A stretch of 20,408 nucleotides of DNA. It comes from a virus (lineage: Duplodnaviria; Heunggongvirae; Uroviricota; Caudoviricetes). The stretch is taken from positions 1 to 20,408 of the IMG/VR virus record IMGVR_UViG_2737471845_000026. One strand, 5' to 3'. The notes beneath the pieces are model-generated. The model ran no database searches. It had not been told where the DNA came from and saw only the letters and a list, made by a program, of their open reading frames with translations. The position numbers were made by a program, and so were the translations under genes. Positions 1 to 20,408 of the stretch are shown one piece after another; positions within the stretch are counted from its first letter, which is position 1; each line of letters begins with the position of its first letter.

Positions 1-378
1 GAGCTGTGCTTCTTCATCCTGAGCTATGCCATCCTGGTCTGCAATATCCAGACACAGGCACAGCACATCAACCGCTTCAGCGGTTCCTGCCACATCAGCC
101 AGTTCACGCAAAGCCTGAGCATTCGCACTACGAGGCGACGCTTCATAACGGGCGCGGATATTTGCACTCATTTGTGCAATCTCACCGGAGAACGGCGCAA
201 AAGCAGGAAGTGCTGCAATGGTTTTCTCCAGTACCGCGATTTCTTTCGCGTCGCAGGTACCGTCAGCATATGCAATGGAATATGCACCCCAGATGGTCGC
301 TTCCACTGCATCACGGTTCTCCATCTTCTTCACTTCCGTGATGGCCTTGCGGGTTTTCTTTTTGAAAATACCTAACAT
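1..378 (-). CDS. TerB-like (tellurite-resistance TerB family) protein, N-terminal 126 aa only; C-terminus lies beyond the window start
   Basis: ATG at 376-378 (minus) preceded by AAAGGAAAAG. Translation MLGIFKKKTRKAITEVKKMENRDAVEATIWGAYSIAYADGTCDAKEIAVLEK...LCLCLDIADQDGIAQDEEAQL shows two ADG-x-D/E repeats typical of TerB-like domains. Not in the ORF track because it runs off the window. Confidence 0.5.
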   Translation of the reverse strand, partial: MLGIFKKKTRKAITEVKKMENRDAVEATIWGAYSIAYADGTCDAKEIAVLEKTIAALPAFAPFSGEIAQMSANIRARYEASPRSANAQALRELADVAGTAEAVDVLCLCLDIADQDGIAQDEEAQL

Positions 379-514
379 CGTGACTTTTCCTTTTAGTGGG
401 TGAGCCTCGCCCCGGGATGAGCAGCCCACAGAGAAAGTCACACTGACCATCCCGTAAGCTCTCCCCCTTGAAAGGCGCTGTGTTTTTTGATGTGCGCCTG
501 GCGTGGCTCAGATA

Positions 515-540
515 CAAAAAAAGCTCGCAGTAGCGAGCTA
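515..540 (-). terminator. Rho-independent terminator downstream of the 92-aa gene
   Basis: Minus-strand hairpin AGCTCGC-TACT-GCGAGCT (plus 523-539) followed by a run of 7 T (plus A-run 516-522). Confidence 0.5.
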
Positions 541-562
541 ACAGAAAATATGAAGCATGTTT

Positions 563-841
563 TTATCCACGAAGTATGACATTGAACTCATCCATGCCGA
601 CACGGCTAGCTATCTCGTTGTATTCCTCAACAAGAGCCTGCAATTCTGAATTAGCAGCCATGAACTCATCAAAAACCTTATGGATGGCATCACTATTTAA
701 TAAAACAATGTTCTTTCCTGAAAGGCGATCAGGGGTAGAAAATATAACTGTCAAACGACTAAAGGCCCTGGCTCGTTCAGCATTAACATCCTCAATACGC
801 TGTAACAAGCTGGAGCATCTGGAAATATCATCAATATTCAC
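563..841 (-). CDS. Hypothetical protein, 92 aa
   Basis: ORF with GTG start at 841 preceded by AGGAG (4 nt spacing); followed by the 515-540 terminator. No motif recognised. Confidence 0.45.
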   Translation of the reverse strand: MNIDDISRCSSLLQRIEDVNAERARAFSRLTVIFSTPDRLSGKNIVLLNSDAIHKVFDEFMAANSELQALVEEYNEIASRVGMDEFNVILRG

Positions 842-971
842 TCTACTCCTGCCATATGGATGATAATCATTTAACGCAAAGAGAAGAAACCCATTAAAAA
901 CACAAGTATCGATATCAGCACAGTAAATTTAATTTATCAACTATGAGAAAAAGGTACTTGTTTATAAAGAT

Positions 972-1700
972 TCATAAGATTGAAGCACAATTATGTAACG
1001 AAATATATTTTACAGGAGGTTCTCCATAATACCTGTGAAATACAGAAACGAAGTAAGATTTACTTGAGTAACCACACTCTTCTGCCACAGATCGCTTGAA
1101 GCAATATTGAAAATAAAGCATATTTACAGCAATTCGCATCCGTTCCTCAAGCAACAAGCGACTGAAACTATACCCTTCACCTTTCAATTTTCTTTTTAAC
1201 AAGCTTTCACTCATGTTTAACTGTATAGCAATTTCACCAAGCATCCAGTTCGCTGATATATCTGTTTGAATTATAGCCCTTACCTTAAAACTTACCCCCC
1301 TTAAACATCCTGACAAAAATAACGGTAACAGTTCATTTTTTGCAAACAAGGCAAGGCATGATAATCCAGTCATTATTGACAAATCATCGCAAGAATCCAT
1401 GTAAATACTATGATGATTGATTAAAGCCTTCGTCAATTCAGAATACTCAATGCCAGATATAAAATAAAGAGGAATATCAGTCTGATCACTAACATTCAAT
1501 TTGCACTCACGTTCAAGGTATTGGCTAACTACAAAGTCACTTATATCAGCAATTTTTACACTATCTGCATAAACACTGAACAAAGGCATTATATTTCTGG
1601 CAACCAACATAATGGTTCCAGGTGCCAGTGAAATCTTTTCTTTTTCAAGAAAAATATCTATCGGAAGACATACAAGGATAACGGAACAAGCAACATTCAT
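972..1700 (-). CDS. AraC/XylS-family transcriptional regulator, AppY-like (242 aa)
   Basis: C-terminal AraC-type HTH (ESLLKRKLKGEGYSFSRLLLEERMRIAVNML...AEECGYSSKSYFVSVFHRYYGEPP). N-terminus MNVACSVILVC resembles prophage-encoded AppY (MDYVCSVVFIC) as I recall it. Strongly AT-rich relative to its neighbours. Confidence 0.85.
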   Translation of the reverse strand: MNVACSVILVCLPIDIFLEKEKISLAPGTIMLVARNIMPLFSVYADSVKIADISDFVVSQYLERECKLNVSDQTDIPLYFISGIEYSELTKALINHHSIYMDSCDDLSIMTGLSCLALFAKNELLPLFLSGCLRGVSFKVRAIIQTDISANWMLGEIAIQLNMSESLLKRKLKGEGYSFSRLLLEERMRIAVNMLYFQYCFKRSVAEECGYSSKSYFVSVFHRYYGEPPVKYISLHNCASIL

Positions 1701-1736
1701 GATGGTTTATCCAGAGAAAGGTACATGGTTTATATC

Positions 1737-1765
1737 ATTATATACCCTAAATGATAATTTGCATG
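1737..1765 (-). promoter_or_regulatory. Candidate sigma70 promoter for the AppY-like gene
   Basis: Minus-strand TATATAAT (plus 1737-1744) about 37 nt upstream of the ATG at 1700; the -35 is poor (CATGCA/ATGCAA). Confidence 0.3.
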
Positions 1766-1786
1766 ACTGTTACATCAAGTTATTCA

Positions 1787-2836
1787 TCAAGAAAGTTTCT
1801 TCCGGATCTCCTTCAGTGTTTGTTGAAAACGCTCCGTCTCAAGCTCAACACCCATCGCCCTGCGGCCCAGCGACAATGCCGCTTTTATTGTTGAGCCTGA
1901 CCCCATAAAAAAATCCGCAACCACATCCCCCGGACGACTGCTGGCGGTGATTATCTGACGCAACATATCCGCCGGTTTTTCACAGGGAGGTTTGCCTGGG
2001 TAATACTGTACTGGCTTGTGCGTCCAGACATCCGTATACGGAACGGCAGCTGATACGGAAAAATAACGCCGCAGTGATTTATATTCCTCCAGCAGGCTGG
2101 CATATTGCCGGTTCAGTTCGCTGTATGTGCTGACCAGTCTGTGATGTTGCTGCTCCAGTTCACCGCGCTGATGCTTTTCTGCCGCTACACGTGCAAACAG
2201 CGCCTGCAGTTTACTGTAATCGGCCTCATTCGGTAACTGCCACTGACTGGTACCAAACCAGTGCGAAGCCATGTTTTTCTTTCCGGTGGCTTCCGCTATC
2301 TGTTTCGACGTTATCCCCAGTGATTCACGCGCATCACGAAAGTAAGAAATCAGCGGGGCCATGACGTGCTGTTTAAGTTCACGCCCCTTTGCCGCATAGC
2401 CGTCATTTTTTGGCTGGTATGGCCCCTGATAATGTTCGGCAAACAGAATGCGCTCTGTTGCCGGGAAATACGCCCGTAAACTTTCCTTATTGCACCCGTT
2501 CCAGCGTCCGCACGGCTTCGCCCAGATAATGTGGTTCAGCACATTAAAGCGTTCACGCATCATGATTTCGGTATCAGATGCCAGGCGATGACCACAGAAC
2601 AGGTAAAGACTTCCGGCGGGTTTTAATACCCGCCAGAACTGCGCAAGACACTGGTCCAGCCATTGCAGGTAATCAGCGTCGCCCTTCCACTGGTTATCCC
2701 AGCCCTCGGGCTTCACTTTAAAGTATGGCGGGTCTGTGACTATCAGATCGACGGAGTTTTCCGGTAAGGTCCGGATAAATTCCAGGCAATCAGCGTTGAT
2801 TAACTCACAACTGGATATTTTTACAGTATTAGCCAT
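1787..2836 (-). CDS. DNA amino-methyltransferase (N6-adenine or N4-cytosine, beta-class motif order), apparently orphan (349 aa)
   Basis: Motif IV DPPY near the N-terminus (LIVTDPPYF) and AdoMet motif I FxGxG near the C-terminus (DFFMGSGST). No restriction endonuclease candidate is adjacent. Confidence 0.85.
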   Translation of the reverse strand: MANTVKISSCELINADCLEFIRTLPENSVDLIVTDPPYFKVKPEGWDNQWKGDADYLQWLDQCLAQFWRVLKPAGSLYLFCGHRLASDTEIMMRERFNVLNHIIWAKPCGRWNGCNKESLRAYFPATERILFAEHYQGPYQPKNDGYAAKGRELKQHVMAPLISYFRDARESLGITSKQIAEATGKKNMASHWFGTSQWQLPNEADYSKLQALFARVAAEKHQRGELEQQHHRLVSTYSELNRQYASLLEEYKSLRRYFSVSAAVPYTDVWTHKPVQYYPGKPPCEKPADMLRQIITASSRPGDVVADFFMGSGSTIKAALSLGRRAMGVELETERFQQTLKEIRKKLS

Positions 2837-2975
2837 AGATCAGTAAGCACTTCTCTGATAGGCTCATACCGCTTTTGCGCAAAGCAGATGGGCCTGAGGT
2901 TTGCTTGTGACCCCAACGCATGAGCAGATGGCTGGCAGGTGCCGCTAACACCCACCAGCCGCCCATTACCACAAA

Positions 2976-3000
2976 TTAAAAAGCCTTCACTGCGGAAGGC
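2976..3000 (-). terminator. Rho-independent terminator overlapping the 3' end of the 65-aa ORF
   Basis: Minus-strand hairpin GCCTTC-CGCAGT-GAAGGC (plus 2983-3000) followed by TTTTTAATTT. Confidence 0.45.
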
Positions 3001-3184
3001 GTCTGTAACAACCGAACTGATAATCTGCCAGACCCGCCATAACAAGCTGGGTCAGTATTAACTGGCAGCGTTCGCGTGAAAGGTAAGTATTCTGCGCAAT
3101 TTCCCCGATGGTCGCCGGTTCGGTGACGCTTAATTCATTAAATACCACTCTGGCTGTTTCGGTCATATCCTGCTGTTTTAGCAT
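2987..3184 (-). CDS. Small hypothetical protein, 65 aa (possible DNA-binding fold)
   Basis: Internal ATG at 3184 preceded by AAGGGAAAAAG. The listed 111-aa ORF starts with TTG inside the upstream terminator hairpin, so the shorter start is preferred. Confidence 0.4.
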   Translation of the reverse strand: MLKQQDMTETARVVFNELSVTEPATIGEIAQNTYLSRERCQLILTQLVMAGLADYQFGCYRRLPQ

Positions 3185-3305
3185 GTCTTTTTCCCTTTTC
3201 TGGTTAACGTGACATACCAATAACTCTTGTCTGAAAAGCCAGCAAGCTGAAAGACCAGTATTCGCAACCACCAGCGCGTTTAACGTACTGCACCACTTTT
3301 CGGGC

Positions 3306-3330
3306 ACAAAAAACCCGCTCAATAGCGGGC
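3306..3330 (-). terminator. Rho-independent terminator immediately after the DUF2335-like gene
   Basis: Minus-strand hairpin AGCCCGCT-ATTG-AGCGGG (plus 3314-3329) followed by TTTTTTGT; starts 1 nt after the stop at 3331-3333. Confidence 0.55.
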
Positions 3331-3861
3331 TTATTCTTCTTCATTGGTATTAGGCGTCGGCATTTGTCGTGACAGACCAGATGCTCTGCCCATTATGAAA
3401 ACGGATGCCAATCCTATCAGATCAACAGTAATCAGCGTTCCAGCAAAAACAGTATTACCTCTCCAGGCAAAGACGGTTGCTATCAGCAAAATTAAAAGCG
3501 TTATCGAGTAAGCCATCCATTGACCACGCCTGTCTTTTTTTATTGTTCCCGTGACCGTTGTTTTCTGCATTTCATGACGATGAGCCTGCTCTTTCTCACT
3601 TCTTGCCATTATCCGCTCAGCAGCACCTTCAACTATATCATCGTATTCACGTAGCATTGATGGTGGAGGAAGCGGACCACGGAAATAGGTTTGACTTACT
3701 ATGGCTCTAAATTGAGGTCGCTCGAGGAGCCGTTCAAGAACATTTGGATTTTCAACCAGCTCCCCTTCTATCTCTTTAGCCAGCTGTTCTGAACTCTTAC
3801 ATGAATCGTTATCGTGCAGTGGCAAGCTGGCGTTTAAGTTTTCTTGCTCTGAGTCTTGCAT
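3331..3861 (-). CDS. DUF2335-like predicted membrane protein (176 aa)
   Basis: Central motif SQTYFRGPLPPPSMLREYDDIVEGAAERIMARSEKEQAHRHE followed by two hydrophobic helices (ITLLILLIATVFAW, LITVDLIGLASVFIM); recognised as the DUF2335 family from memory. Confidence 0.6.
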   Translation of the reverse strand: MQDSEQENLNASLPLHDNDSCKSSEQLAKEIEGELVENPNVLERLLERPQFRAIVSQTYFRGPLPPPSMLREYDDIVEGAAERIMARSEKEQAHRHEMQKTTVTGTIKKDRRGQWMAYSITLLILLIATVFAWRGNTVFAGTLITVDLIGLASVFIMGRASGLSRQMPTPNTNEEE

Positions 3862-4024
3862 ATGGCCTCATACTTGTCCGTAAGTCATCGCCTACAGCCT
3901 GGAAATCCGAACGTAAAGCATCAGCGTCAGATTTATGAACAACCAGTGCTGTATAATCAGTAGCAGGTATCAGGTCTATGATGCTACCTGCGGCGCGCAT
4001 GATTCTGCGAGTTGAGCGCAACAT
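3809..4024 (-). CDS. Hypothetical protein, 71 aa, overlapping the start of the DUF2335-like gene by 53 nt
   Basis: ATG at 4024 preceded by a near-consensus SD (TAAGGAGGTACGGT-ATG). Its C-terminal overlap region is Arg-rich. Confidence 0.5.
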   Translation of the reverse strand: MLRSTRRIMRAAGSIIDLIPATDYTALVVHKSDADALRSDFQAVGDDLRTSMRPYARLRARKLKRQLATAR

Positions 4025-4221
4025 ACCGTACCTCCTTACATAGTTAACATCTTATAGATCACCTTTGGGGTAATCTTAGAATGAGCCATGCAAGCTGTAC
4101 AGAATTATTTTATAGCGCACGACTTTCAAATTGGCGCACATAAAAGCAATTCCCCGTAAAAACACAGCAAACGAAGAAAGCAAACTATGCTGGAATCAAC
4201 TATGGACTTCACTGTTTTTCC

Positions 4222-4248
4222 GGCACAAAAACCCGCTCGTCGGCGGGT
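4222..4248 (-). terminator. Rho-independent terminator about 80 nt downstream of the Q-like gene (tR'-like)
   Basis: Minus-strand hairpin CCCGCCGACGAGCGGG (plus 4232-4247) followed by TTTTTG. Confidence 0.5.
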
Positions 4249-4296
4249 TGTAAAAATTATTTTAACGTCAGGCATAATACGCCCATCGTTGTGGAA

Positions 4297-4324
4297 AATT
4301 TACCACAGATTCGGGAAAAATCAA
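4297..4324 (-). promoter_or_regulatory. Candidate late promoter (PR'-like) directly downstream of the Q-like gene
   Basis: Minus-strand TTGATT (plus 4319-4324), 16-nt spacer, TAAATT (plus 4297-4302) with TG at -15/-14. With the terminator at 4222-4248 it would make a roughly 45-65 nt terminated transcript. Confidence 0.35.
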
Positions 4325-4329
4325 CAACA

Positions 4330-5151
4330 CTATCGCGTTACCTTCTTTAACTGCCACTCCGCCCATGCCTCTTCAATGTCAAACCGAACCACCAACGTAT
4401 CGTAAAAGCGCTTCACTGATTTTTTCCACGTATCAAGTGTAATAGCACTCGTCACTTTGCATATGGCATTAAATGCCTCCGTTGATGGCAGTCGTTCATA
4501 ACCACGACCGCCACAACGTTGGCAGTCCCTGATAACAGGCATCCCCCGTTTTTCCGACTCTTCACGATAAATGGCAACACCACGCCCACGGCAATCTTTA
4601 CAGGCAGTGGAAATCTCCCCCTTCCCTTTACATTCAGGACAGGAAACTTTCACCACCTCCCGGATTTTTTTCCATTCTTCCCAGTAAGACGGATACACAC
4701 CTTTCGTACACTTTGCCCATACTGGCGGCTTGCCATCCGGATACTGAACCTTGCTTGTAAAAACTTCGCTTTCAATAAATTTTTCCCCATGGCAACAGGG
4801 GCACTGCTTTTTACTCGCAGCACTACGGGCATAATCCTCAAAAGCATACGAAGCCATAATGCGCATCACTGCCGGTTTTATTTCTGCCGGAAGTTTTCTT
4901 AACGCCGCCACACTATCGCACTGACTTAATGCATAATCTGCCAGTAATTCTGTTGCCCGCACTCTGTCATTCATACTGATGCCCATTTTCCCCAGGAACG
5001 CAGAAAATCCCATCTCAGCCCGGTTCTGTGTCATGCCCTGTGCAGCCATCACATCAGTGATACTCAGTGCATCTTTTGATGTCGAGGCGGATGCATCAGT
5101 CAGGCCTGGCGATTTCGGGGAATAGTATTTCGGTAAATCTTCCAGCTTCAT
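4330..5151 (-). CDS. Late-gene antiterminator Q-like protein (273 aa)
   Basis: Sits directly downstream of rusA with an ATGA start/stop overlap, the canonical Q position. Multiple CxxC zinc-binding motifs (CPCCHG, CPECKGKG, CKDCRGRG, CQRCGGRG). Assignment rests on synteny and motifs, not alignment. Confidence 0.65.
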   Translation of the reverse strand: MKLEDLPKYYSPKSPGLTDASASTSKDALSITDVMAAQGMTQNRAEMGFSAFLGKMGISMNDRVRATELLADYALSQCDSVAALRKLPAEIKPAVMRIMASYAFEDYARSAASKKQCPCCHGEKFIESEVFTSKVQYPDGKPPVWAKCTKGVYPSYWEEWKKIREVVKVSCPECKGKGEISTACKDCRGRGVAIYREESEKRGMPVIRDCQRCGGRGYERLPSTEAFNAICKVTSAITLDTWKKSVKRFYDTLVVRFDIEEAWAEWQLKKVTR

Positions 5152-5522
5152 TTTTTGACCTGCCCGTCATGCATTATTTCGTAAATCTTCACGCCCAACC
5201 GACCACCTGGGACAAGCTGACCGCGCACAATATTGATTTCATCAAACTGCTCGTCGTCGATAAGCAACCCCGCATGCGTCAACGCATCCAGCGGTGCTTT
5301 CAGGATATTGTCCAGGTCACGACGGCGTTTATCCGGCGGCTCTGCGATAACCGTTATCGCCAGCCTTCCGGACAGGTTTAATTTCAGCCGCTGCTGGCGA
5401 ACGATAAGCGCCACATCACAGCGATAACGCTTACCGGCTTCCGATATAAAATATGTGCTGCCACGACGTCGCCAGTAAGTGTTCACCGTCGGCGGGTAAG
5501 GCAAAACAAATTCTATCCCCAT
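5148..5522 (-). CDS. rusA: Holliday junction resolvase RusA (124 aa)
   Basis: Matches the RusA pattern throughout (PYPPTVNTYW...PDKRRRDLDNILKAPLDALTHAGLLIDDEQ); SD AAAGAGG 7 nt upstream of the ATG at 5522. Confidence 0.9.
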   Translation of the reverse strand: MGIEFVLPYPPTVNTYWRRRGSTYFISEAGKRYRCDVALIVRQQRLKLNLSGRLAITVIAEPPDKRRRDLDNILKAPLDALTHAGLLIDDEQFDEINIVRGQLVPGGRLGVKIYEIMHDGQVKK

Positions 5523-5534
5523 CAGTAACCTCTT

Positions 5535-6584
5535 TTATCCGAGTACGCCAGTTGCAAAGGCGTGATCAAGAAAACGAAAAATTAAATCAACCTGAGAACC
5601 ATGCTTTTCTTCGAACGCCTGCGGATCTGCATGAAGTTCATTGTGATGTTCCCGGCACAGCGGCAACGTAAAAATATCGTGGGCTTTTGTCCCCATTCCG
5701 CCCTGACCGTGACCAATCAGGTGATGGGGATCGTCTGCTGGCTTACCACAACACGTACACGGCTGTGTCTTTACCCAGCGCGTGTATTTCTCATTCACCC
5801 AGCGGCGACGTTTAGGCCGCTTCATGAATGATTCCGGTGACTCCGGATCAACGGCAATGCTGACCACCGTCTTTTCCTGTGGTGCGTTCTGTTGCTGGTG
5901 GGCGTGAGGCAACGGCGCAAAATTTTTTGTGCGCTGCTTCAGTATGCTGGTGGCGGTCCGCTCTCCATGTACGATGTCGCTTTCGCGGTACACCGAGCGG
6001 ATTTTTTCCGCACGCAACCCCAGAGAACGACGTAATACTGACTCCGGTAGCGCGTCCGCTACCTGATTGCAGACCGCCCACCAGGATAATTCAGCCAGCG
6101 ACAATTCCCGTTCCTGTGTACTGCTTATTGCGTGACGTATGACGTCAATCATCCAGGCTGTCAGATTTTGTTGAGCAAGCTGCCCGAGTGATTCGGATGT
6201 CTGGTCACGCAGCTGGTTGTCACAGTGCCAGCACAACACCATCGCGCCAGTACCGTAACGATGTATGACGGTTTCACTGTGGTGATAGTCACCATGAGGC
6301 CACTGGCAGGATTTAACGTGGCGCAACAGCCAGTCAGAGAGTGCGCCAGCACCACCAGCGGCACGAATCACACGCTCATCGCTGAAAAATGGCAGTAATG
6401 ATTTATCTTCCGCCAGCGGCTGGCGAACGGCAGGAACAACTCCGGACGGCAAACATCGCATGCTTTTCGGTTCCGGTTCCACCAGCACTCGAGGGTTATG
6501 AAATACCTGCATGGATTCACGGCCCGGCTTAAGGACCACCAGCCCAAGTTCCGGTACCGGAACAGGTCGAAGTAATACCCGCAC
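5535..6584 (-). CDS. DUF968-family protein (YdfU-like) with a C-terminal HNH-like Cys/His motif (349 aa, GTG start)
   Basis: C-terminus CTCCGKPADDPHHLIGHGQGGMGTKAHDIFTLPLCREHHNELH. Size and position next to rusA and Q match Qin prophage YdfU as I recall it. The start is ambiguous (GTG at 6584 or downstream ATGs). Confidence 0.75.
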   Translation of the reverse strand: MRVLLRPVPVPELGLVVLKPGRESMQVFHNPRVLVEPEPKSMRCLPSGVVPAVRQPLAEDKSLLPFFSDERVIRAAGGAGALSDWLLRHVKSCQWPHGDYHHSETVIHRYGTGAMVLCWHCDNQLRDQTSESLGQLAQQNLTAWMIDVIRHAISSTQERELSLAELSWWAVCNQVADALPESVLRRSLGLRAEKIRSVYRESDIVHGERTATSILKQRTKNFAPLPHAHQQQNAPQEKTVVSIAVDPESPESFMKRPKRRRWVNEKYTRWVKTQPCTCCGKPADDPHHLIGHGQGGMGTKAHDIFTLPLCREHHNELHADPQAFEEKHGSQVDLIFRFLDHAFATGVLG

Positions 6585-6585
6585 G

Positions 6586-6858
6586 TTACCTCCAGATGCG
6601 TTGCTGGAATGTGCGGGATGAACGCGGTGGGCGTTCAGAATAAGGGAGCCTGACTGAAATTATCCAGTGTCGGAAGTCAGGACTGAGGTCTTTCTGAAAC
6701 TCATACCCACGTCTGCGGTAGTTCTGAATCAGCCATTCGGCCTGTTCTTCAGTGCATGGATCATGCTGGAACCAGTCGGTTTTAAATGCGCGTGAACGCC
6801 GCCATTGCCTGCTGGCAGGGGCGGTATCAGAATTGTTAAGTTTTGTGTAATGCACCAC
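6586..6858 (-). CDS. Hypothetical protein, about 90 aa (GTG start)
   Basis: ORF abutting the DUF968 start; GTG at 6858 preceded by ACGGGGA. Contains protein-like AEWLIQNYRRRGYEF but no ATG start. Confidence 0.35.
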   Translation of the reverse strand: MVHYTKLNNSDTAPASRQWRRSRAFKTDWFQHDPCTEEQAEWLIQNYRRRGYEFQKDLSPDFRHWIISVRLPYSERPPRSSRTFQQRIWR

Positions 6859-6918
6859 TACTATCCCCGTAATGGTGCGACAGATGTCAGTTGTTCAGGC
6901 TGACTTAACCAGTATAAT

Positions 6919-7086
6919 TTAGTCTTCTTTAATACAGAAGTGGCTAACAGAATCCATGTGCGCTTCTTTACTGATCAAAATGGCATCAGGTGGTAGTGGT
7001 ATTACAACAAAGTCGCCATTCTCAAAAGTTATCACTTCATAACTACCAGGAACAGAAAGCGTGGCAATTAATTCCTTATCGTTCAT
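6919..7086 (-). CDS. AT-rich small hypothetical protein, 55 aa
   Basis: Internal ATG at 7086 (MNDKELIATLSVPGSYEVITFENGDFVVIPLPPDAILISKEAHMDSVSHFCIKED) with a weak SD; lower GC than the flanking genes. Confidence 0.3.
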   Translation of the reverse strand: MNDKELIATLSVPGSYEVITFENGDFVVIPLPPDAILISKEAHMDSVSHFCIKED

Positions 7087-7242
7087 AACCAAAATCCCAT
7101 GAACTTTAAACACATCCCCTTAAGGGGGCCATCCCTCTTCTCCCTGCGCGCTAACTAAGTAATATGATTCTATTTACCCCAAACGGCCCCTCAAGAACCG
7201 CACCCAATGGAGTACACAAAAAGCTAATCAACTACGCCGCAC

Positions 7243-7268
7243 AATAAAAAAACCCGCCGAAGCGGGTT
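7243..7268 (-). terminator. Rho-independent terminator of the hok transcript
   Basis: Minus-strand hairpin ACCCGCTTCGGCGGGT (plus 7252-7267) followed by TTTTTTTAT. Confidence 0.6.
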
Positions 7269-7340
7269 AAGTGCGGGTGCGTTGAGGATGCCTGACACAT
7301 CAGAGGTGGCGGGGGATAAAAATCCCCCGCCAGGTCACCC

Positions 7341-7496
7341 TTACTCCTCAGATTCGTAAGCTGTGAAGACAGTGACCTCCGTCTGGCCGGTTCGGATTCG
7401 TACCTCGCAGAGGTCTTTCCTCATTACCAGTGCCGTCACTATGACGGTTAAACAGATGACGATCAGGGCGATTAACATCGCCTTTTGCTGCTTCAT
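7341..7496 (-). CDS. hok: Hok/Gef-family type I toxin (51 aa), closely HokD/RelF-like
   Basis: Translation MKQQKAMLIALIVICLTVIVTALVMRKDLCEVRIRTGQTEVTVFTAYESEE is a Hok-family hallmark. SD AAGGAG 9 nt upstream. The listed 70-aa ORF is an in-frame upstream extension. Confidence 0.9.
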   Translation of the reverse strand: MKQQKAMLIALIVICLTVIVTALVMRKDLCEVRIRTGQTEVTVFTAYESEE

Positions 7497-7834
7497 AGCC
7501 AGCTTCTCCTTGCCTTTCGGCACGTAAGAGGCTAACCTACATGTGTAAAGCATGAAATTGGCCTCAGATTAATGTTAAGCGTCTTGCCGGACGCGTAATG
7601 TTAACTGGGGCTTTTCTCTGTCTGCCTTACAGTGGCATGCCCGAGGCAGACAGCCTCAAGCACCCGCAACAATCTTACCGACACCGATAAGAAAACGCTA
7701 TTTTTTATTGCCAGAACCTTCTGCCCAGGCTAATGTATCCGCGTCAGAACGGCGCAATGCGCTCGCCTGAGATACGTTTACTTGTCATTGGTGGCAACAG
7801 ATAACGGCAATTGTTATTTCTGTTTGTTTCCTTC

Positions 7835-7866
7835 AAAAACCCCGGACCGTCAATCCGGGTTTTTTG
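7835..7866. terminator. Bidirectional rho-independent terminator separating the nin-region operon from the hok locus
   Basis: Hairpin CCCGGA-CCGTCAA-TCCGGG (7841-7859) flanked by an A-run (7835-7840) and a T-run (7860-7866). Confidence 0.55.
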
Positions 7867-7870
7867 TTTG

Positions 7871-7948
7871 CTATCCCCAGCGGCAAATCGAATACACCAC
7901 CACCGCCATTGCAATTCCTGCCGTTGTGAATGCTTCAGGCCAGGTCAT
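7871..7948 (-). CDS. Candidate small hydrophobic peptide, 25 aa
   Basis: ATG at 7948 preceded by AAGGA (about 9 nt); translation MTWPEAFTTAGIAMAVVVYSICRWG is a single TM-like segment; stop abuts the 7835-7866 terminator. Below the 60-aa cutoff of the ORF track. Confidence 0.2.
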   Translation of the reverse strand: MTWPEAFTTAGIAMAVVVYSICRWG

Positions 7949-8146
7949 CGCAAAACATCCTTCACACTTACCAGCCCGTTCTGTTTCAGATACGCCATCG
8001 CCTGTTAAGCCTCACTCGCCGATATTTATGTTCACATGCTCAGGGATAAATATGCCTTTACTCTTAAATGTCTGATTTCAATATTCGAGAGTTCTTGCCA
8101 ACGCCGCGCACGGTTCTATCTTATTACCATTATTTGGCACTTTGAC

Positions 8147-8446
8147 TCACTCACTGTTATCCTCCTGGAAAATAACCGCATGCCCCAGCTTCTCCGCCAG
8201 TGCCAGTTCTGCCTTAGCACCTGCTGACCGCTGCCAGCCTTTCAGCATGTAAATCGCATCCACGCAGCGTATCATCGCCATGCAAATATCCATGTAGTGT
8301 GGCTGTGTCAGCCCATCCGGAAGTACTGCCGGGTTTAAGACTGTATGCCCTTCACGTTTCAGTTCCTCTTCCGCCTTGTGAAACGCCTCACGGTTGAAAT
8401 TTTTATATCCCGTCATTGGGCCGGCAATATAAACTCTCACCCTCAC
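8147..8446 (-). CDS. DUF4406-like protein (nucleoside 2-deoxyribosyltransferase-like fold), 99 aa, GTG start
   Basis: N-terminus MRVRVYIAGPMTG is typical of this family as I recall it. GTG at 8446 overlaps the upstream stop (GTGA) and has AGGAG 9 nt upstream. Confidence 0.7.
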   Translation of the reverse strand: MRVRVYIAGPMTGYKNFNREAFHKAEEELKREGHTVLNPAVLPDGLTQPHYMDICMAMIRCVDAIYMLKGWQRSAGAKAELALAEKLGHAVIFQEDNSE

Positions 8447-8697
8447 TCCTGAACTCTCCTGTCGAAATAAACGTAGTTATTCACTGTGCGCAACGGCATT
8501 CCAAATTTTATGGCGATTTCTCTCCTGGAGACGCCACGCTGATGCAGTTTTCGCGCCAGCTCAATATCGCTCTGAAGATATTTTGCTGACTGGTGAAAAT
8601 CACCACGCAGAATCAGACTTATTCCCATCTCCCGGGCTTTCGTCCTGACCGCCGCCTCACTACGACCAATCAGACTGCCGATGCTTTTTACCTTCAT
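8443..8697 (-). CDS. Small HTH-containing DNA-binding protein, 84 aa
   Basis: ATG at 8697; helix-turn-helix-like segments (SLIGRSEAAVRTKAREMG and VSRREIAIKFGMPLRTVNNYV). Confidence 0.5.
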   Translation of the reverse strand: MKVKSIGSLIGRSEAAVRTKAREMGISLILRGDFHQSAKYLQSDIELARKLHQRGVSRREIAIKFGMPLRTVNNYVYFDRRVQE

Positions 8698-8753
8698 TGT
8701 TCCCGCGCACTGCCGAAGAATAAGGATTTCAGCCCGCACCCAGCCACGCCATC

Positions 8754-9299
8754 TCACTTCACATCCTCTCCGGAACAATTCATCTGCCGTATAATATCCC
8801 GGTGCTTGTTCAGCTCCTGCAGCGCGGCGCAGACACGTTCCCACTTCCGGATATGACTTTTTGCCCGGCGCAGTTCACGGTTTGCCATATGTAGCGATGG
8901 CAGCATTACATAGTCGGTATGTTTTTCGGTGAACGATGGCAGTGACCGCACAATATCCGCCACCGTTTCTGTTTTAATTTCTTCCTGTGTTGCCGCTTCC
9001 TGTACCGGTAATGCAACCCCCGCTGGCTGAGGAAAGGCTTTACCATCAGTTTCCGCTACCGATGCGGCTTTCAGTTCTGCTGGTAAATTCTCGCCTGGCA
9101 TGCAGTAACGAAATTTACCGTTCTGATTAACGCGTGCCAGCCGCCCTGTTGAGGTTACTACCGCCAGCGTGGAAGCAACCTTGCGAATGCTGACACCGAA
9201 CTTACCCGCCAGTTCCTCACACGTTTTAGCCCCCTCCTGGCCGATAAACTCAATCATCATGTCAGCGGTAACTTTTTGTTCGCCCACCCCGGTTAGCAC
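8754..9299 (-). CDS. Winged-helix-containing protein, C-terminal reading frame (181 aa from GTG), in frame with the upstream 49-aa ORF across a single TAG
   Basis: No credible RBS before GTG 9299 or ATG 9260. Same frame as 9366-9515, separated by TAG at 9366-9368 plus 22 stop-free sense codons. HTH-like KTCEELAGKFGVSIRKVASTLAVV. Confidence 0.4.
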   Translation of the reverse strand: MLTGVGEQKVTADMMIEFIGQEGAKTCEELAGKFGVSIRKVASTLAVVTSTGRLARVNQNGKFRYCMPGENLPAELKAASVAETDGKAFPQPAGVALPVQEAATQEEIKTETVADIVRSLPSFTEKHTDYVMLPSLHMANRELRRAKSHIRKWERVCAALQELNKHRDIIRQMNCSGEDVK

Positions 9300-9365
9300 A
9301 TCCGGTGCTTCAGATTGTACTGGCTGCTCTTCGGTTACCCCGGATTCACCTTCACCAGCCAGAAA

Positions 9366-9515
9366 CTAGGTATGACCTGTTTTATCAACGACGCCATTTC
9401 TTTTGAGTTCCCACAGCTCGTTCAGCACTTCTTCACGACTGATATCAAGTCGCGCGGCCAGTTCCACCGACGTGGCTTTTCCCATTACTTTCAGTGCGTC
9501 AAAAACAGTCTCCAT
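9366..9515 (-). CDS. Small winged-helix protein, 49 aa; possibly the N-terminal part of an amber-interrupted gene
   Basis: ATG at 9515 with SD GGGAGGAAATTTTA-ATG; translation [49 protein letters not shown]; ends at TAG 9366-9368. Confidence 0.5.
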
Positions 9516-9537
9516 TAAAATTTCCTCCCGGTAAAAA

Positions 9538-10284
9538 TTACTTCTCAATTCCTGGCTGGATGACATTCGTGCGCCAGCTCTCCCAGTTAAAATTCACCCA
9601 GCGACCACCGTTCATGGTCATGCGGTCCATCACGCGCTCGCCAAGCAGCGTATTCATCGCCGTATGGTTCAGGTTCGTCAGCATCCCGACGCTGTGCATC
9701 GAGGCCGTTCTGCGATCGACTATCTGGTTCAGTGTGACCTGTTCGTTACGCGTATCCCGCTGCATACCAATTTCATCCAGGACAAGCAGGTCAACCTCAC
9801 ACAACCCCTGCAAAAATTTTTCGCCCGAGTTTTTGTTGTCGTAGTTGCCGTGTAACGCCAGCATCACATCCGCCACCGTCACCACAATCACGCTGCGACC
9901 TTTCGCCAGAAGATGGTTGCCGATGGCTGCCGCCAGGTGATTTTTTCCGGTACCCGGCTTACCGCTGAACACAAAATTTGTGCACCCGGTCATCAGCTCG
10001 TCCGCGATGGACTTCGCCTGGCTGAGTGCATGACGCTGTCCGTCGTTCTGCACCAGGTAATTCGCAAACGAACATTTCTGGTGCAACGGCTGGATACCGG
10101 AACGATTCAGAATTTTTTCCACCCGGATCTGGCGATTCTGGCGGTTAATCTCCTCGCTACGCTTTCGCCCTTCTGCAAGCTGCCACTCTCTCCACTCGTC
10201 CACTGTCCGGTACGGCGCGGTTACATGCTGCGGGGCCAGCTTACGGATGCGTTCAAGAACACCACCTGCCGCAATATTTTTCAT
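9538..10284 (-). CDS. DnaC-like replicative helicase loader (IstB/DnaC AAA+ family; Rac YdaV-like), 248 aa
   Basis: Walker [18 protein letters not shown], Walker B LLVLDEIG, and strong resemblance to E. coli DnaC along its length ([41 protein letters not shown]). Confidence 0.9.
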
Positions 10285-10290
10285 AACCCG

Positions 10291-11400
10291 TTACCCCCTG
10301 AATCCCGGCGGAATTTCGGTGTCCGGTTCAGAAATGTGATTCACACAACGCTGGTTGTTCGTGCCGCTTACCGGAATCAACCAGGGGTTTTCAAAATTCC
10401 GGTCCGGTCCAAAAAACGTCGTCGCTCGCTGAACAAATTCCGTTCCCGTTTTCCCGGTAGCCGCCAGGTATCTTGCATAACGCCTCACACCATCCATCAT
10501 GGCCTCTGGTGGCACCCCCTCGCGTAATCTGGCCTTCCAGGCACTGAATGCGGATTTCTTCGGGTTTGCCCCGGCACGCAACGGGTATTCCCGCCAGACC
10601 TGTTCGAACACATCCGGATAATCCACCCGTCCCACAGGCTGCCCGGTGTTTTCCGGGACTACCCGATCGGCTTCCCGCTGAATGGCGGAATCGGCTTCAG
10701 GCTGCTGCAGTTGGTGTGATTGTTCCGGCCTTGCGGTCATCGCCTGCTGCACAGCGCCCGAATCGGCTTTCAGCGCATACGCTGAATCGGCTTCCGGTGT
10801 CGTGCCTGCTGGCTGACCAGAATTTACGGTCTGAACATCCCCTGCCTGGTTCATGGTGTTTTTTTCGCCATGAACCATAGTGTTTTTGTCCTGTTCCTGT
10901 TCTTTCTCCTGCTCCTGTTCTTGGCTTCGAAGCCCCTTAAAAGCCCCTTCGAAGCCCCTTACAGAATTTCGGCTATTATTCCGCCTCACATCCAGATGGA
11001 AATCCGTTTTATATCTGTCGTAAAACGCTGACAGAAAAGCGTTTTCAGGTAATGATGCATACTCATTCCTGACACCTGCACAACGGTTATCGCCAGGCTT
11101 CAACGTTTCCCCAACCTGCCAGGCTGCCATTTCATGGACCCAGACCATCTCTGCATCATGGTCATAGCTACAAAAACCAGCTTCAACAGCCCTTTTAAGC
11201 CCCTTTGAAGCCCCTTCCAGACCAAGCCCGGTTTCATGAGCAAGGTATAAAACTGGCAGGTAATACAAACCCAGCATATTTGCGTGAGGGGATGTCATCA
11301 GGTAAAAAGCAACAACTTGCGCTTCTGCACCCGCCTTTCTAAGTTCTCTCCCCGTTTCTCCCAGCCAGAATCGCGGAGAAACTTTTGCGTAATCACGCAT
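10291..11400 (-). CDS. Replication initiator (O-like/YdaU-like), 369 aa from the ATG at 11400
   Basis: Immediately upstream of the DnaC-like gene (6-nt gap). SD GAGG 6 nt before ATG 11400; the listed ORF extends to ATG 11511 but that start has no SD. Contains a QEQEQEKEQEQ linker and iteron-like repeats. Confidence 0.7.
   Translation of the reverse strand: MRDYAKVSPRFWLGETGRELRKAGAEAQVVAFYLMTSPHANMLGLYYLPVLYLAHETGLGLEGASKGLKRAVEAGFCSYDHDAEMVWVHEMAAWQVGETLKPGDNRCAGVRNEYASLPENAFLSAFYDRYKTDFHLDVRRNNSRNSVRGFEGAFKGLRSQEQEQEKEQEQDKNTMVHGEKNTMNQAGDVQTVNSGQPAGTTPEADSAYALKADSGAVQQAMTARPEQSHQLQQPEADSAIQREADRVVPENTGQPVGRVDYPDVFEQVWREYPLRAGANPKKSAFSAWKARLREGVPPEAMMDGVRRYARYLAATGKTGTEFVQRATTFFGPDRNFENPWLIPVSGTNNQRCVNHISEPDTEIPPGFRG
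10930..10960. repeat. Iteron-like direct repeats (three copies of AAGCCCCTT at 11-bp spacing) inside the O-like gene
   Basis: Plus strand ...GAAGCCCCTTAAAAGCCCCTTCGAAGCCCCTT...; encodes the peptide repeat GFEGAFKGL. Confidence 0.4.
11188..11216. repeat. Second cluster of the same iteron-like motif (two full copies plus one degenerate)
   Basis: Plus strand CAGCCCTTTTAAGCCCCTTTGAAGCCCCTT, about 240 bp from the first cluster and still within the O-like gene. Confidence 0.35.
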
Positions 11401-11478
11401 GGCTACCTCATCTGGTGCCGAACCTTCCTCCGGATATAATCTGTGGTTCCCAATCGACAGAACCAGAGGAGGTTCGAC

Positions 11479-11934
11479 ATGTATTTTTTGAAAAGCCTTT
11501 ATCAGGCTCATGTATTAAATGTTGCAGCAACAAACCGCTGGTGTAATAGCCCCGAAATGCTCCCGGATTACAGAGCCTGGCTGCGCGCAGAAACATACCT
11601 TCGTCTCGACATATTGATTAGCAAACTTCAAAAAGAGACTGCATCCATTCATAACCTTCAGGGTATCGACGCTGTTCGCATTCTGGTATCGCGCCATAGT
11701 GCTCTCTCAATAATTGAAGTGCGTCATCTCTCTTTTTCTGAACTGATTTTCTTGCTTCAACCAGCTCTGGAATCAGCGAATATCCCACCGGAAGTGATCC
11801 AATACCCACCTCATGTTGACGAGCAGTTACAAGATGTGCCATACAACCAGCGTGCTGGATTGACTCCCTGCTCAGAGGCTGAATGGGATCACTCTCTGCT
11901 GAAGAAATACCAAGATTTGTATAATCCTCAATAA
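11479..11934 (+). CDS. Hypothetical protein, 151 aa, divergent from the replication operon; antisense to the 169-aa minus ORF
   Basis: ATG at 11479 preceded by a near-perfect SD AGAGGAGG with 6-nt spacing; reasonable codon usage. Overlaps 11618-12127 on the other strand, so only one of the two is likely real. Confidence 0.4.
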   Translation: MYFLKSLYQAHVLNVAATNRWCNSPEMLPDYRAWLRAETYLRLDILISKLQKETASIHNLQGIDAVRILVSRHSALSIIEVRHLSFSELIFLLQPALESANIPPEVIQYPPHVDEQLQDVPYNQRAGLTPCSEAEWDHSLLKKYQDLYNPQ

Positions 11935-12127
11935 GCCCGGCACACGCTTCTGCATCAGCCAGCTTTATTCTGGTTTCCTTGCGCTGTTCTCTGGCTGACA
12001 AACGCCAGAGCAGCGCATTAACTTTATGTATCAACCACTCTGCCAGCTCCACATCAGATAAACCGCCACGCCAGATGTGCGGACTGTTTTCGTAAACGCT
12101 CAGTGTCAATTTTTTGTCATTACTCAT
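11618..12127 (-). CDS. Hypothetical protein, 169 aa, between the YdaT-like and O-like genes; antisense to the 151-aa plus ORF
   Basis: ATG at 12127 lies 14 nt after the YdaT-like stop and is co-oriented with the operon, but the SD is weak and several AGA codons are present. Ambiguous against 11479-11934. Confidence 0.4.
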   Translation of the reverse strand: MSNDKKLTLSVYENSPHIWRGGLSDVELAEWLIHKVNALLWRLSAREQRKETRIKLADAEACAGLIEDYTNLGISSAESDPIQPLSRESIQHAGCMAHLVTARQHEVGIGSLPVGYSLIPELVEARKSVQKKRDDALQLLREHYGAIPECEQRRYPEGYEWMQSLFEVC

Positions 12128-12140
12128 ATTTATTACCCAA

Positions 12141-12566
12141 TTAATGCACAGCCAGAGTGTTTCCTGCCGGGCCACCACGATTCATCTGATCGAACAGAAC
12201 TATCGCTGATGCAACTAAATCATCGATATCTTTCACCAGCCGTTCCTGCGTCTCCACCAGCTCCCGAAAATAAGCGGAACTGTGGCTGCGCATTCGGGCC
12301 ACCAGCGGAGGCGGCATCGCTTTTTCGATAGCTGGTAACAACGCCTGAATTTTTTTAACCGCGTCAGGGGTATCTTTCTCCAGCCAGCGGAAAATTTTCT
12401 GGGTATTACGGCCCAGGGCTTCCGGATGGCTGTCGTCGAACAGTTCAGGAAACGTCAGACCCAACTCGAAATAAGCCCGGGTTATTTCAGCTGCCGGAAC
12501 TTTTTCACCGTCCGGATATGCCCAGGCATTCATCGCCATGCGGATGTGTTCATGCTTGATTTTCAT
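12141..12566 (-). CDS. YdaT-like protein (141 aa), putative CII-like regulator of the Rac-type immunity region
   Basis: N-terminus MKIKHEHI and size and position (after the cro-like gene, before replication genes) match Rac prophage YdaT as I recall it. Overlaps the upstream gene by 17 nt. Confidence 0.65.
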   Translation of the reverse strand: MKIKHEHIRMAMNAWAYPDGEKVPAAEITRAYFELGLTFPELFDDSHPEALGRNTQKIFRWLEKDTPDAVKKIQALLPAIEKAMPPPLVARMRSHSSAYFRELVETQERLVKDIDDLVASAIVLFDQMNRGGPAGNTLAVH

Positions 12567-12834
12567 GAATCAACCCTATTTTTTTGGATCTGATAATTTC
12601 TTCTGGAATCCCACTAACTGGAGTAGGGTGCAAATCAGGCCGGAGATCATGCGGAGTAACAATCCATTCCCCAAGCTCACAAAGCCTAATAACCCTCTCA
12701 CTAGGAACCCTGTTCCTGATAATCCAATTAAAAATGGATTGAGGCGATTTGAAACCAAACATGCGACTTACAGCAGAGGGAGAACCAATAGCCATAACCG
12801 CCTTTTCTGTAATGTTTTTGTATGTAGTGCTCAT
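12550..12834 (-). CDS. Cro/YdaS-like HTH regulator (94 aa from ATG 12834)
   Basis: First gene downstream of the operator-containing promoter, divergent from the repressor. SD GGAG 6 nt before ATG 12834; alternative ATG at 12846. Confidence 0.65.
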   Translation of the reverse strand: MSTTYKNITEKAVMAIGSPSAVSRMFGFKSPQSIFNWIIRNRVPSERVIRLCELGEWIVTPHDLRPDLHPTPVSGIPEEIIRSKKIGLIHENQA

Positions 12835-12861
12835 CGTTAACTCCATTTCAAGAACGGAAGA

Positions 12862-12889
12862 ATGATACTACATAAAGTAGAATTTGCAA
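12862..12889 (-). promoter_or_regulatory. PR-like promoter with an operator palindrome in the spacer
   Basis: Minus-strand -35 TTGCAA (plus 12884-12889), 16-nt spacer, -10 TATCAT (plus 12862-12867). The spacer contains the palindrome CTAC-N5-GTAG (12868-12880). Confidence 0.5.
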
Positions 12890-12934
12890 CTACGCAAAAT
12901 AGAAATGACGAATCAAGGTAACTGCTTTAATCTT

Positions 12935-12947
12935 CTACATATGGTAG
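12935..12947. promoter_or_regulatory. Second operator-like palindrome CTACATATGGTAG, overlapping the repressor ATG
   Basis: Same CTAC-N5-GTAG half-sites and same GAA flank as the site at 12868-12880; centred 67 bp away. Confidence 0.4.
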
Positions 12948-13393
12948 AAAACGCACATAAACATCGCGCATTCGCAACAAGACTTAAGTCAGAAATGGAT
13001 AGAAAAAACAAATCCATCAAAGACTTAAGCTTATCCACGGGCGTCACATACGAAATGGCGCGGCGCTACACCCTAGGCACAGCTAAACCACGCGACGAAA
13101 AACTCGAACGAATAGCAGAATTTCTGGGAGTTGAACCTGCATGGCTGGAATACGGTCAGCTAACAGAGAAAGGAATTGAACCAGCAGAAGATTCATTTGT
13201 AACACAAAGATCTGGTTCCAATAGCAATGGTGAATTTACTGAGTTAAGTGAAGATGAAAAGCGACTGATACGAACGTTTCGGGAGTTTCCACCAGTTGAA
13301 GCCAAGAATATGCTCCTGGCTTTTGAGATGAGGCTCAAGAAACTTTACGATTTCTACGAGAAATACGCCAGCACCCCACCACCTTCTGAGTGA
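12941..13393 (+). CDS. Prophage repressor, XRE/HTH family (RacR/cI-like), 150 aa from ATG 12941
   Basis: HTH KSIKDLSLSTGVTYEMARRYTLG; divergent from the cro-like gene with operator palindromes in between. Start is ambiguous (ATG 12941 without SD, ATG 12905, or TTG 12884). Confidence 0.75.
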   Translation: MVENAHKHRAFATRLKSEMDRKNKSIKDLSLSTGVTYEMARRYTLGTAKPRDEKLERIAEFLGVEPAWLEYGQLTEKGIEPAEDSFVTQRSGSNSNGEFTELSEDEKRLIRTFREFPPVEAKNMLLAFEMRLKKLYDFYEKYASTPPPSE

Positions 13394-13409
13394 CTTTGTC
13401 TGTTAACAA

Positions 13410-13437
13410 CACCCCGGTATTGCCGGGGTTATTTTTG
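13410..13437 (+). terminator. Rho-independent terminator after the repressor gene
   Basis: Hairpin CCCCGG-TATTG-CCGGGG (13412-13428) followed by TTATTTTT. Confidence 0.55.
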
Positions 13438-13489
13438 CCTTAAAAAACAACTTTATATAGACAAAATACAACACACTCTACTTTTGGTG

Positions 13490-13517
13490 TTGACATATCT
13501 ACTTCAAGTAGTATCAT
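13490..13517 (+). promoter_or_regulatory. PL-like promoter with an operator palindrome in the spacer
   Basis: -35 TTGACA (13490-13495), 16-nt spacer containing CTACTTCAAGTAG (13499-13511), -10 TATCAT (13512-17). Same architecture as the PR-like promoter at 12862-12889. Confidence 0.55.
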
Positions 13518-13590
13518 TCAATCATCAAAGCACAACGGTGCGACAGGTCTTAGTTCCGCTACCCCGGCGTTAAGGGGAAATGAGGTCAGC

Positions 13591-13743
13591 ATGGATACTA
13601 TCGATCTTGGCAACAGCGAATCTCTGGTATGTGGCGTGTTCCCCAACCAGGACGGTACGTTCACCGCGATGACGTATACCAAAAGCAAAACGTTTAAAAC
13701 CGAAACTGGCGCGCGTCGCTGGTTAGCCAGAAACACTGACTGA
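13591..13743 (+). CDS. Small protein, 50 aa, first gene of the PL-like transcript
   Basis: ATG 13591 preceded by GGGGAAATGAGG; translation MDTIDLGNSESLVCGVFPNQDGTFTAMTYTKSKTFKTETGARRWLARNTD; stop TGA overlaps an ATG of the next ORF. Below the 60-aa cutoff of the ORF track. Confidence 0.5.
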   Translation: MDTIDLGNSESLVCGVFPNQDGTFTAMTYTKSKTFKTETGARRWLARNTD

Positions 13744-13754
13744 TGAGGTTGACG

Positions 13755-14393
13755 ATGGAATTTAAAGATTTACCAATATCAATACAGGAAATGGCCGCTG
13801 ATGTGATTCGCTCGCAACTGGCGCGGAACCCAATGATATTAGTAGATAAAGTGTTCATCATAAATTTATCAAATCATGTCCGCAATTCTTTTACCGGACT
13901 GTATTCAGATTCGTTCACAAACAATCATTGTGTAGAAAATAAAGCAAAGCCCATTGCAGAAACGATAACGCAAAACATCAATACGAAACAAACCGAAGAA
14001 GAAATTGACCAGTTTACCCGAGATACTGGCTTAAAATGCAGGAAAGAAAAATCGCCATATGCGGGGAATATGTTTGTTTATGACAACCTTATCCGAATTC
14101 GTGGCGAAATTCCGACTGAATACCTAGCAAGAATTCACCGGGCATTACTTAAAAATCTGGAAACGGAAGTATTTGATGGCAATACCAACGGCTCCTTCGT
14201 GGTGTCAACTCTCGCAAAAGAGTGGGATACAGATAATCGCTGGAATGTTGCCACATGGTTATTCAGCAACAAAGCTGCTGCCCTGGAAGCTGCGGCCTGT
14301 ATTTGCGACCTGCTAAGGACAGACCGCAAATACAACCTGGATGTGTATAGCTATATTTATGCTGAACACTATCCGCTATGGATTAACTGGTAA
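13755..14393 (+). CDS. Uncharacterised soluble protein, 212 aa, AT-rich, in the repressor-adjacent exclusion-gene position
   Basis: ATG 13755 with SD GAGG (7 nt); alternative ATG at 13743. No TM segments or recognisable catalytic motif; lower GC than the core phage genes. Confidence 0.65.
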   Translation: MEFKDLPISIQEMAADVIRSQLARNPMILVDKVFIINLSNHVRNSFTGLYSDSFTNNHCVENKAKPIAETITQNINTKQTEEEIDQFTRDTGLKCRKEKSPYAGNMFVYDNLIRIRGEIPTEYLARIHRALLKNLETEVFDGNTNGSFVVSTLAKEWDTDNRWNVATWLFSNKAAALEAAACICDLLRTDRKYNLDVYSYIYAEHYPLWINW

Positions 14394-14603
14394 TTACAAA
14401 GCTGCACCAGCAGGGCCACGGCGACCAGCGCCACGATTGTAATCAATGATGCCATTATAAAGCGCATTATTTAATTTATCGTCGAATGCCGATTCTGTGA
14501 GCCCTAGCACTGAATGAGTTTTTAATAACCCTGATTGCCTGAGTTGATTAACCAGGCATTCAATCTGTTTTTCAATAATCGGATGTATTGGCTTGTTTGG
14601 CAT
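14394..14603 (-). CDS. Hypothetical protein, 69 aa, convergent with and abutting the 212-aa gene
   Basis: ATG 14603 with strong SD GGAGGATAAA-ATG; the stop codons of the two convergent genes are adjacent (14393/14394). Confidence 0.5.
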   Translation of the reverse strand: MPNKPIHPIIEKQIECLVNQLRQSGLLKTHSVLGLTESAFDDKLNNALYNGIIDYNRGAGRRGPAGAAL

Positions 14604-15290
14604 TTTATCCTCCATTGAAGTTACTGGTTGAGAATGGAGACCACACGTGACAGCGTGTTGTCGTGCGCCGGACACGGATAAGAATCCGGCACTGACAGTT
14701 TACTGAAAGAATATATCCCTGAAAAGTCAGGGCATAACTCGAAAGCGCACGGCGGAGGTGTCTTTTCCTTAGAAGGCTTGTCGTTAGATTTCTTCGACCG
14801 TGCGCTTCCGGTTGTGGCACTCCGCGAAATGGCGCGGCGGTAAGTATGGCGGGGTTATCCTTACCCCATTAGTGGCACCGGGTTGTCAGGTTGACCATAC
14901 GCTTAAGTGACATCCCCGCTGCAACAACCCATGTTGATTACCTTTTGGCGGGTATCCGTTTTTTGTTTTCCCTTGTGATACCAGCCCTTTTTAAAGTGAA
15001 TTTTGTGATGCGGTGAATGCGGCTAAGCGCACGCGGAACAGTTAAAAAGGACAGTTGACATTCGTATTGGTTCTTATGGGTGGGTTATCTGTATCCGGCG
15101 TTAATTGTTAACTGGTTAACGTCACCTGGAGGCACCAGGCATCGCATCAACAAAATTCACTTCAGTGATGAAAGGTGAGAGAAAATGTTGAATGTAGCTA
15201 TTGAAAACCAGAACGGGTGGAATTATAGTGCACCTGCACCTCATAAAACGGGTGCCGGGATTTGCACCCCGATGATCACTAGAGCGCATA

Positions 15291-15312
15291 ACCGCGCCAA
15301 AGCGGTTTTTTT
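15291..15312 (+). terminator. Intrinsic-terminator-like hairpin plus U-tract inside the leader upstream of rha (possible attenuator)
   Basis: ACCGC-GCCAAA-GCGGT followed by TTTTTTT; embedded in a larger inverted repeat GCGCATAA...TTATGCG. Confidence 0.45.
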
Positions 15313-15478
15313 ATGCGTAAAGCGCAGCCACATTCAGATTATGGTGGGGCGTATGGGGCCGTTTTCGGGCGGGCCGGATTCTCTAGTGACCGGTAGTGCA
15401 AACCCTGTACGTCTCACCACCCATGAGATTTGCACCTACGGTGGTGAGTTTACCAACTTATCACTAGAGGCTGCCATC

Positions 15479-16033
15479 ATGGCTACTATCCCTACCCTGT
15501 CTCACCCTGACGTAACCATCGAAAACGGTCGCGCTATCACTACGTCTGTTGCGATCGCAGAGTTCTTTGGCAAACGACACGACAACGTGTTACGTGCCAT
15601 CGCAAACATTGAATGCTCAGAAAAATTTAACGCCCTCAATTTTGAGGACGTAACGTACACCGACGCCAAAGGCGAAAAACGTCCAATGTACCAAATCACC
15701 AAAAACGGCTTCGTTTTCCTGGTGATGGGCTTCACTGGCAAAAAAGCCGCTGCATTCAAAGAGGCCTACATTGCTGAGTTCGACCGCATGGAGGCAGAGC
15801 TGCGTCAGAATAACACCCCACCAACTGACAAAATAATTCCTGGCGATGGTCGCACTCTGGTTGTTCGCTTCGACGAACACGGCAATATCAAATTCACCGA
15901 AACCGTTCCTGATGGTGCAATGGTCTGTACTCTGGATACCTTCCAGTTTTATCTGGAGAAACAGGGATGGACACTTGTAAACCGGAGCGCAATTAGAAAC
16001 ATGACTGTCGAACAATTGCTGCGTATTAAATAG
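15479..16033 (+). CDS. rha: Phage regulatory protein Rha (Rha domain), 184 aa from ATG 15479
   Basis: Rha-domain signature VTIENGRAITTSVAIAEFFGKRHDNVLRAIANIE...ITKNGFVFLVMGFTGKKAAAFKEAYIAEFDRME; SD AGAGG 8 nt before ATG 15479. The in-frame upstream extension to 15185 is judged non-coding. Confidence 0.75.
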   Translation: MATIPTLSHPDVTIENGRAITTSVAIAEFFGKRHDNVLRAIANIECSEKFNALNFEDVTYTDAKGEKRPMYQITKNGFVFLVMGFTGKKAAAFKEAYIAEFDRMEAELRQNNTPPTDKIIPGDGRTLVVRFDEHGNIKFTETVPDGAMVCTLDTFQFYLEKQGWTLVNRSAIRNMTVEQLLRIK

Positions 16034-16078
16034 TTTTCTGGAATTTACTTCATATGACTAATTATTATGGAGATAATT

Positions 16079-16300
16079 ATGATTGCTCATCACTTCGGAA
16101 CTGATGAAATACCACGTCAGTGTGTGACTCCAGGCGATTATGTTCTTCATGAGGGCAGGACATATATTGCATCGGCAAACAATATTAAAAAGCGAAAACT
16201 TTATATTCGTAGCCTGACCACAAAAACATGCATAACTGGCTGCATGGTTAAAGTTTTCCTCGGTCGTGATGGATTACCTGTAAAGGCGGAGTCATGGTGA
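16079..16300 (+). CDS. Hypothetical protein, 73 aa
   Basis: ATG 16079 preceded by GGAG (7 nt); AT-rich; no motif recognised. Confidence 0.4.
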
Positions 16301-16413
16301 TAGACAGGAAAATAAAATGCGCTTACCTCCTTTGCAATAAAGGATTTGAAGAAAGCAAAAGTATTAAAAACCACTTCATTTCATGCGTGGCGTTATCCAA
16401 ACAACGGAAATGA
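16294..16413 (+). CDS. Candidate tiny Cys/His-motif protein, 39 aa, overlapping the stop of the upstream ORF
   Basis: ATG 16294 within ATGGTGA; translation [39 protein letters not shown] has C-x4-C-x12-H-x3-C spacing. Very speculative. Confidence 0.2.
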
Positions 16414-16551
16414 AAAAAAATATTGTAGTGAAATCTGTGCCGAAAAAGACCAGATGGCACATGAACTTTAATTAACTGACTGAACGAAACTGAATTTATG
16501 CCTGCAATGGCAGGGATTCGCTCAGCCTTAAAATAGTTATGAGGTTTATCA

Positions 16552-18987
16552 ATGAGTATTGATAAAGAAGAATTTGCACTATATTGCGAAGCAAAAAATG
16601 ACAAAGTCAGAAAACGCCTGGGAATTAAAGGCGGTTTTTACTGGACTACAGCAAAAAAATTATCTGTTGCAATCTCCCGCTGCATTACCGCAATGGATGA
16701 CAACGATTATGATGAAGACGACTTTAAAAAACCGGTCCGAGTCCATTTACCCGTTGTGAATGACCTTCCACCGGAAGGCGTGTTTGATACGGAATTCTGC
16801 AACCGATACGAAAAAGGCGGGGAAGATGGCATCACAATGGTATTTATCGCCCCATCTCCCTCTGCGCAGGACAACCAGGTCAGCACTGACAATACCAATG
16901 TTAATGGCGAAGACATGACGGAGATTGAGGAGAATATGCTACTCCCGATTTCCGGTCAGGAACTGCCCATTCGCTGGCTTGCTCAACACGGCAGCGAAAA
17001 ACCGGTAACGCACGTTTCACGCGACGAACTCCAGGCATTACACATTGCACGGGCTGAAGAACTACCAGCTGTTACTGCCCTGGCTGTTTCCCACAAAACC
17101 AGCCTGCTCGACCCGCTGGAAATTCGCGATCTCTACAAACTGGTTCGTGACACTGACAACGTTTTCCCTAATCCTGGTAATTCAGACCTGGGACTGATGA
17201 CTGCTTTTTTCGAAGCATACCTGGGCGCTGACTACACTGATCGCGGTCTGCTTACAAAAGAGTGGATGAAGGGGAATCGTGTTTCACGTATCACCCGCAC
17301 GGCTTCCGGTGCAAATGCCGGTGGCGGGAACAAAACCGATCGCAATCCGAATTTAGTACACACCTTCGATACGCTGGATGTGGAGATTGCAGCAGCCACA
17401 CTTCCGATGGATTTTAATATTTATGAAATTCCGGGCAGCGTTTATCGTCGCGCAAAAGAAATCGTCCTGAAAAGAGAAAGTCCGTTCAAAGAATGGTCCG
17501 CAGCACTTCGCGCAACCCCGGGTATTCTGGATTATTCCCGCGCCGCTATTTTTGCACTTATCCGGAGCGCATACCCTGAGTTTTATCATTACCCGGGACG
17601 CCTTCAGAGGTATATCAATGCCTATTTAACGGAGACTGATCACGAGAACCCTACCGAGGAAACTCTCACTGCTGCACGACATACACCGGAAAAAGATATC
17701 CTGGAAGAAGTTAACCGCGAACTGGCCGCTGAACGCGAAACAGAAGAAGAAAAAAATAATGAGGAAAAATCACAACCGTCTGACGCAATGGCAGATGAAC
17801 AGGCAACGACTGAAGCAATGGGACAGGATACAACTGAATATCGCCAGGACACTCAATCGCTGGATACTCAGGCACAGATAAATCCGGTTAATCAGGTAAA
17901 AGTTACCGCTGACGAAGTAAACAAAATTATGCAGGCAGCCAATATCAACCAGCCTGATGCCGACAAAATACTGGCAGTCCATCGCGGTGAATTCGTTGAC
18001 GGAATTAGCGACCCGAATGATCCGAAATGGGTTAAGGGGATTGAAACCCGCGATTCTGTGAACCAGAACCTGCCAGAATCGGAACAAAACAGCCAAAATG
18101 CGTTACAAAACGAGCCAGAAACGAAACAGCCTGAACCAGAAGAGCAACAAGAACCGGAAAAAGTCTGCACCGCCTGCGGTCAGACCGGTGGCGGCAACTG
18201 TCCTGACTGTGGCGCGGTGATGGGCGACGCAACATACAAGGAAACATTCGATGAAGAGAATCAGGTTGAAGTTCAGGAAAATGATCCGGAGGAAATGGAA
18301 GGCGCTGAACATCCACACAAGGAGAATGCTGGCAGCGCTCAGGACCACGCCAGCGATGATGAAACTGGCGAGGCGGCAGATCACTCAATTAAGGTGAACG
18401 GTCATCACGAAATCACATCCACCAGCAGGACGTGTGACCATCTAATGATCGACCTCGAAACCATGGGAAAAAACCCTGATGCCCCGATTATCTCAATAGG
18501 TGCAATATTTTTCGATCCGCAAACCGGAGATATGGGACCGGAATTTAGTAAGACTATCGATCTGGAAACTGCTGGCGGAGTCATTGATCGGGACACCATT
18601 AAATGGTGGCTGAAGCAATCACGCGAAGCTCAATCTGCCATTATGACCGATGAAATCCCGTTAGATGATGCACTGTTACAATTGCGAGAATTTATCGACG
18701 AAAACTCCGGTGAATTTTTTGTTCAGGTCTGGGGAAATGGAGCCAACTTCGACAACACGATTTTGCGCCGTTCATACGAACGGCAGGGGATCCCCTGCCC
18801 GTGGCGTTACTACAACGATCGCGATGTACGCACAATCGTTGAGCTGGGGAAAGCCATAGACTTCGATGCCAGAACGGCTATTCCATTCGAAGGTGAGCGC
18901 CATAATGCACTTGATGACGCTCGTTACCAGGCAAAATACGTTTCAGCTATCTGGCAAAAACTGATCCCGAGTCAGGCTGATTTTTAA
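16552..18987 (+). CDS. RecE-like (exodeoxyribonuclease VIII-like) protein with a C-terminal DnaQ-like DEDDh 3'-5' exonuclease domain, 811 aa
   Basis: Residues about 110-600 resemble the non-catalytic N-terminal region of Rac RecE as I recall it ([45 protein letters not shown]; zinc ribbon [16 protein letters not shown]). The last 180 aa carry Exo I (MIDLETMG), Exo II (GNGANFD) and Exo III ([10 protein letters not shown]) motifs. SD GAGG 8 nt before the ATG. Confidence 0.85.
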
Positions 18988-19051
18988 TGTTCAACCCCGG
19001 TCGTCGCCCACCAGCTATAGTGGTGGCGACCATGATTAGCGAACGACGCTC

Positions 19052-19300
19052 ATGGCAAGACTTATTCTGCTCACTGAGTGGGCAAAAGAGGAATTCAGCG
19101 ATCCGGTCCCGACTCCGGGCACGTTAAGTAAATACGCTAAAGCCGGAATGATATTTCCTCTCCCCAAAAAAGTTGGAAGACACTGGCGAGTGGATCCACG
19201 AGCTCGCTTTGTCGGAATGGTAAACAAGCCGGAGGTGATCGCCACAGATCACCCTGCTTTGAAGAGGATACTGGAAGATGGCGCGCCCGCGAAAATATAA
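19052..19300 (+). CDS. xis: Excisionase, lambda Xis-like (82 aa)
   Basis: LILLTEWAKEEF...MIFPLPKKVGRHWRVDPRARFVG parallels lambda Xis (LTLQEWNARQ...IFPPPVKDGREYLFHESA); overlaps the int start by 23 nt as in lambda. Confidence 0.7.
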   Translation: MARLILLTEWAKEEFSDPVPTPGTLSKYAKAGMIFPLPKKVGRHWRVDPRARFVGMVNKPEVIATDHPALKRILEDGAPAKI

Positions 19301-20408
19301 AACCGAAGTTCCGGGACTATCTCCGTATTTTGACAAAAGAAATAACAAAGTTTACTGGCGTTACAGGCATCCCATAACAGGCAAAAATCACGGTCTCGGC
19401 AGTATTGACCAGAAACTGGCAGAAACTATTGCAGCAGAAGCGAACAGCCGTCTTGCCAGGCAGCAAATGGAACAAATGCTCAGTCTGCAGGAGAAAATTA
19501 TTAATGATACCGGCGGTTCATCAACCGTTTCCATTTTTCTGAATAATTACAGAAAAATTCAACAGGAAAGATATGAAAACGGAGAGATCAAACTCAACAC
19601 GCTGAAACAAAAAGCGGCCCCTCTCAGGGTATTTGATGAACGTTTTGGCACCAGACCGTTAGATGCCATAACCGTAAAAGATGTGGTATCGGTGCTGGAA
19701 GAGTACAAGGCCAGAGGACATAACAGAATGGGACAAATTTTCAGGAAGGTACTGATCGATGTTTTCCGGGAAGCTCAGCAAACGGGCGATGTCCCGCCAG
19801 GCTTTAACCCTGCAGAATCGGCAAAAAAACCGCAGGTGCGGATATCAAGACAGCGACTGACTTTTGATGAGTGGATGATGATTTATAACGCAGCGGAAAA
19901 GGATGGTTATTTTTTACAGCGCGGCATGCTGCTGGCACTGGTGACAGGCCAGCGCCTTTCAGATATTTGCAAAATGCAGTTTTCGGATATCCGGAATGGT
20001 TATCTTCATGTCGAACAGCAAAAAACAGGAACCCGGATTGCCATCCCTCTGGCTCTGCGTTGCGATAAATTAAATCTCACCCTGGATGATGTGGTGTCAT
20101 CCTGTCGCGATAGCGTTCTTAGTCCGTGGCTATTGCACCATCATCACGCGAAAGGGACAGCTAAGCGCGGCGGGATGGTTAAGCCAGCAACGTTAACCGT
20201 TGCATTTAAAAAAGCCCGGGATTCTGTGGATTACAACTGGCGTGCTAATGGCACCCCACCCTCTTTCCATGAGCAGAGATCTTTATCAGAAAGATTGTTC
20301 AGAGAACAGGGAATTGATACCAAAATTTTGCTGGGCCATTCGAATCAAAAAATGACCGATATTTACAACGATGCACGTGGTAAGGAGTGGAAAAAACTGG
20401 TCATTTGA
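19278..20408 (+). CDS. int: Tyrosine integrase, lambda Int family (376 aa)
   Basis: N-terminal arm-binding-like region and a C-terminal catalytic region resembling lambda Int (LTFDEWMMIYNAAE, TGQRLSDICKMQFSDI, HEQRSLSERLF, LLGHSNQKMTDIYNDARGKEW). Stop TGA is the last three bases of the window. Confidence 0.9.
   Translation: MARPRKYKTEVPGLSPYFDKRNNKVYWRYRHPITGKNHGLGSIDQKLAETIAAEANSRLARQQMEQMLSLQEKIINDTGGSSTVSIFLNNYRKIQQERYENGEIKLNTLKQKAAPLRVFDERFGTRPLDAITVKDVVSVLEEYKARGHNRMGQIFRKVLIDVFREAQQTGDVPPGFNPAESAKKPQVRISRQRLTFDEWMMIYNAAEKDGYFLQRGMLLALVTGQRLSDICKMQFSDIRNGYLHVEQQKTGTRIAIPLALRCDKLNLTLDDVVSSCRDSVLSPWLLHHHHAKGTAKRGGMVKPATLTVAFKKARDSVDYNWRANGTPPSFHEQRSLSERLFREQGIDTKILLGHSNQKMTDIYNDARGKEWKKLVI

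Follow-up and report, generated by a model that had tools for sequence, protein, structure and literature searches.

M.EcoGII and M.EcoGI are non-specific adenine DNA/RNA methyltransferases encoded by prophages of E. coli O104:H4 (PMC5778455, PMC7544214). M.EcoGII is prophage-borne, methylates any adenine, is unexpressed in the lysogen and is deleterious if constitutively expressed, and M.EcoGI, which is identical to it at 333 of 349 residues, is likewise non-specific (PMC5778455). Homologues of this type (92-94% amino-acid similarity, listed as "nonspecific") are carried by two STEC O111 strains whose methylomes contain no extra motif, and M.EcoGIII, the methylase of an Stx phage, is described in work cited by the same paper as affecting about 1,900 genes (PMC6602927).

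A second set of described proteins consists of AraC-family regulators. GadW, GadX and YdeO are chromosomal regulators of the GAD acid-resistance system. In E. coli O157:H7, prophages encode the secretion regulators PsrA and PsrB (reviewed in PMC10877973), psrA being ecs1087 (PMC13502914). PatE is encoded by the O157:H7 prophage CP-933H (OI-8) and is provisionally equated here with Sakai ECs_0287 because of where that gene lies in Sp1, and AppY is encoded by the DLP12 prophage of E. coli K-12. AppY directly activates gadE (PMC10057817), providing a model of how such proteins plug into host networks, and PsrA, PsrB, PatE and AppY act on gadE and/or hdeA (PMC10877973; PMC10057817).

The window analysed here comprises the 20,408 nucleotides of IMG/VR virus record IMGVR_UViG_2737471845_000026 (positions 1 to 20,408) and belongs, according to the gene context in the window and in sister contigs, to a lambda-like (lambdoid) prophage of E. 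coli. As the original prediction stated, it contains neighbouring genes for an amino-methyltransferase and an AraC-type protein. They are two ORFs on the minus strand, matching PF01555 in the first case and HTH_18 and HTH_AraC in the second. The methyltransferase gene (1787-2836) encodes a 349-aa orphan beta-class DNA amino-methyltransferase of the M.EcoGI/GII family, and the regulator gene (972-1700) a 242-aa AraC/XylS-family protein of Psr/PatE/GadW-like type, present as a rare allele. Both are located 3' of the gene for the late-gene antiterminator Q (4330-5151, minus strand; PF03589, E=3.3e-49), which defines the late operon containing them, and 5' of the holin and endolysin genes (both seen in the sister contigs), so that the late-region placement proposed earlier is correct. 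Also in this neighbourhood are a 65-aa ORF, a gene for a DUF2335 membrane protein, the Q gene, a 92-aa ORF and a gene for a TerB-like protein. The 92-aa ORF (563-841, minus strand; phrog_2873, function unassigned), downstream of the regulator gene, is also found in the prophage of E. coli C311, which lacks the regulator, and it is followed by a strong intrinsic terminator (522-539, minus strand; -12.3 kcal/mol, z=-4.9, with 0 of 200 shuffles folding as well). A weak terminator-like hairpin with a U-tract (2983-3000, minus strand; -9.4 kcal/mol, z=-1.5) overlaps the stop codon of the 65-aa ORF, 5' of the methyltransferase gene, and its sequence also precedes psrA in O157. Rfam at gathering thresholds detected no RNA gene within 972-2836 and ARAGORN no tRNA in the whole window, whereas the O157 psrA loci precede ileZ and arg tRNA genes.

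The locus is an ordinary one, with two well-known kinds of cargo placed after the late-gene switch; what is new is minor and consists of a rare regulator allele and, possibly, a disabling mutation in the methyltransferase. The explanation that we favour, and regard as likely when taken as a whole, is that the two genes are independent cargo modules in the Q-to-lysis hotspot, a non-specific methyltransferase of the lytic phase and a host regulator of the Psr/PatE branch.

The methyltransferase matches the Pfam family N6_N4_Mtase (PF01555) over residues 29-340 (E=6.8e-41, 141.1 bits against a gathering cut-off of 26.7) and the PADLOC model MTase_II (E=4e-150). It is 90% identical to an ORF of phiP27 and, along its full length, identical at 289 of 346 positions (84%, with 92% positives) to M.EcoGII, for which the query was machine-read from the supplementary PDF of PMC11551740 and contains small reading errors. 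The order of its motifs is that of the beta class: the catalytic motif IV DPPY (codons 35-38, 2723-2734, minus strand) comes first, near the N-terminus, and the AdoMet-binding motif I (FxGxG), here FFMGSG (codons 309-314, 1895-1912, minus strand), comes last, near the C-terminus. D35, P36, P37 and Y38 as well as FFMGSG are invariant in a 15-sequence alignment, and FFMGSG aligns with motif I of RsrI, CcrM and 9c3u. DNA resembling its gene occurs in 2,188 of the 5,426 complete E. coli genomes searched. The window enzyme is a member of the M.EcoGI/GII family, from which non-specificity and silence in the lysogen would be expected. It is also an orphan, as had been proposed: when every neighbouring ORF in the window was scanned with Pfam, PADLOC and PHROGs, no endonuclease gene and no nuclease domain came to light, and the gene tables of the sister contigs, which extend into the lysis and packaging genes, contain none either. 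A Type II restriction-modification or defence system was considered and, following the PADLOC scan, rejected; no cognate endonuclease gene adjoins the methyltransferase gene.

The allele found in the window carries proline (CCT, 1988-1990, minus strand) instead of the family histidine at codon 283, within HPxxKP, the motif that directly precedes motif I and that reads PPCEKP in this protein. Histidine occupies this position in all 133 relatives (cluster representatives, 75-94% identical) and its equivalent in four PDB sequences (9c3u, 8urk, RsrI and CcrM), and presumably has a role in AdoMet binding. A second substitution specific to the lineage of the window is found at codon 109 (2510-2512, minus strand), which encodes cysteine here and serine in the sister prophages; this position is variable in the family (S in 107, W in 20, A in 4, P in 1 and N in 1) and is included in the 97-110 segment described as a dimer interface (PMC11551740). 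The HPxxKP mismatch affects a single residue of a protein that is in other respects a full-length beta-class member, and it concerns activity, not ancestry. Among the sister prophages, L003-L006 keep His283 and L007 and L008 share Pro283; the whole protein is identical in these last two, which indicates that the allele is inherited and is not a sequencing error, and exactly the same protein is found on 9 contigs.

Because the motif affected by H283P has histidine in every relative, the window methyltransferase is possibly impaired, and the allele may be weakened or dead. A stronger version, in which it is a loss-of-function or strongly attenuated allele (through H283P, with or without S109C) heading to a pseudogene, its family assignment being unaffected, is the most serious of the alternatives, although on the sequence we lean against it. 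Such disabling changes would be retained because even a leaky non-specific adenine methylase harms the lysogen, in line with the deleterious effect of constitutive M.EcoGII expression (PMC5778455). Besides the invariant histidine and the inheritance of the allele, this idea is favoured by the comparison of L003 with the window over 563-5151, where there are three base differences and two of them are the two non-synonymous changes in the methyltransferase. Nevertheless, the reading frame is intact, and, with 23% of the segment taken up by this gene, it is not statistically unusual for it to receive two of the three substitutions (about P=0.13, binomial estimate).

The regulator, the other module in the explanation that we favour, matches the Pfam families HTH_18 (43.7 bits against 33.6) and, in two stretches, HTH_AraC (44 bits against 26.6), as well as phrog_1450 (E=3.7e-74), and its double helix-turn-helix DNA-binding domain (codons 138-233, 1002-1289, minus strand) has the DNA-binding domain of GadX (3mkl, E=5e-18) as best PDB match. 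It is 56% identical over 234 aa to Sakai ECs1087 (psrA, from record NC_002695.2; E=8e-88) and 63% identical to its nearest E. coli relatives, whereas identity to GadW is 34.6%, to YdeO 28.7% and to AppY 27.6%, and its scores are far below the NCBIfam equivalog cut-offs for YdeO (95.6 bits against 348) and GadX (82.9 bits against 500). The earlier designation of this protein as AppY-like is therefore only partly apt: it is a prophage-encoded AraC-family protein of the same group, but its similarity to AppY is much lower than that to PsrA and lower than that to GadW. An orthologue of AppY was rejected as a candidate, because identity is higher to GadW and YdeO and the position in the prophage is different. 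The regulator would belong to the GadW/GadX/YdeO/AppY group and, within it, be a divergent representative of the Psr/PatE branch found in prophages, for which no formal identity threshold exists. Members of its family are found between Q and the lysis genes in Sakai, Xuzhou21, SMBL, HY220605, L017-L019 and L021, while the L020 locus has a holin gene downstream and no Q upstream. In seven loci other than the window they are placed between Q and the holin gene, adjoining several different Q types.

Over residues 135-242, which include the DNA-binding domain, the regulator shows 66-73% identity to Psr-type proteins and retains both recognition-helix regions. In the N-terminal domain its identity to relatives is no more than 45-57%, suggesting that its signal and partners could differ; with 56% overall identity to ECs1087, the same regulon would not be guaranteed. 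The allele is absent from the 5,426 complete E. coli genomes searched, and in a collection of 5.8 billion proteins nothing is more than 63% identical to it, save one 98%-identical variant. It is conceivable, though we think it improbable, that it represents a new Psr subgroup with another signal or host regulon and that H283P has inactivated the neighbouring methyltransferase in a single recent sublineage. If so, H283P would illustrate how selection in nature acts against a toxic phage methylase carried by a resident prophage.

The regulator gene is AT-rich, as originally described, with 34.7% GC (29.6% at third codon positions) compared with 51.1% for the methyltransferase gene and 47.7% for the window, and the lowest GC value of the window in 729-bp segments (33.6%, about 3 sd below the mean) falls on it. 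The spacer between both genes (1701-1786, minus strand; 86 nt, 30.2% GC) carries its candidate promoter, TATATAAT, at 1744-1737 on the minus strand, 36 nt 5' of the ATG, which had also been predicted and which includes the consensus -10 hexamer TATAAT (1737-1742, minus strand). TATAAT or TATACT occurs at the aligned -10 position in 7 of 8 upstream regions of AraC-family genes, and in the eighth (the P0046 locus) TATACT lies a few bases away from it; the first two bases of the box are invariant columns, with a mean column identity of only 59% in these eight regions. This conservation of the -10 box, and of its distance from the start codon, across the eight loci of the family supports the existence of a promoter specific to the regulator. 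No good -35 box was found at 17-nt spacing from 1737-1742, and a generic promoter scan gave 9 sites against 7.2 +/- 3.0 in shuffled sequences, which is not an enrichment, so that the argument for this promoter comes solely from cross-locus conservation. The spacer contains no terminator-like site and no unusual RNA fold (z=-0.24), and the one between the regulator gene and the 92-aa ORF contains no terminator or stable RNA structure (z=-0.75).

In every locus examined, the regulator gene lies inside the late operon, directly 5' of the lysis genes. This position would also suit a protein that mainly controls phage functions (late genes, lysis timing or superinfection exclusion) and not host acid resistance, and, as there is no strong terminator between the gene and the late genes upstream, its product would be expected late in infection as well. 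We nevertheless consider this reading quite unlikely: every characterised relative (PsrA, PsrB, PatE, AppY, GadW, GadX and YdeO) targets promoters of the host GAD regulon, the phage layout does not require the gene, which is absent from the otherwise near-identical C311 prophage, and low GC together with an own promoter is typical of lysogenic-conversion cargo. By analogy with PsrA, PsrB, PatE and AppY, the earlier suggestion of a regulator of a kind known to cross-regulate host loci appears well founded.

An epigenetic role of the orphan methyltransferase, active in the lysogen, marking a specific motif and altering host expression, had also been suggested. The enzyme of the Stx phage, with its effect on some 1,900 genes as cited in PMC6602927, sets a precedent among prophage methylases, and the window gene is intact and of a common kind; however, its closest characterised enzymes are non-specific, unexpressed in the lysogen and harmful when expressed, the STEC strains with homologues show no extra methylation motif, a promoter scan of the region upstream of the gene gave no promoter-like site, and the window allele carries H283P. 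We consider such a role very unlikely, given that the M.EcoGI/GII family is non-specific and silent in lysogens. For the same reasons a motif-seeking methylome of the lysogen would be uninformative, a warning that applies to M.EcoGI/GII methylases in general: the finding of no methylation motif attributable to the gene, which the original prediction held to count against it, is, by analogy with the characterised members, the expected outcome for this family.

The independence of the two modules is shown by their distribution. Window positions 1-882 and 1817-3329 are matched at 91-93% in E. coli C311 by a prophage (L002) that has an unrelated filler of about 0.5 kb in place of an AT-rich replaceable cassette (883-1816, minus strand; 33.8% GC) formed by the last 30 nt or so of the methyltransferase gene, the spacer, the regulator gene and about 90 nt downstream. 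A simple deletion in C311 was rejected, because the filler has no AraC remnant (best tblastn E=0.06). Thus, the methyltransferase is found without the regulator in C311, the regulator without the methyltransferase in O157 Xuzhou21, Sakai Sp4, L018, L019, L020 and L021, and both adjoin in the window, SMBL, L017 and the sister contigs, this separate occurrence in related prophages being what identifies them as independent modules at a known cargo hotspot. That they form one functional unit, such as a methylation-sensitive switch, is most improbable, since these separate occurrences and a difference in GC content of 16 percentage points outweigh their common strand, the 86-nt distance kept wherever they adjoin and a cassette boundary lying inside the 3' end of the methyltransferase gene.

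In the scheme of two independent modules, the methyltransferase would be silent in the lysogen, as in the rest of its family, and its layout, without an own promoter and behind terminators downstream of Q, suggests that its transcription would occur only in lytic growth, by read-through of Q-modified RNA polymerase. It would then methylate the adenines of replicating phage DNA without sequence specificity, as family members do, giving the DNA of the progeny broad protection when it meets the restriction systems of the next host, a step that may be missing in this lineage if the H283P allele is weakened or dead. The regulator would have its own sigma-70 promoter, in keeping with the conserved -10 box, probably silenced by H-NS and dependent on conditions. 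From what its relatives do, it is predicted to bind AT-rich sites in promoters of host acid-resistance genes, gadE and hdeA among them, increasing acid resistance. [quoted passage not shown]

For the field this changes little, because it is one more case of a well-described cargo hotspot 3' of Q in lambdoid/Stx-type prophages of E. coli. Annotation can be improved from "DNA-methyltransferase" to M.EcoGI/GII-family methylase and from "helix-turn-helix domain-containing protein" to Psr-family regulator. The H283P allele and the sister prophages with H283 constitute a natural pair for the role of an invariant histidine in beta-class methylases, and, if the regulator activates gadE like its relatives, acid tolerance could be changed in bacteria that carry this rare prophage.

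Compared with the systems described, the window methyltransferase resembles M.EcoGII in its 349 aa, in the order DPPY, target-recognition region and FxGxG, and in being carried, without a cognate endonuclease, by a lambdoid prophage and belonging to a kind common across E. coli genomes, although it differs in H283P, S109C and a C-terminal tail that reads RKKLS and not QDLIV. Like PsrA, the regulator has about 240 aa, an MxVxCSV N-terminus, AT-rich coding DNA and 66% identity in residues 135-242, and its gene follows Q and a conserved 65-aa ORF, with the -10 box equally far from the start codon; on the other hand, its identity to PsrA is only 56% over the whole protein and 45% over the N-terminal domain, and its gene is preceded by the methyltransferase gene and followed by the 92-aa ORF and not by the tRNA genes ileZ-argN-argO. 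It shares with PatE, which itself activates gadE and hdeA, the condition of prophage AraC-like protein and the conserved position of the -10 box (in the upstream region of ECs_0287), but it is only 36% identical to it, and the PatE gene is at the end of a degraded prophage and not after Q. AppY is also a prophage protein of the GadW/YdeO/AppY group, although identity in residues 135-242 is only 35% and appY is located at the far end of DLP12, beside ompT, and not in the Q-to-lysis region. Finally, the regulator aligns along its full length with GadW and is covered by the YdeO model over residues 1-238, but it is phage-borne, whereas GadW, GadX and YdeO are chromosomal.

The window is a segment of an E. 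coli lambdoid prophage that runs from the integrase to the late region. In its right half lie the integrase, the excisionase, an exonuclease VIII-like gene and the Rha/Ash antirepressor on the plus strand, together with a cI-type repressor, and the minus strand encodes YdaS/YdaT, the replication genes, DUF968 (NinG-like), RusA and then Q (4330-5151), the late-gene antiterminator. Q is followed, on the same strand, by a 71-aa ORF (3809-4024; phrog_26284) that overlaps by 53 nt the start of a DUF2335 membrane protein gene (3331-3861), a conserved 65-aa ORF (2987-3184), the methyltransferase gene (1787-2836), the AraC-type regulator gene (972-1700) and a 92-aa ORF (563-841; phrog_2873, E=3e-46) that starts with GTG and has a good Shine-Dalgarno sequence (AGGAG). 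The strongest terminator of the region (539-522, minus strand) comes next, and beyond it lies a minus-strand TerB-like gene, incomplete at the left end of the window. Contigs with an identical regulator extend on into a DUF3927 gene, holins, endolysin, terminase and head or tail genes; this continuation into lysis and packaging genes, and the position of both ORFs downstream of Q on the minus strand, confirm their original description as late-region cargo.

Other elements were recognized in this layout. Q (273 aa) contains two PF03589 stretches and a match to a DnaJ-type CXXCXGXG zinc finger. A sok antitoxin RNA (7494-7665, minus strand; Rfam, 115 bits), upstream of the DUF968 gene, indicates a type I toxin-antitoxin locus of the hok/sok kind, where a HOK_GEF gene is called in sister contigs. 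On the plus strand, the Rfam families isrK (15236-15312) and C4 antisense RNA (15337-15424) fall within the 5' portion of the ORF for the Ash/Rha antirepressor (15185-16033), an arrangement resembling the immI antirepressor control module of P1/P7 type, here in a lambdoid prophage.

The methyltransferase matches Pfam N6_N4_Mtase (E=6.8e-41) and has the motif order of the beta class, with DPPY at residues 35-38 and FFMGSG at 309-314; among solved structures it is nearest to beta-class adenine methylases (9c3u/8urk, M.RsrI, CcrM, DpnA and MboIIA). It is identical to M.EcoGII, also of 349 aa, in 289 of 346 positions (84%, using the M.EcoGII sequence from the machine-read supplement of PMC11551740), to an ORF of the Stx2e phage phiP27 in 90%, and to the methylases of several Stx2 phages and phage cdtI in 80-85%. 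Experiments showed that M.EcoGII methylates adenine whatever the surrounding sequence, and M.EcoGI, identical to it in 333 of 349 residues, is likewise non-specific (PMC5778455). In two STEC O111 strains, homologues with 92-94% amino-acid similarity are classed as "nonspecific", and these strains showed no additional methylation motif (PMC6602927). Similar DNA is present in 2,188 of the 5,426 complete E. coli genomes, in up to seven places per genome, and the protein cluster at 90% identity has 3,716 member sequences. By homology, then, this gene encodes a late methylase of the well-characterized M.EcoGI/GII family rather than a novel enzyme with an undiscovered target motif. Its orphan status holds, since scans of all neighbouring ORFs with Pfam, PADLOC and PHROGs gave no nuclease match. 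For such a family, the absence of an attributable motif, which had been proposed as evidence against the original prediction, would be the expected result, and a motif-seeking methylome comparison of the lysogen would be uninformative.

The M.EcoGII gene is likewise prophage-borne; it is silent in the lysogen and harmful under constitutive expression, and the authors of that study proposed that it is turned on at prophage excision (PMC5778455). In the window, the methyltransferase gene lies downstream of Q, without any promoter-like site (promoter scan) between the 65-aa ORF and its start codon, and behind a weak hairpin with a U-tract (3000-2983, minus strand; -9.4 kcal/mol) over the 65-aa ORF stop codon, so that the simplest model would be synthesis by Q-dependent read-through in lytic growth, which agrees with the lack of M.EcoGI/GII expression reported for lysogens.

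Residue 283 of the methyltransferase (1988-1990, minus strand), just before motif I, is a proline where relatives read HPCEKP. Histidine occupies this position in 133 of 133 aligned cluster representatives (75-94% identical) and in all four printed PDB alignments (9c3u, 8urk, RsrI and CcrM, each HPTQKP). A second change, S109C, maps to 2510-2512 (minus strand). Four sister prophages with an identical regulator keep His283 and Ser109, and among the compared prophages with this regulator only the window and two contigs (L007 and L008) have Pro283 and Cys109. One of the four, L003, differs from the window by three bases over the 4.6 kb from orf92 to Q, two of them being the non-synonymous changes H283P and S109C. 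This pattern would fit a recent loss or weakening of activity in an enzyme that may be toxic, the counts being too small for significance.

The regulator gene is an exchangeable cassette: the C311 prophage of E. coli aligns with the window at 91-93% over 1-882 and 1817-3329 and has 883-1816 swapped for an unrelated filler of ~0.5 kb, in which no AraC remnant was found. The right boundary of the cassette falls inside the last ~30 nt of the methyltransferase gene, which explains the lineage-specific methyltransferase C-termini seen in alignment. At other loci of the family, the regulator gene occupies the same Q-holin slot beside several unrelated Q types, with or without the methyltransferase; the two are thus independent modules at a recombination hotspot and not a functional pair. 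In Sakai Sp4 and Xuzhou21, where this locus lacks the methyltransferase, sequence shared with the window after the 65-aa ORF leads directly to the psrA promoter region. The shared stretch, a terminator-like hairpin plus ~50 nt after the 65-aa ORF, lies at ~2940-3000 in the window and, for O157 Sakai and Xuzhou21, at L015 ~28540-28620 and L010 ~7732-7810; the methylase comes next in the window and a psrA-type gene directly next in the two O157 strains. This stretch marks a precise module junction. The prophage of E. coli HY220605 (L011, 6752-6916 and 8293-9351) contains an intact methylase followed by tRNA-Ile, tRNA-Arg, a TolA-like gene, a methylase remnant (a 165-nt 3' piece of a second methylase gene) and an AraC gene, an arrangement suggesting that recombination within methylase genes shuffles cargo blocks.

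As originally noted, the regulator is AT-rich: its coding sequence (34.7% GC, GC3 29.6%) is the lowest-GC stretch of the whole window (47.7%; methyltransferase, 51.1%). The candidate promoter originally noted, TATATAAT at 1744-1737 (minus strand), includes a consensus TATAAT (1742-1737); the -35 region is poor, and a generic promoter scan showed no enrichment over shuffles. Eight upstream regions were aligned, from the 63% relatives to the 36-41% clade, including psrA and ECs_0287; TATAAT or TATACT occurs at one alignment position in seven, and in the eighth (the P0046 locus) TATACT lies a few bases off. Of the only seven columns that are invariant, three are the ATG and two the opening bases of the hexamer. 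Such conservation favours a sigma-70 promoter belonging to the regulator gene itself, in keeping with a role in lysogenic conversion. No terminator was found between the regulator and the 92-aa ORF by terminator search and RNA folding; this ORF is probably co-transcribed with the regulator, and the terminator at 539-522 probably ends this transcript.

An assembly collection lists this exact regulator protein in 33 blocks (draft E. coli assemblies and metagenomes), and its allele is present in none of the 5,426 complete E. coli genomes, where all 1,148 matching records have 60-80% nucleotide identity. A 98% variant aside, its nearest match among 5.8 billion protein sequences has 63% identity, and related genes occur in 1,147 of the complete genomes. 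The regulator is a rare and divergent representative of a widespread family, and this allele and the H283P methylase variant are the only, mildly, new items at the locus. The original observation stands and its interpretation does so in part, both genes being of known kinds.

The regulator contains an AraC/XylS double helix-turn-helix domain, and among PDB entries it best matches the DNA-binding domain of GadX (E=5e-18) and, after that, Rns, CsvR and ToxT. The YdeO model (NCBIfam) aligns end to end, yet with 95.6 bits against an equivalog cut-off of 348. In pairwise comparisons it is 63% identical to the nearest E. coli prophage proteins (strains SMBL and HY220605; P0002, P0003), 54-57% to O157:H7 proteins including Sakai ECs1087, 36-42% to P0044, P0046 and Sakai ECs_0287, 34.6% to GadW, 28.7% to YdeO and 27.6% to AppY. 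Identity to Psr-type proteins is 66-73% over residues 135-242, including the DNA-binding domain, and 45-57% over residues 1-134, and both recognition-helix regions (SESLLKxKLK and CGYSSxSYF) are held in common. O157 genomes have two related copies of the family, and identities to "PsrA" depend on the copy meant: psrA is placed at z1789/OI-50 in EDL933 (PMC10877973) and is ecs1087 of prophage Sp4 in Sakai (PMC13502914). The label AppY-like is therefore valid for the broad GadW/YdeO/AppY group and not for AppY itself, PsrA and PsrB being the closest characterized relatives, and the protein is a prophage regulator of the known Psr/PatE family. PsrA, PsrB and PatE activate gadE, yhiF and/or hdeA, increasing acid resistance and indirectly repressing type III secretion (PMC10877973), and gadE is a direct activation target of AppY (PMC10057817), so it is predicted, with moderate confidence, that this regulator would cross-regulate host loci in the same manner as PsrA, PsrB, PatE and AppY.

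Follow-up and report, generated by a model that had tools for sequence, protein, structure and literature searches.

A putative mobile cassette pairing a small basic protein with a DUF2335 membrane protein in temperate phages

The gene pair and its signals

The window analysed here, a 20,408-nt stretch of a Caudoviricetes genome (IMG/VR record IMGVR_UViG_2737471845_000026), carries two overlapping genes of a Rac/lambda-like prophage, placed between the Q antiterminator gene with its tR' terminator and the late-region genes that follow (Table 1). An initial annotation, made from the sequence, had described a 71-aa ORF with a consensus SD (ORF1), a 53-nt out-of-frame overlap with a DUF2335-like two-TM protein (ORF2), and intrinsic terminators bracketing the pair. 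All of these features were borne out, with the overlap at 3809-3861 and ORF2 in the +1 frame relative to ORF1. Rfam and tRNA scans found no match inside the gene-pair region.

Table 1. Features of the gene-pair region, in window positions
Feature	Position	Strand	Basis or remark
Q antiterminator gene	4330-5151		upstream of tR'-like terminator
tR'-like intrinsic terminator, 3' of Q	4222-4250	(-)	hairpin + U5; left edge of insert
Left copy of ~29-nt imperfect direct repeat (GAGCGGGTTTTTGTGCCGGAAAA...)	4212-4238	(-)	blastn vs ETEC1746
Weak sigma70-like promoter candidate	4073-4101	(-)	TGTACA-17-TAAGAT
Operator-like palindrome TTACCCCAAAGGTGA	4059-4073	no strand	9/10 match to TTACC-N5-GGTAA
SD AAGGAGG of ORF1	4031-4037	(-)	read from sequence
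ORF1, small protein gene, 71 aa	3809-4024	(-)	homologues, dN/dS, AF2
ORF2 initiation region inside ORF1	3859-3870	(-)	TGA 3870-3868, GAGG 3869-3866, ATG 3861-3859
ORF2, DUF2335 inner-membrane protein gene, 176 aa	3331-3861	(-)	Pfam PF10097, phrog_3996
Intrinsic terminator of the pair	3306-3331	(-)	9-bp stem + U6; stem begins within TAA stop codon
Right copy of direct repeat	3292-3320		bounds insert

Judged by its evolution, the 71-aa frame is a real gene. It is conserved in related loci, with homologues at 67-93% identity, and comparison with the E. coli Uetakevirus-type copy points to purifying selection (pN 0.15 against pS 0.58-0.60, dN/dS of about 0.14); together with the GGAGG-type SD that precedes the small ORF in nearly all of 42 distinct homologues (a few, such as L048, L083 and L109, have a weaker AGGAG- or GAGG-type SD), these results rule out a chance frame. 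In the present copy 6 nt separate the SD from the ATG (4024-4022), and the strong translation ascribed to the ORF in the initial annotation is a prediction from this SD alone. The product, with a pI of 11.4, has the conserved core M..RR.(M/L)RAAGS.(I/L)D(L/I).P.TDY ... SD...(L/I)..DF..VG.DL and then a variable basic tail, which is kept in 33 of 35 lineages; P20 and Y24 are invariant in the alignment, and G13 and S14 nearly so. An AF2 model (pLDDT 75) places a helix at residues 3-16, a loop, and a long helix at 33-70, and the protein is predicted to be very basic, helical and cytoplasmic; the AF2 models of both proteins are of medium confidence. The N-terminus, S-T-R-R-x-M/L-R-A-A-G-S, resembles a twin-arginine motif, and a Tat signal was considered; we dropped this idea because Xenorhabdus, L084, L079 and L108 do not conserve the RR, an Asp lies in the following segment, and the topology indicates a cytoplasmic location. 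A profile search gathered 444 cluster representatives of the family. With no match in Pfam, NCBIfam or PDB, and with matches to PHROGs 26284 and 10654 that are both labelled 'unknown function', the family is, as far as these databases reach, previously undescribed. The small gene is missing from the E. coli and Yersinia gene tables examined and from the deposited record of Klebsiella phage RAH1.

ORF2 clearly belongs to PF10097 (DUF2335, 'predicted membrane protein'), matching positions 1-50 of the 50 in the profile with 70.7 bits (cutoff 25, E 9.1e-20) over aa 65-114 (nt 3520-3669), and of phrog_3996 ('membrane protein, moron'; E 4.5e-41). It consists of an acidic disordered N-terminus, a conserved core (GPLPPP..L..Y..I..G.AERI....EKEQ.HRH), an RGQW motif and a C-terminal two-TM hairpin. 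It has 66 homologues, and the residues invariant in the family alignment are G62, P63, P65, Y73, E89, E91, R95, G113 and Q114. The two hydrophobic segments span roughly aa 116-133 and 137-158 (Kyte-Doolittle means of 1.4-2.1 over 19 residues), corresponding to TM1 at about nt 3463-3516 and TM2 at about nt 3388-3453, and AF2 models a helical hairpin with helices at 80-133 and 137-163. From its hydropathy and the distribution of charges the protein would have both ends inside (N-in/C-in), with about 115 of the 176 residues in the cytoplasm. Neither Foldseek searches of PDB and BFVD nor profile searches of PDB sequences gave a fold match, the only hits being family members. The literature on DUF2335, PF10097 and COG5346 yielded nothing useful on function, and we found in it no description of a small partner or of a split/fused relation; papers that name 'DUF2335' describe a Tle1-type phospholipase domain, which we take to be a slip for DUF2235.

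The two terminators differ in the strength of their folding. The upstream one, a 6-bp GC stem (ACCCGC-N6-GCGGGU) followed by U5, folds at -11.5 kcal/mol with a z of only -0.94, 35 of 200 shuffles folding as well; since this energy is unremarkable against shuffles, the terminator was called from its form of a hairpin and U-tract. It is also present in the E. coli ETEC1746 prophage without the pair. The downstream one, with its 9-bp stem and U6, reaches -14.1 kcal/mol (z -3.4), and 28 of 39 lineages have an intrinsic terminator behind DUF2335, compared with 61 of 780 background windows (8%).

The candidate promoter (TGTACA at 4101-4096, 17-nt spacer, TAAGAT at 4078-4073) matches at 8 of 12 positions, and a scan with a threshold of 9/12 found nothing at 4073-4101. 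At the homologous place relatives have TTGCAA, TTGCAT or TTGACG, a 16-nt spacer, and TAAGAT or TAATCT. Here the ancestral -35, TTGCAT at 4093-4088, stands just 9 nt from the -10, making the spacer 7 nt shorter, and with 9 nt in place of 16 the cassette's own promoter seems to be damaged in this copy. Transcription of the copy would probably come mostly from the Q-modified late transcript.

Abutting the -10, 35-49 nt upstream of the ORF1 ATG, lies the palindrome TTACCCCAAAGGTGA, the sole match of at least 9/10 to TTACC-N5-GGTAA in the window (background 0.1 per kb). A 10/10 palindrome occupies the same place 5' of the small ORF in L002, L003, L012, L013 and L084, and a 9/10 palindrome is found in L005 and L072. 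In epsilon15-like loci it is common to the pair and to antirepressor units, and it accompanies the pair into lambdoid and Mu-like backgrounds. An MqsA-type or other known operator, which it resembles, was considered, but the positions do not fit. The alternative of a 5'-UTR hairpin was rejected: the RNA is not stabler than shuffles (z -0.04) and the position overlaps -10/+1.

Pairing, overlap and fusion

The initial annotation had called the pairing of a small protein with a membrane protein uncharacterised, and the association turns out to be stronger than it claimed, being near-universal in the family and extending to natural fusions. Of 135 DUF2335 loci, 133 have a small homologue immediately 5' of the membrane gene and in the same orientation. 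The loci come from phages of Proteobacteria, Bacillota and Actinobacteria; among them are Pseudomonas phage MD8 (gp32/gp31), Arthrobacter phage Gusanita (gp36/gp37), Lacticaseibacillus phage P2.4, and contigs of Bacillota and Megasphaera. The reverse test gave the same picture, as the distant small proteins P0109 and P0176, found by a whole-library search, each proved to have an overlapping DUF2335 gene behind them. No upstream start of ORF2, raised as a possibility at the outset, could abolish the pairing, because a TGA two codons 5' of its ATG closes the frame.

In 102 of 105 split loci the second gene is in the +1 frame, and the frames overlap in every one, the +1 overlaps measuring 11-98 nt in 102 loci of 45 lineages. 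In 28 further loci the two are fused in frame. Such fusions occur in P0228, in P0073-P0079 and in about 27 species of Xenorhabdus, and they keep the small protein, or a stretch of it with at least the N-terminal motif GS(I/V)(L/M)D(I/L)xPxTDY, as the N-terminal domain of the DUF2335 polypeptide. From the +1 overlaps and in-frame fusions together, the small protein behaves as a detachable N-terminal domain, and by the genomic record the two proteins make up a single functional unit. The fission/fusion relation and the universal +1 overlap had been absent from the initial annotation, as had the operator-like palindrome and the apparently crippled promoter.

How ORF2 is translated bears on whether the two frames are two genes or one. 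Its ATG lies inside the 3' end of ORF1, in the +1 frame and often without an SD of its own, an arrangement that argues for translation dependent on ORF1. Most lineages retain this ATG (GTG or TTG replaces it in a few), and it is usually formed by an ORF1 codon pair, (A/T)AT-GCA or GGA, while an SD for ORF2 is present in only about half of the lineages, here as GAGG-N4-ATG. Within the overlap the ORF1 frame is constrained (pN 0.136, pS 0.635), and the ORF2 frame, here the first 17 codons, looks neutral (pN 0.278, pS 0.259). ORF2 would probably be translated by ribosomes coming off ORF1, through termination and re-initiation, which would yield the small protein in excess over the membrane protein. 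Overlapping, translationally coupled gene pairs, such as the one with the MS2 lysis gene and its re-initiation after termination, share this layout: a downstream start in the +1 frame inside the upstream ORF, often with no SD, and an upstream stop a few tens of nt past that start. What is unusual here is that the arrangement persists across phyla.

The alternative is programmed +1 recoding, in which a frameshift or polymerase slippage in the overlap would produce a fusion of the small protein with DUF2335 and the two ORFs would be a single gene. The +1 frame of nearly all split loci, the constancy of the overlap and the existence of in-frame fused homologues are compatible with this, as is the Yersinia overlap, which contains an A8 run, the fused P0049 being exactly what an A7 allele would encode. 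Such frame conservation is, however, also expected from inheritance and selection on both ORFs. The 37 distinct overlaps have no motif in common, shift-prone sequences are neither conserved among them nor found next to the ORF1 stop, and the sense codon that precedes this stop varies. The overlap in this copy contains no A-run longer than 4 and no long homopolymer, the first 17 ORF2 codons evolve neutrally, and the conserved +1-frame ATG is something a frameshift would not require. We therefore rejected a programmed frameshift for want of a conserved site and regard recoding in any form as very improbable; from gene layout alone, translational coupling is favoured over frameshifting.

Insertion, genomic contexts and known systems

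The description of the pair as a terminator-bounded moron can be sharpened by comparison with the E. coli ETEC1746 prophage, which is 91-92% identical on both sides and lacks the pair, here a discrete insertion of about 918 bp. By blastn, window positions 4400-4212 and 3320-3150 meet at the same 29 nt of the reference (193-221), and the junction is thus an imperfect direct repeat of 29 nt, formed by the 3' half of the terminator. By these comparisons the pair is a mobile, self-contained two-gene cassette, or moron. Among the 5,426 complete E. coli genomes, none carries a cassette of this type and 2 carry the Uetakevirus type, and the module occurs in 12 of 72,556 plasmid records.

At least seven phage settings harbour the cassette. 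It lies downstream of Q, within the antirepressor operon of epsilon15-like prophages, in the HK97 gp15 slot that separates tail chaperone from tape measure, in a Mu-like baseplate cluster, adjoining integrase, after lysin, and, as rexAB does, downstream of cI; in this last setting L083 and L055 carry the pair on the same strand as cI. As sequence neighbourhoods go, these are sites typical of morons, where exclusion, defence and conversion genes usually occur. A Bro-N antirepressor operon neighbours the pair in RAH1 as it does in epsilon15-like prophages. In Xenorhabdus the copies are found 3' of cro, behind a LexA-like cI, and two Firmicutes copies come after holin and lysin. The lysis genes of the closest E. 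coli copies follow about 2.4 kb further on. Neighbours and fusions include XRE and M78 (ImmA/IrrE) domains, an M78 peptidase being fused to the small domain.

Morons are small autonomous units of temperate phages, HK97 gp15, a superinfection exclusion gene, being an example (PMC3594210). The pair is likewise a small unit, set between conserved genes, that ends in a terminator of its own, has a promoter of its own in relatives, and may be missing from one of two closely related phages, and its ORF2 has both the GPLPPP...AERI...EQ.HR...RGQW core and the two-TM hairpin of PF10097/PHROG 3996. Several copies occupy the exact gp15 slot, and the DUF2335 product, like that of gp15, is predicted to be membrane-located; gp15 is, however, one gene, whereas here there are two genes and the bulk of the protein would be cytoplasmic. 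P22 SieA is an inner-membrane superinfection exclusion protein (PMC10883804), and DUF2335 is by its sequence likewise a prophage-encoded inner-membrane protein of similar size, with epsilon15-like copies of the pair in an immI-like antirepressor region near the position of sieA in P22; SieA works alone, whereas DUF2335 has an obligatory partner. Neither HK97 gp15 nor P22 SieA gave a BLASTP alignment at E <= 100. Lambda RexA/RexB likewise combines a cytoplasmic with an inner-membrane protein encoded by a prophage, a likeness of working logic only: RexB has 4 TM helices against the 2 of DUF2335, RexA has 279 aa against the 71 of the small protein, rexAB sits in the immunity region whereas the pair here lies downstream of Q, and Pfam scans at E <= 0.1 found no Rex family.

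Searches of PADLOC-DB 2.0 left the small protein without a match and gave for DUF2335 only HEC-01B (E 0.032). Across 39 homologues at most three matched any PADLOC model, with best E values of 0.0027-0.0056 that we regard as noise, and the HEC-01B identity was dropped after this check.

Possible roles of the pair

The initial annotation had suggested a membrane-acting exclusion or toxin-like role, a hypothesis for which genomic position is the sole support. The reading we consider most likely, at a rough probability of 0.35-0.4, is that the cassette supplies a membrane effector and a regulatory partner that serve the prophage in phage-phage conflict. The DUF2335 hairpin would be the membrane-acting part and the small protein a detachable regulatory or sensor domain of it, and the module would act by superinfection exclusion at the inner membrane or by Rex-like abortive infection. 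Against this reading, no homology ties either protein to a known exclusion, abortive-infection or any other function, the module is rare in complete E. coli genomes, and several contexts suggest lytic or post-induction rather than lysogen expression, namely the position downstream of Q with a weakened promoter (here), downstream of cro (Xenorhabdus) and in late tail operons. In a more specific and more tentative form, the pair may be a phylum-spanning two-part defence or exclusion system of prophages at the inner membrane, in which a helical protein of about 65 aa gates the DUF2335 hairpin and the +1 overlap sets the ratio of the two; in a more unusual variant, some lineages would toggle between split and fused products through slippage at A-runs in the overlap.

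Those same lytic-type contexts raise the possibility that the pair is an accessory of the lytic cycle, made late from pR' under Q and acting at the membrane for the phage's own development instead of as a defence expressed by the lysogen, possibly in holin or lysis timing, in blocking secondary infection of a committed cell, or in membrane handling during DNA exit or entry. The location directly downstream of Q/tR' with broken promoter spacing, the many copies lying in the same orientation within late tail/baseplate operons, the two Firmicutes copies after holin and lysin, and the Xenorhabdus copies downstream of cro all fit such a role, and an N-in/C-in two-TM hairpin, as predicted here, is the topology of class II holins. 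Yet Pfam shows no holin or antiholin family for the pair, the window has no endolysin gene next to it, a cytoplasmic domain of 115 aa is not holin-like, and the copies downstream of cI or adjoining integrase fit lysogenic expression. Close relatives of these prophages that are presumably functional lack the cassette, which usually brings a promoter and a terminator of its own; this argues that it is dispensable for lytic growth, and we consider the lytic role unlikely. More doubtful still is a toxin and inhibitor pair, in which a membrane-damaging DUF2335 would be restrained by excess small protein or, when fused, by its own N-terminal domain, and would serve as an addiction module or as a suicide module triggered by stress or SOS. 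CptA/CptB and GhoT/GhoS have the same order of a small soluble protein and then a membrane protein, with a likely stoichiometry favouring the small one, just as the upstream gene here has a strong SD and the overlapping membrane gene is likely made in lower amounts; split and fused versions likewise exist among fused toxin-antitoxins, the fused forms being compatible with cis-autoinhibition, and a palindrome at the promoter, a Xenorhabdus cassette behind a LexA-like cI/cro switch, and XRE and M78 domains among neighbours or fusions all accord with the idea. Unlike those systems, however, the pair lacks a family match and is rare on plasmids, and its rarity there led us to reject a plasmid addiction module. 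Neither protein matches a toxin family, and the small protein has no antitoxin family or fold in Pfam, NCBIfam or PDB, no RHH or HTH in its AF2 model, and no hit in the fold search; its most conserved part is retained in the fusions, which suggests an integral domain, not a neutraliser.

A further alternative, which we regard as quite improbable, makes DUF2335 a membrane anchor that holds or releases the small protein or a fused domain, such as an ImmA-like protease, and would thereby relay a membrane signal into lysis-lysogeny or antirepressor circuitry. The recurrence of the cassette beside switch genes (the Bro-N antirepressor operon, cI/cro, XRE, the M78 fusion), the palindrome TTACC-N5-GGTAA that the pair shares with epsilon15-like antirepressor units and takes along as it travels, and the conserved basic tail of the small protein are what one would expect of such a relay. 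No DNA-binding fold is predicted, however, many copies lie far from any regulator, as in the tail operons, and release of the small domain from the fused forms would need proteolysis.

DUF2335 is an old domain of unknown function that, as shown here, practically never occurs alone and is half of a two-gene or fused unit, the other half of which belongs to no curated family checked (Pfam, NCBIfam) and is often left unannotated. In the temperate phages of Proteobacteria, Bacillota and Actinobacteria the cassette travels as a moron, and it offers a case for studying the survival of a one-frame overlap through very deep divergence, gene fission and fusion in relation to the regulation of a membrane effector, and the number of small partner genes absent from phage annotations. 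If the pair is a defence or exclusion system, a widespread family would be added to those systems, and if it is a lysis or regulatory accessory, a role would be assigned to a large orphan family.

The gene pair and its flanking terminators

The window is a Rac/lambda-like prophage with early-right and late genes on the minus strand, its genes being named from Pfam matches (table). Genes 3' of Q run from a tR'-like terminator through ORF1, encoding a small protein, and ORF2, encoding a DUF2335 membrane protein, to a second terminator, a 65-aa gene, a methylase and an AraC-type regulator. As the initial annotation held, a small ORF with a consensus Shine-Dalgarno (SD) sequence (AAGGAGG, 6 nt before the ATG) overlaps the start of a two-helix DUF2335 protein out of frame: the overlap is 53 nt, with ORF2 in the +1 frame. 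A TGA two codons 5' of the ORF2 ATG closes that frame and thus rules out a longer ORF2, whose upstream start would have removed the pairing. Two hydrophobic helices lie close to the C-terminus of the DUF2335 protein, and the KKDRR before the first and R/K after the second suggest a cytoplasmic location for the 115-aa N-terminal part and for both ends of the protein.

Features of the window, and of related loci (L-numbers) with the operator-like palindrome
Feature	Positions	Strand	Basis or remark
AraC-family regulator	972-1700	-	HTH_AraC/HTH_18; 3' of methylase
N6/N4 DNA methylase	1787-2836	-	Pfam
65-aa protein gene	2987-3184	-	phrog_331; weak winged-helix-like Pfam matches
Downstream terminator	3306-3331	-	folding; z -3.4 against shuffles
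ORF2, DUF2335 protein	3331-3861		176 aa; PF10097, 70.7 bits
ORF1, small protein	3809-4024		71 aa
Palindrome	4059-4073		9/10
Upstream tR'-like terminator	about 4222-4250	-	hairpin-plus-U-tract form
Q antiterminator	4330-5151		Pfam
RusA	5148-5522		Pfam
hok/gef toxin gene	7341-7553	-	early-right region
sok antisense RNA	within 7341-7665		Rfam RF01794, 115 bits
cI-like/cro-like divergent pair	13518-14393		position only; neither ORF matches Pfam
immI-like control region	15185-16033	+	P1/P7 type
isrK	15236-15312
C4 antisense RNA	15337-15424
RecE-like exonuclease	16552-18987		Pfam
Integrase and excisionase	19052-20408		Pfam
Ash/Rha antirepressor, YdaS/YdaT-like genes, DnaC/IstB-like loader, DUF968			Pfam
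Palindromes, L005	4270, 4650, 5691, 5956
Palindromes, L012	2062, 2489, 3740
Palindromes, L013	2131, 2590, 3707
Palindromes, L002	1006, 1131, 2191
Palindromes, L003	1677, 2089
Palindrome, L084	3594
Palindrome, L072	3709

Each terminator folds into a GC hairpin with a U-run behind it; the upstream one is called on that form, its stability being no greater than that of shuffles (z -0.94). The proposal of a terminator-bounded moron is borne out by comparison with the E. coli ETEC1746 prophage, which matches window positions 4400-4212 at 91% and 3320-3150 at 92%, the two stretches being contiguous there. The extra ~918 bp in the window has at its borders a 29-nt imperfect direct repeat made up of the terminator 3' half and its U-tract, and 28 of 39 lineages have a terminator behind DUF2335, as against 8% of random windows. 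Since this moron-less prophage also has the 65-aa gene and the methylase, these are not part of the moron; the AraC-family gene is probably further late-region cargo. Elsewhere in the window lie a hok/gef gene with its sok RNA, and a P1/P7-type immI-like control region within this lambdoid prophage, with isrK and C4 RNA at the 5' end of, and inside, a mechanically called Ash/Rha antirepressor ORF.

Relatives carry sigma70-type promoters 5' of the pair (TTGCAA-16-TAAGAT, TTGACG-16-TAAGAT), that of Klebsiella phage RAH1 (TTGATC-17-TATACT) sitting just past a terminator. In the window the homologous -35 (TTGCAT) lies only 9 nt from TAAGAT and the sole remaining alternative, TGTACA-17-TAAGAT, is weak, so that expression of this copy probably hinges mainly on Q-mediated read-through. 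A putative regulatory element new relative to the initial annotation, the palindrome TTACC-N5-GGTAA, directly follows the -10-like hexamer 35-80 nt 5' of the small ORF in the window and in seven further lineages (five at 10/10), against a background of 0.1 per kb. It accompanies the pair in lambdoid, Mu-like and siphovirus backgrounds and is repeated before neighbouring antirepressor-region genes in epsilon15-like loci; its position fits a candidate operator. No DNA-binding fold is recognisable in the small protein.

A small-protein family paired with DUF2335

The small ORF is a real gene and represents a family. Its frame is conserved in related loci, with 14 homologues in public data at 67-93% identity, and its non-overlapping part is constrained (pN 0.152, pS 0.58 against an E. 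coli copy 77% identical). Remoter versions precede DUF2335 in Klebsiella phages RAH1 and BUCT711 and Escherichia phage EC.W1-9, and a profile search of 1.84 billion representatives matched 444 clusters at E <= 1e-3, nearly all stand-alone and 57-95 aa long. The alignment defines a conserved core of ~55 residues, GS(I/V)(L/M)(D/N)(I/L)xPxT(D/N)Y ... (S/T)D...(L/I)..D(F/W)..(V/I)G.D(L/M), in which P20 and Y24 are invariant and G13 and S14 near-invariant, followed by a variable tail whose net charge is positive in 33 of 35 lineages. The protein is without a relative in Pfam, NCBIfam or PDB and falls in two PHROGs families, both labelled 'unknown function'. Its AF2 model (pLDDT 75) comprises a helix, a loop with the PxTDY motif and one long helix; because this fold is not compact, the protein probably needs a partner. 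Neither the displayed gene tables of the E. coli and Yersinia assemblies (L116-L124) nor the deposited RAH1 record (L001, 3787-3984) lists the gene, so that a 260-490-nt 'empty' gap stands 5' of DUF2335.

Pairing of the small gene with DUF2335 is the rule. Profiles of the two proteins were run over the stop-to-stop frames of 135 loci encoding DUF2335 relatives, which came from assemblies, genomes, GenBank phages and IMG/VR. The small gene lies directly 5' on the same strand, overlapping by 11-98 nt with DUF2335 in the +1 frame, in 102 loci (45 lineages at <=80% identity), and 28 others hold the DUF2335 core and the small-protein motif within a single ORF. Three loci show a different frame (a tail indel in one, a broken small ORF in two), and two have no detected partner, one being truncated and the other Lactococcus proPhi6, where the layout is that of the pair but similarity is not significant. 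Pairing extends to Pseudomonas phage MD8 (gp32/gp31), Arthrobacter phage Gusanita (gp36/gp37), Lacticaseibacillus phage P2.4, and Bacillota and Megasphaera contigs. In the reverse direction, an overlapping DUF2335 gene follows each of two remote small proteins, P0109 and P0176. In the latter (L129, 4001-5117, a non-phage chromosome) an ImmA/IrrE-type M78 metallopeptidase is fused ahead of the small domain, and the overlap is 32 nt.

Natural fusions and the constant overlap

In ~27 Xenorhabdus species a single 150-aa protein opens with the N-terminal motif of the small protein (MNSNIRHYLRVTGSILDIMPANDY), followed by the DUF2335 core, and in metagenomic proteins P0073-P0079 and P0228 the entire small protein, including the KRQLAQA-type basic stretch, is fused in frame to GPLPPP... 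Such natural fusions mark the small protein as a detachable N-terminal domain of its membrane partner, and it is almost certain that the two act together.

The same fusions, with the constant +1 phasing, might suggest programmed +1 recoding into a single protein, but no shift-prone motif is common to the 37 distinct overlaps and the codon preceding the ORF1 stop varies freely, making recoding very improbable. The +1-frame ATG, usually drawn from ORF1 codons (A/T)AT-GCA or GGA, is retained in most lineages (GTG or TTG in a few). The window has GAGG-N4-ATG at the ORF2 start; since an SD is missing in about half of lineages and the ORF1 stop lies 11-98 nt beyond the ATG, synthesis of ORF2 by re-initiation of ribosomes that have finished ORF1 would fit, and we infer coupling in preference to recoding. 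Constraint in the overlap falls on the ORF1 frame (pN 0.136, pS 0.635); the ORF2 frame looks neutral (0.278, 0.259), in agreement with the disordered first 22 residues of its AF2 model. Frame conservation can be explained by inheritance and selection on both genes; the point in need of explanation is why loss of the overlap itself is so exceedingly rare. The Yersinia overlap holds an A8 run (GGAAAAAAAATC; L016, about 3974-3990), and the Yersinia sp. protein P0049 is an in-frame fusion, as an A7 allele would yield. A sequencing error, a natural frameshift allele or a slippage site could each be involved here, and slippage may play a part in some lineages, but not in the window.

Genomic sites and possible function

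The cassette occurs 3' of Q, in the antirepressor operon of epsilon15-like prophages, in the tail chaperone/tape measure interval (the HK97 gp15 moron slot), in a Mu-like baseplate cluster, beside integrases, after the lysin, 3' of cI (the rexAB position) and, in Xenorhabdus, 3' of cro. This last arrangement, a chromosomal cassette common to ~27 Xenorhabdus species and one Enterobacteriaceae MAG (L022-L047, L097, L099; e.g. L041 2735-4306), has the fused gene right after a cro-like gene, which is divergent from a LexA-like cI repressor gene of the S24 type; its neighbours in L041 are ordinary genes of the chromosome, a BCCT transporter among them. At another locus (L083, 3072-3410) a 112-aa ORF, by eye Cys/His-rich and SWIM-zinc-finger-like, lies between cI and the pair. 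Among 5,426 complete E. coli genomes the window type occurs in none and the epsilon15-like type in two; the pair is rare on plasmids.

PADLOC, Pfam, NCBIfam, PDB sequences and fold searches returned no known activity for either protein, and neither has sequence similarity to SieA or gp15. From architecture and genomic position, we tentatively favour (probability about 0.38) a role in phage-phage conflict, with DUF2335 as membrane effector and the small protein as regulatory partner, through inner-membrane exclusion or Rex-like abortive infection. The architecture is that of a cytoplasmic domain anchored in the membrane, together with an N-terminal partner that can be detached and is probably over-produced; the cassette is autonomous, horizontally mobile and not needed by the phage, and it sits at sites that prophages use for genes of exclusion, defence and conversion. 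Late and induced expression contexts point instead to a lytic-cycle accessory, which we consider unlikely; a repressed membrane toxin with its inhibitor seems a rather poor candidate, and we give little weight to a membrane-tethered regulatory device tied to the antirepressor and repressor circuitry. The exclusion or toxin-like role initially guessed is reasonable but unproven.

Annotation transfer could be misled by a mix-up of names, since 'DUF2335' has in places been written, presumably by a slip, for DUF2235. The papers concerned apply it to a Tle1-like phospholipase domain in type VI/IV secretion (10.1101/2023.07.16.549128, PMC6267618, PMC13600407). What is new here is the generality of the pair, an undescribed small-protein family, the relation between split and fused forms, and the frame-locked overlap, which together describe a two-gene moron based on an orphan family.

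Follow-up and report, generated by a model that had tools for sequence, protein, structure and literature searches.

The hok/sok locus of plasmid R1 (parB) stabilises its plasmid by post-segregational killing. Its elements stand in the order tac, ucb, mok Shine-Dalgarno (SD), mok, dcb (overlapping the sok promoter), hok SD, hok, stem-loop, fbi and terminator, and a locus with the same order of elements lies within the stretch of viral DNA analysed here (20,408 nucleotides, hereafter the window), i.e., a lambda-like prophage of E. coli. The R1 Hok and the Hok of the window are only roughly 40-45% identical, and the pairing between tac and fbi is kept with other sequence (GGCGC/GCGCC in the R1 type versus GGGUGC/GCACCC in the window). 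The R1-type locus also obtains a lower Rfam score (87 bits) than the window locus (115 bits), and it is plasmid-borne, whereas that of the window is carried by a prophage.

The closest characterised relative is hokW-mokW-sokW of the Stx2 phages 933W and Sp5 (AF125520), where hokW and sokW are a demonstrated toxin/antitoxin pair, as mutation of the sokW -10 hexamer abolished protection (Takada et al. 2021, PMC8621323). Upon RecA-dependent induction with mitomycin C, SokW vanished and HokW appeared (PMC8621323). This system and the window locus have tac, ucb, dcb, the 3' stem-loop and fbi in common, and both are carried by lambdoid prophages. They differ in position (the nin region in the window; in 933W past the tail-fibre gene, at the extreme right), in the intrinsic terminator that directly follows fbi in the window but is missing at that position in 933W, and in the upstream region, where in the window, unlike in 933W and Sp5, ca. 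170 bp and a bidirectional terminator set a small conserved ORF apart from hok.

The hokD (relF) gene of the cryptic Qin prophage of K-12 is homologous to the window only from the hok SD onward. Homology covers the entire 3' UTR, which is almost the same in sequence and takes in the stem-loop, fbi and the terminator, and its downstream neighbour is the same DUF968/YdfU gene. However, the promoter, tac, ucb, the mok start and sok are replaced by relBE in K-12, while the window keeps the whole leader, and the K-12 hokD locus gave no match to the Rfam model RF01794. Two cultured lambdoid phages, mEp460_ev081 and Tritos, carry hok loci with 90.9-93.4% identity over ca. 70% of a 601-bp query (7200-7800), in the same placement (replication genes to DUF968/rusA/Q) and the same orientation. 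Their flanking accessory genes differ from those of the window, and only the toxin CDS is annotated in them, as 'MokW protein' or 'HokD toxin'.

Identity and genomic setting of the locus

We consider that positions 7244-7677 of the window (minus strand) make up a type I toxin-antitoxin module of the hok/mok/sok kind, complete and belonging to the hokD/hokW subgroup, and that a Rac/Qin-like lambdoid prophage carries it in its nin region. We put the probability of this reading at about 0.92. The 51-aa ORF matched the Pfam family HOK_GEF (PF01848; E = 1.7e-21, 76 bits, cut-off 22), and RF01794 matched positions 7665-7494 on the minus strand (115 bits, gathering score 59, E = 5.7e-26), spanning the full model (1-157) up to the hok AUG. 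From the mRNA 5' end through fbi the locus has ca. 91% DNA identity with the annotated mokW/hokW/sokW of phage 933W, with which it aligns end to end. This agrees with an earlier reading made from the letters of the DNA (the sequence-only reading), which had proposed a stand-alone hok locus with no relBE genes upstream. When K-12 relB and relE were searched against the whole window, tblastn returned two fragments of 7-8 residues (E ~8, near 5460 and 14790) and blastn returned nothing. The relBE-hokD (relBEF) arrangement of Qin is thus not the one seen in the window, where no relB or relE lies near hok and the hok leader is retained. No second copy of hok was found elsewhere in the window.

Pfam searches with the ORFs of the window itself gave the gene order cI-like repressor, YdaS/YdaT, DnaC-like ATPase, DUF4406, hok, DUF968, RusA and antiterminator Q, all on the minus strand with the exception of the repressor. 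The succession from replication genes to DUF968/RusA/Q bears out the nin-like region that had been proposed. hok points the same way as the early rightward operon, with the replication genes on one side of it and Q on the other, and is preceded by one further feature.

7859-7841: terminator upstream of hok, with hok just downstream of it

The locus is not new: existing annotation covers it under the names hokD or hokW/sokW, a point that the sequence-only reading did not mention, and it is an ordinary type I toxin-antitoxin module. NCBI already holds the exact Hok and the exact Mok protein sequences, relatives in the NCBI clusters (for Hok, a 90%-identity cluster) carry the names HokD or Hok family toxin, RefSeq labels near-identical E. 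coli copies as hokD, and related sequence occurs in 4722 of the 5426 complete E. coli genomes searched. Against NCBIfam, Hok gave sub-threshold matches only (45 bits, cut-off 73), and neither the small upstream ORF nor two downstream ORFs had a match. Being a textbook module with a 91%-identical relative that is experimentally characterised, the locus is of small importance beyond its correct annotation. It does provide a picture of the rearranged K-12 hokD (relF) with the regulatory leader still intact, and, for the hokD/hokW subgroup, regulatory RNA elements mapped base by base. Genome annotations usually mark the toxin CDS alone. Further Rfam matches within 6800-8200 (rsmX, isrK, GadY, STnc30 and others, E 0.04-0.8) were treated as chance, owing to scores far below the gathering thresholds.

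Toxin and mok reading frames

The toxin and the overlapping mok frame, each with its own SD, are located as follows.

7496-7341, minus strand: hok toxin ORF, 51 aa, MKQQKAMLIALIVICLTVIVTALVMRKDLCEVRIRTGQTEVTVFTAYESEE (Pfam PF01848)
7553-7341, minus strand: mok ORF, 70 aa, in frame with hok and with 19 extra N-terminal codons
7562-7565, minus strand: mok SD GAGG, 8 nt before the mok ATG
7506-7510, minus strand: hok SD AGGAG, 9 nt before the hok ATG

The HokD/RelF-like 51-aa toxin and its SD had already been noticed in the sequence-only reading, and all the sequence features listed there were found, at or within a few bases of where it had put them. Hok is identical to K-12 HokD at 48 of 51 positions and to HokW at 46 of 51, and Mok to MokW at 63 of 70; mok also aligns with R1-type mok, and its SD with the GAGG of the R1 type (PMC9841398). 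Relative to both HokD and HokW, Hok carries T25M and A42T, and both residues are seen in other homologues. In the full-length as well as the truncated folds, the hok SD is sequestered in a local hairpin (helices 7529-7526:7508-7505 and 7522-7519:7514-7511), and because it is buried in this way, translation of hok is expected to depend on that of mok.

The predicted hok mRNA and its regulatory elements

The predicted transcript and its signals are the following.

7672-7677, minus strand: -10 hexamer TAAGAT of the hok/mok promoter, with a weak, non-conserved -35 region
7244-7665, minus strand: predicted full-length hok mRNA, ca. 420 nt, beginning at G7665 and ending with the T-run of the terminator
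7244-7268, minus strand: intrinsic terminator, AACCCGC-UUCG-GCGGGUU then U7, from a terminator scan

We infer that transcription of hok starts at G7665. The 5' end of the mRNA corresponds to position 1 of the RF01794 model and the 3' end was taken from the terminator scan. Each of the 23 hok loci compared has a -10-like hexamer (TAGAAT, TAAGAT, TACAAT, TATAAT, TAATAT or TATGAT) at positions -12 to -7 relative to the GGGTGC start, and the sequence further upstream diverges. The hok and sok promoters both fall below the 9-of-12 threshold of a generic promoter scan, which did not call them, and they were placed by homology and -10 conservation instead. The intrinsic terminator that had been proposed at 7243-7268 consists of a stem (7268-7251) and, after it, seven consecutive T, TTTTTTTA, and it is common to K-12 hokD but not to 933W hokW. 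The full-length mRNA folds with -180.9 kcal/mol (z=-8.2 versus 100 shuffles).

Along this mRNA, the regulatory elements were placed as listed here, from 5' to 3'.

7654-7665, minus strand: tac, the translational activator, GGGUGCUUGAGG, at the mRNA 5' end
7618-7653, minus strand: apical hairpin of the 5' tac-stem, CUGUCUGCCU / AGGCAGACAG, from folding and repeat search
7605-7613, minus strand: ucb, the upstream complementary box (anti-SD), AAGCCCCAG, pairing with the mok SD (closed form) or with tac (open form)
7528-7565, minus strand: hairpin targeted by Sok in the open form of the mRNA, corresponding to hairpin three in the Rfam consensus, with the mok AUG in its stem
7528-7532, minus strand: dcb, partner of the mok SD (7565-7561)
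7307-7332, minus strand: GC-rich 3' stem-loop after the hok stop, GGCGGGGGA / TCCCCCGCC, from repeat search
7275-7287, minus strand: fbi, the fold-back inhibitory element, CCUCAACGCACCC, CCUCAA-C-GCACCC, complementary to tac, between the 3' stem-loop and the terminator

Alignment to hok/sok loci, which the sequence-only reading had suggested as its check, placed mok, sok, ucb, tac and fbi, and with the definitions of hok mRNA elements (ucb included) taken from Le Rhun et al. 2022 (PMC9841398), all canonical hok/mok/sok RNA elements are present as judged by homology and folding. The partner of tac is fbi in the full-length minimum free energy (MFE) fold and ucb in the Rfam consensus structure. 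The full-length MFE fold holds both tac-fbi (12 pairs with one bulge, duplex energy -21.5 kcal/mol) and ucb-SDmok. In a duplex search the best tac duplex fell 45-55 nt past the hok stop in 23 of 25 loci, the two exceptions (the R1-type locus, L004, and PapRG, L005) being in another register, with fbi placed by motif. An independent repeat search also gave the tac-fbi complement (7272-7280/7660-7668); this 9-nt match runs 3 nt past G7665, and an earlier mRNA start based on it was rejected because the extension is not conserved in other loci.

Conservation of these pairings was assessed in 23 distinct loci from Escherichia, Shigella, Kluyvera, Pseudocitrobacter, Pantoea and one R1-type plasmid. 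For tac-fbi, 94.9% of cells were paired, a count that reflects conserved pairing and not compensatory change, given that only the R1-type tac differs and MAFFT misaligned its fbi. The corresponding values were 98.7% for tac-ucb, 94.2% for ucb-SDmok (with one AU-to-GC covarying pair) and 100% for SDmok-dcb, which is invariant and hence provides no covariation evidence. Sliding the partners by 1-3 columns lowered whole-structure pairing to 36-53%. tac is nearly invariant across the 23 loci, and owing to such near-invariance in the sample, covariation support for the helices of tac, ucb, the mok SD and dcb is thin.

The tac-stem inverted repeat extends at full length over 7607-7627/7644-7664, and its apical helix is 94.8% paired among the 23 loci, with both sides changed in two pairs. 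An inverted repeat noticed earlier at 7617-7652 is indeed present in the leader; it corresponds to the top of the tac-stem hairpin, just beyond the Sok 3' end. The MFE fold of the 3'-truncated mRNA gave the metastable tac hairpin and not the expected tac-ucb stem: 7663-7653 pair with 7647-7637, the latter being the predicted tac partner in the metastable 5' hairpin. The open form is for this reason drawn from the Rfam consensus and from pair conservation.

The predicted Sok antisense RNA

A Sok-like RNA had been expected on the plus strand between about 7500 and 7700, and comparison with 933W narrows the prediction to the following two features.

7510-7538, plus strand: sok promoter, -35 TTGCCT (7510-7515), 17-bp spacer, -10 TAACCT (7533-7538)
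7545-7615, plus strand: predicted Sok antisense RNA, ca. 71 nt, mapped from the annotated 933W sokW misc_RNA

The sok promoter has the same sequence as that of sokW in 933W/Sp5, and it is exactly this -10 that is replaced by primer YO-421 in the promoter-less mutant of Takada et al. 2021, in which antitoxin activity was abolished (PMC8621323). Consensus is matched at 7 of 12 positions only, which explains why the generic scan missed it. The predicted Sok would consist of a 15-nt single-stranded 5' tail, one long terminator-like hairpin and then UUUU (-28.6 kcal/mol, z=-4.3), and its sequence complements the mok SD and the mok AUG. It shares 65 of 71 bases with SokW, and all 6 differences are within the first 16 nt, i.e., in the 5' tail, which makes cross-protection between the predicted Sok and SokW uncertain. 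This recognition tail, which differs from that of SokW, could be used to test cross-talk avoidance among hok/sok copies in one genome. Functional equivalence to its relatives is an assumption, since the Sok 5' tail differs from that of SokW and Hok carries T25M and A42T.

Proposed mechanism

The elements of the model are those found in the window, and we infer their activities by following R1 and hokW. A weak constitutive promoter (-10 at 7677-7672) would give rise to a stable mRNA of ca. 420 nt. In the full-length form, tac (7665-7654) would lie on fbi (7287-7275) and ucb (7613-7605) would cover the mok SD (7565-7562), so that the mRNA would be locked, permitting neither translation nor Sok binding. 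Slow trimming by 3' exonucleases would remove the terminator and fbi and halt at the stem-loop (7332-7307), whereupon tac would pair with ucb and the mok SD/AUG region would refold with dcb (7532-7528) as the target hairpin. The short, unstable Sok would then pair via its 15-nt 5' tail with the target region and block translation of mok, and hence of hok, the Sok-mRNA duplex probably being cleaved by RNase III. Should Sok synthesis stop, either by loss of the element or by prophage induction as for sokW, the stable processed mRNA would be translated, and the 51-aa Hok peptide would insert into the inner membrane and damage it.

Biological role and alternative readings

An active module of this kind may serve something other than prophage maintenance, namely faster membrane damage and lysis at induction, as reported for hokW-sokW, or abortive-infection defence against other phages, and we regard this as a real possibility at somewhat less than even odds. 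For hokW-sokW, where SokW is lost and HokW appears upon RecA-dependent induction with mitomycin C, deletion of the locus halved phage release (PMC8621323), R1 hok/sok lowers T4 plating (cited in PMC8621323), and the position of the window hok, in line with the early rightward operon and ahead of Q, is in keeping with such a role. However, the effect of hokW was modest (ca. 2-fold), the window prophage may be cryptic, and hok was not enriched near defence systems in a 2026 survey (bioRxiv 10.1101/2025.08.07.668861). The question concerns biological role only, and the molecular mechanism is unchanged by its answer.

Orientation might also wire hok to prophage induction, with antiterminated early read-through running head-on into the sok promoter, an idea that we put forward as speculative and rather unlikely. 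If true, the read-through could silence Sok by transcriptional interference and also supply extra hok-sense RNA, and it would account for an observation reported for Sp5 and so far unexplained, the RecA-dependent loss of SokW. The Sp5 locus is presumably co-oriented with leftward early transcription upon genome circularisation.

It is improbable that the locus, intact as it looks, is biologically silent, i.e., a decaying chromosomal hok copy like those of K-12, without regulated killing. In K-12, IS elements or rearrangement have reportedly inactivated four of the five hok loci (PMC12214031), the hok and sok promoters of the window are both weak when judged by consensus, and chromosomal hokA, hokB and hokC are reported without post-segregational killing (cited in bioRxiv 10.1101/2025.08.07.668861), so an intact-looking locus need not act like R1 hok/sok. 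Yet the locus showed no IS element, no frameshift or stop codon and no loss of any element, every regulatory element is present with pairing as in active loci, hokW-sokW as the closest characterised relative is functional (PMC8621323), and the 2026 survey found toxicity for 42 of the 45 diverse Hok peptides (bioRxiv 10.1101/2025.08.07.668861).

For the complete and regulated module that we favour, the structure just after the hok stop deserves separate consideration. It is an 11-bp perfect inverted repeat (7307-7317/7322-7332) with a 4-nt loop, the helix of which is 88.6% paired across the 23 loci, two pairs having changes on both sides. According to Le Rhun et al. 2022 (PMC9841398), the processed mRNA of R1 owes the stability of its 3' end to the stem-loop following the hok stop, and mutations in this stem-loop abolish toxicity, which the authors attribute to greater susceptibility to 3' exonucleases (PMC9841398). 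By analogy, the stem-loop of the window (7307-7332) is likely to form the stable 3' end of the processed, active mRNA. The sequence-only reading had proposed this hairpin (7308-7331), correctly noticed and the strongest local inverted repeat of the 3' UTR, as a candidate fold-back element, a role refuted by folding and comparative data and left with next to no probability, as the hairpin is self-paired in every fold and never pairs with the mRNA 5' end, the complement of that end is 7287-7275 with tac complementarity conserved 45-55 nt past the stop (23 of 25 loci), and the R1 stem-loop at the equivalent position is the stabilising one (PMC9841398).

A further layer of control may act on the toxin codons themselves, at the following site.

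7355-7358, minus strand: TACG motif at the Tyr47 codon, candidate TadA A-to-I site (edited A = 7357, Tyr to Cys)

K-12 hokD mRNA is reportedly edited at the equivalent Tyr codon (PMC5630033, PMC12214031), at a level of 6% (PMC12214031). The features common to the TadA-edited hok mRNAs (hokB/C/D/E), i.e., TAC within TACG, a loop and Cys in homologues, all recur in the window, where a local hairpin is predicted to display TACG in its 9-nt loop, CUUACGAAU, and where a genomic Cys codon (TGC or TGT) stands at the Tyr47 position in 7 of 21 distinct homologues. Since the TACG motif is found at Tyr47, TadA-dependent Tyr-to-Cys recoding, as reported for K-12 hokD, is likely as an additional layer of the proposed mechanism.

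A hok/mok/sok locus in a Rac/Qin-like prophage

Reading of the minus strand of 7000-8100 together with the ORF listing gave a 51-aa ORF at 7496-7341 (-), MKQQKAMLIALIVICLTVIVTALVMRKDLCEVRIRTGQTEVTVFTAYESEE, whose product matches Pfam HOK_GEF at 76 bits (cut-off 22), so that the Hok toxin claimed by the sequence-only reading is borne out. It is enclosed, in the same frame, by a 70-aa ORF starting at 7553 (-), i.e., mok. An Rfam scan of the whole window returned a full-length RF01794 match at 7665-7494 (-) (115 bits, gathering score 59). This model spans GGGUGCUUGA to the hok AUG and therefore represents the hok mRNA leader in the hok sense, with Sok complementary to one part of that leader; the family is named "sok antitoxin", yet it fits the hok-sense strand, starting at the mRNA 5' end, and the actual Sok RNA thus lies on the other strand than the one reported. 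Judged by its sequence, the locus is apparently a complete and intact hok/mok/sok module of a known, characterised subgroup. Its elements, mapped on the R1 model of Le Rhun et al. 2022 (PMC9841398), an R1-type plasmid locus and ViennaRNA folds, are as follows.

Elements of the hok/mok/sok locus
7677-7672 (-), hok promoter -10, TAAGAT (start deduced at G7665)
7665-7654 (-), tac, 5' end of the mRNA
7653-7618 (-), apical hairpin, tip of the tac stem
7613-7605 (-), ucb, anti-SD
7565-7562 (-), mok SD, GAGG
7553 (-), mok AUG
7532-7528 (-), dcb
7510-7506 (-), hok SD, AGGAG
7496-7341 (-), hok ORF
7332-7307 (-), 3' stem-loop
7287-7275 (-), fbi, CCUCAACGCACCC
7268-7244 (-), terminator

The surroundings, established by Pfam on the window's own ORFs and the annotation of the best-matching genome, are those of a Rac/Qin-like lambdoid prophage, and the gene order from repressor to antiterminator Q shows that the label "nin-like region" was correct.

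Genes around the hok locus
12884-13393 (+), cI-like repressor
12550-12846 (-), YdaS
12141-12566 (-), YdaT
10291-11511 (-), replication gene (assigned from position and neighbour annotation, Pfam giving no match)
9538-10284 (-), DnaC-like ATPase
8443-8844 (-), HTH protein
8147-8446 (-), DUF4406
7244-7677 (-), hok locus
5535-6584 (-), DUF968
5148-5522 (-), RusA
4330-5151 (-), antiterminator Q

Folding and conservation of the hok mRNA

The MFE fold computed for the full-length mRNA (-180.9 kcal/mol, z=-8.2) joins tac to fbi by 12 pairs with one bulge, pairs ucb with the mok SD and buries the hok SD within a local hairpin. The hairpin at 7308-7331, previously proposed as the fold-back element, does exist (an 11-bp perfect inverted repeat, 7307-7332), but that role is rejected because tac pairs with fbi at 7287-7275 instead; it corresponds to the stem-loop after the hok stop codon that in R1 makes the processed mRNA stable at its 3' end (PMC9841398). 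The terminator placed at 7243-7268 was recovered (stem 7268-7251, then seven T), and the inverted repeat at 7617-7652 belongs to a longer one, 7607-7627/7644-7664.

We compared 27 related loci, one genome per species, from genera including Escherichia, Shigella, Kluyvera, Pseudocitrobacter and Pantoea; all except the relBE-type or truncated ones carry full RF01794 matches. A -10-like hexamer stands at constant spacing from the GGGTGC start in 23/23 loci, with unrelated sequence farther upstream. The best duplex of the first 14 nt with the 3' UTR falls 45-55 nt past the stop codon in 23 of 25 loci; the two exceptions are the R1-type locus and PapRG, for which the duplex finder chose another register and fbi was set by motif. 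Pairs of both conformations were counted after aligning 23 distinct full-length RNAs. In the closed form (full-length mRNA), 94.9% of cells are paired for tac-fbi, 94.2% for ucb-SDmok, which includes one AU-to-GC covarying pair, and 88.6% for the 3' stem-loop, where two pairs differ on both sides; in the open form (processed mRNA), the values are 98.7% for tac-ucb and 100% for SDmok-dcb. When the 3' partners were shifted by 1-3 columns, whole-structure pairing fell to 36-53% in both conformations. With core elements that hardly vary, the counts speak for conserved pairing rather than for strong covariation.

Sok and the relation to hokW-sokW

The 601 bp of 7200-7800 match 79 phage records and 4722 of 5426 complete E. 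coli genomes. The homologous stretch of phage 933W carries mokW, hokW and sokW annotation and is nearly identical to the window from GGGTGCTTGAGG (mRNA 5' end) through CATCCTCAACGCACCCGC, diverging beyond both limits (pairwise alignment); its proteins differ from the window's (Hok 46/51, Mok 63/70 identical), and its locus lies at the far right genome end rather than in a nin-like region. Carrying the sokW annotation over the gap-free alignment predicts Sok at 7545-7615 (+). An antisense RNA had been expected on the plus strand between about 7500 and 7700; it is indeed predicted there, with coordinates so corrected. The predicted promoter (+) comprises TTGCCT (7510-7515), a 17-bp spacer and TAACCT (7533-7538), in a stretch identical in 933W/Sp5, and the -10 matching TAACCT is precisely what primer YO-421 of Takada et al. 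replaces (PMC8621323). Sok is predicted to fold into an unpaired 15-nt 5' tail, a single long hairpin and UUUU (-28.6 kcal/mol, z=-4.3). It shares 65/71 positions with SokW, all six differences lying within the first 16 nt (7545-7560 +) and the other 55 nt being identical. The 5' tail, which covers the mok start region, is predicted to be a single-stranded recognition tail, and the differing tails could make both systems orthogonal.

Experiments by Takada et al. 2021 (PMC8621323) have characterised the hokW-sokW locus of Sp5: HokW is toxic and neutralised by SokW from its own promoter, mutation of the sokW promoter -10 abolishes protection, RNase III and Hfq are partly needed for it, SokW vanishes and HokW appears upon RecA-dependent induction, and deletion of the locus halves phage release. 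The activity of the present module and its role in this prophage we infer from these relatives; the candidate roles are to maintain the prophage, to speed up lysis after induction and to protect against other phages. The locus is already known: its exact Hok and Mok sequences are present in NCBI, its genomic context is known, the cultured phages mEp460_ev081 and Tritos carry annotated hok in like placement and orientation, and, according to a recent survey, thousands of phages and prophages encode Hok homologues (bioRxiv 10.1101/2025.08.07.668861). Alignment to hok/sok loci, proposed earlier as a check, placed mok, sok, ucb, tac and fbi together with the folds; the original observation is confirmed and its interpretation supported, with the fbi assignment and Sok coordinates corrected.

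Comparison with K-12 hokD

The closest chromosomal copies are named hokD in RefSeq. In a three-way alignment, Qin hokD of K-12 is homologous to the window only from CAGGAGAAGC (the hok SD) on, its upstream sequence being relE, and it therefore lacks the promoter, tac, ucb, mok start and sok; RF01794 was not found in K-12 hokD. The window form, in contrast, keeps the regulatory leader intact. The exact start of homology at the hok SD (CAGGAGAAGC; window 7496-7520) marks the breakpoint of the relBE rearrangement. K-12 relB and relE gave nothing significant against the whole window, in agreement with the reported absence of relBE upstream, unlike Qin.

The Tyr47 codon of hok is the TAC within TACG at 7358-7355 (-), placed by the predicted fold in the 9-nt loop CUUACGAAU. 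TadA A-to-I editing of the equivalent codon (Tyr to Cys) is reported for K-12 hokC/hokD/hokE (Bar-Yaacov et al. 2017, PMC5630033), again in a 2025 follow-up (PMC12214031). The TACG here is the motif of that editing, a candidate site. All script-scored Tyr homologues use TACG at this position, and 7/21 distinct homologues, several of them distant, have a genomic Cys codon.

Neighbouring features

Upstream of hok, a 25-aa hydrophobic ORF, MTWPEAFTTAGIAMAVVVYSICRWG (7871-7948 (-)), has an ATG that overlaps, as ATGA, with the stop of a short reading frame before it. Phage 933W has a 27-aa version, MTWPEAFANVGTVMAVVLVVYSICRWR (hand translation), directly upstream of hokW (~1910-1990 (-) of its locus, L001), unannotated there. 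No NCBIfam match was found for the 25-aa ORF, which may be a genuine gene for a small membrane protein. Between it and the hok promoter lies the hairpin CCCGGATTGACGGTCCGGG (7841-7859), bidirectional-terminator-like owing to flanking T-runs on both strands; 933W has no counterpart at that position. Just downstream of the hok terminator, a promoter-like site at 7167-7194 (-) (TTGAGG, 16 bp, TAGAAT; 9/12 consensus positions) precedes a 64-aa ORF (7113-6919); neither this nor a 90-aa ORF (6858-6586) had an NCBIfam match. Rfam did not find DicF within the window. It detected, both above gathering score and adjoining in the prophage's leftward early region, isrK (68.6 bits, 15236-15312 (+)) and C4 antisense RNA (78.1 bits, 15337-15424 (+)).

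Follow-up and report, generated by a model that had tools for sequence, protein, structure and literature searches.

A DUF1627/YdaW-family gene in a Rac-like Escherichia coli prophage is very probably a fresh nonsense pseudogene, with its amber codon at a former Dcm site

Rac-like and lambdoid prophages of Escherichia coli carry genes of the DUF1627/YdaW family (PF07789, PHROG 630), and roughly half of all E. coli genomes have such a gene beside the replication genes. Concerning the function of this family, YdaW of strain K-12 has been listed among the predicted transcription factors with strain-to-strain length variation (PMC9308461), and the overexpression of K-12 ydaW places it among the prophage genes reported to block the retron toxin RcaT (bioRxiv 10.1101/2020.06.22.160242). 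The family has no established function; according to structure prediction, its proteins seem to have two winged helices in the N-terminal half, followed by a disordered linker and C-terminal helices.

Two other described systems are worth comparing with the locus presented here. The ren gene of phage lambda (PHROG 142, 'Ren-like exclusion protein') lies directly after the replication genes, as the DUF1627 gene does. Programmed read-through, on the other side, is exemplified by the Q-beta coat/A1 gene, with a UGA codon, and by retroviral gag-pol, with a UAG codon. In both of these, as in the locus under study, a single in-frame stop codon stands between two coding parts.

The window, that is, the whole stretch of 20,408 nucleotides that was analysed, belongs to a Rac-like prophage of an E. 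coli isolate, inserted beside ompW (draft contig JUDN01000003.1, assembly GCA_000798515.1); no publication turned up for the accession. The initial annotation of this DNA had described two open reading frames in one frame, split by a single amber codon, and all of these coordinates were borne out on the minus strand. The features of the locus and its neighbours are as follows.

8754 to 9515, minus strand: whole DUF1627/YdaW-family gene, 253 codons plus the stop codon, interrupted at codon 50.
9524 to 9529, minus strand: Shine-Dalgarno sequence GGGAGG, 8 nt ahead of the ATG at 9515-9513 and kept in the homologues.
9366 to 9515, minus strand: ORF of the N-terminal fragment, 49 aa plus TAG, as given by translation.
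9366 to 9368, minus strand: amber codon TAG replacing the conserved TGG of Trp50; the mutated base is 9367.
9366 to 9370, no strand assigned: former Dcm site, read on the plus strand as CTAGG in the window and as CCAGG in all close relatives.
8754 to 9365, minus strand: remainder of the gene, codons 51-253 plus TGA, probably untranslated or poorly translated.
9538 to 10284, minus strand: upstream DnaC/IstB-like replication gene, 248 aa; the DUF1627 gene is always the next one downstream.
8443 to 8757, minus strand: downstream HTH gene (PHROG 323), a 104-aa call from a GTG that overlaps the DUF1627 stop codon (GTGA).

Between the TAG and the GTG at 9299 there are 22 stop-free codons (66 nt, 9365-9300) in the same frame, and they lead into a mechanically called ORF of 181 codons that starts at this GTG (9299-8754, minus strand) and closes with the TGA at 8756-8754. 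In the source record the 49-aa product is annotated as a hypothetical protein and the 181-aa product as a 'DNA-binding protein' (KHJ23514.1). Position 9566, which had been given as the outer limit of the region, is merely the mechanical ATG of a 66-aa ORF overlapping the end of the upstream DnaC-like gene, whose stop codon is at 9540-9538. Regarding the downstream HTH gene, it begins at the ATG at 8697 (84 aa) in RefSeq relatives. No Rfam family matched within 8754-9566.

Elsewhere in the window, Rfam matches pointed to two other RNA-containing regions. A hok/sok type I toxin-antitoxin module occupies 7341-7665 on the minus strand, where the sok match (RF01794) covers 7494-7665 with 115 bits and is overlapped by a 70-aa Hok-like ORF at 7341-7553. 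On the plus strand, isrK (15236-15312, 68.6 bits) lies beside a C4 antisense RNA (15337-15424, 78.1 bits), both inside the 5' part of a mechanically called 282-aa antirepressor-like ORF (Phage_ASH/pRha, 15185-16033). This region looks like a C4 immunity module of the P1/P7 style, and the true start of the ORF may be downstream of both RNAs. Moreover, the replication-initiator ('O-like') ORF at 10291-11511 on the minus strand has 406 aa mechanically and in the source record and 369 aa in near-identical relatives, which is a matter of start-codon choice only. One of these relatives, L009, differs from the window at position 10387, inside this ORF.

The analysis of the protein sequence with Trp restored at codon 50 placed it in the DUF1627/YdaW family above the curated threshold. 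The match to PF07789 covers aa 91-245 with E = 6e-91 and 302.7 bits (cutoff 28.1), and that to PHROG 630 runs end to end, over positions 1-250 of 253, with E = 3e-129. The 181-aa half by itself reaches 303.8 bits against PF07789. The length of 253 aa and the position after the replication gene are the same as in the DUF1627/YdaW genes of Rac-like and lambdoid prophages, since members of this family lie directly downstream of a DnaC-like or lambda-P-like replication gene. The window gene stands apart from the family by the amber codon in place of the invariant Trp50: it has no continuous reading frame of about 250 aa, and the TAG at codon 50 makes the locus a pseudogene member of the family. 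As for lambda Ren, PHROG 142 gave a weak match (E = 8.8e-6) to aa 85-138, within the second winged helix. This likeness is confined to one winged-helix-sized stretch and is far weaker than that to PHROG 630; as a sequence match it could be taken only as a lead, and no functional inference is warranted from it.

Both halves of the locus had been described as winged-helix-like, and this agrees with sub-threshold Pfam winged-helix matches on each half and with AlphaFold2 and Foldseek. The AlphaFold2 model, which was made for an intact homologue 99% identical to the window protein, has its first winged helix at aa 1-53 (pLDDT 85-91), with disorder in the linker (aa 56-80) and again at aa 143-183, together with two further elements in the part of the gene beyond the stop codon.

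9102 to 9266, minus strand: second winged helix, aa 84-138, AlphaFold2 pLDDT 75-81.
8766 to 8927, minus strand: C-terminal helices, aa 197-250, of the DUF1627 domain, from a low-confidence model.

The second winged helix gave weak matches to the HTH_PafC, FeoC, MarR and Ren-like families. The top Foldseek matches in the PDB were tandem winged-helix proteins (the SelB C-terminus, ESCRT-II and ScpB), with modest E values of about 4e-4. The model puts Trp50 in the final wing strand (aa 49-52) of the first domain, and so the 49-aa fragment would hold helices H1-H3 and the first wing strand and would miss the last one.

To place the interruption in context, the homologous prophages were compared at this locus, and they encode one uninterrupted protein of about 251-256 aa; a layout of two separate genes, the second with a ribosome-binding site of its own, was not found, the homologues being single genes. 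Of 5,426 complete E. coli genomes, 2,681 have the segment by megablast, as do several phages, and it is always annotated as a single CDS of 251-256 aa ('DUF1627 domain-containing protein' or 'YdaW family') right after the replication gene. A protein search returned 2,270 homologues, with identities of 83-99% for the best 120, almost all of which have 251-256 aa. The nucleotide alignment showed TGG opposite the TAG in all five homologues aligned, and of 130 aligned homologues, 129 have Trp at position 50 and the remaining one has a gap there. Six contigs with the same prophage, reached through the DnaC-like protein of the window, all have an intact 253-aa DUF1627 gene adjoining it.

The closest relatives narrow the difference down to one base. 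The DUF1627 gene of L009 and L011 equals that of the window in 761 of 762 nt, and the sole difference is nucleotide 149, which is G in them and A in the window. Comparison with L011 over 20,284 bp gave two mismatches; at the second one, window position 1722, the base of the window is shared by all other relatives, which leaves the TAG as the only private change of the window lineage. These results support the earlier suggestion that a recent nonsense mutation split a tandem winged-helix gene of roughly 250 aa. The in-frame arrangement of the two ORFs is no accident: they are one gene.

The amber allele itself proved to be rare. The exact 49-aa and 181-aa products are recorded on one contig only, JUDN01000003.1, and the Trp-restored protein on 5 contigs. 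A 141-bp segment around the TAG had no 100% match in the 5,426 complete E. coli genomes, and searches of the same genomes with TAG and TGA segments gave only matches of 98.9-99.4%. In IMG/VR, a 20-mer spanning codon 50 was found with TGG on at least 120 contigs, and with TAG or TGA on none. Among 120 of these TGG loci, about 97 are complete ORFs of 243-265 aa, 2 have premature stops elsewhere and 5 are out of frame upstream. A scan of the GTDB species representatives for the exact TAG pattern also returned 0 matches, which is weak evidence because that set includes one E. coli genome.

Regarding the origin of the mutation, the sequence around the mutated base is informative. In E. coli, Dcm methylates the inner cytosine of CCWGG, and deamination of the resulting 5-methylcytosine gives thymine. 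The amber hotspots of lacI reportedly lie at such sites. On the plus strand, the context is CCAGG in seven relatives, L009 and L011 included, and CTAGG in the window (C to T at 9367), which on the coding strand is G to A and turns TGG into TAG. The ancestral motif is thus a CCWGG site changed from C to T at its inner cytosine. The likeness with the lacI hotspots is close, since there too CCAGG becomes CTAGG by a C to T change at the inner cytosine and an amber codon is made; the difference is that in lacI a CAG (Gln) codon is converted on the coding strand, whereas in the window the methylated cytosine would be on the non-coding strand and a TGG (Trp) codon is converted. The window has 60 other CCWGG sites and Dcm cytosines make up about 0.6% of its positions, so a chance hit on one of them with the right base change is unlikely. 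Since the mutated base is the inner C of CCAGG, deamination is the most likely origin: the 5-methylcytosine would have been deaminated spontaneously and would have escaped very-short-patch repair. As read from the sequence, the Dcm-hotspot origin is plausible, not demonstrated.

The abundance of these sites is an observation in its own right. The whole window has 60 CCWGG sites, about twice the expected number: shuffles that preserve dinucleotides gave 31.9 +/- 5.1, and none of 100 reached 60. Very-short-patch repair in E. coli is known to favour the creation of CCWGG, and the surplus would fit such a bias.

The consequences for translation were considered on both sides of the stop codon. The Shine-Dalgarno sequence GGGAGG and the ATG at 9515 of the 49-aa ORF were confirmed, with an anti-Shine-Dalgarno duplex energy of -10.3 kcal/mol. 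The 181-aa ORF had been said to have no credible ribosome-binding site, and indeed the corresponding energy at the GTG at 9299, the nearest in-frame restart (66 nt from the stop), is -0.2 kcal/mol. The other in-frame restarts have -4.2 (GTG 9287) and -0.4 kcal/mol (ATG 9260 and 9257). The search for tRNA genes in the window found none, so there is no suppressor tRNA in it, and the predicted fold of the 111-nt RNA segment around and beyond the stop is on a par with that of shuffles (z = 0.21). Unlike the programmed read-through genes, then, the window has a stop codon that is not conserved, that lacks a stimulatory structure or context or a suppressor tRNA borne by the window, and that derives from one recent mutation. 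Since the allele is one substitution away from the intact gene, no read-through device can have evolved around the stop. Neither of the two marks of a true two-gene split, a ribosome-binding site and start of its own for the second ORF and a two-gene layout in the homologues, was found. The proposal that expression depends on amber read-through or reinitiation, and would hence be conditional, is therefore unsupported.

In terms of mechanism, ribosomes would start at the strong Shine-Dalgarno sequence and the ATG at 9515 and would release a 49-aa fragment whose winged helix is missing its last wing strand. Past the stop, 203 codons would be essentially untranslated because no in-frame restart has a usable Shine-Dalgarno sequence, and the downstream early-region genes, including the HTH gene, may suffer some polarity from the premature stop. 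A trace of product could arise by low-level reinitiation at the GTG at 9287 or by near-cognate read-through of UAG.

Stop codons at the same position were also found in other DUF1627 alleles. These were reached through the 90% cluster to which the 49-aa peptide belongs, a route that carries an ascertainment bias in favour of codon 50. The cluster contains many peptides of 46-54 aa, mostly contig-end partials, and taking all its members of this length as nonsense alleles was rejected, as most of them are partial products cut at contig ends. In the true nonsense alleles, the frame is open apart from the stop. Codon 50 is TAG in two of them, L013 and L014, and L013 differs from the intact gene of E. 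coli 55989 by the G to A change at nucleotide 149 alone. It is TGA in L015, L016, L036-L040, L041, L042 and L044, and TAG in L043. In the nine alleles L036-L044 there is an in-frame GTG 3 nt past the stop (TGACGTGTGG or TAGCGTGTGG), so termination-reinitiation is conceivable there; gene callers start a 202-aa ORF at this GTG in L041-L044, and call L036-L040 from a later start, with 191 aa. At codon 35, a Trp codon that is not at a Dcm site and served as control, TGA was found in two alleles and TAG in two others, again in frames that are open apart from the stop. The stops at codon 50, TAG or TGA, and those at codon 35 occur in similar numbers, with no clear excess of the Dcm-type change, so the recurrences alone are no proof of a hotspot. 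As a separate observation, the metagenome allele L015 (427-1197) carries two G to A changes 7 nt apart, at gene nucleotides 150 and 157 and both CTGG to CTGA, which could be clustered damage or an assembly artefact.

Furthermore, a 184-aa C-terminal DUF1627 product (P0148) is recorded on 220 contigs. At ten loci examined (L026-L035), the lesions upstream of it are frameshifts, with N-terminal ORFs of 59 and 64 aa, IS insertions directly upstream, and deletions fusing it to the cro/cI region. After such varied lesions, the 184-aa ORF is simply a leftover, and the DUF1627 gene is a frequent casualty in decaying prophages. The collection has roughly a million prophage copies from E. coli, and by an order-of-magnitude estimate a few independent hits per nonsense site would fit weak or absent selection. 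A programmed or selected stop at codon 50 was rejected as the main reading on account of the ascertainment bias, the recurrence at codon 35, the lack of any codon-50 stop among the at least 120 IMG/VR contigs, an unbiased sample, and the other lesions. That the stops at codons 35 and 50 form a recurrent mutational off-switch, in which lysogens are selected against a costly prophage protein and trace activity persists by read-through or reinitiation, rather than neutral decay, is very doubtful.

Taken together, the two ORFs are very probably the halves of one DUF1627/YdaW gene, a fresh nonsense pseudogene made by the change of Trp50 from TGG to TAG. A less likely reading, and an improbable one, is a sequencing or assembly error, the isolate truly having TGG and an intact gene. 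The TAG allele is present on one draft contig only and differs by a single base from intact relatives, as an error would. However, the change is the specific C to T transition of a Dcm cytosine, and such sites are established mutational hotspots but are not known as error motifs; a real mutation is thereby likelier than a base-calling error. Elsewhere, the 20 kb are identical to those of relatives, which speaks for a high-quality consensus, and the same kind of stop at codon 50 is found in independent assemblies of other alleles. The listing of contig JUDN01000003.1 for 3 samples also counts against an error, with the sense of that count being ambiguous.

The ways in which the locus could still yield a working product hold together only a very small share of the probability. 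Production of the full-length protein by amber suppression or read-through, tied to the suppressor status or physiology of the host, would suit a frame that is open on both sides of one TAG and the recurrence of codon-50 stops in other alleles, and a low basal read-through of UAG exists in E. coli. Nevertheless, the stop is not conserved among the aligned homologues or in IMG/VR, one mutation separates the allele from its intact relatives, and neither a tRNA gene in the window nor a structure after the stop was found. The base after the stop is U, reportedly an efficient termination context in E. coli, and read-through of UAG would mostly put Gln or Tyr at the invariant Trp of the wing strand, so that such conditional expression is extremely unlikely. 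A functional split, where reinitiation after the TAG gives the 49-aa winged-helix fragment plus a working C-terminal protein of about 170-180 aa (second winged helix and helices), is very unlikely as well. In-frame GTG and ATG codons do lie 22-36 codons past the stop, gene callers annotate the 181-aa ORF, and other codon-50 stop alleles have their GTG 3 nt past the stop; but in the window the nearest start is 66 nt away and the candidate restarts at 9299 and 9287 are weak next to the ATG at 9515, the homologues are not two genes, the 184-aa fall-back ORF is equally left by frameshifts, IS insertions and deletions, and the 49-aa piece is without the conserved wing strand. The nonsense pseudogene is thus a case of ordinary gene decay rather than of regulated read-through or a split gene, a known kind of event in a known family.

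Concerning the meaning of these results, the finding has little weight beyond annotation and the locus is no help on the biology of DUF1627/YdaW. The source record should replace its two coding sequences, for the 49-aa hypothetical protein and for KHJ23514.1, by a single DUF1627 pseudogene. In prophage early regions, pairs of in-frame ORFs with one stop codon between them should be regarded first of all as candidates for fresh pseudogenes, and the prophage described here offers a clean natural case of a Dcm-site amber mutation, whose age is bounded by about 1 substitution per 20 kb of prophage.

Follow-up and report, generated by a model that had tools for sequence, protein, structure and literature searches.

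Phased 9-base repeats inside a prophage initiator gene: probable iterons of a proposed intragenic replication origin

The replication initiator gene of a prophage contains, within its own coding sequence, two arrays of the 9-base repeat AAGGGGCTT. These arrays probably are iterons bound by the N-terminal domain of the encoded protein and, together with a short junction and a hexamer tract that follow the distal array, probably constitute the replication origin of the prophage. The analyzed window is the whole stretch of viral DNA, 20,408 bp in length, and the features on which the argument turns are the following.

10291-11400, minus strand: replication initiator gene, 369 aa (open reading frame and translation; PHROG; fold model)
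9538-10284, minus strand: gene for a DnaC-like AAA+ helicase loader, the presumed partner, directly downstream of the initiator gene
11197-11216, minus strand: proximal array (cluster A), two exact AAGGGGCTT copies 11 bp apart; gene nt 185-204, codons E62-L68
11180-11194, minus strand: weak continuation of cluster A in 11-bp phase, with AAAGGGCTG at 11186-11194 and an AAGC unit at 11180-11183
10930-10960, minus strand: distal array (cluster B), three exact AAGGGGCTT copies with an 11-bp period, in three frames; gene nt 441-471
10924-10929, minus strand: junction between cluster B and the hexamer tract, reading cgAAGC on the coding strand; an incomplete further unit that keeps the 11-bp phase
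10888-10923, minus strand: (CARGAR)n hexamer tract CAAGAACAGGAGCAGGAGAAAGAACAGGAACAGGAC, encoding QEQEQEKEQEQD
10847-10877: inverted repeat TGGTTCATGGTG-TTTTTTT-CGCCATGAACCA (plus strand reading), about 10 nt beyond the hexamer tract

The repeats are non-random. The 9-mer, which reads AAGCCCCTT on the plus strand and AAGGGGCTT on the minus, coding strand, is present in five exact copies within 287 bp (starts at 10930, 10941, 10952, 11197, and 11208), all on the same strand and 11 bp apart from start to start within each cluster, and there are no further exact copies elsewhere in the window. The expectation from base composition is 0.149 copies for the whole window, the Poisson probability of at least five copies in any 300-bp stretch is about 1e-14, and other 9-mers with five occurrences in the window are scattered, without clustering. 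The two clusters are offset by 256 bp in register and separated by a gap of 236 bp, and both lie inside the 369-codon reading frame, so that the layout described in an earlier note on this DNA (two clusters with 11-bp spacing, some 240 bp apart, within the initiator coding region) is borne out. Weaker units extend both clusters in the same 11-bp phase, namely, CAGCCCTTT at 11186, AAGC at 11180-11183, and GCTT at 10924-10927. A second repeat, GAATCGGCTTC, which occurs four times between 10666 and 10797, was considered as a source of extra iterons and rejected: its spacings of 24, 72, and 24 bp are multiples of 3, the copies encode PEADSA-type peptide repeats, and they go with the C-terminal module (being present in phage Tritos), so they were kept out of the proposed origin.

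An initiator-type protein with an adjoining loader gene is evident, and the protein is the replication initiator in the position of lambda O. It consists of a winged-helix N-terminal domain (aa 1-145), a disordered linker, and a C-terminal domain with a DnaT-like tail. The gene was initially termed O-like, which holds for position and function and does not hold for family, there being no match to Pfam Phage_rep_O, the lambda O family. Pfam yielded no family for the initiator at E <= 0.01, nor any for the N-domains of 77 family members at E <= 1; Phage_rep_org_N, in particular, showed no sequence match to the initiator or to any of the 77, and no AAA+ domain was found in the initiator. Among the PHROGs, 1701 (‘DnaD-like helicase loader’) matches the initiator with E 1e-144 and 6251 (‘replisome organizer DnaA-like’) matches weakly, with E 3.6e-4. 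The AF2 model of the N-domain (pLDDT 91.8) has a winged-helix topology, and a Foldseek search of BFVD with this domain retrieved ‘Replisome organizer’ proteins (TM 0.72-0.73, E 5e-5 to 8e-5, rmsd 2.5-2.8 A) as well as a ‘Phage replisome organiser N-terminal domain-containing protein’. Fold searches of the PDB with the full-length and N-domain models yielded nothing significant (best E 0.07), and the matches, which include the RepA_N initiator and its DNA complex (4pt7, 5kbj; E ~0.2, TM 0.38, not significant), share the generic winged helix only. Some relatives are annotated as DnaT (primosomal protein I), an assignment that we rejected because only the last 24 residues match: aa 346-369 align with DnaT 156-179 at 17.9 bits vs a cut-off of 201, and this tail is also the sole, weak match in a PDB sequence search (E 0.018-0.065). 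The DnaC-like gene scores 491.7 bits against NCBIfam NF009043 (cut-off 389) and 315 bits, under the cut-off of 357, against the DnaC equivalog NF005931, and contains IstB_IS21 (E 1.2e-17) and Bac_DnaA ATPase domains. Upstream of the initiator gene are cro/YdaS-YdaT genes.

The N-domain defines a large family (4,114 clusters at 50% identity, E <= 0.001) that is found in prophages of Escherichia, Shigella (including Eru4-type Stx1 phages), Klebsiella, Acinetobacter baumannii, Proteus, Burkholderiales, and Xanthomonadales, and whose deposited annotations are ‘hypothetical’, ‘DNA-binding protein’, ‘replication protein O’, and ‘primosomal protein I’. Full-text literature searches found no binding or replication assay for any family member; queries with the 9-mer, and queries about iterons or origins of the family, brought up nothing beyond unrelated primers, work on lambda-type O, and Eru typing papers that do not describe an origin. 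For comparative analysis, about 70 diverged relatives from gamma- and beta-proteobacteria were used, and codons were analyzed in 68 representatives with pairwise nucleotide identity <85%, a sample that is not phylogenetically independent even though its members are >15% apart in DNA.

Codon comparison indicates that cluster A is selected as DNA, because synonymous positions are frozen within the 9-mers and the spacer codon varies. The entropy of the third position is 0.00 for E62 (GAA, 59/59) and K66 (AAG, 58/58), 0.12 for G63 (GGG, 63/64), 0.49 for G67 (GGG), and 0.58 for L68 (CTT). In other conserved columns, E and K range over 0.73-1.0, and G and L over 0.92-1.92, with G60, beside the motif, as the only one of these G and L columns below 1.17. 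The codon of S65, located between the two 9-mers, is free (1.64), and the GAA codon of E73, in the weak continuation of the array, is likewise frozen among the representatives. The cluster A codons fall within helix 60-73 of the modeled winged helix, which the model suggests to be the recognition helix of the N-domain.

Could the repeats lack any function as DNA and simply reflect a recurring peptide (EGAxKGL) or chance? Both EGASKGL and EGAFKGL are encoded in the window, and the proximal peptide is itself highly conserved as protein. This explanation is extremely improbable: an 11-bp period is impossible as a peptide period, the synonymous freezing occurs only inside the 9-mers, and the chance expectation is 0.15 copies per window. 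Moreover, the distal array appears in other frames and in the opposite orientation, within a disordered segment and encoding unrelated peptides; frozen synonymous sites, combined with independence of frame and orientation, contradict the peptide-repeat and chance reading.

With the 11-bp period, successive copies in the distal array fall in three different reading frames, so that in the window they read RGF, EGA, and KGL, within aa 146-158, a low-confidence (disordered) segment of the model. In the relatives, the place of cluster B is constant, just before the linker, with 2-3 copies, and the spacing is 11 bp in 70 of the 83 neighboring pairs. The copies occur in all three frames and in either orientation, the majority of the representatives having them in reverse (RR in 29 and RRR in 14; FF or FFF in 6; mixed in others). 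Both orientations occur even among phages of E. coli and Shigella, with a forward array in the window and an inverted one in 75/02 Stx and PhiR5_2. The encoded peptides across the family include RGFEGAFKGL, EGASKGL, EAPSEPL, APSKPL, and KAPSKAPSKP. Judging from this comparison, cluster B is conserved as DNA, not as peptide. The statement in the earlier note that both clusters encode the same peptide repeat is accordingly correct for the window, where EGA[S/F]KGL is found in both, and fails in the relatives, whose distal peptides are unrelated; the further suggestion that coding and DNA-site constraints coincide has to be dropped, given that the 11-bp period leads through three frames and the peptide is not what is conserved. 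The motif is concentrated at 10.7 per kb in gene nt 150-540, compared with 0.32 per kb over the remainder of the 5-kb loci. Taken together, the alignments demonstrate DNA-level selection on the repeats.

The repeats also co-vary with the N-domain of the initiator, and sequence comparison of the family shows both arrays changing in concert. In Klebsiella phage ST13-OXA48phi12.4 and its relatives, the N-domain of which is 31% identical, both arrays consist of AAAGGGTTT or its variant ending in C (AAAGGGTTY) at the same two places, and the helix peptide is ERVSKGF instead of EGASKGL. Two further loci, L121 and L158, carry AAGGSCCTT-form variants in both arrays. Conversely, Tritos and six other phages share a 95% identical C-terminal half (10291-10886) and have an unrelated N-domain, and in Tritos, the one of these seven that was examined, the 9-mer is absent; the repeats thus appear to travel with the N-domain. 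The frozen synonymous sites, the independence of frame and orientation, and the concerted change of both arrays together make iteron function a well-supported reading of the sequence data.

An alternative that these observations address is that the sites are bound by another factor, such as a host nucleoid protein, another phage protein, or one with a packaging or partition function. The pairing of N-domain and 9-mer is a matter of sequence correlation, and the motif is nearly invariant from Escherichia to Burkholderiales hosts, as would be expected of a site for a conserved host factor. Nevertheless, such a factor appears improbable: the motif is confined to the coding sequence of the initiator family, it is gone where the N-domain has been swapped, as in Tritos, and it changes along with the N-domain in the ST13-OXA48phi12.4 clade, which infects Klebsiella, a genus that also hosts phages with the standard motif.

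The junction between the N-domain and the C-terminal module falls exactly at cluster B and the hexamer tract, and family members have many different C-terminal domains behind the same tract. Together with the segment shared with Tritos-type phages, this would fit an explanation in which cluster B and the tract are module-boundary sequences, kept or spread by homologous recombination among mosaic phages, with no role in replication. We consider this highly improbable, because it leaves unexplained why synonymous sites are frozen in cluster A, deep in the N-domain, why the two arrays share one motif, and why that motif was replaced in concert by AAAGGGTTY; besides, an inverted array and a forward one would not favor homologous exchange with each other.

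The hexamer tract starts 6 nt past the last 9-mer, and the junction cgAAGC is present in nearly all of the 68 representatives when these are aligned at the start of the tract. The tract, which was originally described as a QEQEQEKEQEQ linker between the clusters, is in fact outside the pair, encoded at 10888-10923 directly 3' (in the coding sense) of the distal cluster. In the relatives, it invariably follows the distal array, with n = 3-16 and a GAGAGA reading in a few. Its codon choice shows no excess of A-ending Q/E codons, such as selection for easy melting would produce, over those elsewhere (0.42 vs 0.47 overall; 0.38 vs 0.36 in high-GC3 loci, Wilcoxon p 0.69) and, with this choice being neutral, the tract may be only a slippage-prone linker; it may serve as a linker only, or also as an unwinding or loading zone. 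Hairpins are enriched after the tract in the relatives, and the inverted repeat at 10847-10877, the sole notable item in a promoter and terminator scan in which counts were no higher than in shuffled sequence, is a possible accessory structure of the origin.

Of the features commonly sought at origins, an AT-rich unwinding element was not found adjoining the arrays in a nearest-neighbor stability scan: the flanks are ordinary, the least stable 30-mers near the arrays rank no better than the top 3-13% within the window, and the stability of the hexamer tract, -1.39 kcal/mol per bp, is average against a window mean of -1.40. No DnaA box (TTWTNCACA) is present within 9400-13500. The earlier proposal of iteron-like repeats as a candidate phage origin thus gains strong comparative support in its first part, iteron-like sites tied to their own initiator, and has neither an AT-rich tract nor a DnaA box nearby to lean on in its second.

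The arrays might be operators for the initiator, or for a repressor-like protein, that act in autoregulation only, as a roadblock or loop throttling transcription through the initiator gene, the origin being elsewhere in the prophage. What conservation at the DNA level and co-variation with the N-domain establish is a binding site, as distinct from an origin; the arrays lack an adjoining AT-rich unwinding element; and Acinetobacter phages have additional copies of the 9-mer ahead of the start codon, at -37 and -26, where operators are typically found. Iterons, however, commonly have a dual use in origin function and autoregulation, as in plasmid Rep systems, which counts against a purely regulatory role. 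The window contains no other clustered repeat of the 9-mer motif, and the linker, the hexamer tract, and the hairpin zone always adjoin the arrays, much as an unwinding tract follows the iterons of lambda. In addition, the origin is inside the initiator gene in the lambdoid phages that have been studied experimentally (PMC7466680). On balance, autoregulation without origin function seems unlikely.

By the precedent of lambda and SPP1, origin activity can be ascribed to the arrays by analogy, and we infer physical binding, looping, the place of unwinding, and delivery of the helicase in the following scheme. Upon derepression, the rightward-type operon, which in window coordinates would be transcribed leftward, would express the cro-like YdaS, YdaT, an ECs1072-family gene, the initiator, and the DnaC-like gene. 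Initiator monomers would occupy successive 9-mers, which, one helical turn apart, would lie on one face of the DNA, and the two arrays, about 250 bp apart, would be drawn together into a single nucleoprotein complex. The duplex would then open beside the distal array, within the zone of the hexamer tract and the hairpin (10847-10923), and the host DnaB helicase would be delivered by the C-terminal domain of the initiator, with its DnaT-like tail, and the DnaC-like protein.

If the arrays indeed are the origin, they provide a defined cis element for the replication module of many medically relevant prophages. Such an element would be easily tested, consisting of a 9-bp site and a 145-aa domain with two natural specificity classes (AAGGGGCTT and AAAGGGTTT). 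It would also be a clean natural case of a single DNA stretch under both coding and protein-binding selection, in which the presumed reading helix is encoded by the very codons that contain its binding site, and an illustration of how an origin can function when no AT-rich unwinding tract is obvious.

In lambda and Stx phages, the origin consists of O-binding iterons in the middle of gene O, with 4-6 contiguous iterons of 18-19 bp, each an imperfect inverted repeat (PMC7466680, PMC3349717). The present arrangement resembles ori-lambda (O, ITN1-4, the AT-rich tract, and the partner P) in that the sites are in the initiator's own gene, at and before the inter-domain linker segment, the N-terminal domain is paired with its own sites whereas the C-terminal half is exchangeable, and the gene belongs to an early operon, after cro/cII-type genes and before the gene for a helicase-loading partner. 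Among the differences, the initiator falls outside Phage_rep_O, and where lambda has a single block of 4-6 inverted repeats of 18-19 bp, the prophage has 9-bp sites repeating every 11 bp, with 2-3 copies in each of two arrays that lie about 240 bp apart. One of these arrays is inside the codons of the DNA-binding domain and the distal one can be inverted, a 38-40-bp AT-rich tract is absent, and the place of lambda P is taken by a DnaC-like AAA+ partner. The notion that the repeats mirror the ori-inside-O arrangement of lambda therefore survives with respect to the sites in the initiator gene and the distal array abutting the linker codons, and not with respect to the O family, the 18-19-bp iterons, or the AT-rich tract.

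Replisome organizers of the SPP1 G38P type, which are found in Gram-positive phages (Pfam Phage_rep_org_N), have oriL within gene 38. The present system is similar in the predicted fold of the N-domain and in the proposed placement of the origin in the initiator gene, and is distinct in the lack of Pfam-level membership, the Proteobacteria hosts, and the sequence and layout of the repeats. Iterons of plasmids are about 17-22 bp long and intergenic. Like these plasmids (RepA_N of pSK41; the RepA, RepE, and pi class), the prophage has helically phased direct repeats and a winged-helix initiator encoded adjacently; unlike theirs, its sites are shorter (9 bp) and embedded in coding sequence, and the fold matches are not significant. 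Among Stx phages, Shigella phage 75/02 Stx, the type phage of Eru4, encodes a homolog of the initiator with 80% identity in the N-domain, along with a DnaC-like protein (PMC8951638), whereas the immunity region of the window differs and the distal array of 75/02 Stx is inverted. Eru types are assigned from the two genes adjacent to cI, with no origin or iterons described (PMC8951638).

The spacing geometry offers one more lead. In E. coli oriC, 9-mer sites 2 bp apart form two arrays of opposite orientation and, in many origins, DnaA-trios, a run of trinucleotides with an obligatory central A, adjoin the nearest box (PMC6727663). Here, too, 9-mers are 2 bp apart in two arrays that are opposed in most family members, and the (CAR GAR)n run has a central A in every trinucleotide. 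The sites do not qualify as DnaA boxes, an AAA+ domain is missing from the initiator, and the codon choice of the tract gives no sign of selection on DNA, so the resemblance is one of geometry and not of membership. A more speculative variant of the scheme, which we regard as doubtful, is an ‘oriC-like’ origin without DnaA, wholly inside a coding gene, where the 2-bp-separated 9-mers of two usually opposed arrays would nucleate an initiator oligomer and the (CAR GAR)n run, followed by the hairpin, would be a trio-like element for single-strand binding or unwinding. In such an origin, the run would amount to 6-32 trinucleotides, each with a central A, that double as QE (or GA) linker codons. 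One segment would then have three uses, with the codons of the recognition helix forming the binding site of that same helix and the linker codons forming the melting zone.

The window is an Escherichia-type lambdoid prophage, with an integrase gene at its right end. Leftward from the plus-strand cI-like repressor gene (12884-13393), the minus strand encodes, in this order, a YdaS/cro-like protein, YdaT, an ECs1072-family protein, the initiator and a DnaC-like AAA+ protein (9538-10284; NF009043 at 491.7 bits, above the cut-off of 389), with DUF1627, hok/sok, RusA and Q further to the left. The likely start of the initiator ORF is the ATG at 11400, which gives a 369-aa product (gene 10291-11400). 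By this gene order, the initiator corresponds in position to lambda O, and the DnaC-like gene to lambda P. The ECs1072-family gene between YdaT and the initiator (11618-12178; PHROG 8304) has no assigned function and no Pfam or NCBIfam match; in 75/02-type phages, a small hypothetical gene after cII takes its place.

As the earlier note had it, the initiator coding region contains two clusters of an exact 9-mer, AAGCCCCTT, at 11-bp spacing. All five copies lie on the same strand of the window:

10930, 10941 and 10952, plus strand: three exact copies (cluster B, the distal array; coding-strand array at gene nt 441-471)
11197 and 11208, plus strand: two exact copies (cluster A, the proximal array; coding-strand array at gene nt 185-204)

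There is no further exact copy in the 20,408 bases, where 0.149 would be expected from base composition over the whole window and both strands, and the Poisson chance of at least five copies in some 300-bp stretch is about 1e-14. The remaining 9-mers with five occurrences are dispersed over the window, where they belong to terminator stems and to the contexts of start codons. Read on the coding strand, the unit is AAGGGGCTT; weaker in-phase units extend both arrays, each of which terminates in cgAAGC. As 11 is not divisible by 3, the copies in cluster B are read in three frames (A-AGG-GGC-TT, RGF; GAA-GGG-GCT-T, EGA; AAG-GGG-CTT, KGL), so that this is a DNA repeat rather than a peptide repeat, and the proposal that both clusters encode the same peptide repeat, with coding and DNA-site constraints coinciding, is wrong in that form. 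The QEQEQEKEQEQ linker, previously placed between the clusters, is encoded at 10888-10923, just past cluster B.

We compared 80 viral loci, 80 genome loci (covering Enterobacterales, Acinetobacter, Xanthomonadales and many Burkholderiales) and several annotated phages, which were reduced by removal of near-duplicates to 68 representatives more than 15% apart in DNA. The peptide encoded by cluster A, E-G-A-S-K-G-L, is conserved among the representatives, and its codons are distributed as follows.

Codon choice across cluster A (residue, codon count, third-position entropy)
E62: GAA in 59 of 59, 0.00
G63: GGG in 63 of 64, 0.12
A64: GCT in 52 of 66, 0.90
S65, covering the 2-bp spacer: codon varies, 1.64
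K66: AAG in 58 of 58, 0.00
G67: GGG in 58 of 65, 0.49
L68: CTT in 61 of 67, 0.58

Synonymous positions are constrained inside the 9-mers of cluster A, and the spacer codon S65 is free. Elsewhere, third-position entropy is 0.73-1.0 in conserved E/K columns and 0.92-1.92 in conserved G/A/L columns, with G60, two codons ahead of the first 9-mer, the sole other G/A/L column below 1.17. The constraint persists in high-GC3 hosts, where GGC, GCC and CTG would be expected.

Cluster B is present in all representatives, with 1-4 copies (mostly 2-3) directly upstream of the linker and neighbours spaced by 11 bp in 70 of 83 pairs and by 12 bp in 9. The encoded peptides include VRGFEGAFKGL in the window, SEGASKGL in the Klebsiella type, IEAPSEPL in Shigella phage 75/02 Stx and PhiR5_2, EAPSKPL in most beta-proteobacteria and KAPSKAPSKP in the 12-bp clade. 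In this minority clade (genome loci L121, L134/L136, L148 and L160), where the distal 9-mers are 12 rather than 11 bp apart, the DNA repeat is kept while the peptide changes. The array is oriented RR in 29 cases (R, reverse; F, forward), RRR in 14, FF or FFF in 6 and mixed in 10, with single copies in 9. The general form of the unit is AAG-SSS-CTT, with palindromic arms and a spacer that is most often CG; inversion of the whole array therefore alters the central triplets alone, and one inversion event could flip all of cluster B. Allowing at most one mismatch, 9-mer density is 10.7 per kb in gene nt 150-540, compared to 0.32 per kb over the other ~5 kb of these loci.

The two arrays change in concert. 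The initiator of Klebsiella phage ST13-OXA48phi12.4, with an N-terminal domain 31% identical, the same gene order and an adjoining DnaC-like gene, has AAAGGGTTT-cg-AAAGGGTTT at the proximal site (gene nt 176-194) and AAAGGGTTC-cg-AAAGGGTTC at the distal site (nt 408-426), the latter followed by a (CAGGAN)n tract. This variant is kept at both places in 15 diverged relatives of the clade, where the helix peptide is ERVSKGF, as opposed to EGASKGL; individual loci have minor AAGGSCCTT variants in both arrays. Tritos and six other phages, including Evi and vB_EcoS-689R5, have the C-terminal half of the initiator gene (window 10291-10886) in common with the window, at ~95% DNA identity; in Tritos, the one of these seven that was examined, the N-terminal domain is unrelated and the 9-mer is absent. 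The recombination joint of the Tritos-type phages coincides with the end of the QEQ tract, the hexamer run encoding the linker (module junction 10886-10923). Cluster B and the tract could owe part of their conservation to a role as a recombination boundary, which leaves cluster A and the concerted change unexplained. Taken together, cluster A, cluster B, the density, the concerted change and the module swap show that the 9-mers are selected as DNA. Judging from these sequence comparisons, which show the two arrays varying as one, both would be read by a single specificity determinant that travels with the N-terminal winged-helix domain.

No Pfam family matched the initiator, for which the top labels are PHROG 1701 ('DnaD-like helicase loader') and PHROG 3729 ('replication initiation protein'). 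AlphaFold2 modelling on a 77-sequence alignment yielded high confidence for residues 10-140 (N-terminal domain pLDDT 91.8, pTM 0.86), with helix 25-36, strand 45-47, helices 50-57 and 60-73, and hairpin 77-80/85-88 in succession. The predicted topology is that of a winged helix, with helix 60-73 apparently in the recognition-helix position; pLDDT is below 50 for residues 146-158, encoded by cluster B, and for most of the linker. A Foldseek search of solved structures gave no significant match for the initiator models, the best hits being generic winged-helix proteins, including the plasmid initiator RepA_N. Among predicted viral structures, the N-terminal domain matched 'Replisome organizer' proteins (TM 0.72-0.73, rmsd 2.5-2.8 A, E 5e-5 to 8e-5) and, more weakly, 'Phage replisome organiser N-terminal domain', 'Replication initiator protein', DnaD and DUF1376 proteins. 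The domain is very common (in a phmmer search, 4,114 clusters at the 50% identity level reach E <= 0.001, of which 912 reach E <= 1e-30). The C-terminal tail, ...VNHISEPDTEIPPGFRG (aa 346-369; window 10294-10365), resembles the C-terminal 24 residues of E. coli DnaT (NF002770 positions 156-179, far under the family cut-off; also PDB 6aep, 2ru8 and 9zbt), which accounts for the annotation of some relatives as 'primosomal protein I' and suggests mimicry of the DnaT tail by the phage initiator as a means of engaging the host primosome or a helicase-loading partner.

The reading with the most support takes the 9-mers to be iterons of the initiator's winged-helix domain that mark the prophage origin inside the initiator gene. 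It draws on the non-randomness of the repeats, DNA-level selection, coupling to the N-terminal domain, the initiator-type fold and the adjoining loader gene, all demonstrated here. The initiator would bind the 9-mers, the arrays, ~250 bp apart, would be brought together by looping, melting would occur at a place near them, and DnaB would be delivered via the C-terminal domain and the DnaC-like protein. Lambda provides a direct precedent: there, replication requires iterons that bind O as well as an AT-rich tract, both located midway along gene O (PMC7466680, PMC3349717). The main rival is that the 9-mers serve autoregulation only. It fits the Acinetobacter members, which carry extra 9-mers at -37, -26 (and -15) from the initiator start codon (Acinetobacter phage YMC/09/02/B1251, L167, 37 and 26 nt upstream; also L094, L098, L108, L109, L115, L118 and L142), a third array whose promoter/RBS-like location suggests autoregulation or else an extension of the origin; upstream of this codon, the window lacks 9-mers. 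Dual use, as origin and in autoregulation, is plausible.

Almost all representatives have nnAAGC after the final unit of cluster B and then, without a gap, a (CARGAR)n run of 18-96 nt, for which QEQEQE is the usual reading. A few lineages whose spacing is 12 bp (L121, L134, L148, L160; proteins P0038, P0046, P0078 and others) use a different frame, which gives GAGAGA or GTGAGA, a shift that hints at a DNA-level role. The frequency of third-position A in its Q/E codons, 0.42 compared to 0.47 elsewhere in the genes (paired Wilcoxon p 0.69), gave no sign of DNA-level selection, and the tract melts no more easily than average, so we treat its role as an unwinding element as a hypothesis. The array region contains no DnaA box, and the arrays have no clearly AT-rich block beside them. 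Within 50 nt past the tract, there is an excess of short GC-rich hairpins, with a perfect stem of at least 6 bp in 27% of representatives versus 6% of control windows in the same genes; mean DNA folding energy there is -8.1 versus -5.8 kcal/mol (Mann-Whitney p ~1e-7, with composition and relatedness partly controlled). Two further repeats follow in the window:

10847-10877, as read on the plus strand: inverted repeat with a 12-bp stem (TGGTTCATGGTG / CGCCATGAACCA) and a 7-nt T loop, ~10 nt past the QEQ tract
10666-10797: four copies of GAATCGGCTTC starting at 10666, 10690, 10762 and 10786, at spacings of 24, 72 and 24 bp

The inverted repeat, the window's counterpart of the hairpins enriched past the tract, is kept in PhiR5_2, 75/02 Stx and Tritos, with one compensatory pair, and on the plus strand looks like an intrinsic terminator antisense to the initiator gene. 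The GAATCGGCTTC copies, which differ from the inverted iteron by two bases only, encode PEADSA-like repeats in the disordered middle of the initiator and go with the C-terminal module (Tritos has them); given their spacing in multiples of 3, they are probably a peptide repeat.

The layout and logic are those of ori-lambda. Unlike in lambda, the initiator does not belong to Phage_rep_O, the sites measure 9 bp rather than 18-19 bp and form two separated arrays instead of a single block, the AT-rich tract is absent, and the partner is DnaC-like rather than P; by membership tests, the array system falls outside the lambda family. On the predicted structure, the N-terminal domain groups with phage replisome organizers, without a sequence-level family. 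To oriC, with its low-affinity DnaA-box arrays and DnaA-trios (PMC6727663), there is a resemblance only, in the 9-mers 2 bp apart, the two arrays that are mostly opposite and the adjoining run of trinucleotides with a central A. Eru4 Stx phages (75/02 Stx) encode a homologous initiator, the Eru4 type itself being defined by other genes. We found no published description of these repeats or of an origin for this initiator family. An origin embedded in the initiator gene is a textbook principle; the initiator family and the site architecture are new, as is the location of one array within the codons for the presumed recognition helix. This large and uncharacterised family has medical relevance, and the comparative signal is of unusual clarity and open to direct testing.

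Three RNAs were identified elsewhere in the prophage:

15236-15312: isrK RNA (Rfam, 68.6 bits)
15337-15424: C4 antisense RNA (Rfam, 78.1 bits)
7494-7665: sok antitoxin RNA (Rfam RF01794, 115 bits)

The first two sit within the 5' part of an Ash/Rha-family ORF (15185-16033), and this region makes up a P1/P7 c4-type antisense immunity module, here carried by a lambdoid prophage. The sok RNA indicates a hok/sok-type toxin-antitoxin locus in the early-right region of the prophage.

What the first reader, a model, noticed from the sequence alone, without database searches (positions are those of the whole stretch)
11401..12127. Mutually antisense long ORFs in the replication operon, the plus-strand one with a near-perfect SD
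Between the YdaT-like and O-like genes, a co-oriented 169-aa minus ORF with a weak RBS overlaps a 151-aa plus ORF whose ATG has AGAGGAGG at 6-nt spacing and reasonable codon usage. One is probably a shadow of the other. If the plus ORF is real it is a divergent gene embedded in the rightward operon, with oop-like antisense potential.
Basis: seen in the sequence. Interest (0 to 1): 0.45.

Follow-up and report, generated by a model that had tools for sequence, protein, structure and literature searches.

The report
Conserved antisense-overlapping prophage gene pair
The two long ORFs on opposite strands are most likely both real genes, a convergent pair sharing 317 bases of DNA that is inherited together in prophages of E. 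coli, Salmonella, Klebsiella and Serratia; this is a rare, well-controlled case of one stretch of DNA encoding two proteins.

Summary
A 151-aa plus ORF (11479-11934) has AGAGGAGG 6 nt before its ATG. It overlaps a 169-aa minus ORF (11618-12127) by 317 nt.

The reading that one ORF is a shadow of the other is not supported.
- The plus ORF is the PGAP-annotated ECs1072 family (NF033230). It has full-length homologues down to about 30% identity and an AlphaFold model with pLDDT 90.
- The minus ORF (phrog_8304) has 35 relatives in six or more genera. Its 64-codon non-overlapping N-terminus shows a clean third-position substitution pattern.
- In the overlap, substitutions are spread evenly over codon positions.
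- Each frame stays open more often than the partner protein predicts (combined p about 1e-6 and 3e-8).
- Both frames are equally conserved in the overlap. In the single-coding parts the antisense frame keeps only about half the identity.
- dN/dS is 0.42 for the plus frame and 0.54 for the minus frame.
- All 22 diverged loci found through the minus family carry the convergent plus partner.

The pair is a cassette behind a conserved leader, and that leader also precedes unrelated cargo genes. Function is unknown. I infer a separately transcribed accessory gene that reads against the early operon. Selection on the minus C-terminal half is real but weaker than on the plus gene.

The parts
11479..11934 (+). 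Plus gene, ECs1072-family phage-associated protein, 151 aa
   Evidence: It matches NF033230 at 104.5 bits against a cutoff of 70 and PGAP annotates it in E. coli genomes. Homologues of 144-161 aa reach about 30% identity. The AF2 model has pLDDT 90.2 and pTM 0.86. Codons 2-46 show a coding substitution pattern.
11465..11472 (+). Shine-Dalgarno AGAGGAGG, 6 nt before the plus ATG; part of the invariant AGGAGGTTCGACATG (11467-11481)
   Evidence: Read directly from the sequence. The motif is invariant across 15 diverged loci and 80 viral contigs.
11618..12127 (-). Minus gene, phrog_8304 family, 169 aa, co-oriented with the early operon
   Evidence: It matches phrog_8304 at 395 bits. The family has 35 members of 148-197 aa in Escherichia, Salmonella, Klebsiella, Serratia, Yokenella, Izhakiella and Enterobacter. 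The N-terminal 63 codons show a third-position substitution pattern. Homologues carry strong SDs such as CAGGAGGATATATG. The AF2 model is helical with pLDDT 73.
11618..11934 (.). 317-nt antisense (3'-3') coding overlap, register sas11
   Evidence: Substitutions are flat across codon positions and plus third-position change is roughly halved. OLGenie-style dN/dS is 0.42 for plus and 0.54 for minus. Both frames are equally conserved, unlike the single-coding controls.
11935..12127 (-). Non-overlapping N-terminal part of the minus gene (aa 1-64; motif LTLSVYENSPHIWRGGLSDVELAEWLI)
   Evidence: Differences at minus codon positions 1/2/3 are 2/0/12 (L051 vs L052) and 17/14/36 (window vs L002). The motif is invariant or nearly so in 30 family members.
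11413..11481 (.). Conserved leader and inverted repeat between the plus ATG and the O-like ATG: boxes TGGTGCCGAACCT (11413-11425) and AGGAGGTTCGACATG (11467-11481)
   Evidence: The RNA hairpin folds at -27.6 kcal/mol on the plus strand and -35.9 kcal/mol on the minus strand (z = -2.5 and -3.2). The same leader precedes unrelated cargo genes in 80 viral contigs.
11412..11440 (+). Candidate sigma-70 promoter of the plus gene: CTGGTG, 17-nt spacer, TATAAT (11435-11440)
   Evidence: Read from the sequence. The tool's scan missed it because only 2 of 6 bases match in the -35 hexamer. The A2/T6 pattern of the -10 is kept in most but not all leader variants. This is inferred and has not been shown.
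11980..12017 (+). Strong hairpin 46 nt after the plus stop, followed by TTAACTTTAT: a possible terminator of the plus transcript
   Evidence: The 116-nt stretch around it (11930-12045) folds at -35.7 kcal/mol (z = -3.6). The hairpin is kept in the E. coli group only, there is no canonical U-tract, and the promoter/terminator scan did not call it.
12141..12566 (-). ydaT-like (CII analogue) gene just upstream of the minus gene in the operon; 13 nt separate its stop from the minus ATG
   Evidence: PF06254 and phrog_163. The CII-analogue role of YdaT comes from PMC8630535 and PMC9986795.
10291..11400 (-). O/DnaD-like replication gene, with its real start at 11400
   Evidence: The phrog_1701 alignment begins at residue 38 of the 406-aa ORF. 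PGAP places the CDS start at the equivalent of 11400.

Best explanation
Both ORFs are genuine protein-coding genes. They form a conserved two-gene cassette of convergent genes whose 3' parts are written on opposite strands of the same 317 bp.

The minus gene belongs to the early rightward operon (cro/ydaS, ydaT, minus gene, O, P). It is probably translated by coupling to ydaT, which ends 13 nt upstream.

The plus gene (ECs1072 family) reads against that operon. It sits behind a conserved leader with a near-consensus SD and a candidate promoter of its own, so it behaves like a separately expressed accessory ('moron'-type) gene.

Shown here:
- both genes are coding;
- they are always inherited together;
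- the overlap and its register are conserved across genera;
- there is constraint on both frames, stronger on the plus frame.

Inferred:
- Because the two transcription units converge and overlap, their expression should be mutually antagonistic, through transcriptional interference and sense-antisense RNA pairing.
- The plus protein would then be made mainly when pR is repressed (lysogen), and the minus protein when pR fires.
- The two proteins may act on each other or on the same process.

The biochemical function of both proteins is unknown. Neither has a fold or family relative.
For: Evidence that the plus gene is real:
- It matches NF033230 and is annotated by PGAP.
- Full-length homologues exist.
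- The AF2 model has pLDDT 90 over the whole length.
- Differences at codon positions 1/2/3 in codons 2-46 are 1/1/8 and 14/7/29.
- It stays intact and homologous over its full length in L006, where the minus ORF is absent.

Evidence that the minus gene is real:
- The N-terminal 63 codons show 2/0/12 and 17/14/36 differences.
- The family has 35 members of at least 148 aa in six or more genera, with conserved motifs inside the overlapped part as well (Y69, L72, G73, S75, P113, L122).
- Homologues have strong SDs.

Evidence from the overlap:
- Differences are flat across positions, 9/8/11 and 34/35/41 of 103. In the L006 control they are 51/41/68.
- P(minus frame open | plus protein) is 0.0004-0.39 per lineage, Fisher combined 1.1e-6. 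The reverse test combines to 2.9e-8.
- For the E. coli group, dNN/dSN = 0.42 (CI 0.23-0.75) and dNN/dNS = 0.54 (CI 0.29-1.02). The minus-frame signal disappears (1.08) in comparisons with L006.
- Antisense-frame identity divided by own-frame identity is 0.94-1.08 in the overlap and 0.45-0.55 in the single-coding parts of the same genes.

Evidence for co-inheritance:
- 22 of 22 diverged viral loci found through the minus family carry an intact convergent plus-family ORF that overlaps by 257-392 nt.
- The register is the same in Klebsiella, Izhakiella, Serratia and Salmonella.

Evidence for a cassette:
- E. coli copies are nearly clonal, and only the leader is shared with other prophages.
- The same leader precedes at least 12 unrelated cargo families.

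Expression: an ECs1072 signal is reported in uninduced Sakai cultures in a microarray table (PMC2241611). This is weak evidence.
Against: There is no direct evidence of transcription or translation for either ORF.

Selection on the minus C-terminal half is weaker than on the plus gene and only borderline in some tests:
- dNN/dNS has p of about 0.03 in the E. coli group, 0.06 in deep lineages, and is not significant in the Klebsiella-type cluster.
- Plus-gene 4-fold sites are only modestly slower in the overlap (42% vs 57% differ, p = 0.2).

Frameshifted minus genes exist in L055/L056 and L042, and a shorter one in L053. The minus C-terminus varies in length from 148 to 197 aa.

The promoter's -35 is poor, and the -10 is not conserved in the Salmonella-island leaders. 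No conserved terminator was found.

The proposed mutually exclusive expression and any protein-protein relation are inference only. PADLOC, Pfam, PDB and fold searches give nothing.
Confidence: 0.66

Rival explanations
1. Both genes are real, but only the N-terminal 60 or so residues of the minus protein matter. Its C-terminal 105 or so codons are a run-on into the antisense cassette. That stretch is kept open, and translated, to keep ribosomes on the operon mRNA while it crosses the cassette. This would protect against Rho-dependent polarity or decay before the O gene. The amino-acid sequence of the run-on itself would not be selected.
For: - Constraint on the minus frame in the overlap is weaker and borderline.
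- C-terminal length is variable, and natural frameshift variants keep the N-terminus.
- Extensive antisense overlaps recur with unrelated cargo behind the same leader. Examples are the type-2 pair and the phrog_4753 gene of 97 aa, which has a 117-aa antisense ORF overlapping 273 nt.
Against: - Openness alone does not explain why the minus-frame translation is as conserved as the plus protein in the overlap (ratio 0.94-1.08, against 0.45-0.55 in controls).
- It does not explain dNN being lower than dNS.
- It does not explain invariant residues in the overlapped part across 30 members.
- Most members end at the same alignment position (about 148-151 aa).
- The AF2 model gives pLDDT above 80 for residues 61-100 and 121-140.
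Confidence: 0.2
2. Only the plus gene is real, which is PGAP's view. The minus ORF would be a shadow ORF that gene callers sometimes pick up.
For: PGAP annotates only the plus gene in about 450 E. coli genomes. The minus RBS in E. coli is weak.
Against: - 64 codons of the minus ORF lie outside the plus gene and evolve as minus-strand coding sequence.
- The family is conserved in six or more genera, with strong SDs.
- The open frame is statistically unexpected given the plus protein.
Confidence: 0.04
3. Only the minus gene is real and the plus ORF is its shadow.
For: PHROGs holds a family for the minus ORF and none for the plus ORF. The minus ORF is co-oriented with the operon.
Against: - The first 46 plus codons lie outside the minus gene and show plus-strand coding substitutions.
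- L006 keeps the plus gene without the minus ORF.
- The AF2 model has pLDDT 90.
- The SD and ATG are invariant.
- dNN/dSN is 0.42 and 0.18.
Confidence: 0.02
4. The even, reduced substitution rate in the overlap reflects a constraint on the nucleotide sequence itself, such as RNA structure or sense-antisense pairing, and not on two proteins.
For: A flat 1:1:1 pattern and equal identity in both frames are also what a purely nucleotide-level constraint would give.
Against: - Changes that are nonsynonymous in both frames are rarer than changes synonymous in one frame (dNN 0.096, dNS 0.175, dSN 0.23).
- Only one indel occurs, a whole codon, across 11 sequences that differ by up to about 40%.
- Both frames stay open.
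- No Rfam family matches.
Confidence: 0.05

Closest known systems
Antisense overlapping genes described in bacteria (EHEC nog1, ano, asa, pop and others; Pseudomonas aeruginosa olg1/olg2)
   Same: Two proteins are encoded on opposite strands of the same DNA. Evidence for purifying selection comes from OLGenie-type tests (PMC9927249, PMC8850804, PMC7457138).
   Different: Those cases are young ORFs embedded inside a conserved 'mother' gene, usually confined to one species or genus. Here two genes of similar size converge. Each has its own non-overlapping, well-conserved N-terminal part, and the pair with its register is kept across several Enterobacterales genera at about 35% protein identity. 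Expression is shown for the published cases and not for this pair.
Phage lambda oop antisense RNA (between cII and O)
   Same: It is a leftward transcription unit with its own start signals, embedded between the CII-type regulator gene and the replication gene. It reads against the pR operon.
   Different: oop is a 77-nt non-coding RNA complementary to the 3' end of cII (my own knowledge). Here the unit encodes a 151-aa protein. It overlaps a different gene (phrog_8304 family) and not ydaT. No Rfam match was found.
Prophage morons and accessory-gene hotspots
   Same: A conserved junction (leader with candidate promoter and strong SD) is followed by variable, unrelated cargo in otherwise similar prophages. 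The cargo includes a BssS-family protein. The orientation is independent of the surrounding operon.
   Different: The cargo is usually a convergent two-gene unit whose second gene belongs to the host operon's strand, and the two often overlap extensively. No known defence or conversion function could be assigned.
NCBIfam NF033230 (ECs1072 family) and PHROG phrog_8304
   Same: The two ORFs are members of these two families.
   Different: Each database holds only one of the two genes. Neither records that the families are encoded on opposite strands of the same DNA.

Membership tests
NCBIfam NF033230, ECs1072 family phage-associated protein (plus ORF) | HMM score above the curated cutoff (70 bits) over the full profile | tested here: met
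   104.5 bits, E = 4.9e-30, residues 4-145 on profile positions 3-141 of 142. PGAP uses this name at the same locus.
PHROG phrog_8304 (minus ORF) | Full-length HMM match | tested here: met
   394.8 bits, residues 1-168 on profile positions 1-168 of 169.
Antisense overlapping protein-coding gene pair | Two ORFs on opposite strands with a non-trivial overlap (more than 90 nt) | tested here: met
   317 nt in the window and 257-407 nt in homologous loci.
Antisense overlapping protein-coding gene pair | Purifying selection on the plus frame within the overlap | tested here: met
   dNN/dSN is 0.42 (CI 0.23-0.75), 0.65 and 0.18. Minus-gene 4-fold sites differ at 22% in the overlap against 55% outside (p = 6e-4).
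Antisense overlapping protein-coding gene pair | Purifying selection on the minus frame within the overlap | tested here: inconclusive
   In favour: dNN/dNS is 0.54 (CI 0.29-1.02, p about 0.03); open-frame retention has p = 1e-6; the identity ratio is 0.94 against 0.45 in controls. Weak or non-significant: 0.81 (p = 0.06), 0.42 (not significant), and the plus-gene 4-fold site test (p = 0.2).
Antisense overlapping protein-coding gene pair | Both ORFs transcribed and translated | not testable with these tools
   The only trace is a microarray value for ECs1072 in uninduced Sakai (PMC2241611). The supplement of the EHEC overlapping-gene survey has no entry for ECs1071 to ECs1073.
Shadow ORF (non-coding frame kept open by the partner's sequence) | No conservation or coding signature independent of the partner gene | tested here: not met
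   Each ORF has a non-overlapping part with its own third-position substitution pattern. Each frame is open more often than its partner protein predicts.
Lambda oop-type antisense RNA | Short non-coding RNA with its own promoter and intrinsic terminator, complementary to the 3' end of the cII-type gene | tested here: not met
   The unit encodes a conserved 151-aa protein. It ends 206 nt before ydaT. There is no Rfam hit and no conserved terminator.
Moron (autonomous promoter-gene-terminator unit) | Own promoter and terminator | tested here: inconclusive
   The candidate promoter is CTGGTG, 17-nt spacer, TATAAT at 11412-11440. Its -10 is consensus in the E. coli leaders but not in all variants. 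The hairpin at 11980-12017 occurs only in the E. coli group. The consensus scan reported neither.
Moron (autonomous promoter-gene-terminator unit) | Present or absent, or replaced, between otherwise related prophages | tested here: met
   The same leader and the same flanking ydaT and replication genes occur with different cargo in L062 and L063. At least 12 cargo families follow the leader in 80 viral contigs.
Known anti-phage defence or toxin-antitoxin systems | Match to a PADLOC or Pfam model of a known system | tested here: not met
   No PADLOC hit for six family members. No Pfam hit for 49 members.

The most novel reading that the evidence does not exclude
The pair is a self-contained toggle or 'function plus antidote' module. 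The plus protein would be made in the lysogen from a portable leader and promoter that recruits many different accessory genes into the early operon of lambdoid and related prophages. The minus protein would be made only when the early operon fires. Firing would also silence the plus gene through convergent transcription. Physical overlap of the two coding sequences would enforce co-inheritance and co-evolution of the two C-terminal domains. Under this reading the conserved leader marks a previously undescribed antisense cargo hotspot between the cro/cII-type genes and the replication genes.
Probability: 0.2. Interest if true: 0.85.

Novelty: new variant of a known kind. Interest (0 to 1): 0.62.

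Why it matters
Long antisense coding overlaps in bacteria and their phages are disputed. Most candidates are young and poorly conserved, and they lack an internal control.

This pair supplies one. Each gene has a single-coding part and a dual-coding part, so the effect of the second frame can be measured within the same alignment. The arrangement is also kept over genus-level divergence.

There is a practical side. Annotation pipelines call only one of the two genes: PGAP calls the plus gene in E. coli, and other callers pick the minus gene elsewhere. A conserved phage protein family is therefore missing from most genome records.

The conserved leader with exchangeable cargo also points to an unstudied accessory-gene hotspot inside the immunity and replication region of STEC and other enterobacterial prophages.

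Tried and rejected
- DNA-level comparison within E. coli and against phage genomes. The locus is nearly clonal (at least 99% identical in about 450 genomes), so it was of no use for dN/dS.
- A scan of GTDB species-representative genomes with the plus family found nothing.
- The metagenome scan gave only near-identical copies.
- Pfam, PADLOC and PDB sequence searches returned nothing meaningful.
- The Rfam scan gave only a chance-level snoRNA match.
- The consensus promoter and terminator scan found nothing relevant near the genes.
- Homology between the type-1 pair and the 'type-2' pair (L063, L006b) could not be established. hhalign gave E = 7e-4 with 26% probability for the minus side and E = 0.05 for the plus side.
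- OLGenie-style analysis in the Klebsiella-type cluster had too few substitutions to test the minus frame.
- Literature searches found no paper on this pair. ECs1072 appears only in one microarray table.
- I considered and rejected an intrinsic terminator formed by the leader hairpin plus the TATTTTTT run in codons 2-4. The T-run is not conserved outside the E. coli group.
Full report
**1. What is in the sequence**

The plus ORF runs from the ATG at 11479 to the stop ending at 11934 (151 aa). AGAGGAGG lies at 11465-11472, six bases before the ATG.

The minus ORF runs from the ATG at 12127 to the stop at 11620-11618 (169 aa). It has only GGGT-type SD remnants. Its ATG lies 13 nt after the stop of the ydaT-like gene (12141-12566, PF06254).

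The two ORFs share 11618-11934, which is 317 nt. Plus codon positions 1, 2 and 3 face minus positions 1, 3 and 2.

The O/DnaD-like replication gene starts at 11400, not at 11511. The PHROG alignment begins at residue 38 of the long ORF, and PGAP places the start at the equivalent of 11400. The replication gene therefore does not overlap the plus ORF, and a 78-bp divergent intergenic region remains.

The context is a lambdoid immunity and replication region. It contains a cI-type HTH gene, a YdaS/Cro-type gene, a YdaT/CII-type gene, the pair, an O-like gene and a DnaC/P-like gene. YdaS and YdaT have been shown experimentally to be Cro and CII analogues in CP-933P (PMC8630535, PMC9986795).

**2. 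How databases treat the two ORFs**

PGAP annotates only the plus ORF, as 'ECs1072 family phage-associated protein'. It matches NF033230 at 104.5 bits against a cutoff of 70. This holds in about 450 E. coli genomes that are at least 99% identical over this stretch.

PHROGs holds a family for the minus ORF, phrog_8304, which it matches at 395 bits. PHROGs has no family for the plus ORF. Each resource has therefore chosen a different strand.

**3. Both ORFs have diverged, full-length homologues**

The plus protein has relatives of 144-161 aa down to about 30% identity. The family is small: 24 representatives at 50% clustering. It has conserved motifs along its whole length, namely PDYRAWLRAETYLRLD, LSF.E.L and LPPCSE.EWD.

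The minus protein has 35 relatives of 148-197 aa in Escherichia, Salmonella, Klebsiella, Serratia, Yokenella, Izhakiella and Enterobacter. Conserved motifs lie in the non-overlapping N-terminus (VTLTVFK.SPHIWAGGL...LA.WLI.KANA). They also lie inside the overlapped part (Y..LG.S....DPI.PLS.EAI and P.GYSLLPDL).

**4. The two genes always travel together**

Several loci carry the minus-family gene in the early operon, often directly after cro. These are the Salmonella islands (L002-L005, L053), Klebsiella (L058), Izhakiella (L059), Serratia (L060) and another Salmonella prophage (L061). In each, a plus-family ORF converges on it, overlaps by 266-407 nt, and uses the same codon register.

All 22 diverged viral contigs retrieved through the minus family carry an intact convergent plus-family ORF that overlaps by 257-392 nt.

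There are exceptions in the other direction:
- L006 and L007 have the plus gene without any minus partner.
- L055, L056 and L042 have frameshifted minus genes.
- L053 has a minus gene that is 57 nt shorter.

**5. Coding signatures outside the overlap**

In plus codons 2-46, differences at codon positions 1/2/3 are 1/1/8 (window vs L051) and 14/7/29 (window vs L053).

In minus codons 2-64, they are 2/0/12 (L051 vs L052) and 17/14/36 (window vs L002).

Each gene therefore evolves as coding sequence on its own strand where it is alone. This already excludes a pure shadow ORF on either strand.

**6. Inside the overlap**

*Substitution pattern.* Differences are spread evenly over codon positions: 9/8/11, 16/13/17 and 34/35/41 of 103. 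Change at the plus third position is roughly halved relative to the plus-only part. Only one indel, a whole codon, occurs among 11 sequences. In comparisons with L006, which lacks the minus ORF, the ordinary pattern returns (51/41/68).

*Open-frame test.* I randomised synonymous codons of the plus protein and asked how often the minus frame stays open over the observed length.
- Window: 0.8% of trials.
- L052: 0.7%.
- L055: 0.04%.
- L061: 0.3%.
- L059: 1%.
- Other lineages: 10-39%.
- Fisher combined over 10 lineages: p = 1.1e-6.
- The reverse test, over nine lineages, combines to p = 2.9e-8.
- L006 behaves like the simulations.

*dN/dS for overlapping frames.* An OLGenie-style count for the sas11 register in the E. 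coli group gives dNN 0.096, dNS 0.175 and dSN 0.23.

| Data set | Plus-frame dN/dS | Minus-frame dN/dS |
|---|---|---|
| E. coli group | 0.42 (CI 0.23-0.75) | 0.54 (CI 0.29-1.02, about 3% of bootstraps at or above 1) |
| Deep lineages | 0.65 | 0.81 (p = 0.06) |
| Comparisons with L006 (no minus ORF) | not estimable (dSN saturated) | 1.08 |
| Klebsiella-type cluster | 0.18 (p = 0.002) | 0.42 (not significant; too few changes) |

*Internal control.* Over 21 lineage pairs, identity of the sas11 antisense translation is 0.45-0.55 of own-frame identity in the single-coding parts of these same genes. In the overlap the ratio is 0.94-1.08. A codon-randomisation version of the test gives about twice the expected identity in either direction.

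*Four-fold sites.* Minus-gene synonymous sites differ at 55% outside the overlap and 22% inside (p = 6e-4). Plus-gene synonymous sites differ at 57% and 42% (p = 0.2).

*Reading.* Both frames are constrained, and the plus frame clearly more strongly.

**7. Structure and function searches**

The AlphaFold2 model of the plus protein is a compact helical domain, confident over the whole length including the overlapped two-thirds (pLDDT 90.2, pTM 0.86).

The model of the minus protein is moderately confident (pLDDT 73). It has a long helix (residues 25-70) and further helices at 87-102 and 113-144, and pLDDT is above 80 in most of the overlapped part.

Neither protein has a relative by fold, in Pfam, in PDB sequences or in PADLOC. 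Their biochemical function is therefore unknown.

**8. The cassette and its leader**

Within E. coli, only window 11406-11487 is shared with other prophages. This stretch carries two invariant boxes, TGGTGCCGAACCT (11413-11425) and AGGAGGTTCGACATG (11467-11481).

The boxes form a long inverted repeat. The hairpin is more stable on the minus-strand RNA (-35.9 kcal/mol, z = -3.2) than on the plus-strand RNA (-27.6 kcal/mol, z = -2.5). Several pairs are G-U only on the minus strand. There are few compensatory changes, because the outer stem hardly varies.

Between the arms lies TATAAT (11435-11440), 17 nt after CTGGTG (TTGGTG in other genera). This is a candidate promoter that would start the plus mRNA inside the loop and leave the SD free. 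The -10 keeps A2 and T6 in most leader variants but not in the Salmonella-island ones.

The exact leader occurs in 81 viral contigs (80 carried into the cargo and leader tallies) and precedes at least 12 unrelated cargo families:
- the ECs1072 type;
- a 'type-2' overlapping pair, both genes of which are annotated in phage vB_Apl-pPE4;
- phrog_4753, a 97-aa gene with a 117-aa antisense ORF overlapping 273 nt;
- a BssS-family protein;
- a non-overlapping 83-aa and 98-aa convergent pair;
- several singletons.

The locus therefore behaves as an accessory-gene hotspot. Its plus-strand cargo reads against the early operon.

**9. Mechanism**

*Shown.* There are two real genes, they are co-inherited, the overlap is conserved, and both frames are constrained.

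*Inferred.*
- The minus gene is translated as part of the pR-type operon, probably by coupling to ydaT.
- The plus gene is expressed from its own leader.
- Because the units converge and overlap, firing of pR should reduce plus expression, and plus transcription should oppose read-through into the replication genes. The two products would then mark alternative states, lysogen and early lytic.

A microarray table lists ECs1072 among genes that change at the transition to stationary phase in uninduced Sakai (-2.13-fold). That is compatible with expression in the lysogen (PMC2241611).

*Main rival (about 20%).* Only the minus N-terminal domain matters, and its C-terminal half is kept open so that the operon mRNA stays translated while crossing the antisense cassette.
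- In favour: the weaker constraint, the variable ends, the natural frameshift variants, and the recurrence of overlaps with unrelated cargo.
- Against: the equal conservation of both frames, dNN below dNS, and invariant residues in the overlapped part.

**10. Comparison with what is known**

The pair fits the definition of an antisense overlapping gene pair. It differs from published bacterial cases, which are young ORFs embedded in a mother gene, by its convergent two-domain layout and its conservation across genera (PMC9927249, PMC8850804, PMC7457138).

It sits where lambda has oop, but it is not an oop-type RNA.

It resembles a moron or hotspot cargo. Its promoter and terminator remain unproven.

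I found no paper describing this pair.

**11. Verdict**

The 'shadow' interpretation is rejected, and the 'real divergent gene embedded in the operon' interpretation is accepted. The finding becomes a conserved dual-coding cassette.

My confidence that both are genes is about 0.9. My confidence that the overlapped half of the minus gene is itself under protein-level selection is about 0.7. My confidence in the proposed expression logic is about 0.3.

Noticed in passing
window 11413-11481 (also L002-L006, L042, L053, L055, L058-L063, L064-L143): A highly conserved leader, TGGTGCCGAACCT ... AGGAGGTTCGACATG, forms a long hairpin that is more stable on the minus-strand RNA. The same leader precedes at least 12 unrelated cargo gene families in 80 viral contigs, so it looks like a portable junction or hotspot.
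   Followed up: partly
window 11413-11425, minus strand AGGTTCGGCACCA: The invariant box resembles the T-loop and acceptor 3' end of a tRNA (GGTTCG...CACCA), the kind of sequence used as a recombination target. I did not test whether this bears on cassette exchange.
   Followed up: no
window 10291-11511 (-): The mechanical 406-aa ORF overstates the O/DnaD-like replication gene. PHROG alignments and PGAP place its start at 11400 (363 aa), so it does not overlap the plus gene.
   Followed up: yes
L063 2575-3208 (phage vB_Apl-pPE4 gp13/gp12); L006 4554-5187: A second, at best distantly related convergent pair (151 aa and 137 aa, overlap 236-239 nt, same sas11 register) sits behind the same leader at the same place. 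Both genes are annotated in the phage record.
   Followed up: partly
L065 and 17 similar viral loci: The cargo gene phrog_4753 (97 aa) is almost wholly covered (273 nt) by a 110-117-aa antisense ORF. That ORF's N-terminus (MSEKITIKYDG) recalls the minus family. I did not test whether it is coding.
   Followed up: no
L055/L056 around 3490-3502; L042 around 3568: The minus genes here carry frameshifts that separate the conserved N-terminus from a still-open C-terminal frame. These could be recent pseudogenisation, assembly error or recoding.
   Followed up: no
L006 4001-5187: A type-1 plus gene (GTG start, degenerate leader box) has no minus partner and is followed in tandem by a complete type-2 pair. 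It served as a natural control.
   Followed up: partly
window 11980-12017 (+): A 14-15 bp GC-rich hairpin lies 46 nt after the plus stop, inside the minus N-terminal coding region. It is conserved in the E. coli group only and could be a terminator.
   Followed up: partly
window 9913-10527 (+): A 204-aa ORF lies antisense to the DnaC/P-like and O-like genes. It is probably a shadow ORF, but I did not examine it.
   Followed up: no
L001 4632-5539 (E. coli PV15-279): In many O157 genomes the same cassette lies next to a paaR2-paaA2-parE2-type locus (HTH, RelB and ParE genes). The window instead carries a different cI-type gene at 12884-13393, which shows mosaicism of the immunity region around a constant cassette.
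   Followed up: no

Follow-up and report, generated by a model that had tools for sequence, protein, structure and literature searches.

A probable lambdoid immunity cassette of the Qin/Rac/CP-933P type with CTAC-N5-GTAG operator dyads

Positions 12550-13544 of the 20,408-bp window (the whole stretch of viral DNA that was analysed) most probably form a lambdoid immunity cassette of the Qin/Rac/CP-933P type, in which CTAC-N5-GTAG dyads would act as shared operators of the repressor and, most likely, of a YdaS-type Cro; we put this reading at roughly 85%. The layout is that of a lambdoid switch, with divergent repressor and cro genes (106 bp apart), dyads over PR and PRM, and a second cluster at PL beyond the repressor. 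Leftward from the centre run PR, ydaS (cro-like) and ydaT (cII-like), and rightward PRM, the repressor, a terminator, PL and a ydfA-like gene. The same arrangement has been described before in Qin (DicA/DicC/dicBp), Rac (RacR) and CP-933P (PaaR2/YdaS/YdaT), and the only novelty appears to be the operator sequence, which would give a well-known type of switch a new immunity specificity. The features are listed below, with ranks and scores from the position weight matrix described in the following paragraph.

12141-12566, minus strand: ydaT-like (CII-like) gene, second in the PR operon (Pfam YdaT_toxin, E 3.7e-10; PHROG 163, CII-like activator, E 7.6e-45)
12550-12834, minus strand: cro-like gene of the YdaS family, encoding 94 aa; a GGAG Shine-Dalgarno sequence lies 8 nt upstream of its ATG (12834)
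12556-12573: TTGATT-TTCATG-AATCAA, at the end of ydaS and start of ydaT, matching the YdaT operator motif OM of CP-933P exactly
12862-12889, minus strand: PR, from the promoter scan, with -35 TTGCAA (12889-12884), a 16-bp spacer and -10 TATCAT (12867-12862)
12868-12880: O1 (OR1-like), CTACATAAAGTAG, within the PR spacer; score 21.6, rank 2
12890-12902: candidate O2, CTACGCAAAATAG, one mismatch, flanked by the -35 hexamers of PR and PRM, which stand back to back; rank 4
12905-12933, plus strand: proposed weak PRM, inferred, with -35 ATGACG (12905-12910), a 17-bp spacer and -10 TAATCT (12928-12933)
12935-12947: O3, CTACATATGGTAG, over the predicted PRM start and enclosing the repressor ATG (12941-12943); top score, 23.0
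12941-13393, plus strand: putative immunity repressor, 150 aa, with an HTH (residues 9-71), a disordered linker and a C-terminal two-helix hairpin (104-143)
13411-13437, plus strand: intrinsic terminator of the repressor transcript, from the terminator scan (8-bp stem, 6 GC pairs, T-run)
13448-13460: candidate OL3, CAACTTTATATAG, two mismatches; score 10.8, rank 5
13478-13490: candidate OL2, CTACTTTTGGTGT, two mismatches, abutting or overlapping the PL -35; score 2.4, rank 6
13490-13517, plus strand: PL-like promoter (dicBp equivalent), TTGACA-16-TATCAT, 11/12 in the promoter scan
13499-13511: OL1, CTACTTCAAGTAG, within the PL spacer; rank 3, conserved in relatives
13591-13743, plus strand: DUF1391 gene (ydfA/ydaF-like), first of the PL operon (Pfam DUF1391, E 4.4e-28)

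An earlier note had reported three CTAC-N5-GTAG dyads in this region and judged that less than one should occur by chance. An exact pattern search returned the same three perfect dyads (12868-12880, 12935-12947 and 13499-13511) and no other in the 20,408 bp, against a chance expectation of 0.11 (sd 0.37); three dyads were reached in none of 100 dinucleotide shuffles of the window. The count of three stands for perfect dyads, but the note overlooked degenerate sites at 12890-12902 (one mismatch) and at 13478-13490 and 13448-13460 (two mismatches each), which bring the total to six. A position weight matrix built solely from sites of other taxa was run over the 20.4-kb window, and its ranks 1-6 were the six proposed sites, although the score of OL2 is barely above background, the next unrelated match in the window scoring 1.7. 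These six candidate operators would form a 3+3 layout, OR (O1, O2, O3) and OL (OL1, OL2, OL3), and suggest an extended operator consensus of TATTCTAC-TTAAA-GTAGAATA. Searches of the searchable literature for the operator sequence CTAC-N5-GTAG, including by the actual site sequences, found no relevant paper.

Independently, the promoter scan picked out a minus-strand TTGCAA-16-TATCAT (12889..12862) and a plus-strand TTGACA-16-TATCAT (13490..13517), in agreement with the proposal that two of the dyads occupy 16-bp spacers; O1 and OL1 each lie wholly inside. The two divergent promoters are near-identical, as had been claimed, with 22/28 identical positions in their cores and identical -10 hexamers and flanks (GTAGTATCATTC). 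The PR hexamer positions are kept in enterobacterial relatives. O1 and O2 are 22 bp apart centre-to-centre, and the weakened half-site of O2, in the form CTAC-N5-ATAG, is found at the same position from E. coli to Haemophilus and Acinetobacter. PRM was not called by the promoter scan, its 7/12 consensus match falling under the threshold; across relatives its hexamers are constant in position and its spacer is variable. We considered a fourth operator between O2 and O3 and rejected it, as this stretch, the counterpart of the PRM spacer, is variable among relatives. On the OL side, the 30-bp and 21-bp spacings of OL3, OL2 and OL1 are those of two related loci (L007 and L009), the OL3 counterpart in a further locus (L001) has one mismatch, and OL2 is positionally homologous to CTACTTTTnGTnT sites of relatives.

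The neighbouring genes are those of the known cassettes. The cro-like protein is a marginal pass for Pfam YdaS_toxin (PF15943; 30.7 bits at a cutoff of 30), the YdaS partners at related loci scoring 38-73 bits; it also matches PHROG 35, transcriptional repressor, and in relatives the same 285-nt ORF appears in the PGAP annotation. The OM motif and its place at the end of ydaS have been described for CP-933P (PMC9986795), and the DUF1391 gene takes the place that belongs to ydfA in the Qin prophage and to ydaF in Rac. Downstream of PL, the transcribed leader hardly differs from its Qin counterpart.

Conservation extends far beyond this element. Other repressors with an unchanged YEMARRYTL recognition helix are also preceded by the O1/O2/O3 triplet, with the same spacing and the same ATAG half-site in O2. 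The triplet stands next to a YdaS-type cro in Enterobacterales, Pasteurellaceae, Acinetobacter and Betaproteobacteria, and the same sites are carried by phages Aaphi23 and Providencia PSTRCR_117lys. Over 40 related loci, spread across several bacterial orders, show conserved half-sites and variable 5-bp centres, and the O1-O2-O3 order, the spacings (22-24 and ~45 bp) and the ATAG form of O2 are kept across orders. The cro partner at these loci always belongs to the YdaS family. A set of 34 related loci holds 66 perfect sites: 49 lie inside the 141-bp OR windows, which together span 4.8 kb, the 76 kb of flanking DNA upstream contain none, and the remaining 17 are downstream, where the OL clusters are. 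The cro gene, OR, repressor and OL/PL form one inherited block, which is found in 9 of 5426 E. coli genomes, the flanks being present in 4244. The repressor YmfK of the K-12 element e14 was rejected as a member of the same specificity group, having neither the YEMARRY helix nor motif sites. The dyads had been proposed as OR-like and OL-like operators of the repressor; their conservation in relatives and their positions, which match OR and OL of the studied Qin, Rac and CP-933P switches, favour this assignment. Binding and repression have been shown experimentally with the same layout for DicA (PMC3441716; bioRxiv 10.1101/2023.04.14.536235), for RacR, where one operator overlaps the racR ATG (PMC9638921), and for PaaR2/YdaS, where the PaaR2 mRNA is leaderless (PMC8630535).

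The 150-aa repressor matches only HTH_3/HTH_26 in Pfam and no Peptidase_S24, consistent with the earlier description of a repressor without a peptidase domain. An AlphaFold2 model places helices at 104-114 and 118-143, and the C-terminus carries the LSxxExxL...F..LP..E motif of DicA-type repressors. Comparison with DicA gave a BLASTP E of 2e-5 across both domains and an hhalign probability of 96.3% (E 1.5e-9). The repressor has the architecture of DicA, in which a linker joins the HTH to a helical hairpin and an S24 peptidase is absent. A phmmer search of the PDB returned nothing below E 0.36, and Foldseek found only generic HTH domains (434 Cro, SinR, P22 c2). Homology to RacR was rejected, with no detectable sequence similarity (E 0.32).

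The middle dyad had been noted to overlap the repressor ATG, and the codon sits in its 5-bp centre. Autoregulation or a leaderless transcript had been suggested on this ground, and both gain support from the embedding of the ATG in O3, the invariance of M1 (ATG 12941) in homologues and the character of the upstream stretch. A conserved -10-like hexamer, TAATCT, ends 7 nt short of ATG 12941, the predicted PRM start is at A12941 or adjoins it, and no Shine-Dalgarno sequence precedes the ATG. The ATG likewise falls inside O3 in most betaproteobacterial relatives and in almost every enterobacterial one. Downstream of it, synonymous to non-synonymous codon changes number 22:8 and 27:8, indicating that the gene is under purifying selection, whereas in frame upstream they number 1:4 and 1:3, so that this stretch evolves like non-coding DNA. 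The repressor probably starts at the ATG inside O3 and is translated from a leaderless mRNA made from the weak PRM.

The best surviving alternative, which we nevertheless consider improbable, is a longer repressor of 162-169 aa that starts at ATG 12905 or TTG 12884 on a leadered mRNA, with O3 as an intragenic site or roadblock. No stop codon interrupts the reading frame from 12884 onwards, close relatives including strain A25 carry the 162-aa form in their PGAP annotation, and the extension appears in many database entries. However, the extension is poorly conserved, its conserved residues occurring only where the -35 and -10 hexamers fall, and both the codon changes and the invariant methionine at 12941 speak against it; S24-type E. 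coli homologues are annotated from the embedded ATG, and ATG 12905 has neither a Shine-Dalgarno sequence nor an upstream promoter. The likely start is thereby corrected, annotation pipelines being inconsistent (131, 161 or 162 aa).

It is slightly less probable again that the dyads are read by only one of the two proteins, the YdaS-type Cro or the repressor, and that the partner recognises other sequences within the intergenic regions that hold the dyads. At every locus the motif varies together with both proteins, and the comparison cannot tell which of them reads it; moreover, the PaaR2 and YdaS footprints of CP-933P overlap without the exact bound sequences being resolved, and in Rac, racR is not repressed by YdaS. 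Against this, the recognition helix of the repressor is invariant at motif-sharing loci, including those with three types of C-terminal domain, the PL site lies far from cro at the classical repressor position, and the aligned OR regions show no second conserved repeat family. Least credible is that the sites are relics of a decayed cryptic prophage without regulation, as the degenerate OL2 and OL3 and the defective state of the related E. coli prophages Qin and Rac might suggest, or at the extreme chance palindromes, since the dyad count and conservation exclude chance, the repressor, cro and three perfect sites are intact, selection on the repressor gene is purifying, and the Qin and Rac switches still work in cryptic prophages.

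Under the preferred reading of a working switch with shared operators, repressor dimers on O1 and OL1 would, in the lysogen, exclude RNA polymerase from the PR and PL spacers and silence the leftward cro-ydaT-replication and rightward ydfA...recE operons. O2, weaker and two helical turns from O1, would probably be filled cooperatively, and is positioned such that it could activate the weak PRM, in the manner of lambda CI, DicA and PaaR2. O3, over the PRM start and the ATG of a probably leaderless repressor mRNA, may provide negative autoregulation by the repressor, shut-off of the repressor by Cro, or both; OL2 and OL3 would be degenerate auxiliary sites. Since the best consensus match is O3 and not O1, unlike lambda, where OR3 is the weakest, the order of occupancy and the activation of PRM are guesses.

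No RecA-type self-cleavage is expected, because a DicA-like helical C-terminus stands in place of the S24 peptidase. Derepression would instead need an antirepressor or a stochastic flip to Cro. DicA, which also lacks a peptidase, is antagonised by the antirepressor Rem; unlike in Qin, no Rem homologue was found in the window by tblastn (best E 1.2). The sole candidate antirepressor found there is assigned tentatively:

15201-16033, plus strand: candidate antirepressor module, only tentatively linked to the switch, with a promoter (15201-15229), an isrK-like sRNA (15236-15312) and a C4-like RNA (15337-15424)
probably 15470-16033, plus strand: Rha-domain ORF, an AnrP-like candidate antirepressor (Pfam Phage_pRha; PHROG anti-repressor families)

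The promoter position comes from the promoter and terminator scan, and the Rfam scores are 68.6 bits for isrK and 78.1 bits for C4. The isrK-orf45-anrP module of Gifsy-1 is an analogue (PMC4825925). A search for a LexA box upstream of a possible antirepressor gave only one-mismatch hits, at chance level (6 against 5.6 expected), and the window contains no LexA box.

Motif-sharing loci carry three different repressor C-terminal domains, namely the S24 peptidase, the DicA-like hairpin and a third domain (locus L015). Both S24 and short forms occur in E. coli with the same predicted specificity; they were found together in none of 39 genomes, where only ~0.05 would be expected. A bolder idea, which we hold with low confidence, is that one module (YEMARRYTL, the CTAC-N5-GTAG triplet and a YdaS-type Cro) is used essentially unchanged in temperate phages of at least four orders and joined there to one of three or more alternative C-terminal 'input' domains, and that this prophage could be a natural 'ind-minus' super-repressor. 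If so, homoimmune SOS-inducible prophages or infecting phages would be kept silent even during SOS, and induction would be rewired to an sRNA-controlled antirepressor. Conceptually there is no new mechanism, and the main value would lie in a clean natural case of one DNA-binding specificity with different induction domains. The six predicted operators and three promoters give a testable map for an uncharacterised immunity group, and the consensus, conserved far beyond E. coli, could serve as a marker for it in Enterobacterales, Pasteurellaceae, Moraxellaceae and Betaproteobacteria.

Among the known systems, Qin has the cro-like gene, repressor, promoter and DUF1391 gene (ydfA) in the same order, a short HTH-linker-helical hairpin repressor, and operators in the spacer of the cro promoter (Oc), in the middle, over the repressor ATG and in the spacer of the downstream promoter. 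Its operators are, however, of the TTAG-N6-CTAA type (Oc is TTGTTAGTCATAACTAACAA), its Cro is DicC rather than a YdaS-family protein, and DicA is only ~18% identical to the repressor here. CP-933P shares the YdaS/YdaT analogues of Cro and CII, a PR and PL with identical -35 and -10 elements and operators at both, a repressor without a peptidase whose mRNA is leaderless, as predicted here, and the exact TTGATT-N6-AATCAA motif at the ydaS/ydaT junction; it differs in its four 18-bp palindromes set at equal distances (half-site GTTTAGTAA) and in the paaA2-parE2 toxin-antitoxin pair after paaR2, which is missing here. Rac likewise has three intergenic inverted repeats with O3 over the repressor ATG, and its DUF1391 gene is preceded by a PL-like promoter whose spacer contains an operator, whereas the RacR operators read TAGGC-N3-GCCTA.

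Lambda also has tripartite operators at two promoters flanking the repressor gene, back-to-back PR and PRM, and a leaderless cI mRNA, the last being a prediction here. In contrast to lambda, the repressor lacks the S24 autocleavage domain, O2 and O3 are 45 bp apart and not ~23 bp, and the cII analogue is the unrelated YdaT; the closest HTH folds are those of phage 434 Cro/repressor and P22 c2. The S24-type CI repressors of Aaphi23, of Providencia and Acinetobacter phages and of E. coli EC11-type prophages have the same helix, O1/O2/O3 triplet and YdaS Cro, but carry a Peptidase_S24 domain, presumably SOS-cleavable, where the repressor described here has a DicA-like hairpin.

An exact scan of the window for CTAC-N5-GTAG found matches at 12868-12880, 12935-12947 and 13499-13511 only. 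The count of three in 20,408 bp is exactly that of the earlier note, and its estimate of less than one chance occurrence was borne out by dinucleotide-preserving shuffles (0.11 expected; three sites in 0 of 100 shuffles). The middle dyad holds the repressor ATG (12941-12943) within its central 5 bp, which agrees with the overlap described from the sequence. Allowing one mismatch added a site between the first and middle dyads (CTACGCAAAATAG, 12890-12902). The whole window was also scanned with a 21-bp weight matrix derived from 103 clustered sites in other taxa only (related loci L007-L046), the window and close E. coli relatives being excluded. The six best matches were the three perfect dyads together with O2, OL3 and OL2, where O sites lie between the cro-like gene and the repressor (the OR side) and OL sites lie past the repressor.

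Weight-matrix matches in the window (start, site, rank, score)
12935, O3, rank 1, score 23.0
12868, O1, rank 2, score 21.6
13499, OL1, rank 3, score 18.1
12890, O2, rank 4, score 12.2
13448, OL3, rank 5, score 10.8
13478, OL2, rank 6, score 2.4

The first unrelated match scored 1.7, so OL2 is weak by score alone; in relatives, the homologous position is taken by a CTACTTTTnGTnT element adjoining the -35 TTGAC of the PL-like promoter. The OL3-OL2-OL1 centre spacings of 30 bp and 21 bp both recur in L007 and L009. The extended operator consensus is TATTCTAC-TTAAA-GTAGAATA.

Comparative evidence argues that the CTAC-N5-GTAG sites are operators. A repressor-alignment scan with one genome per species gave 40 loci: from Citrobacter, Buttiauxella, Pantoea, Serratia, Rouxiella and Morganella; from Haemophilus and Aggregatibacter; from many Acinetobacter; and from Betaproteobacteria (Herbaspirillum, Pusillimonas and others). 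Almost all have the sites directly 5' of the repressor gene and in an unchanged order, spaced 22-24 bp from O1 to O2 and ~45 bp from O2 to O3, with the weakened half-site CTAC-N5-ATAG almost always at O2 and free variation in the central five bases. Across 34 loci there were 66 perfect sites, 49 within the 141-bp OR windows (4.8 kb in total) and 17 in OL-like clusters downstream; no perfect site was seen in 76 kb of upstream flank. The recognition helix (residues 37-45, YEMARRYTL; invariant block TYEMARRYT.G) stays the same even where overall identity falls to 32-37%, and the divergent partner gene belongs to the YdaS family in every related locus. Two sequenced phages, Aaphi23 and Providencia PSTRCR_117lys, also carry the O1/O2/O3 triplet.

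The sites sit within the following arrangement.

Features around the operator sites
12141-12566, leftward, YdaT-family protein (PHROG 163, 'CII-like transcriptional activator')
12550-12834, leftward, YdaS-family protein of 94 aa (Pfam PF15943, PHROG 35)
12889..12862, minus, promoter PR toward the YdaS-type cro, TTGCAA-16-TATCAT (promoter scan)
13411-13429, intrinsic terminator (promoter/terminator scan)
13490..13517, plus, promoter PL past the repressor, TTGACA-16-TATCAT (promoter scan)
13591-13743, rightward, DUF1391 (ydfA/ydaF-like) gene

The independent promoter scan placed each flanking dyad wholly within a 16-bp spacer, as claimed, and the divergent promoters are indeed near-identical: their cores match at 22 of 28 positions, and the -10 hexamer with its neighbours (GTAGTATCATTC) is identical. 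Rightward, the HTH_3 repressor is followed by the terminator, PL and the DUF1391 gene. The YdaS ATG at 12834 has a GGAG Shine-Dalgarno 8 nt ahead, and beyond YdaT lie DnaD-like and DnaC-like replication genes. At 12556-12573, TTGATT-TTCATG-AATCAA exactly reproduces OM, the YdaT operator motif that footprinting defined in CP-933P (PMC9986795). In both it lies where ydaS ends and the ydaT start codon is found, so the conserved left flank may hold a PRE-like establishment promoter under YdaT control.

The repressor is an HTH_3 protein without Peptidase_S24, in keeping with the peptidase-less assignment. Its AF2 model (mean pLDDT 79) has a five-helix HTH domain (residues 9-71), a disordered linker (75-100) and C-terminal helices (104-114 and 118-143), and Foldseek matches (434 Cro/repressor, SinR, P22 c2) were confined to the HTH. 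The alignment of the family profile to K-12 DicA (hhalign 96.3%, E 1.5e-9) covered the C-terminal hairpin as well as the HTH and took in the LSxxExxL...F..LP..E motif; no similarity to RacR was found. The same helix is joined to Peptidase_S24 in E. coli EC11 and LP5-1 prophages, Aaphi23, the Providencia phage, Acinetobacter and Haemophilus, and to the short hairpin in the window, Citrobacter, Pusillimonas and Herbaspirillum. The 282-aa repressor of L015 (2543-3391, Beta proteobacterium L13) shares this helix and the O1/O3 sites, and its longer C-terminal region, matching neither S24 nor the DicA-like hairpin, is a third partner domain.

Three lines of comparative evidence point to ATG 12941 as the repressor start. 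This methionine is invariant across the homologue alignment, and the in-frame extension 5' of it is poorly conserved, its few conserved residues coinciding with promoter-like hexamers. Synonymous to non-synonymous codon changes against the orthologues L002 and L003 are 1:4 and 1:3 upstream of 12941 and 22:8 and 27:8 downstream. In the S24-type E. coli homologues the RefSeq annotation pipeline (PGAP) starts at the embedded ATG. For the orthologous repressors PGAP starts differ (L001 3406-3894, 162 aa; L002 1862-2347, 161 aa; L003 1996-2391, 131 aa) and none is the conserved ATG inside O3, probably a systematic mis-annotation due to the proposed leaderless arrangement. The right half-site GTAG doubles as the Val2 codon and the first base of Glu/Asp3, which accounts for the invariant MVE/MVD N-terminus.

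Anchored alignment revealed a conserved ATGAC/TTGA-type hexamer directly after O2 and a conserved TAATCT/TAAACT/TATCTT-type hexamer ending one base ahead of the O3 half-site, separated by a 17-bp spacer that varies among relatives. We therefore propose a maintenance promoter, PRM, with -35 ATGACG at 12905-12910 and -10 TAATCT at 12928-12933. It matches the consensus at 7 of 12 positions and was not called by the promoter scan; a poor match is typical of activator-dependent maintenance promoters. Its predicted start at or next to A12941 would give a leaderless mRNA, and no Shine-Dalgarno was found ahead of this ATG. The repressor's 5' coding region carries an 18-nt inverted repeat (CTTAAGTCAGAAATGGAT / ATCCATCAAAGACTTAAG, 12983-13029), and folding of the mRNA's first 100 nt gives z = -3.5 (1 of 200 shuffles as good). 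The repeat, to which a similar one is visible in L003, might influence how a leaderless mRNA is translated or how stable it is.

The layout is read from the sequence, and from it we infer function. Repressor at O1 and OL1 would occlude PR and PL. O2, two helical turns from O1 between the back-to-back -35 hexamers, would probably fill cooperatively and, about 45 bp upstream of the predicted PRM start, is placed to aid RNA polymerase there. O3, over that start, could mediate autorepression and/or Cro-mediated shut-off. Looping across the roughly 630 bp between OR and OL would be possible if the C-terminal hairpin oligomerises. Unlike in lambda, the best consensus match is O3, so lambda's order of occupancy should not be assumed.

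Gene order is common to the window, K-12 Qin (dicC-dicA-dicBp-ydfA), K-12 Rac (ydaT-ydaS-racR-ydaF) and CP-933P, and every proposed step has a counterpart in published experiments. DicA, which binds Oc, is a repressor of dicC and dicBp and an activator of dicA, and the Qin antirepressor Rem antagonises it (PMC3441716; bioRxiv 10.1101/2023.04.14.536235). RacR has three inverted repeats, with O3 over the racR ATG (PMC9638921). In CP-933P, PaaR2 and YdaS footprint a shared intergenic region and regulate PR, PRM and PL, the PL hexamers are the same as those of PR, and paaR2 is leaderless (PMC8630535). The sequence-testable defining features of this lambdoid class with peptidase-less repressors were found in the window, whose switch is built alike and, by analogy, probably works alike. 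Its operator sequence differs; no paper on these sites was found in the searchable literature, and what is new is the predicted immunity specificity.

The segment 12578-13544 (cro, OR, repressor, OL/PL) is present in 9 of 5426 complete E. coli genomes, whereas its flanks (ydaT; the ydfA-operon leader) are present in 4244. Such mosaicism, a rare cassette between common flanks, is classical for immunity regions, in which the two proteins and their sites travel together. The OR segment alone (12862-12949, 76-78% identity; L048 2507-2587 in EC11, L049 2746-2826 in LP5-1) is shared by ~30 complete E. coli genomes, where it precedes a 234-aa S24-peptidase repressor with the same recognition helix that starts at the ATG embedded in O3. 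Presumably cleavable and non-cleavable repressors of one predicted specificity thus coexist in E. coli. The most unusual feature is a single recognition module kept across several orders and paired with alternative C-terminal domains, both forms occurring within this species.

Since it lacks S24, the repressor should escape RecA cleavage. The window contained no Rem homologue and no convincing LexA box. A module further rightward, driven independently by a predicted promoter of its own, comprises:

15201-15229, promoter TTGAAA-17-TATAGT
15236-15312, isrK-like sRNA with its own terminator (Rfam)
15337-15424, C4-like (P1-type) antisense RNA (Rfam)
15470-16033, Rha-domain ORF, probable extent

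Both RNAs lie within an apparent single 282-aa ORF; the gene proper in 15201-16033 probably begins at ATG 15470 and encodes the Rha-domain protein. In make-up the module is similar to the Gifsy-1 isrK-orf45-anrP locus, for which AnrP has been predicted to act as an antirepressor (PMC4825925). No CTAC-N5-GTAG lies near the module, and by analogy it is a possible antirepressor module, a candidate inducer only.

The transcribed PL leader (13544-13595, …GTTCCGCTACCCCGGCGTTAAGGGGAAATGAGG…) contains a CCCC…GGGG hairpin and is near-identical to the leaders 5' of Qin ydfA and Rac ydaF, despite the unrelated immunity cassettes. One possibility is a conserved RNA signal that serves, for instance, in antitermination or processing.

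Follow-up and report, generated by a model that had tools for sequence, protein, structure and literature searches.

A convergent two-gene cassette in a Qin/Rac-type early operon of an enterobacterial prophage and its tentative reading as an antagonist pair

The closest known relative of the locus described here is the dicBF operon of the Qin prophage in E. coli K-12, with the order dicA / dicBp / ydfA-ydfB-ydfC-dicF-dicB-ydfD. There, DicA represses dicBp 22-fold and a polycistronic transcript extends from ydfA to dicF (PMC10448788), and the downstream genes of the operon are toxic (PMC10448788, PMC5069750). In the Rac prophage the order is racR, ydaG, ydaF (DUF1391), a convergent sieB with a 4-bp overlap, kilS, kilR and recE. 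The sieB gene is regulated by antisense RNA and is countered by Esc in P22 (PMC12197685). SieB itself is a membrane protein of ~160 aa that constitutes its own Pfam family. P22 makes its escape protein in frame from sieB itself and transcribes the antisense RNA from a dedicated promoter.

More distant systems also have to be considered. RexAB-type genes are co-transcribed with the repressor, and the genes of type II toxin-antitoxin modules are co-transcribed and autoregulated. Pore-forming colicin operons combine a repressed effector gene with an immunity gene that is constitutively expressed from the opposite strand. BstA, finally, is reportedly a defence that a prophage encodes beside its repressor and from which its own lytic cycle has to be exempted by a built-in escape; it is said to consist of one large KilA-N protein, with an anti-BstA element at the DNA level.

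The window (the whole stretch of phage DNA that was analysed, 20,408 nucleotides) shares with Qin an HTH repressor without a cleavable domain, then an operator-overlapped promoter, and then ydfA. At the DNA level, identity to Qin is 91% across the 5'UTR and ydfA, and the 50-aa protein is 90% identical to K-12 YdfA, matching phrog_751 with E=9e-36. The initial annotation, which was made from the letters of the DNA, had seen no recognisable motif in this protein; the DUF1391 signature corrects this point. YdfA/DUF1391 has no function assigned in the literature (PMC5069750), and a literature search on DUF1391 function, ybl81 and the accessions of the RefSeq proteins yielded nothing of use. The region is flanked by the HTH repressor and by YdaS/YdaT-type genes (Pfam), and the operons of relatives run on into dicB, DUF1482, recE, xis and int. 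That 13490-13743 is the start of a Qin/Rac-type early-left operon is thus well supported. Neither the promoter nor ydfA is new, both being standard for prophages of this group.

The two prophages differ in immunity specificity, in operator as well as repressor sequence, and in what follows ydfA. The homology to Qin ends at 13734 and restarts at 14662, the segment up to 14661 standing in for ydfB and ydfC. From there, 82% identity to the Qin ydfC-to-dicB intergenic region extends over 14662-15159, and this stretch holds what is probably a diverged DicF allele (no match to Rfam DicF at E<=5). DicB is lacking: K-12 DicB has no match in the window by tblastn, and its place is taken by a 77-aa ORF without a Pfam or PADLOC match, while dicB is present in close relatives. 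Also unlike Qin, a C4/isrK-Rha antirepressor module is inserted. The features of the region are collected in Table 1.

Table 1. Features of the early operon start and the cassette (window coordinates)
Feature	Position	Strand	Details
Intrinsic terminator of repressor transcript	13411..13429	+	8-bp stem, 6 G-C pairs, then TATTTTTG
Sigma-70 promoter, PL/dicBp-equivalent	13490..13517	+	TTGACA (13490-13495), 16-nt spacer, TATCAT (13512-13517); 11/12 consensus matches
Operator palindrome CTACTTCAAGTAG	13499..13511		In promoter spacer, touching -10 hexamer
ydfA homologue, 50 aa, DUF1391, first gene of operon	13591..13743	+	Pfam PF07151, E=4.4e-28
212-aa cassette gene	13755..14393	+	phrog_2151, E=1e-96, full length
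69-aa convergent cassette gene	14394..14603	-	phrog_4274, E=2e-40, sole profile match
Structured leader of 69-aa gene	14604..14690	-	HP1 14690-14667 (GCCGGA..TCCGGC); HP2 14662-14639; anti-SD CTCCAT 14639-14634; SD GGAGG 14613-14609
Putative weak promoter of 69-aa gene	14697..14725	-	TTTTCA-17-TAAACT, 8/12 matches
Terminator-like hairpin	14717..14732	-	CCCTGACTTTTCAGGG then ATATATTCTT; overlaps putative -35
DicF-position element with terminator hairpin	14925..14996	+	Aligns with K-12 dicF, 5' body different

The promoter lies just past the repressor terminator and encloses an operator, in agreement with the initial annotation. It is the top promoter-like site of the promoter scan in 12400-15400, and its transcript is predicted to start near 13524, with the ydfA homologue directly downstream, as is the case with dicBp. 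The exact motif CTAC-N5-GTAG occurs three times in the window (12868, 12935, 13499), each time in the immunity region; 0.11 copies per window are expected by chance, and three copies were reached in 0 of 100 shuffles. One of the further copies (12868-12880) lies next to the -10 in the spacer of the divergent cro-side promoter (TTGCAA-16-TATCAT, 12889-12862, minus strand), the same geometry as that of the copy at 13499; the other spans 12935-12947, and a one-mismatch copy is found at 12890. Because the operator sits in the spacer, we regard the promoter as the PL/dicBp equivalent, and from this geometry and the Qin data it would be repressed by the cognate repressor.

According to the terminator scan, there is no plus-strand terminator-like site between 13429 and 14947, the latter being the first one past the promoter, and none on the minus strand between 14717 and 13072. 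The terminator at the DicF position, near 14990, is likely the end of the primary transcript that starts at 13524.

The second gene of the operon begins slightly downstream of where it was first placed. The TGA of the 50-aa ORF does overlap an ATG by one base (TGATG, 13743), but this ATG opens an ORF of 216 aa instead. The start of the 212-aa gene is almost certainly ATG 13755, because GAGG is found six bases upstream, the PHROG 2151 alignment begins at that residue, M1-E2-F3-K4 are invariant among homologues, and RefSeq annotates the same start in O157:H7. The protein has an N-terminal domain (~aa 1-57, pattern MEFKDLP..NVR..F.GLY), a variable linker, and a C-terminal domain (aa 98-212, 14046-14390). 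The N-domain is common to many short phage proteins carrying other C-termini, and the C-domain is restricted to Escherichia and Salmonella in an exhaustive HMMER search of 1.84 billion representatives, in which one Salmonella variant had an inserted HTH_3 domain. No transmembrane segment is indicated (maximum 19-residue hydropathy 1.22), and with dN/dS of 0.2-0.3 the gene is under purifying selection.

The third gene converges on it, the two TAA stop codons abutting (plus strand, 14391-14393; minus strand, 14396-14394; sequence GGTAATTACAA), and a strong SD, GGAGG, precedes its ATG by five bases; both points had been reported correctly. Its 69-aa product is basic, with a pI of 9.0 against 5.6 for the 212-aa protein, so that the charges are complementary. 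It carries a conserved tail, GRRGPAG, and no transmembrane segment (maximum 19-residue hydropathy 0.32).

The three proteins and their distant homologues were searched against Pfam, PHROGs, NCBIfam and PADLOC (PADLOC-DB 2.0), and only DUF1391 and PHROGs of unknown function were matched. For the 212-aa protein, Pfam, NCBIfam and PADLOC gave no match and the PHROG is function-unknown; no homology to a housekeeping or structural family was seen. Nor did the 69-aa protein match anything in Pfam, NCBIfam, PADLOC or the PDB sequences, and for these two proteins the lack of a known motif is borne out. More specifically, neither belongs to the SieB family (Pfam, PHROG functions, NCBIfam, PADLOC), no homology to RexA or RexB appears in PADLOC or Pfam, and no known toxin or antitoxin family is matched in Pfam, PADLOC or NCBIfam. 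Searches of PDB sequences with the C-domain, the 69-aa family and the N-domain, as single sequences and as profiles, returned nothing below E=0.3. Of the checks that the initial annotation had suggested, PADLOC found no defence match, for either the 212-aa or the 69-aa protein or their distant homologues (a lone chance-level match, 0.037, concerns the 50-aa protein), and structure prediction was usable for the C-domain only. The AlphaFold model of this domain (pLDDT 78) is a two-layer alpha/beta sandwich, while the model of the full 212-aa protein is unusable (pLDDT 52).

The comparison with Qin, where ydfB and ydfC are replaced, bears out the earlier suggestion that this gene pair was acquired as cargo, and supports the view that 13755-14661 is a mobile two-gene cassette embedded in the early operon. 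The AT-richness that had been invoked for this is present but mild, the 212-aa gene having 41.0% GC compared to 47.7% for the window (8th percentile of 650-nt windows). The cassette is found in 623 of 5,426 complete E. coli genomes, i.e. about one in nine, O157:H7 outbreak strains among them, and a query with both genes was covered to at least 80% at one place in 594 of the 623. The O157:H7 strains 86-24, EDL933 and Sakai are carriers. Six extra loci were reached through two divergent alleles of the 212-aa protein, each 208 aa long, and all six have an abutting 69-aa gene. Among the sequenced phages of INPHARED, only ydfA and the N-domain were matched; the C-domain and the 69-aa gene are absent from that collection.

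In a Salmonella lineage, homologues of the C-domain at 36-40% identity have a different N-terminus and stand behind a P2-like int/C/Cox switch. They are paired with a convergent homologue of 64-69 aa (52-55% identity), with 3' ends that overlap by ~50 nt rather than abut. The pairwise identities of the C-domain and the 69-aa protein correlate with rho 0.90 over all loci and 0.67 within the close clade (the pairs being non-independent), compared to -0.06 for the N-domain and the 69-aa protein. N-domain proteins with unrelated C-termini are each found beside a different reverse gene. These comparisons support the C-terminal domain and the convergent 69-aa gene as the probable units of inheritance.

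It should be noted that adjacent genes co-diverge by linkage alone, a point against deriving functional coupling from the identity correlation.

What is new here is the cassette, which is widespread and selected, and whose convergent geometry is kept across deep divergence and two types of phage switch. Judging from these sequence patterns, we tentatively favour the reading that the two genes form a cognate antagonist pair within a Qin/Rac-type early operon, switched by convergent transcription, although we would put it somewhat short of an even chance.

The main competing possibility, which we consider on the unlikely side yet serious, is that the genes are linked but independent, the 212-aa protein being an ordinary early-lytic accessory (host take-over or anti-defence) and the 69-aa gene a separate opposite-strand moron that brings its own signals for expression, with no interaction between the products. 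The content of the slot indeed varies, with 135 aa and a reverse 77 aa in PPompW, 119 aa and a reverse 64 aa in Salmonella, and a reverse gene of 170 aa or of the DUF1883 type at other loci. Phage TL-2011c has an N-domain gene without a reverse partner, and the 212-aa gene persists in alleles in which the 69-aa gene is frameshifted (L008) or deleted (L016-L018). Linkage could also account for the co-divergence. However, independence does not sit well with a convergent geometry retained down to 36% and 52% identity, with a pair kept under unrelated lambdoid and P2-like switches, or with the joint presence of both genes in nearly all cassette-bearing genomes.

We now consider the minus strand upstream of the 69-aa gene. 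A putative weak promoter can be read from the sequence there, scoring below the threshold of the scan; it ends 6 nt before HP1, and all lineages have a -10-like hexamer at this spacing from HP1 (TAAACT, TGgTATAAC, TGaTATACC, TAAGCT). HP1 is nearly invariant in all lineages, and the HP2 hairpin is maintained with three unrelated sequences. The anti-SD pairs with the SD in the minimum-energy folds of the window and of the Salmonella-lineage loci L012 and L014, and this sequestration is missing from those of L010 and L006. The same HP1/HP2/anti-SD logic is kept in front of three unrelated reverse genes.

Conservation of HP1 and the -10-like hexamer extends to K-12 Qin and phage TL-2011c, both of which lack a reverse gene. 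These two elements may therefore serve the plus-strand transcript, for instance by providing an RNase processing site. An attempt to assign the conserved hairpins to a strand by G-U pairs was dropped, as the evidence was contradictory.

This conservation raises the alternative that selection maintains the minus-strand promoter and leader rather than the proteins, as a roadblock or antisense brake on leaky read-through into toxic genes of the DicF/DicB type, with the 69-aa ORF being incidental. The elements are kept whatever reverse ORF follows, and in Qin the downstream genes are toxic (PMC10448788, PMC5069750). Against this, the 69-aa ORF is under purifying selection (dN/dS 0.16-0.27 at dS 0.34-0.6), its product is conserved at 52% identity, and it is preceded by the strong SD, which makes the brake an improbable explanation of the cassette.

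Returning to the antagonist pair, the following course of events can be proposed. In the lysogen, the repressor bound to the spacer operator would keep the 13490 promoter off, and the weak putative promoter of the 69-aa gene would give it low transcription, with the leader fold partly sequestering its ribosome-binding site. Upon induction, one transcript would run through ydfA, the 212-aa gene and the antisense of the 69-aa gene to the terminator near 14990. There is no terminator between the two genes on either strand, and we propose that firing of the early promoter would shut the 69-aa gene off by collision and by fully complementary antisense RNA, while the 212-aa protein is made. The two proteins would be cognate binding partners with opposing activities.

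Two directions can be envisaged for this antagonism. In the first, the 69-aa protein, expressed by the prophage, would act in exclusion from the place that sieB has in Rac, and the 212-aa protein would be an early escape for the phage's own lytic cycle; in the second, the 212-aa protein would act early on the host as an effector, and the 69-aa protein would be kept present as an antidote in case expression leaks. We slightly favour the first, given that the small gene lies where Rac has sieB and that its translation would be tightly restrained.

As to that position, Rac and the window both have a repressor, a DUF1391 gene and a convergent opposite-strand gene, the ends touching or overlapping, followed further on by an sRNA, the position of a cell-division inhibitor, and recE. 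Rac has no 212-aa gene, and SieB is unrelated to the soluble 69-aa protein. The analogy to sieB made initially therefore stands by position for the 69-aa gene, and does not extend to the 50-aa and 212-aa genes. The sieB/esc/sas system of P22 is similar in logic, with a prophage exclusion function in the early-left region, an early escape and an antisense RNA, but the cassette has two separate genes and its antisense would come from operon read-through. BstA is alike in concept, with no homology according to Pfam and PADLOC.

The arrangement also recalls the pore-forming colicins, with a repressor-gated gene, a conserved N-part, a swappable C-terminal domain and a small opposite-strand partner just downstream; here too, the N-part is shared and the partner varies with the C-domain. 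There is, however, no similarity in sequence or fold, and colicins are plasmid-borne and under LexA control as opposed to a prophage with a phage repressor. In the colicin-type logic, effector toxicity is neutralised by direct binding of the cognate partner; for the pair in the window both would be putative.

The initial annotation had proposed a different function, namely a lysogeny-expressed exclusion or anti-defence module, with the promoter driving the 50-aa and 212-aa genes in the manner of rexAB. The location beside the repressor gene, the cargo-like composition and presence/absence, and the lack of housekeeping or structural homology would fit. The promoter geometry points the other way, since an operator placed as in the cro-side promoter predicts repression in the lysogen (cf. 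dicBp, PMC10448788). The first gene is moreover YdfA of the dicB operon, and because a ydfA-led operon is of the dicB type and repressor-silenced, the plus-strand genes should be off in the lysogen. The genuine rexAB-type slot, co-transcribed with the repressor, lies between the repressor gene and the 13490 promoter; in relatives it is occupied by toxin-antitoxin genes (PaaA2-ParE or RelE), and in the window it is empty, the repressor terminator being followed directly by the promoter. With no PADLOC match either, we consider this proposal very unlikely.

Least probable of all is a conventional toxin-antitoxin or abortive-infection pair whose two proteins are produced jointly in the lysogen. 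The small size, tight linkage and complementary charge, in a neighbourhood where toxin-antitoxin modules are common among relatives, are suggestive, but the genes are convergent rather than co-transcribed, the 212-aa gene stands behind a repressed promoter, no toxin-antitoxin or PADLOC family is matched, and loss of the partner is tolerated.

If the two proteins do form a cognate exclusion/escape or effector/antidote pair, they would represent a compact new class of prophage-encoded competition systems and account for the hypervariable spot by the DicF/DicB genes in the early-left operon. A broader and rather doubtful extension is that the pair is one allele of a family, unrecognised so far, of two-gene cassettes that recombine and sit in early operons of enterobacterial prophages, polymorphic in exclusion/escape or effector/immunity. 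It is similarly speculative that a cassette of this family would consist of a forward gene with an adaptor N-domain and a swappable C-domain, a convergent small gene and a shared leader. If true, the family would determine which of the related prophages are able to grow in lysogens of the others, with convergent transcription flipping the cassettes between the prophage and lytic states.

Two smaller points concern the cassette. A loop of the C-domain, SGPAGAL(E/G)R, resembles the tail of the partner (RRGPAGAAL), and it was considered whether it replaces a lost partner in cis; this was rejected, as the alleles in question still carry the 69-aa gene. Finally, the terminator-like hairpin that overlaps the putative -35 may insulate the reverse gene from minus-strand transcription arriving from upstream.

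The promoter, operator and ydfA homologue of this region are an already known element, and the convergent gene pair behind them is real, widespread and uncharacterised. We consider the anatomy of the operon and cassette described below to be established with high confidence. The promoter proposed in the initial annotation (TTGACA-16-TATCAT, 13490-13517) has 11 of 12 consensus matches and is the top site within 12400-15400 in a consensus scan. The repressor terminator said to precede it is present at 13411-13429, and the operator palindrome CTACTTCAAGTAG (13499-13511) indeed occupies the promoter spacer. The window has three exact copies of CTAC-N5-GTAG (12868, 12935 and 13499) against 0.11 expected, a number reached in none of 100 shuffles, and a one-mismatch copy is found at 12890. 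The copy at 12868 has the same position within a divergent promoter on the opposite strand, TTGCAA-16-TATCAT, and both promoters are plausibly under one repressor. Genes nearby encode an HTH_3 repressor that weakly matches DicA, a Cro analogue of the YdaS type and a YdaT protein. The repressor ORF as listed (12884-13393, plus strand) has 169 aa from a TTG start and is probably over-long; relatives are annotated with 132-133 aa. The operator copy at 12935-12947 overlaps a candidate repressor start, the ATG at 12941.

None of the three encoded proteins had been thought to show a recognisable motif. This holds for the 212-aa and 69-aa proteins, but the 50-aa protein belongs to DUF1391 (E=4e-28) and is 90% identical to K-12 YdfA. 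Downstream in close E. coli relatives lie dicB, DUF1482, recE, xis and int, and the layout is the same as that of the dicBF operon in Qin, a cryptic prophage of K-12. In Qin, DicA represses dicBp 22-fold, and a single transcript that begins upstream of ydfA extends to dicF and further (PMC10448788), while the function of YdfA, YdfB and YdfC is unknown (PMC5069750). The YdfA identity, the shared layout and the repression of dicBp together identify 13490-13743 as the PL-equivalent promoter and first gene of an early-left operon, which by analogy would be off in lysogens and on upon derepression. The module had instead been assigned to the slot of lysogeny-expressed exclusion genes (rexAB, sieB). 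The true rexAB-type slot lies upstream of the 13490 promoter, co-transcribed with the repressor; it is empty in the window and is occupied in relatives by PaaA2-ParE or RelE modules.

Features of the window and of the homologous loci used for comparison
Feature	Position	Strand	Remarks
ydfA homologue (50 aa)	13591-13743	+	
212-aa gene	13755-14393	+	
69-aa gene	14394-14603	-	
CTCCAT box	14639-14634	-	complementary to GGAGG ribosome-binding site 14613-14609
HP2	14662-14639	-	hairpin maintained with three unrelated sequences
HP1, GCCGGA..TCCGGC	14690-14667	-	almost invariant
dicF-homologous locus	14925-14996	+	different allele; terminator hairpin GGCGGGTATC..GATACCAGCC then T5 kept
Rha/Ash-type antirepressor ORF (282 aa)	15185-16033	+	
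isrK RNA	15236-15312		Rfam-confirmed; inside annotated 5' part of antirepressor ORF
C4 antisense RNA	15337-15424		Rfam-confirmed; inside annotated 5' part of antirepressor ORF
77-aa ORF	16067-16300	+	replaces relatives' dicB and DUF1482 in position; no Pfam or PADLOC match
sok antitoxin RNA	7494-7665	-	Rfam, 115 bits
PaaA2-ParE/RelE toxin-antitoxin genes	L011 4671-5152; L016-L020 (e.g. L020 1450-1928)		between repressor gene and ydfA promoter
170-aa reverse gene	L017 6671-7402		inserted at putative reverse promoter (window 14691/14722 junction); coiled coil + CxxC...CxxC; no Pfam or PADLOC match

We now turn to the two genes that follow ydfA. The ORF layout is as first described, except that the ATG overlapping the 50-aa stop belongs to an ORF of 216 aa, whereas the 212-aa gene starts at ATG 13755. 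This start is supported by an upstream GAGG, by the PHROG 2151 alignment beginning there, by the invariant first residues among homologues and by an identical RefSeq start. The stops do abut (TAA 14391-14393 and, for the 69-aa ORF, TAA 14396-14394), and the strong SD of the 69-aa ORF is a GGAGG five bases 5' of its ATG. The reported AT-richness is correct in direction but mild, with 41.0% GC compared to 47.7% for the window. Both genes evolve as proteins: the 69-aa gene has a dN/dS of 0.16-0.27 and the 212-aa gene one of 0.2-0.3 (close pairs up to 0.58), with dS of up to 0.87. Profile searches, which the initial annotation had called for, gave no match for either protein in Pfam, NCBIfam, PADLOC or PDB sequences; the sole family assignment of each is a function-unknown PHROG. 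RefSeq calls the 212-aa gene a truncated pseudogene in two relatives, where the ORF is intact.

At the DNA level, the homology to Qin extends over 13552-13734 and begins again at 14662; the two genes, together with the 58 nt that precede the 69-aa gene, are therefore a cassette replacing ydfB and ydfC, which bears out the earlier view of acquired cargo. In one homologous locus (L001), the cassette comes after ydfB and a ydfC-like gene, not instead of them. A query consisting of the C-terminal half of the 212-aa gene and the entire 69-aa gene matches 623 of 5,426 complete E. coli genomes, with at least 80% covered at a single place in 594 of these; many O157:H7, O145, O26 and O111 strains are included.

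In an alignment of 17 homologues, the N-terminal third of the 212-aa protein is mosaic and the C-terminal domain (aa 98-212) nearly invariant. When 1.84 billion representatives were searched exhaustively with a profile, 56 hits were obtained, the majority with only the first 50-90 residues in common (MEFKDLP..IQ.IAA...NVR.AF.GLY), followed by unrelated C-termini. Among sequenced phages, the N-domain is found for example in PPompW prophages (in a protein of 135 aa) and in the Stx2a phage TL-2011c (in one of 131 aa). The C-domain is rare, being found among these representatives in Escherichia and Salmonella only; a distant Salmonella lineage has 36-40% identity and a different N-terminus, in one variant with an inserted HTH_3 domain. 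In a C-domain loop (aa ~151-163, window ~14205-14245), some alleles carry SGPAGAL(E/G)R instead of TLAKEWDTDNRW, resembling the conserved tail RRGPAGAAL of the 69-aa protein. No linkage was found between loop allele and loss of the partner gene.

The switch that precedes the distant Salmonella genes is P2-like (integrase/C/Cox) instead of lambdoid, and these genes retain at their 3' end a convergent 64-69-aa gene whose product is homologous to the 69-aa protein (52-55% identity, tail GRRGPAG included). Over 8 loci, identity of the 69-aa protein correlates with that of the C-domain with a rho of 0.90 overall and 0.67 in the close clade, the pairs being non-independent, and does not follow that of the N-domain (rho -0.06). 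The N-domains of the window and L011 are 42% identical, their C-domains 98% and their 69-aa partners 96%. Judged from these comparisons, the C-domain and the 69-aa gene form a unit of inheritance; an interaction is not thereby proven, because the pairs are non-independent and the genes adjacent. Two divergent alleles of the 212-aa protein, both of 208 aa, led to six extra loci, and all six have the abutting 69-aa gene. There are exceptions: the 69-aa gene is frameshifted in L008 and deleted in the L016-L018 alleles (equivalent of window 14439-14601 absent), which have a 170-aa reverse gene inserted nearby, and the forward gene is thus tolerated alone, at least under repression.

In the Salmonella loci L006-L008, two cassettes stand in tandem. 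One combines a forward 200-aa gene with a reverse 69-aa gene; in the other, a forward 119-aa gene that shares the N-domain is combined with a reverse 64-aa gene that is unrelated. Both cassettes have the same leader after them. PPompW, with a forward 135-aa and a reverse 77-aa gene, shares this leader logic. Besides the 170-aa reverse gene of the L017 allele group, a reverse DUF1883 gene occurs further downstream in L011 and L019-L021, and the stretch from the ydf genes to dicB is a hotspot of opposite-strand genes.

In the leader of the 69-aa gene, the CTCCAT box pairs with the SD in minimum-energy folds of the window and of two Salmonella-lineage loci (L012, L014), and not in those of L010 and L006a. 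A -10-like hexamer is found six nt upstream of HP1 in all lineages (TAAACT in the window, TGgTATAAC and TGaTATACC in Salmonella), and in the window TTTTCA lies 17 nt above TAAACT, which would make a putative reverse promoter with 8 of 12 matches only. HP1 and the hexamer are also found in K-12 Qin and TL-2011c, both without a reverse gene, and may therefore have a role in the plus-strand transcript instead. HP1, on the plus strand GCCGGACACGGATAAGAATCCGGC (14667-14690; homologous sites in L003, which is K-12 Qin, and in L004 and L005), is almost invariant among E. coli and Salmonella prophages regardless of cassette content and marks the left boundary of the conserved DicF-leader region. It may represent the 5' end of the reverse mRNA, a site at which the early transcript is processed by an RNase, or a boundary of recombination.

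It is important to point out that neither strand has a terminator-like site between the two cassette genes; on the plus strand, the first one past the promoter is at 14947, within the DicF-position element. The early transcript would therefore run antisense across the entire 69-aa gene, and any transcript of the 69-aa gene would in turn be antisense to the 212-aa gene. Read most simply, this arrangement is a two-state switch: as long as repressor is bound, the small gene alone would be expressed, weakly and under translational restraint, and upon derepression, collision and duplex RNA would silence it while the 212-aa protein is produced. In prophage Rac, the exclusion gene sieB converges on the DUF1391 gene at exactly the position of the 69-aa gene. 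The sieB gene of P22 is under antisense RNA control and is countered by the Esc protein (PMC12197685). Based on these two parallels, we favour a cognate antagonist pair, in which the 69-aa protein could serve for exclusion in the prophage state, with the 212-aa protein as its early escape function. The roles could also be reversed, with the 212-aa protein as early effector and the 69-aa protein as standing antidote, as in pore-forming colicin operons.

The switch combined with protein-protein antagonism is our leading, though tentative, reading. That the two genes are independent and merely linked is somewhat less probable, if still a serious possibility. A transcriptional brake with an incidental 69-aa ORF is unlikely, as it is opposed by the purifying selection on that ORF. 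The lysogeny-expressed module first envisaged is quite improbable in view of the operator geometry and the YdfA identity, and a conventional toxin-antitoxin pair, against which the convergent layout speaks, is the least probable of all. The convergent pair is thus a lead worth following but unproven.

Finally, the dicF-position allele has a 5' body unlike DicF and gave no match to the Rfam DicF model at E<=5. The same allele is present in about 203 of the 5,426 complete E. coli genomes, annotated in none, and may be an sRNA with different targets. The adjoining segment is a C4-controlled antirepressor module, P1/P7 immI-like, which has been inserted after the DicF locus and ahead of the DicB position; the annotated start of the 282-aa ORF probably lies too far upstream. 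No match to DicB was found in the window by tblastn. Elsewhere, the sok RNA implies a putative hok/sok type I toxin-antitoxin locus in the prophage.

Follow-up and report, generated by a model that had tools for sequence, protein, structure and literature searches.

Between a convergent 69-aa gene and a Rha-domain gene, the window (the whole stretch of 20,408 nucleotides that was analysed) holds a region, 14604-15478, which a first-pass annotation had described as a single structured 870-bp leader with repeated motifs, an internal intrinsic terminator and no convincing open reading frame. Every motif listed there is present: CCCTGAAAAGTCAGGG at 14717-14732, AAGCGCACGG at 14743-14752 with its reverse complement at 14798-14807, GATTTGCACC at 15259 and 15427, TCACTAGAG at 15276 and 15461 on the plus strand and at 15381 on the minus strand, GTTAAC-TG-GTTAAC at 15107-15120, four bases off the position first given, and a hairpin with U-tract at 15290-15312, which was also picked up by a terminator scan. 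GATTTGCACC and TCACTAGAG match three times each in the window against an expectation of 0.10-0.11, a number reached by none of 100 shuffles. The gap is also more stably folded than shuffles, with z = -3.2 for 14660-14935 and z = -4.4 for 15236-15490. The single leader, on the other hand, dissolves into a mosaic. Judged from its sequence, the region is a row of known and mostly ordinary prophage small-RNA elements, a DicF-type untranslated leader followed by a P4/P1-style IsrK–C4 antisense cassette; the 5' two thirds (14662-15184) are a distinct and older unit, namely a dicBF-type operon's untranslated leader, and the 3' third (15201-15478) is occupied by the cassette.

The cassette, all parts of which lie on the plus strand, opens with a sigma-70-type promoter (TTGAAA-17-TATAGT, 15201-15229), a promoter-like site located directly before IsrK, with its predicted start at about 15235/6 coinciding with the IsrK 5' end; across several unrelated upstream contexts its hexamers are found at a constant distance from IsrK. 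The IsrK/SeqA-type RNA of 77 nt (15236-15312) scores 68.6 bits against model RF01394 in the Rfam covariance search, above the gathering cut-off of 50, and contains box a1 (15259-15268) and box b1 (15276-15284) before its intrinsic terminator (15290-15312, hairpin 15290-15307 plus U-run), which is the internal terminator noticed initially. A C4/CI-type antisense RNA follows at 15337-15424 as a full-length match to RF01695 (78.1 bits, cut-off 45), with loops b' (15381-15389) and a' (15396-15402), two orf45-type AUGs (15341 and 15353) in its 5' stem and a 3' ACCACCC nearly invariant among relatives. Downstream, the target boxes a2 (15427-15436) and b2 (15461-15469) lead up to the gene for the 184-aa Rha-domain protein (15479-16033), b2 overlapping the rha Shine-Dalgarno GAGG (15467-15470) 8 nt before ATG 15479. 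Both C4 loops have exact complements of 7-10 nt in the window, upstream in a1/b1 and downstream in a2/b2, and in the centroid fold of 15236-15490 the IsrK boxes are paired in cis with the C4 loops. The earlier suggestion of an sRNA locus, or RNA element, controlling rha is thus correct, the direct and inverted repeats being the target boxes and the effector boxes of an antisense RNA of C4 type. A third GATTTGCACC copy, outside the region at 12627-12636 within the ydaS-like gene, was considered as an additional C4 target and rejected; it is probably a chance occurrence, since it is missing from the different regulator genes of a relative that shares the a-type.

Further evidence for the boxes comes from their co-evolution in about 58 (58-61) distinct relatives, whose sequence diversity was derived from IMG/VR, a Rha-protein scan of the genome collection having provided 8 loci only. 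The triplets a1/a'/a2 and b1/b'/b2 change together, with 11 a' types and 17 b' types in 24 combinations, and cognate box duplexes exceed non-cognate ones in stability by 6-9 kcal/mol, the a'-a2 duplex of the window itself being weak at -11 kcal/mol. Of 58 sequences, 52 have three or more of the four Shine-Dalgarno bases covered by the predicted b'-b2 duplex, and none has fewer than two. In a MAFFT alignment, formal counting found just 55.6% of the b'-b2 cells to be paired, since from one box type to another b2 moves by 1-2 nt in register, and this pairing was judged by register-free duplex energies in place of column pair counts. The C4 stems are 99% paired, values that none of 500 shuffles reaches, with helix 1 at 99.5% paired showing both-side changes in 9 of 17 pairs and helix 2 in 4 of 5. 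Covariance across related prophages, proposed at the outset as a check, is found in the C4 stems and box triplets; it does not extend to the outer stem of the boxB-like hairpin discussed below, which is not maintained. Another box type is exemplified by CGTGGAAA / CCGTGATGA. P4/P1-style RNA immunity logic recurs in the many E. coli-type prophage contigs recovered, with boxes in at least 24 combinations, and the two recognition boxes resemble a two-key code for specificity, by which co-resident prophages could be insulated from one another or coupled; the fully matched triplets would suit compensatory-mutation and box-swap tests.

The immunity region of satellite phage P4 (PLE - seqA - cI/CI RNA - seqC, with nested eta and kil) contains matches to the same two Rfam models in the same order, IsrK corresponding to seqA and C4 to CI (PMC3632133). 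Likewise, the promoter directly precedes the seqA/IsrK element, and a long ORF (8168-8812 in P4) begins upstream of the promoter and traverses the RNA gene while keeping the reading frame of the gene that follows. The P4 sequence has a 65-aa kil and shows three adjacent Met start codons. The start regions of the downstream genes are homologous (about 84% over 50 nt), Rha starting with MATIPTLSHP and P4 kil with MATTLTPSHP. In contrast, the regulated gene here encodes a Rha-domain protein in a Rac-like lambdoid prophage rather than kil and the replication genes of P4, about 78 additional nt are present within the C4 5' region of P4, and P4 CI is reported to act mainly via transcription termination (PMC4825925). 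With b2 on the Shine-Dalgarno sequence, a translational block is the simplest reading in the present case. In P1/P7, the two c4 loops are complementary to an upstream a1/b1 pair and a downstream a2/b2 pair, the latter overlapping the ribosome-binding site before an antirepressor-type gene, all as in the window, and box differences between P1 and P7 define specificity. The RNA of the P1/P7 immI operon (c4 antisense RNA - icd - ant) belongs to the same C4 family (PMC2864571), whereas the window lacks an icd-like coupling gene, has an IsrK-type terminator between a1/b1 and C4 and represents a lambdoid prophage. A further counterpart is Salmonella Gifsy-1 isrK - orf45 (STnc1160) - anrP, the only lambdoid example dissected experimentally (PMC4825925), in which promoter, IsrK, C4-like RNA, boxes and twin orf45 AUGs align base for base and an antirepressor-like gene equally lies downstream. 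Hfq binding and trans-activation of downstream translation are known for IsrK of Gifsy-1 only; furthermore, orf45 of Gifsy-1 is closed on its upstream side, terminates in an ATGA overlap and is not in the anrP frame, whereas here the corresponding frame stays open from 15185 onwards and continues into Rha, and the Gifsy-1 locus adjoins antQ and is not part of an early-left operon.

Taken together, 15201-15478 is quite likely an RNA immunity cassette of the P4/P1/Gifsy-1 type that gates translation of the antirepressor-like Rha gene and probably also how the kil and recE-like genes that follow are expressed. Transcription from the promoter at 15201-15229 is predicted to yield the 77-nt IsrK with a1 and b1, ending mostly at its own terminator, while read-through transcripts would contain C4, which might be excised as a stable RNA as in P1, P4 and Gifsy-1, the near-invariance of its 3' ACCACCC among relatives lending this indirect support. 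The exposed b' and a' loops of C4 would pair with b2 and a2 just before rha, as complementarity and co-evolution of the boxes indicate, and with the Shine-Dalgarno sequence thereby buried rha would, by analogy to other members of the family, stay untranslated. Loss of translation may in turn open the transcript to Rho and silence the downstream genes, following the examples of P1 icd/ant and P4 timm. Since IsrK has the same boxes as the target, it could act as a competitor, either for C4 itself or for the C4 part of the long transcript, and such competition would switch translation on, as has been measured for Gifsy-1 IsrK. Transcripts of the upstream repressor-controlled operon might be translated from 15185 through the cassette and so escape the RNA block in the manner of P4 PLL/eta. 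The antirepressor function itself is suggested at the level of annotation, as the N-terminal domain of Rha matches proteins annotated as antirepressors; a candidate target is the HTH repressor of the prophage, whose gene is located at 12884-13393.

Alternatively, the cassette might operate by positive control only, with a silent cis fold of a1/b1 with a'/b' that is opened in trans by the short IsrK and allows translation from the orf45-type AUGs at 15341/15353 to run on into Rha, leaving a free C4 repressor without a role. As the whole explanation this is rather unlikely. The centroid fold of 15236-15490 with its cis pairing between IsrK boxes and C4 loops is in line with it, as are the conservation here of two AUGs 12 nt apart and the Gifsy-1 experiments, in which activation by IsrK is the measured effect and the co-expressed C4-like RNA does not behave as a simple repressor (PMC4825925). 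Positive control alone, however, does not need a2/b2 to change in step with the C4 loops as closely as a1/b1 do, nor b2 to be placed on the rha Shine-Dalgarno sequence. Moreover, repression in trans by C4/CI is proven for P1 and P4. The positive-control model and the C4-repressor model are not mutually exclusive.

Upstream of the cassette, 14662-15184 on the plus strand is homologous to the long untranslated region between ydfC and dicB of the dicBF operon in the K-12 prophage Qin (PMC5069750). Conservation among 36 distinct relatives is mostly 90-100%, the sequence is nearly invariant either side of dicF, and the homology stops at the dicB start codon, equivalent to ATG 15185 of the window. 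Differences from Qin concern the flanks and the centre: the leader is preceded by the convergent 69-aa gene and not by ydfC, dicB is replaced from its start codon on by the isrK-C4-rha cassette, and the sequence in the DicF slot is divergent. In the exact position of DicF, a hairpin GGCGGGTATC / GATACCAGCC with U-run (14947-14992) resembles the hairpin plus U-run of Qin; position and terminator shape alone are held in common with DicF, and identity of 14940-14995 with DicF was rejected as RF00039 gave no hit with E limits of up to 5 or 10, a search confined to 141 nt included. Duplex energies with ftsZ discriminate poorly, as the window variant has z = -0.1 and K-12 DicF itself only z = -1.3. 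Downstream of this slot, an STnc100-like segment (14999-15154) covers model positions 22-154 of 206 of RF02076 with 31.8 bits, below the gathering score of 47, a partial match to the prophage-borne STnc100/PasD sRNA family, the 3' hairpins of which align at 15099-15139. The first of these hairpins, CGTTAA (15099-15104)/TTAACG (15116-15121), encloses the GTTAAC repeat, and one relative has CGCAGA/TCTGCG in its place, with every pair compensated; the second is CCTGG-AGGCA-CCAGG (15125-15139). Further upstream, the 10-bp inverted repeat forms a long-range helix round a variable 45-nt insert (14743-14807), in which relatives show G-C to G-U changes, tolerated on the plus strand only, one compensated pair and a few mismatches.

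Within the leader, a conserved four-helix RNA-like element of 115 nt (14811-14925, plus strand) stands out, which finds no match in Rfam. Its helices are P1 (14811-18/14918-25), P2 (14822-26/14833-37), P3, a variable hairpin (14850-54/14864-68), and P4 (14880-88/14908-16), the last closing a nearly invariant loop GGUUGACCAUACGCUUAAG; the strands that join the helices hardly vary either. RNAalifold on 14660-14935 gave 69 pairs with zero both-side changes, because the relatives in that set are too conserved, and covariation of the element became visible only once P1/P7, cdtI and other contexts were added. The element also heads early operons in P1/P7, where it comes shortly after the ban operon's C1 operator, and in cdtI-like lambdoid phages, where it is situated downstream of a PL-like promoter, a terminator nearly always being next. 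Speculatively, and with the odds clearly against it, 14811-14925 might represent an undescribed class of structured RNA that forms with the following terminator a mobile unit heading early operons (P1/P7, cdtI-like and dicBF loci), of which DicF would be only the terminator end of one version, and that controls read-through of this and later terminators as a put-like antiterminator or attenuator in N-less phages. If the element does regulate the following terminator, the position of DicF and the read-through of early terminators in N-less lambdoid prophages would be explained. The put RNAs of HK022 are known RNA-only antiterminators; as a candidate relative, put (putL/putR) was rejected by sequence comparison only, the leader having no significant blastn match to the HK022 genome, in which none of the conserved motifs of the element occurs.

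A broader proposal, that the region as a whole is an antitermination leader of the nut/boxB or put type by which RNA polymerase would read on into rha and recE, appears improbable. The hairpin CCCTGA-AAAG-TCAGGG at 14717-14732 on the plus strand has CCCUGAAAAG in common with lambda boxB, the 115-nt element is closely followed by an intrinsic terminator in the window and at 200 of its 210 other occurrences, its copies in P1/P7 and cdtI-like phages are found near early promoters, and the absence of an N-like gene would suit a mechanism based on RNA only. Against this proposal, the repeats on which it relied are C4 boxes, similarity to HK022 and its put RNAs is absent at the sequence level, and the boxB-like stem is not maintained: the inner 4 bp of the hairpin are nearly invariant, and the outer CC/GG has become CC/AC, uncompensated, in about half of the relatives. 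A lambda-type nut site (boxB plus N) was rejected on the same loss of outer pairs, on a 4-nt loop that is not a GNRA-like pentaloop and on N itself, an N-like ORF or gene being found nowhere in the window, as had been noticed initially. The reading as boxB or antitermination element is accordingly unsupported.

The claim that the gap has no convincing open reading frame holds for 14604-15184, where 1- and 2-base indels among relatives and inconsistent stop-free stretches speak against a conserved ORF, and fails for 15185-15478, which is the 5' part of a 282-codon ORF (15185-16033, plus strand) equivalent to P4 eta. Its first 98 codons cross the isrK promoter, IsrK and C4 in the Rha frame, from an ATG located upstream of the -35 hexamer at 15201 and preceded 5 nt upstream by a Shine-Dalgarno-like AGGTGAG (15173-15179), and the frame is open to 16033. 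An ordinary protein-coding role for 15185-15478, as the N-terminal 'Ash' domain of an Ash-Rha protein of 282 aa with the RNA features incidental, is highly improbable. In its favour, 53 of 57 distinct variants keep the frame open and each of the other two frames contains 4-13 stops, PGAP annotates the long ORF as the Rha gene in relatives, Pfam Phage_ASH matches the N-terminal extension (E = 1e-13) and the AGGTGAG precedes the ATG. Against it, a codon-position signature is absent, the supposed domain contains a promoter and an intrinsic terminator, the variable positions are RNA boxes changing as complementary triplets between covarying stems, the Pfam Ash match in P4 is the old 'cI protein' ORF overlapping the CI RNA gene, and the frame is closed in Gifsy-1 and one Arsenophonus relative, both of which retain the RNAs. 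Changes at the three codon positions amount to 92/100/103, without third-position excess, and a test on stop-creating substitutions was not significant (P = 0.37), so that, as far as sequence comparison goes, support for selection keeping the long ORF open is thin. With the frame open in 53 of 57 variants and codon-level constraint lacking, the RNA genes would stand whether the long ORF is translated or not. The first-pass annotation had treated translation of 15185-16033 as one 282-aa protein as evidence against an RNA element, which is too strict, since P4 shows the same overlap of eta/kil with CI RNA; in the present locus the ORF is conserved as open and yet the RNA genes are real. As for annotation, what PGAP and Pfam assign as the N-terminal 'Ash' part of Rha encodes two small RNAs together with their targets.

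The structured interval upstream of rha, previously read as an attenuator, an antitermination element or an sRNA locus, is real and is accounted for by known families; as judged from the sequence, it is best described as a P4-style IsrK-C4 cassette joined to a dicBF leader at the dicB start codon in a Rac-like prophage. The first-pass annotation was largely right in its observation and partly right in its interpretation. The 3′ third of the region (15201-15478) is the IsrK-C4 cassette, with Rfam matches above the curated thresholds for both IsrK (15236-15312, + strand; 68.6 bits, cut-off 50) and the C4 antisense RNA (15337-15424, + strand; 78.1 bits, cut-off 45). Between 14300 and 15600 a single sigma-70-like promoter is present, TTGAAA-17-TATAGT (15201-15229, + strand); its predicted start coincides with the 5′ base of the IsrK match, and similar hexamers are found at an equal distance to IsrK in otherwise unrelated contexts, namely two of Stx-phage type, Gifsy-1, an Arsenophonus prophage and P4. 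All motifs listed in the first pass are present in the window, the GTTAAC-TG-GTTAAC repeat lying at 15107-15120, four bases from its assigned position, and the two short repeats among them are the classical parts of a c4 system. The direct copies of GATTTGCACC at 15259 and 15427 (+ strand) constitute box a1 within IsrK and box a2 upstream of rha, while TCACTAGAG, located on the + strand at 15276 and 15461 and on the - strand at 15381, provides b1 within IsrK, b2 and, as the inverted copy in the C4 hairpin loop (15381-15389), b′, with a′ (GTGCAAA) at 15396-15402 of C4. Box b2 overlaps the rha Shine-Dalgarno sequence GAGG (15467-15470, + strand), 8 nt 5′ of ATG 15479. The supposed internal terminator, a U-tract hairpin at 15290-15312 also recovered by a terminator scan, is the IsrK terminator. 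Each of the two short repeats occurs three times in the window as compared to 0.10-0.11 expected copies, a number reached in 0 of 100 shuffles, and the RNA folds better than shuffled sequence at both 15236-15490 (z = -4.4) and 14660-14935 (z = -3.2).

Comparison of 160 IMG/VR and 8 genome loci encoding the Rha protein or its upstream extension, which reduce to 61 distinct upstream sequences, indicates that the three copies of each box vary in concert (11 a′ types, 17 b′ types and 24 combinations in 58 distinct sequences with boxes aligned to window 15254-15472). Examples of target/a′ pairs are ATTTGCAC/GTGCAAA, CGTGGAAA/TTTCCAC and ATTGCTAC/GTAGCAA, and of target/b′ pairs TCACTAGAG/CTCTAGTGA, TCATCGCGG/CCGTGATGA and GACTATCG/CGGTAGTC, with non-cognate duplexes 6-9 kcal/mol less stable than cognate ones. 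The predicted b′-b2 duplex covers at least three of the four Shine-Dalgarno bases in 52 of the 58 sequences and at least two in all. Equally, C4 helix 1 is 99.5% paired with both sides changed in 9 of 17 pairs, helix 2 has both sides changed in four of its five pairs, and the observed values of stem covariation are reached by 0 of 500 shuffles. On these alignments, box and stem pairings are kept by selection. The a and b boxes assort independently, a pattern suggestive of a specificity code with two keys in prophages of the E. coli type. Some part of 14394-16033 is matched in 4756 of 5426 complete E. coli genomes, at a median of 2 and a maximum of 11 places per genome.

The absence of a convincing ORF, as claimed for the entire interval, does not hold for 15185-15478, which forms the 5′ part of a 282-codon ORF (15185-16033) in frame with Rha. 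This ORF is annotated by PGAP as the Rha gene ('Rha family protein') in related E. coli prophages, and its extension, that is, the translated DNA of IsrK/seqA, C4/CI and their targets (window 15185-15478), is matched by Pfam Phage_ASH (PF10554). Of 57 distinct variants, 53 have no stop in the Rha frame over at least 294 nt 5′ of the gene, against 4-13 stops in each other frame, and ATG 15185, preceded by AGGTGAG, is situated 5′ of the isrK -35 hexamer at the dicB start-codon position. Just 5′, PGAP also calls a 99-nt 'DicB pseudogene' in one relative (L001, 6659-6757). The layout in P4 is alike: an ORF (8168-8812; 214 codons, three adjacent Met codons) spans seqA and CI in the frame of its last 65 codons. 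Forti et al. reportedly described in 1999 two nested P4 genes that overlap cI, eta (197-199 aa) and kil (65 aa), and translation of eta from the upstream promoter PLL is said to render transcription insensitive to immunity; the layout of ORF 8168-8812 fits this nesting over cI. By analogy, translation through the cassette is plausible. The ORF extension shows no codon-position bias (92/100/103 changes over the three positions), its variable codons are the RNA boxes, and stop-creating substitutions (4 observed versus 5.4 expected, P = 0.37) are not significantly depleted. In Gifsy-1 the frame is closed upstream of C4, and in the Arsenophonus relative the RNAs are kept while the long frame is absent. 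Furthermore, Phage_ASH matches in P4 an obsolete 'cI protein' ORF over the CI RNA (L174, 8168-8584), so that the 'Ash' match in the window reflects a conserved RNA region translated in this frame. The RNA genes stand whether or not the long ORF is translated.

Both RNAs occur in P4, where the same Rfam models match the CI RNA (8420-8507) and seqA (8615-8692); P4 seqA and CI RNA are structural homologues of IsrK and C4, the same system is found in some lambdoid prophages and similar ones exist in P1, P7 and N15 (PMC3632133). The start of P4 kil is homologous to that of rha (approximately 84% over 50 nt; MATTLTPSHP in P4, MATIPTLSHP in the window). As this homology comprises the first approximately ten codons (window 15479-15510; P4 L174 ~8334-8383), the recombination joint between RNA cassette and cargo gene is located inside the coding sequence. 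The isrK-orf45-anrP region of Gifsy-1 can be aligned to the window base for base, down to twin AUGs at a 12-nt spacing (15341 and 15353 in the window), which in Gifsy-1 are within the 5′ stem of a C4-like RNA named STnc1160 (PMC4825925), but AnrP (L176 ~34076) has a different start, MTTQISV, out of frame with orf45. In Gifsy-1, transcripts pass the IsrK terminator yet stay translationally silent, and short IsrK in trans activates orf45, leading to the antirepressor-like AnrP (PMC4825925). The N-terminal domain (Pfam Phage_pRha) is one that Rha shares with numerous phage proteins bearing an antirepressor annotation.

Sequence analysis establishes the promoter, IsrK with its a1/b1 boxes and terminator, C4 with a′/b′, a2/b2 over the rha Shine-Dalgarno sequence, the box co-evolution and the nested ORF; the most likely mode of action of the cassette is extrapolated from P1, P4 and Gifsy-1. 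C4 would be cut out of read-through transcripts and pair with a2/b2 to block ribosome binding, and the untranslated RNA would be exposed to Rho, leaving rha, kil and the recE-like gene silent. IsrK, with the boxes of the target, would compete for C4, either as such or within the long RNA, and turn translation on, while transcripts from the upstream repressor-controlled operon, translated from 15185 across the cassette, may escape the block. In Gifsy-1 the experiments speak more directly for an activating IsrK than for a repressing C4 (PMC4825925). The a′-a2 duplex is weak in the window.

The 5′ two thirds of the region (14662-15184) is, on sequence similarity, a dicBF-type leader: 14662-15159 matches, with 82-83% identity, approximately 500 bp of non-coding DNA found in many lambdoid phages of E. 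coli, which in phage Tritos and K-12 Qin is the ydfC-dicB interval containing dicF. From this leader DicF is generated, its 5′ end cut by RNase E and its 3′ end formed either by termination or by RNase III (PMC5069750). Here the absence of a gene is upheld, as single-base indels among relatives argue against a hidden one. The leader is mostly 90-100% conserved in 36 distinct relatives, with three variable patches, an insert within the 10-bp inverted repeat, the DicF slot and 15044-15083. The DicF slot holds a terminator-like hairpin GGCGGGTATC...GATACCAGCC with U-run (14947-14992), which was rejected as DicF itself, the DicF model not being matched. This hairpin falls into at least ten sequence families between nearly invariant flanks, including canonical DicF, the window type, the cdtI type GGCGGTACCAG.. 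and the P7 type GCCCATCTTCGGGTGGGC; in the window an A at 14983, a C in the nearest relatives (L095, L015), breaks one stem pair, with a folding energy of -12.3 versus -18.5 kcal/mol in the variant of those relatives. A downstream segment (14999-15154) resembles the prophage sRNA STnc100 below threshold (31.8 bits, cut-off 47). Its hairpin CGTTAA/TTAACG, which has the GTTAAC repeat in and next to the loop, is fully compensated to CGCAGA/TCTGCG in one relative (L150). Two adjoining hairpins immediately before the dicB-type start, CGTTAA/TTAACG and CCTGG/CCAGG (15099-15139, + strand), correspond in the model alignment to the 3′ hairpins of STnc100. The arms of the 10-bp inverted repeat (14743-14752 and 14798-14807) vary in the manner of a helix in + strand RNA: G-C pairs turn into G-U, one pair is compensated and there are a few mismatches. 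The hairpin CCCTGA-AAAG-TCAGGG is located at 14717-14732 but its boxB-like character is not borne out, with the inner 4 bp alone kept and the outer pairs lost uncompensated in about half of the relatives.

The potentially new part is a 115-nt element (14811-14925) together with its terminator module. Of 14660-14935, only the 3′ part (~14811-14929) recurs elsewhere in a distant search. In phage cdtI, Stx2c phages and Salmonella phage F1055 the element is located 3′ of the repressor gene, in cdtI approximately 285 nt after a strong PL-like promoter (TTGACA-16-CATAAT), and in P1/P7 approximately 45 nt 3′ of the C1 operator Op(ban), ahead of tRNA genes; it is also shared by dicBF leaders. Coordinates outside the window include L006 2748-2871, L179 2501-2619 and L178 2501-2598, and an exact-pattern scan of IMG/VR adds at least 119 loci, with 82 distinct core sequences. 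Four helices are predicted, and the strands that join them (CGGUAAGUAUGGC) and the loop (GGUUGACCAUACGCUUAAG) are nearly invariant. In 34 diverse sequences 92.7% of cells are paired and 8 of 27 pairs have both sides changed, counts that favour the structure as it was derived from the same set; examples are GUUGUGGC/GCCACAAC to GUUGUGGU/ACCACAAC and U-A to C-G in helix 4 of P1/P7. On four of five measures 0 of 500 shuffles reach the observed pairing, and slid controls are 37-61% paired. No Rfam family was matched by the element in the window and P7. A hairpin with U-run follows within approximately 30-80 nt in 200 of 210 occurrences, which is DicF in Qin and of other sequence elsewhere. Candidate roles are a cis-acting read-through regulator, put-like or attenuator, or a processing and stability platform for DicF-type RNAs.

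Elsewhere in the prophage, a third exact copy of the a box GATTTGCACC occurs at 12627-12636 (- strand), on the sense strand of a ydaS/cro-like gene. The chance expectation for further copies is approximately 0.04, a relative of the same a-type with different regulator genes is without the copy, and it is probably a coincidence. A full-length sok antitoxin RNA is present at 7494-7665 (- strand; Rfam 115 bits), implying that this prophage carries a toxin-antitoxin locus of hok/sok type.
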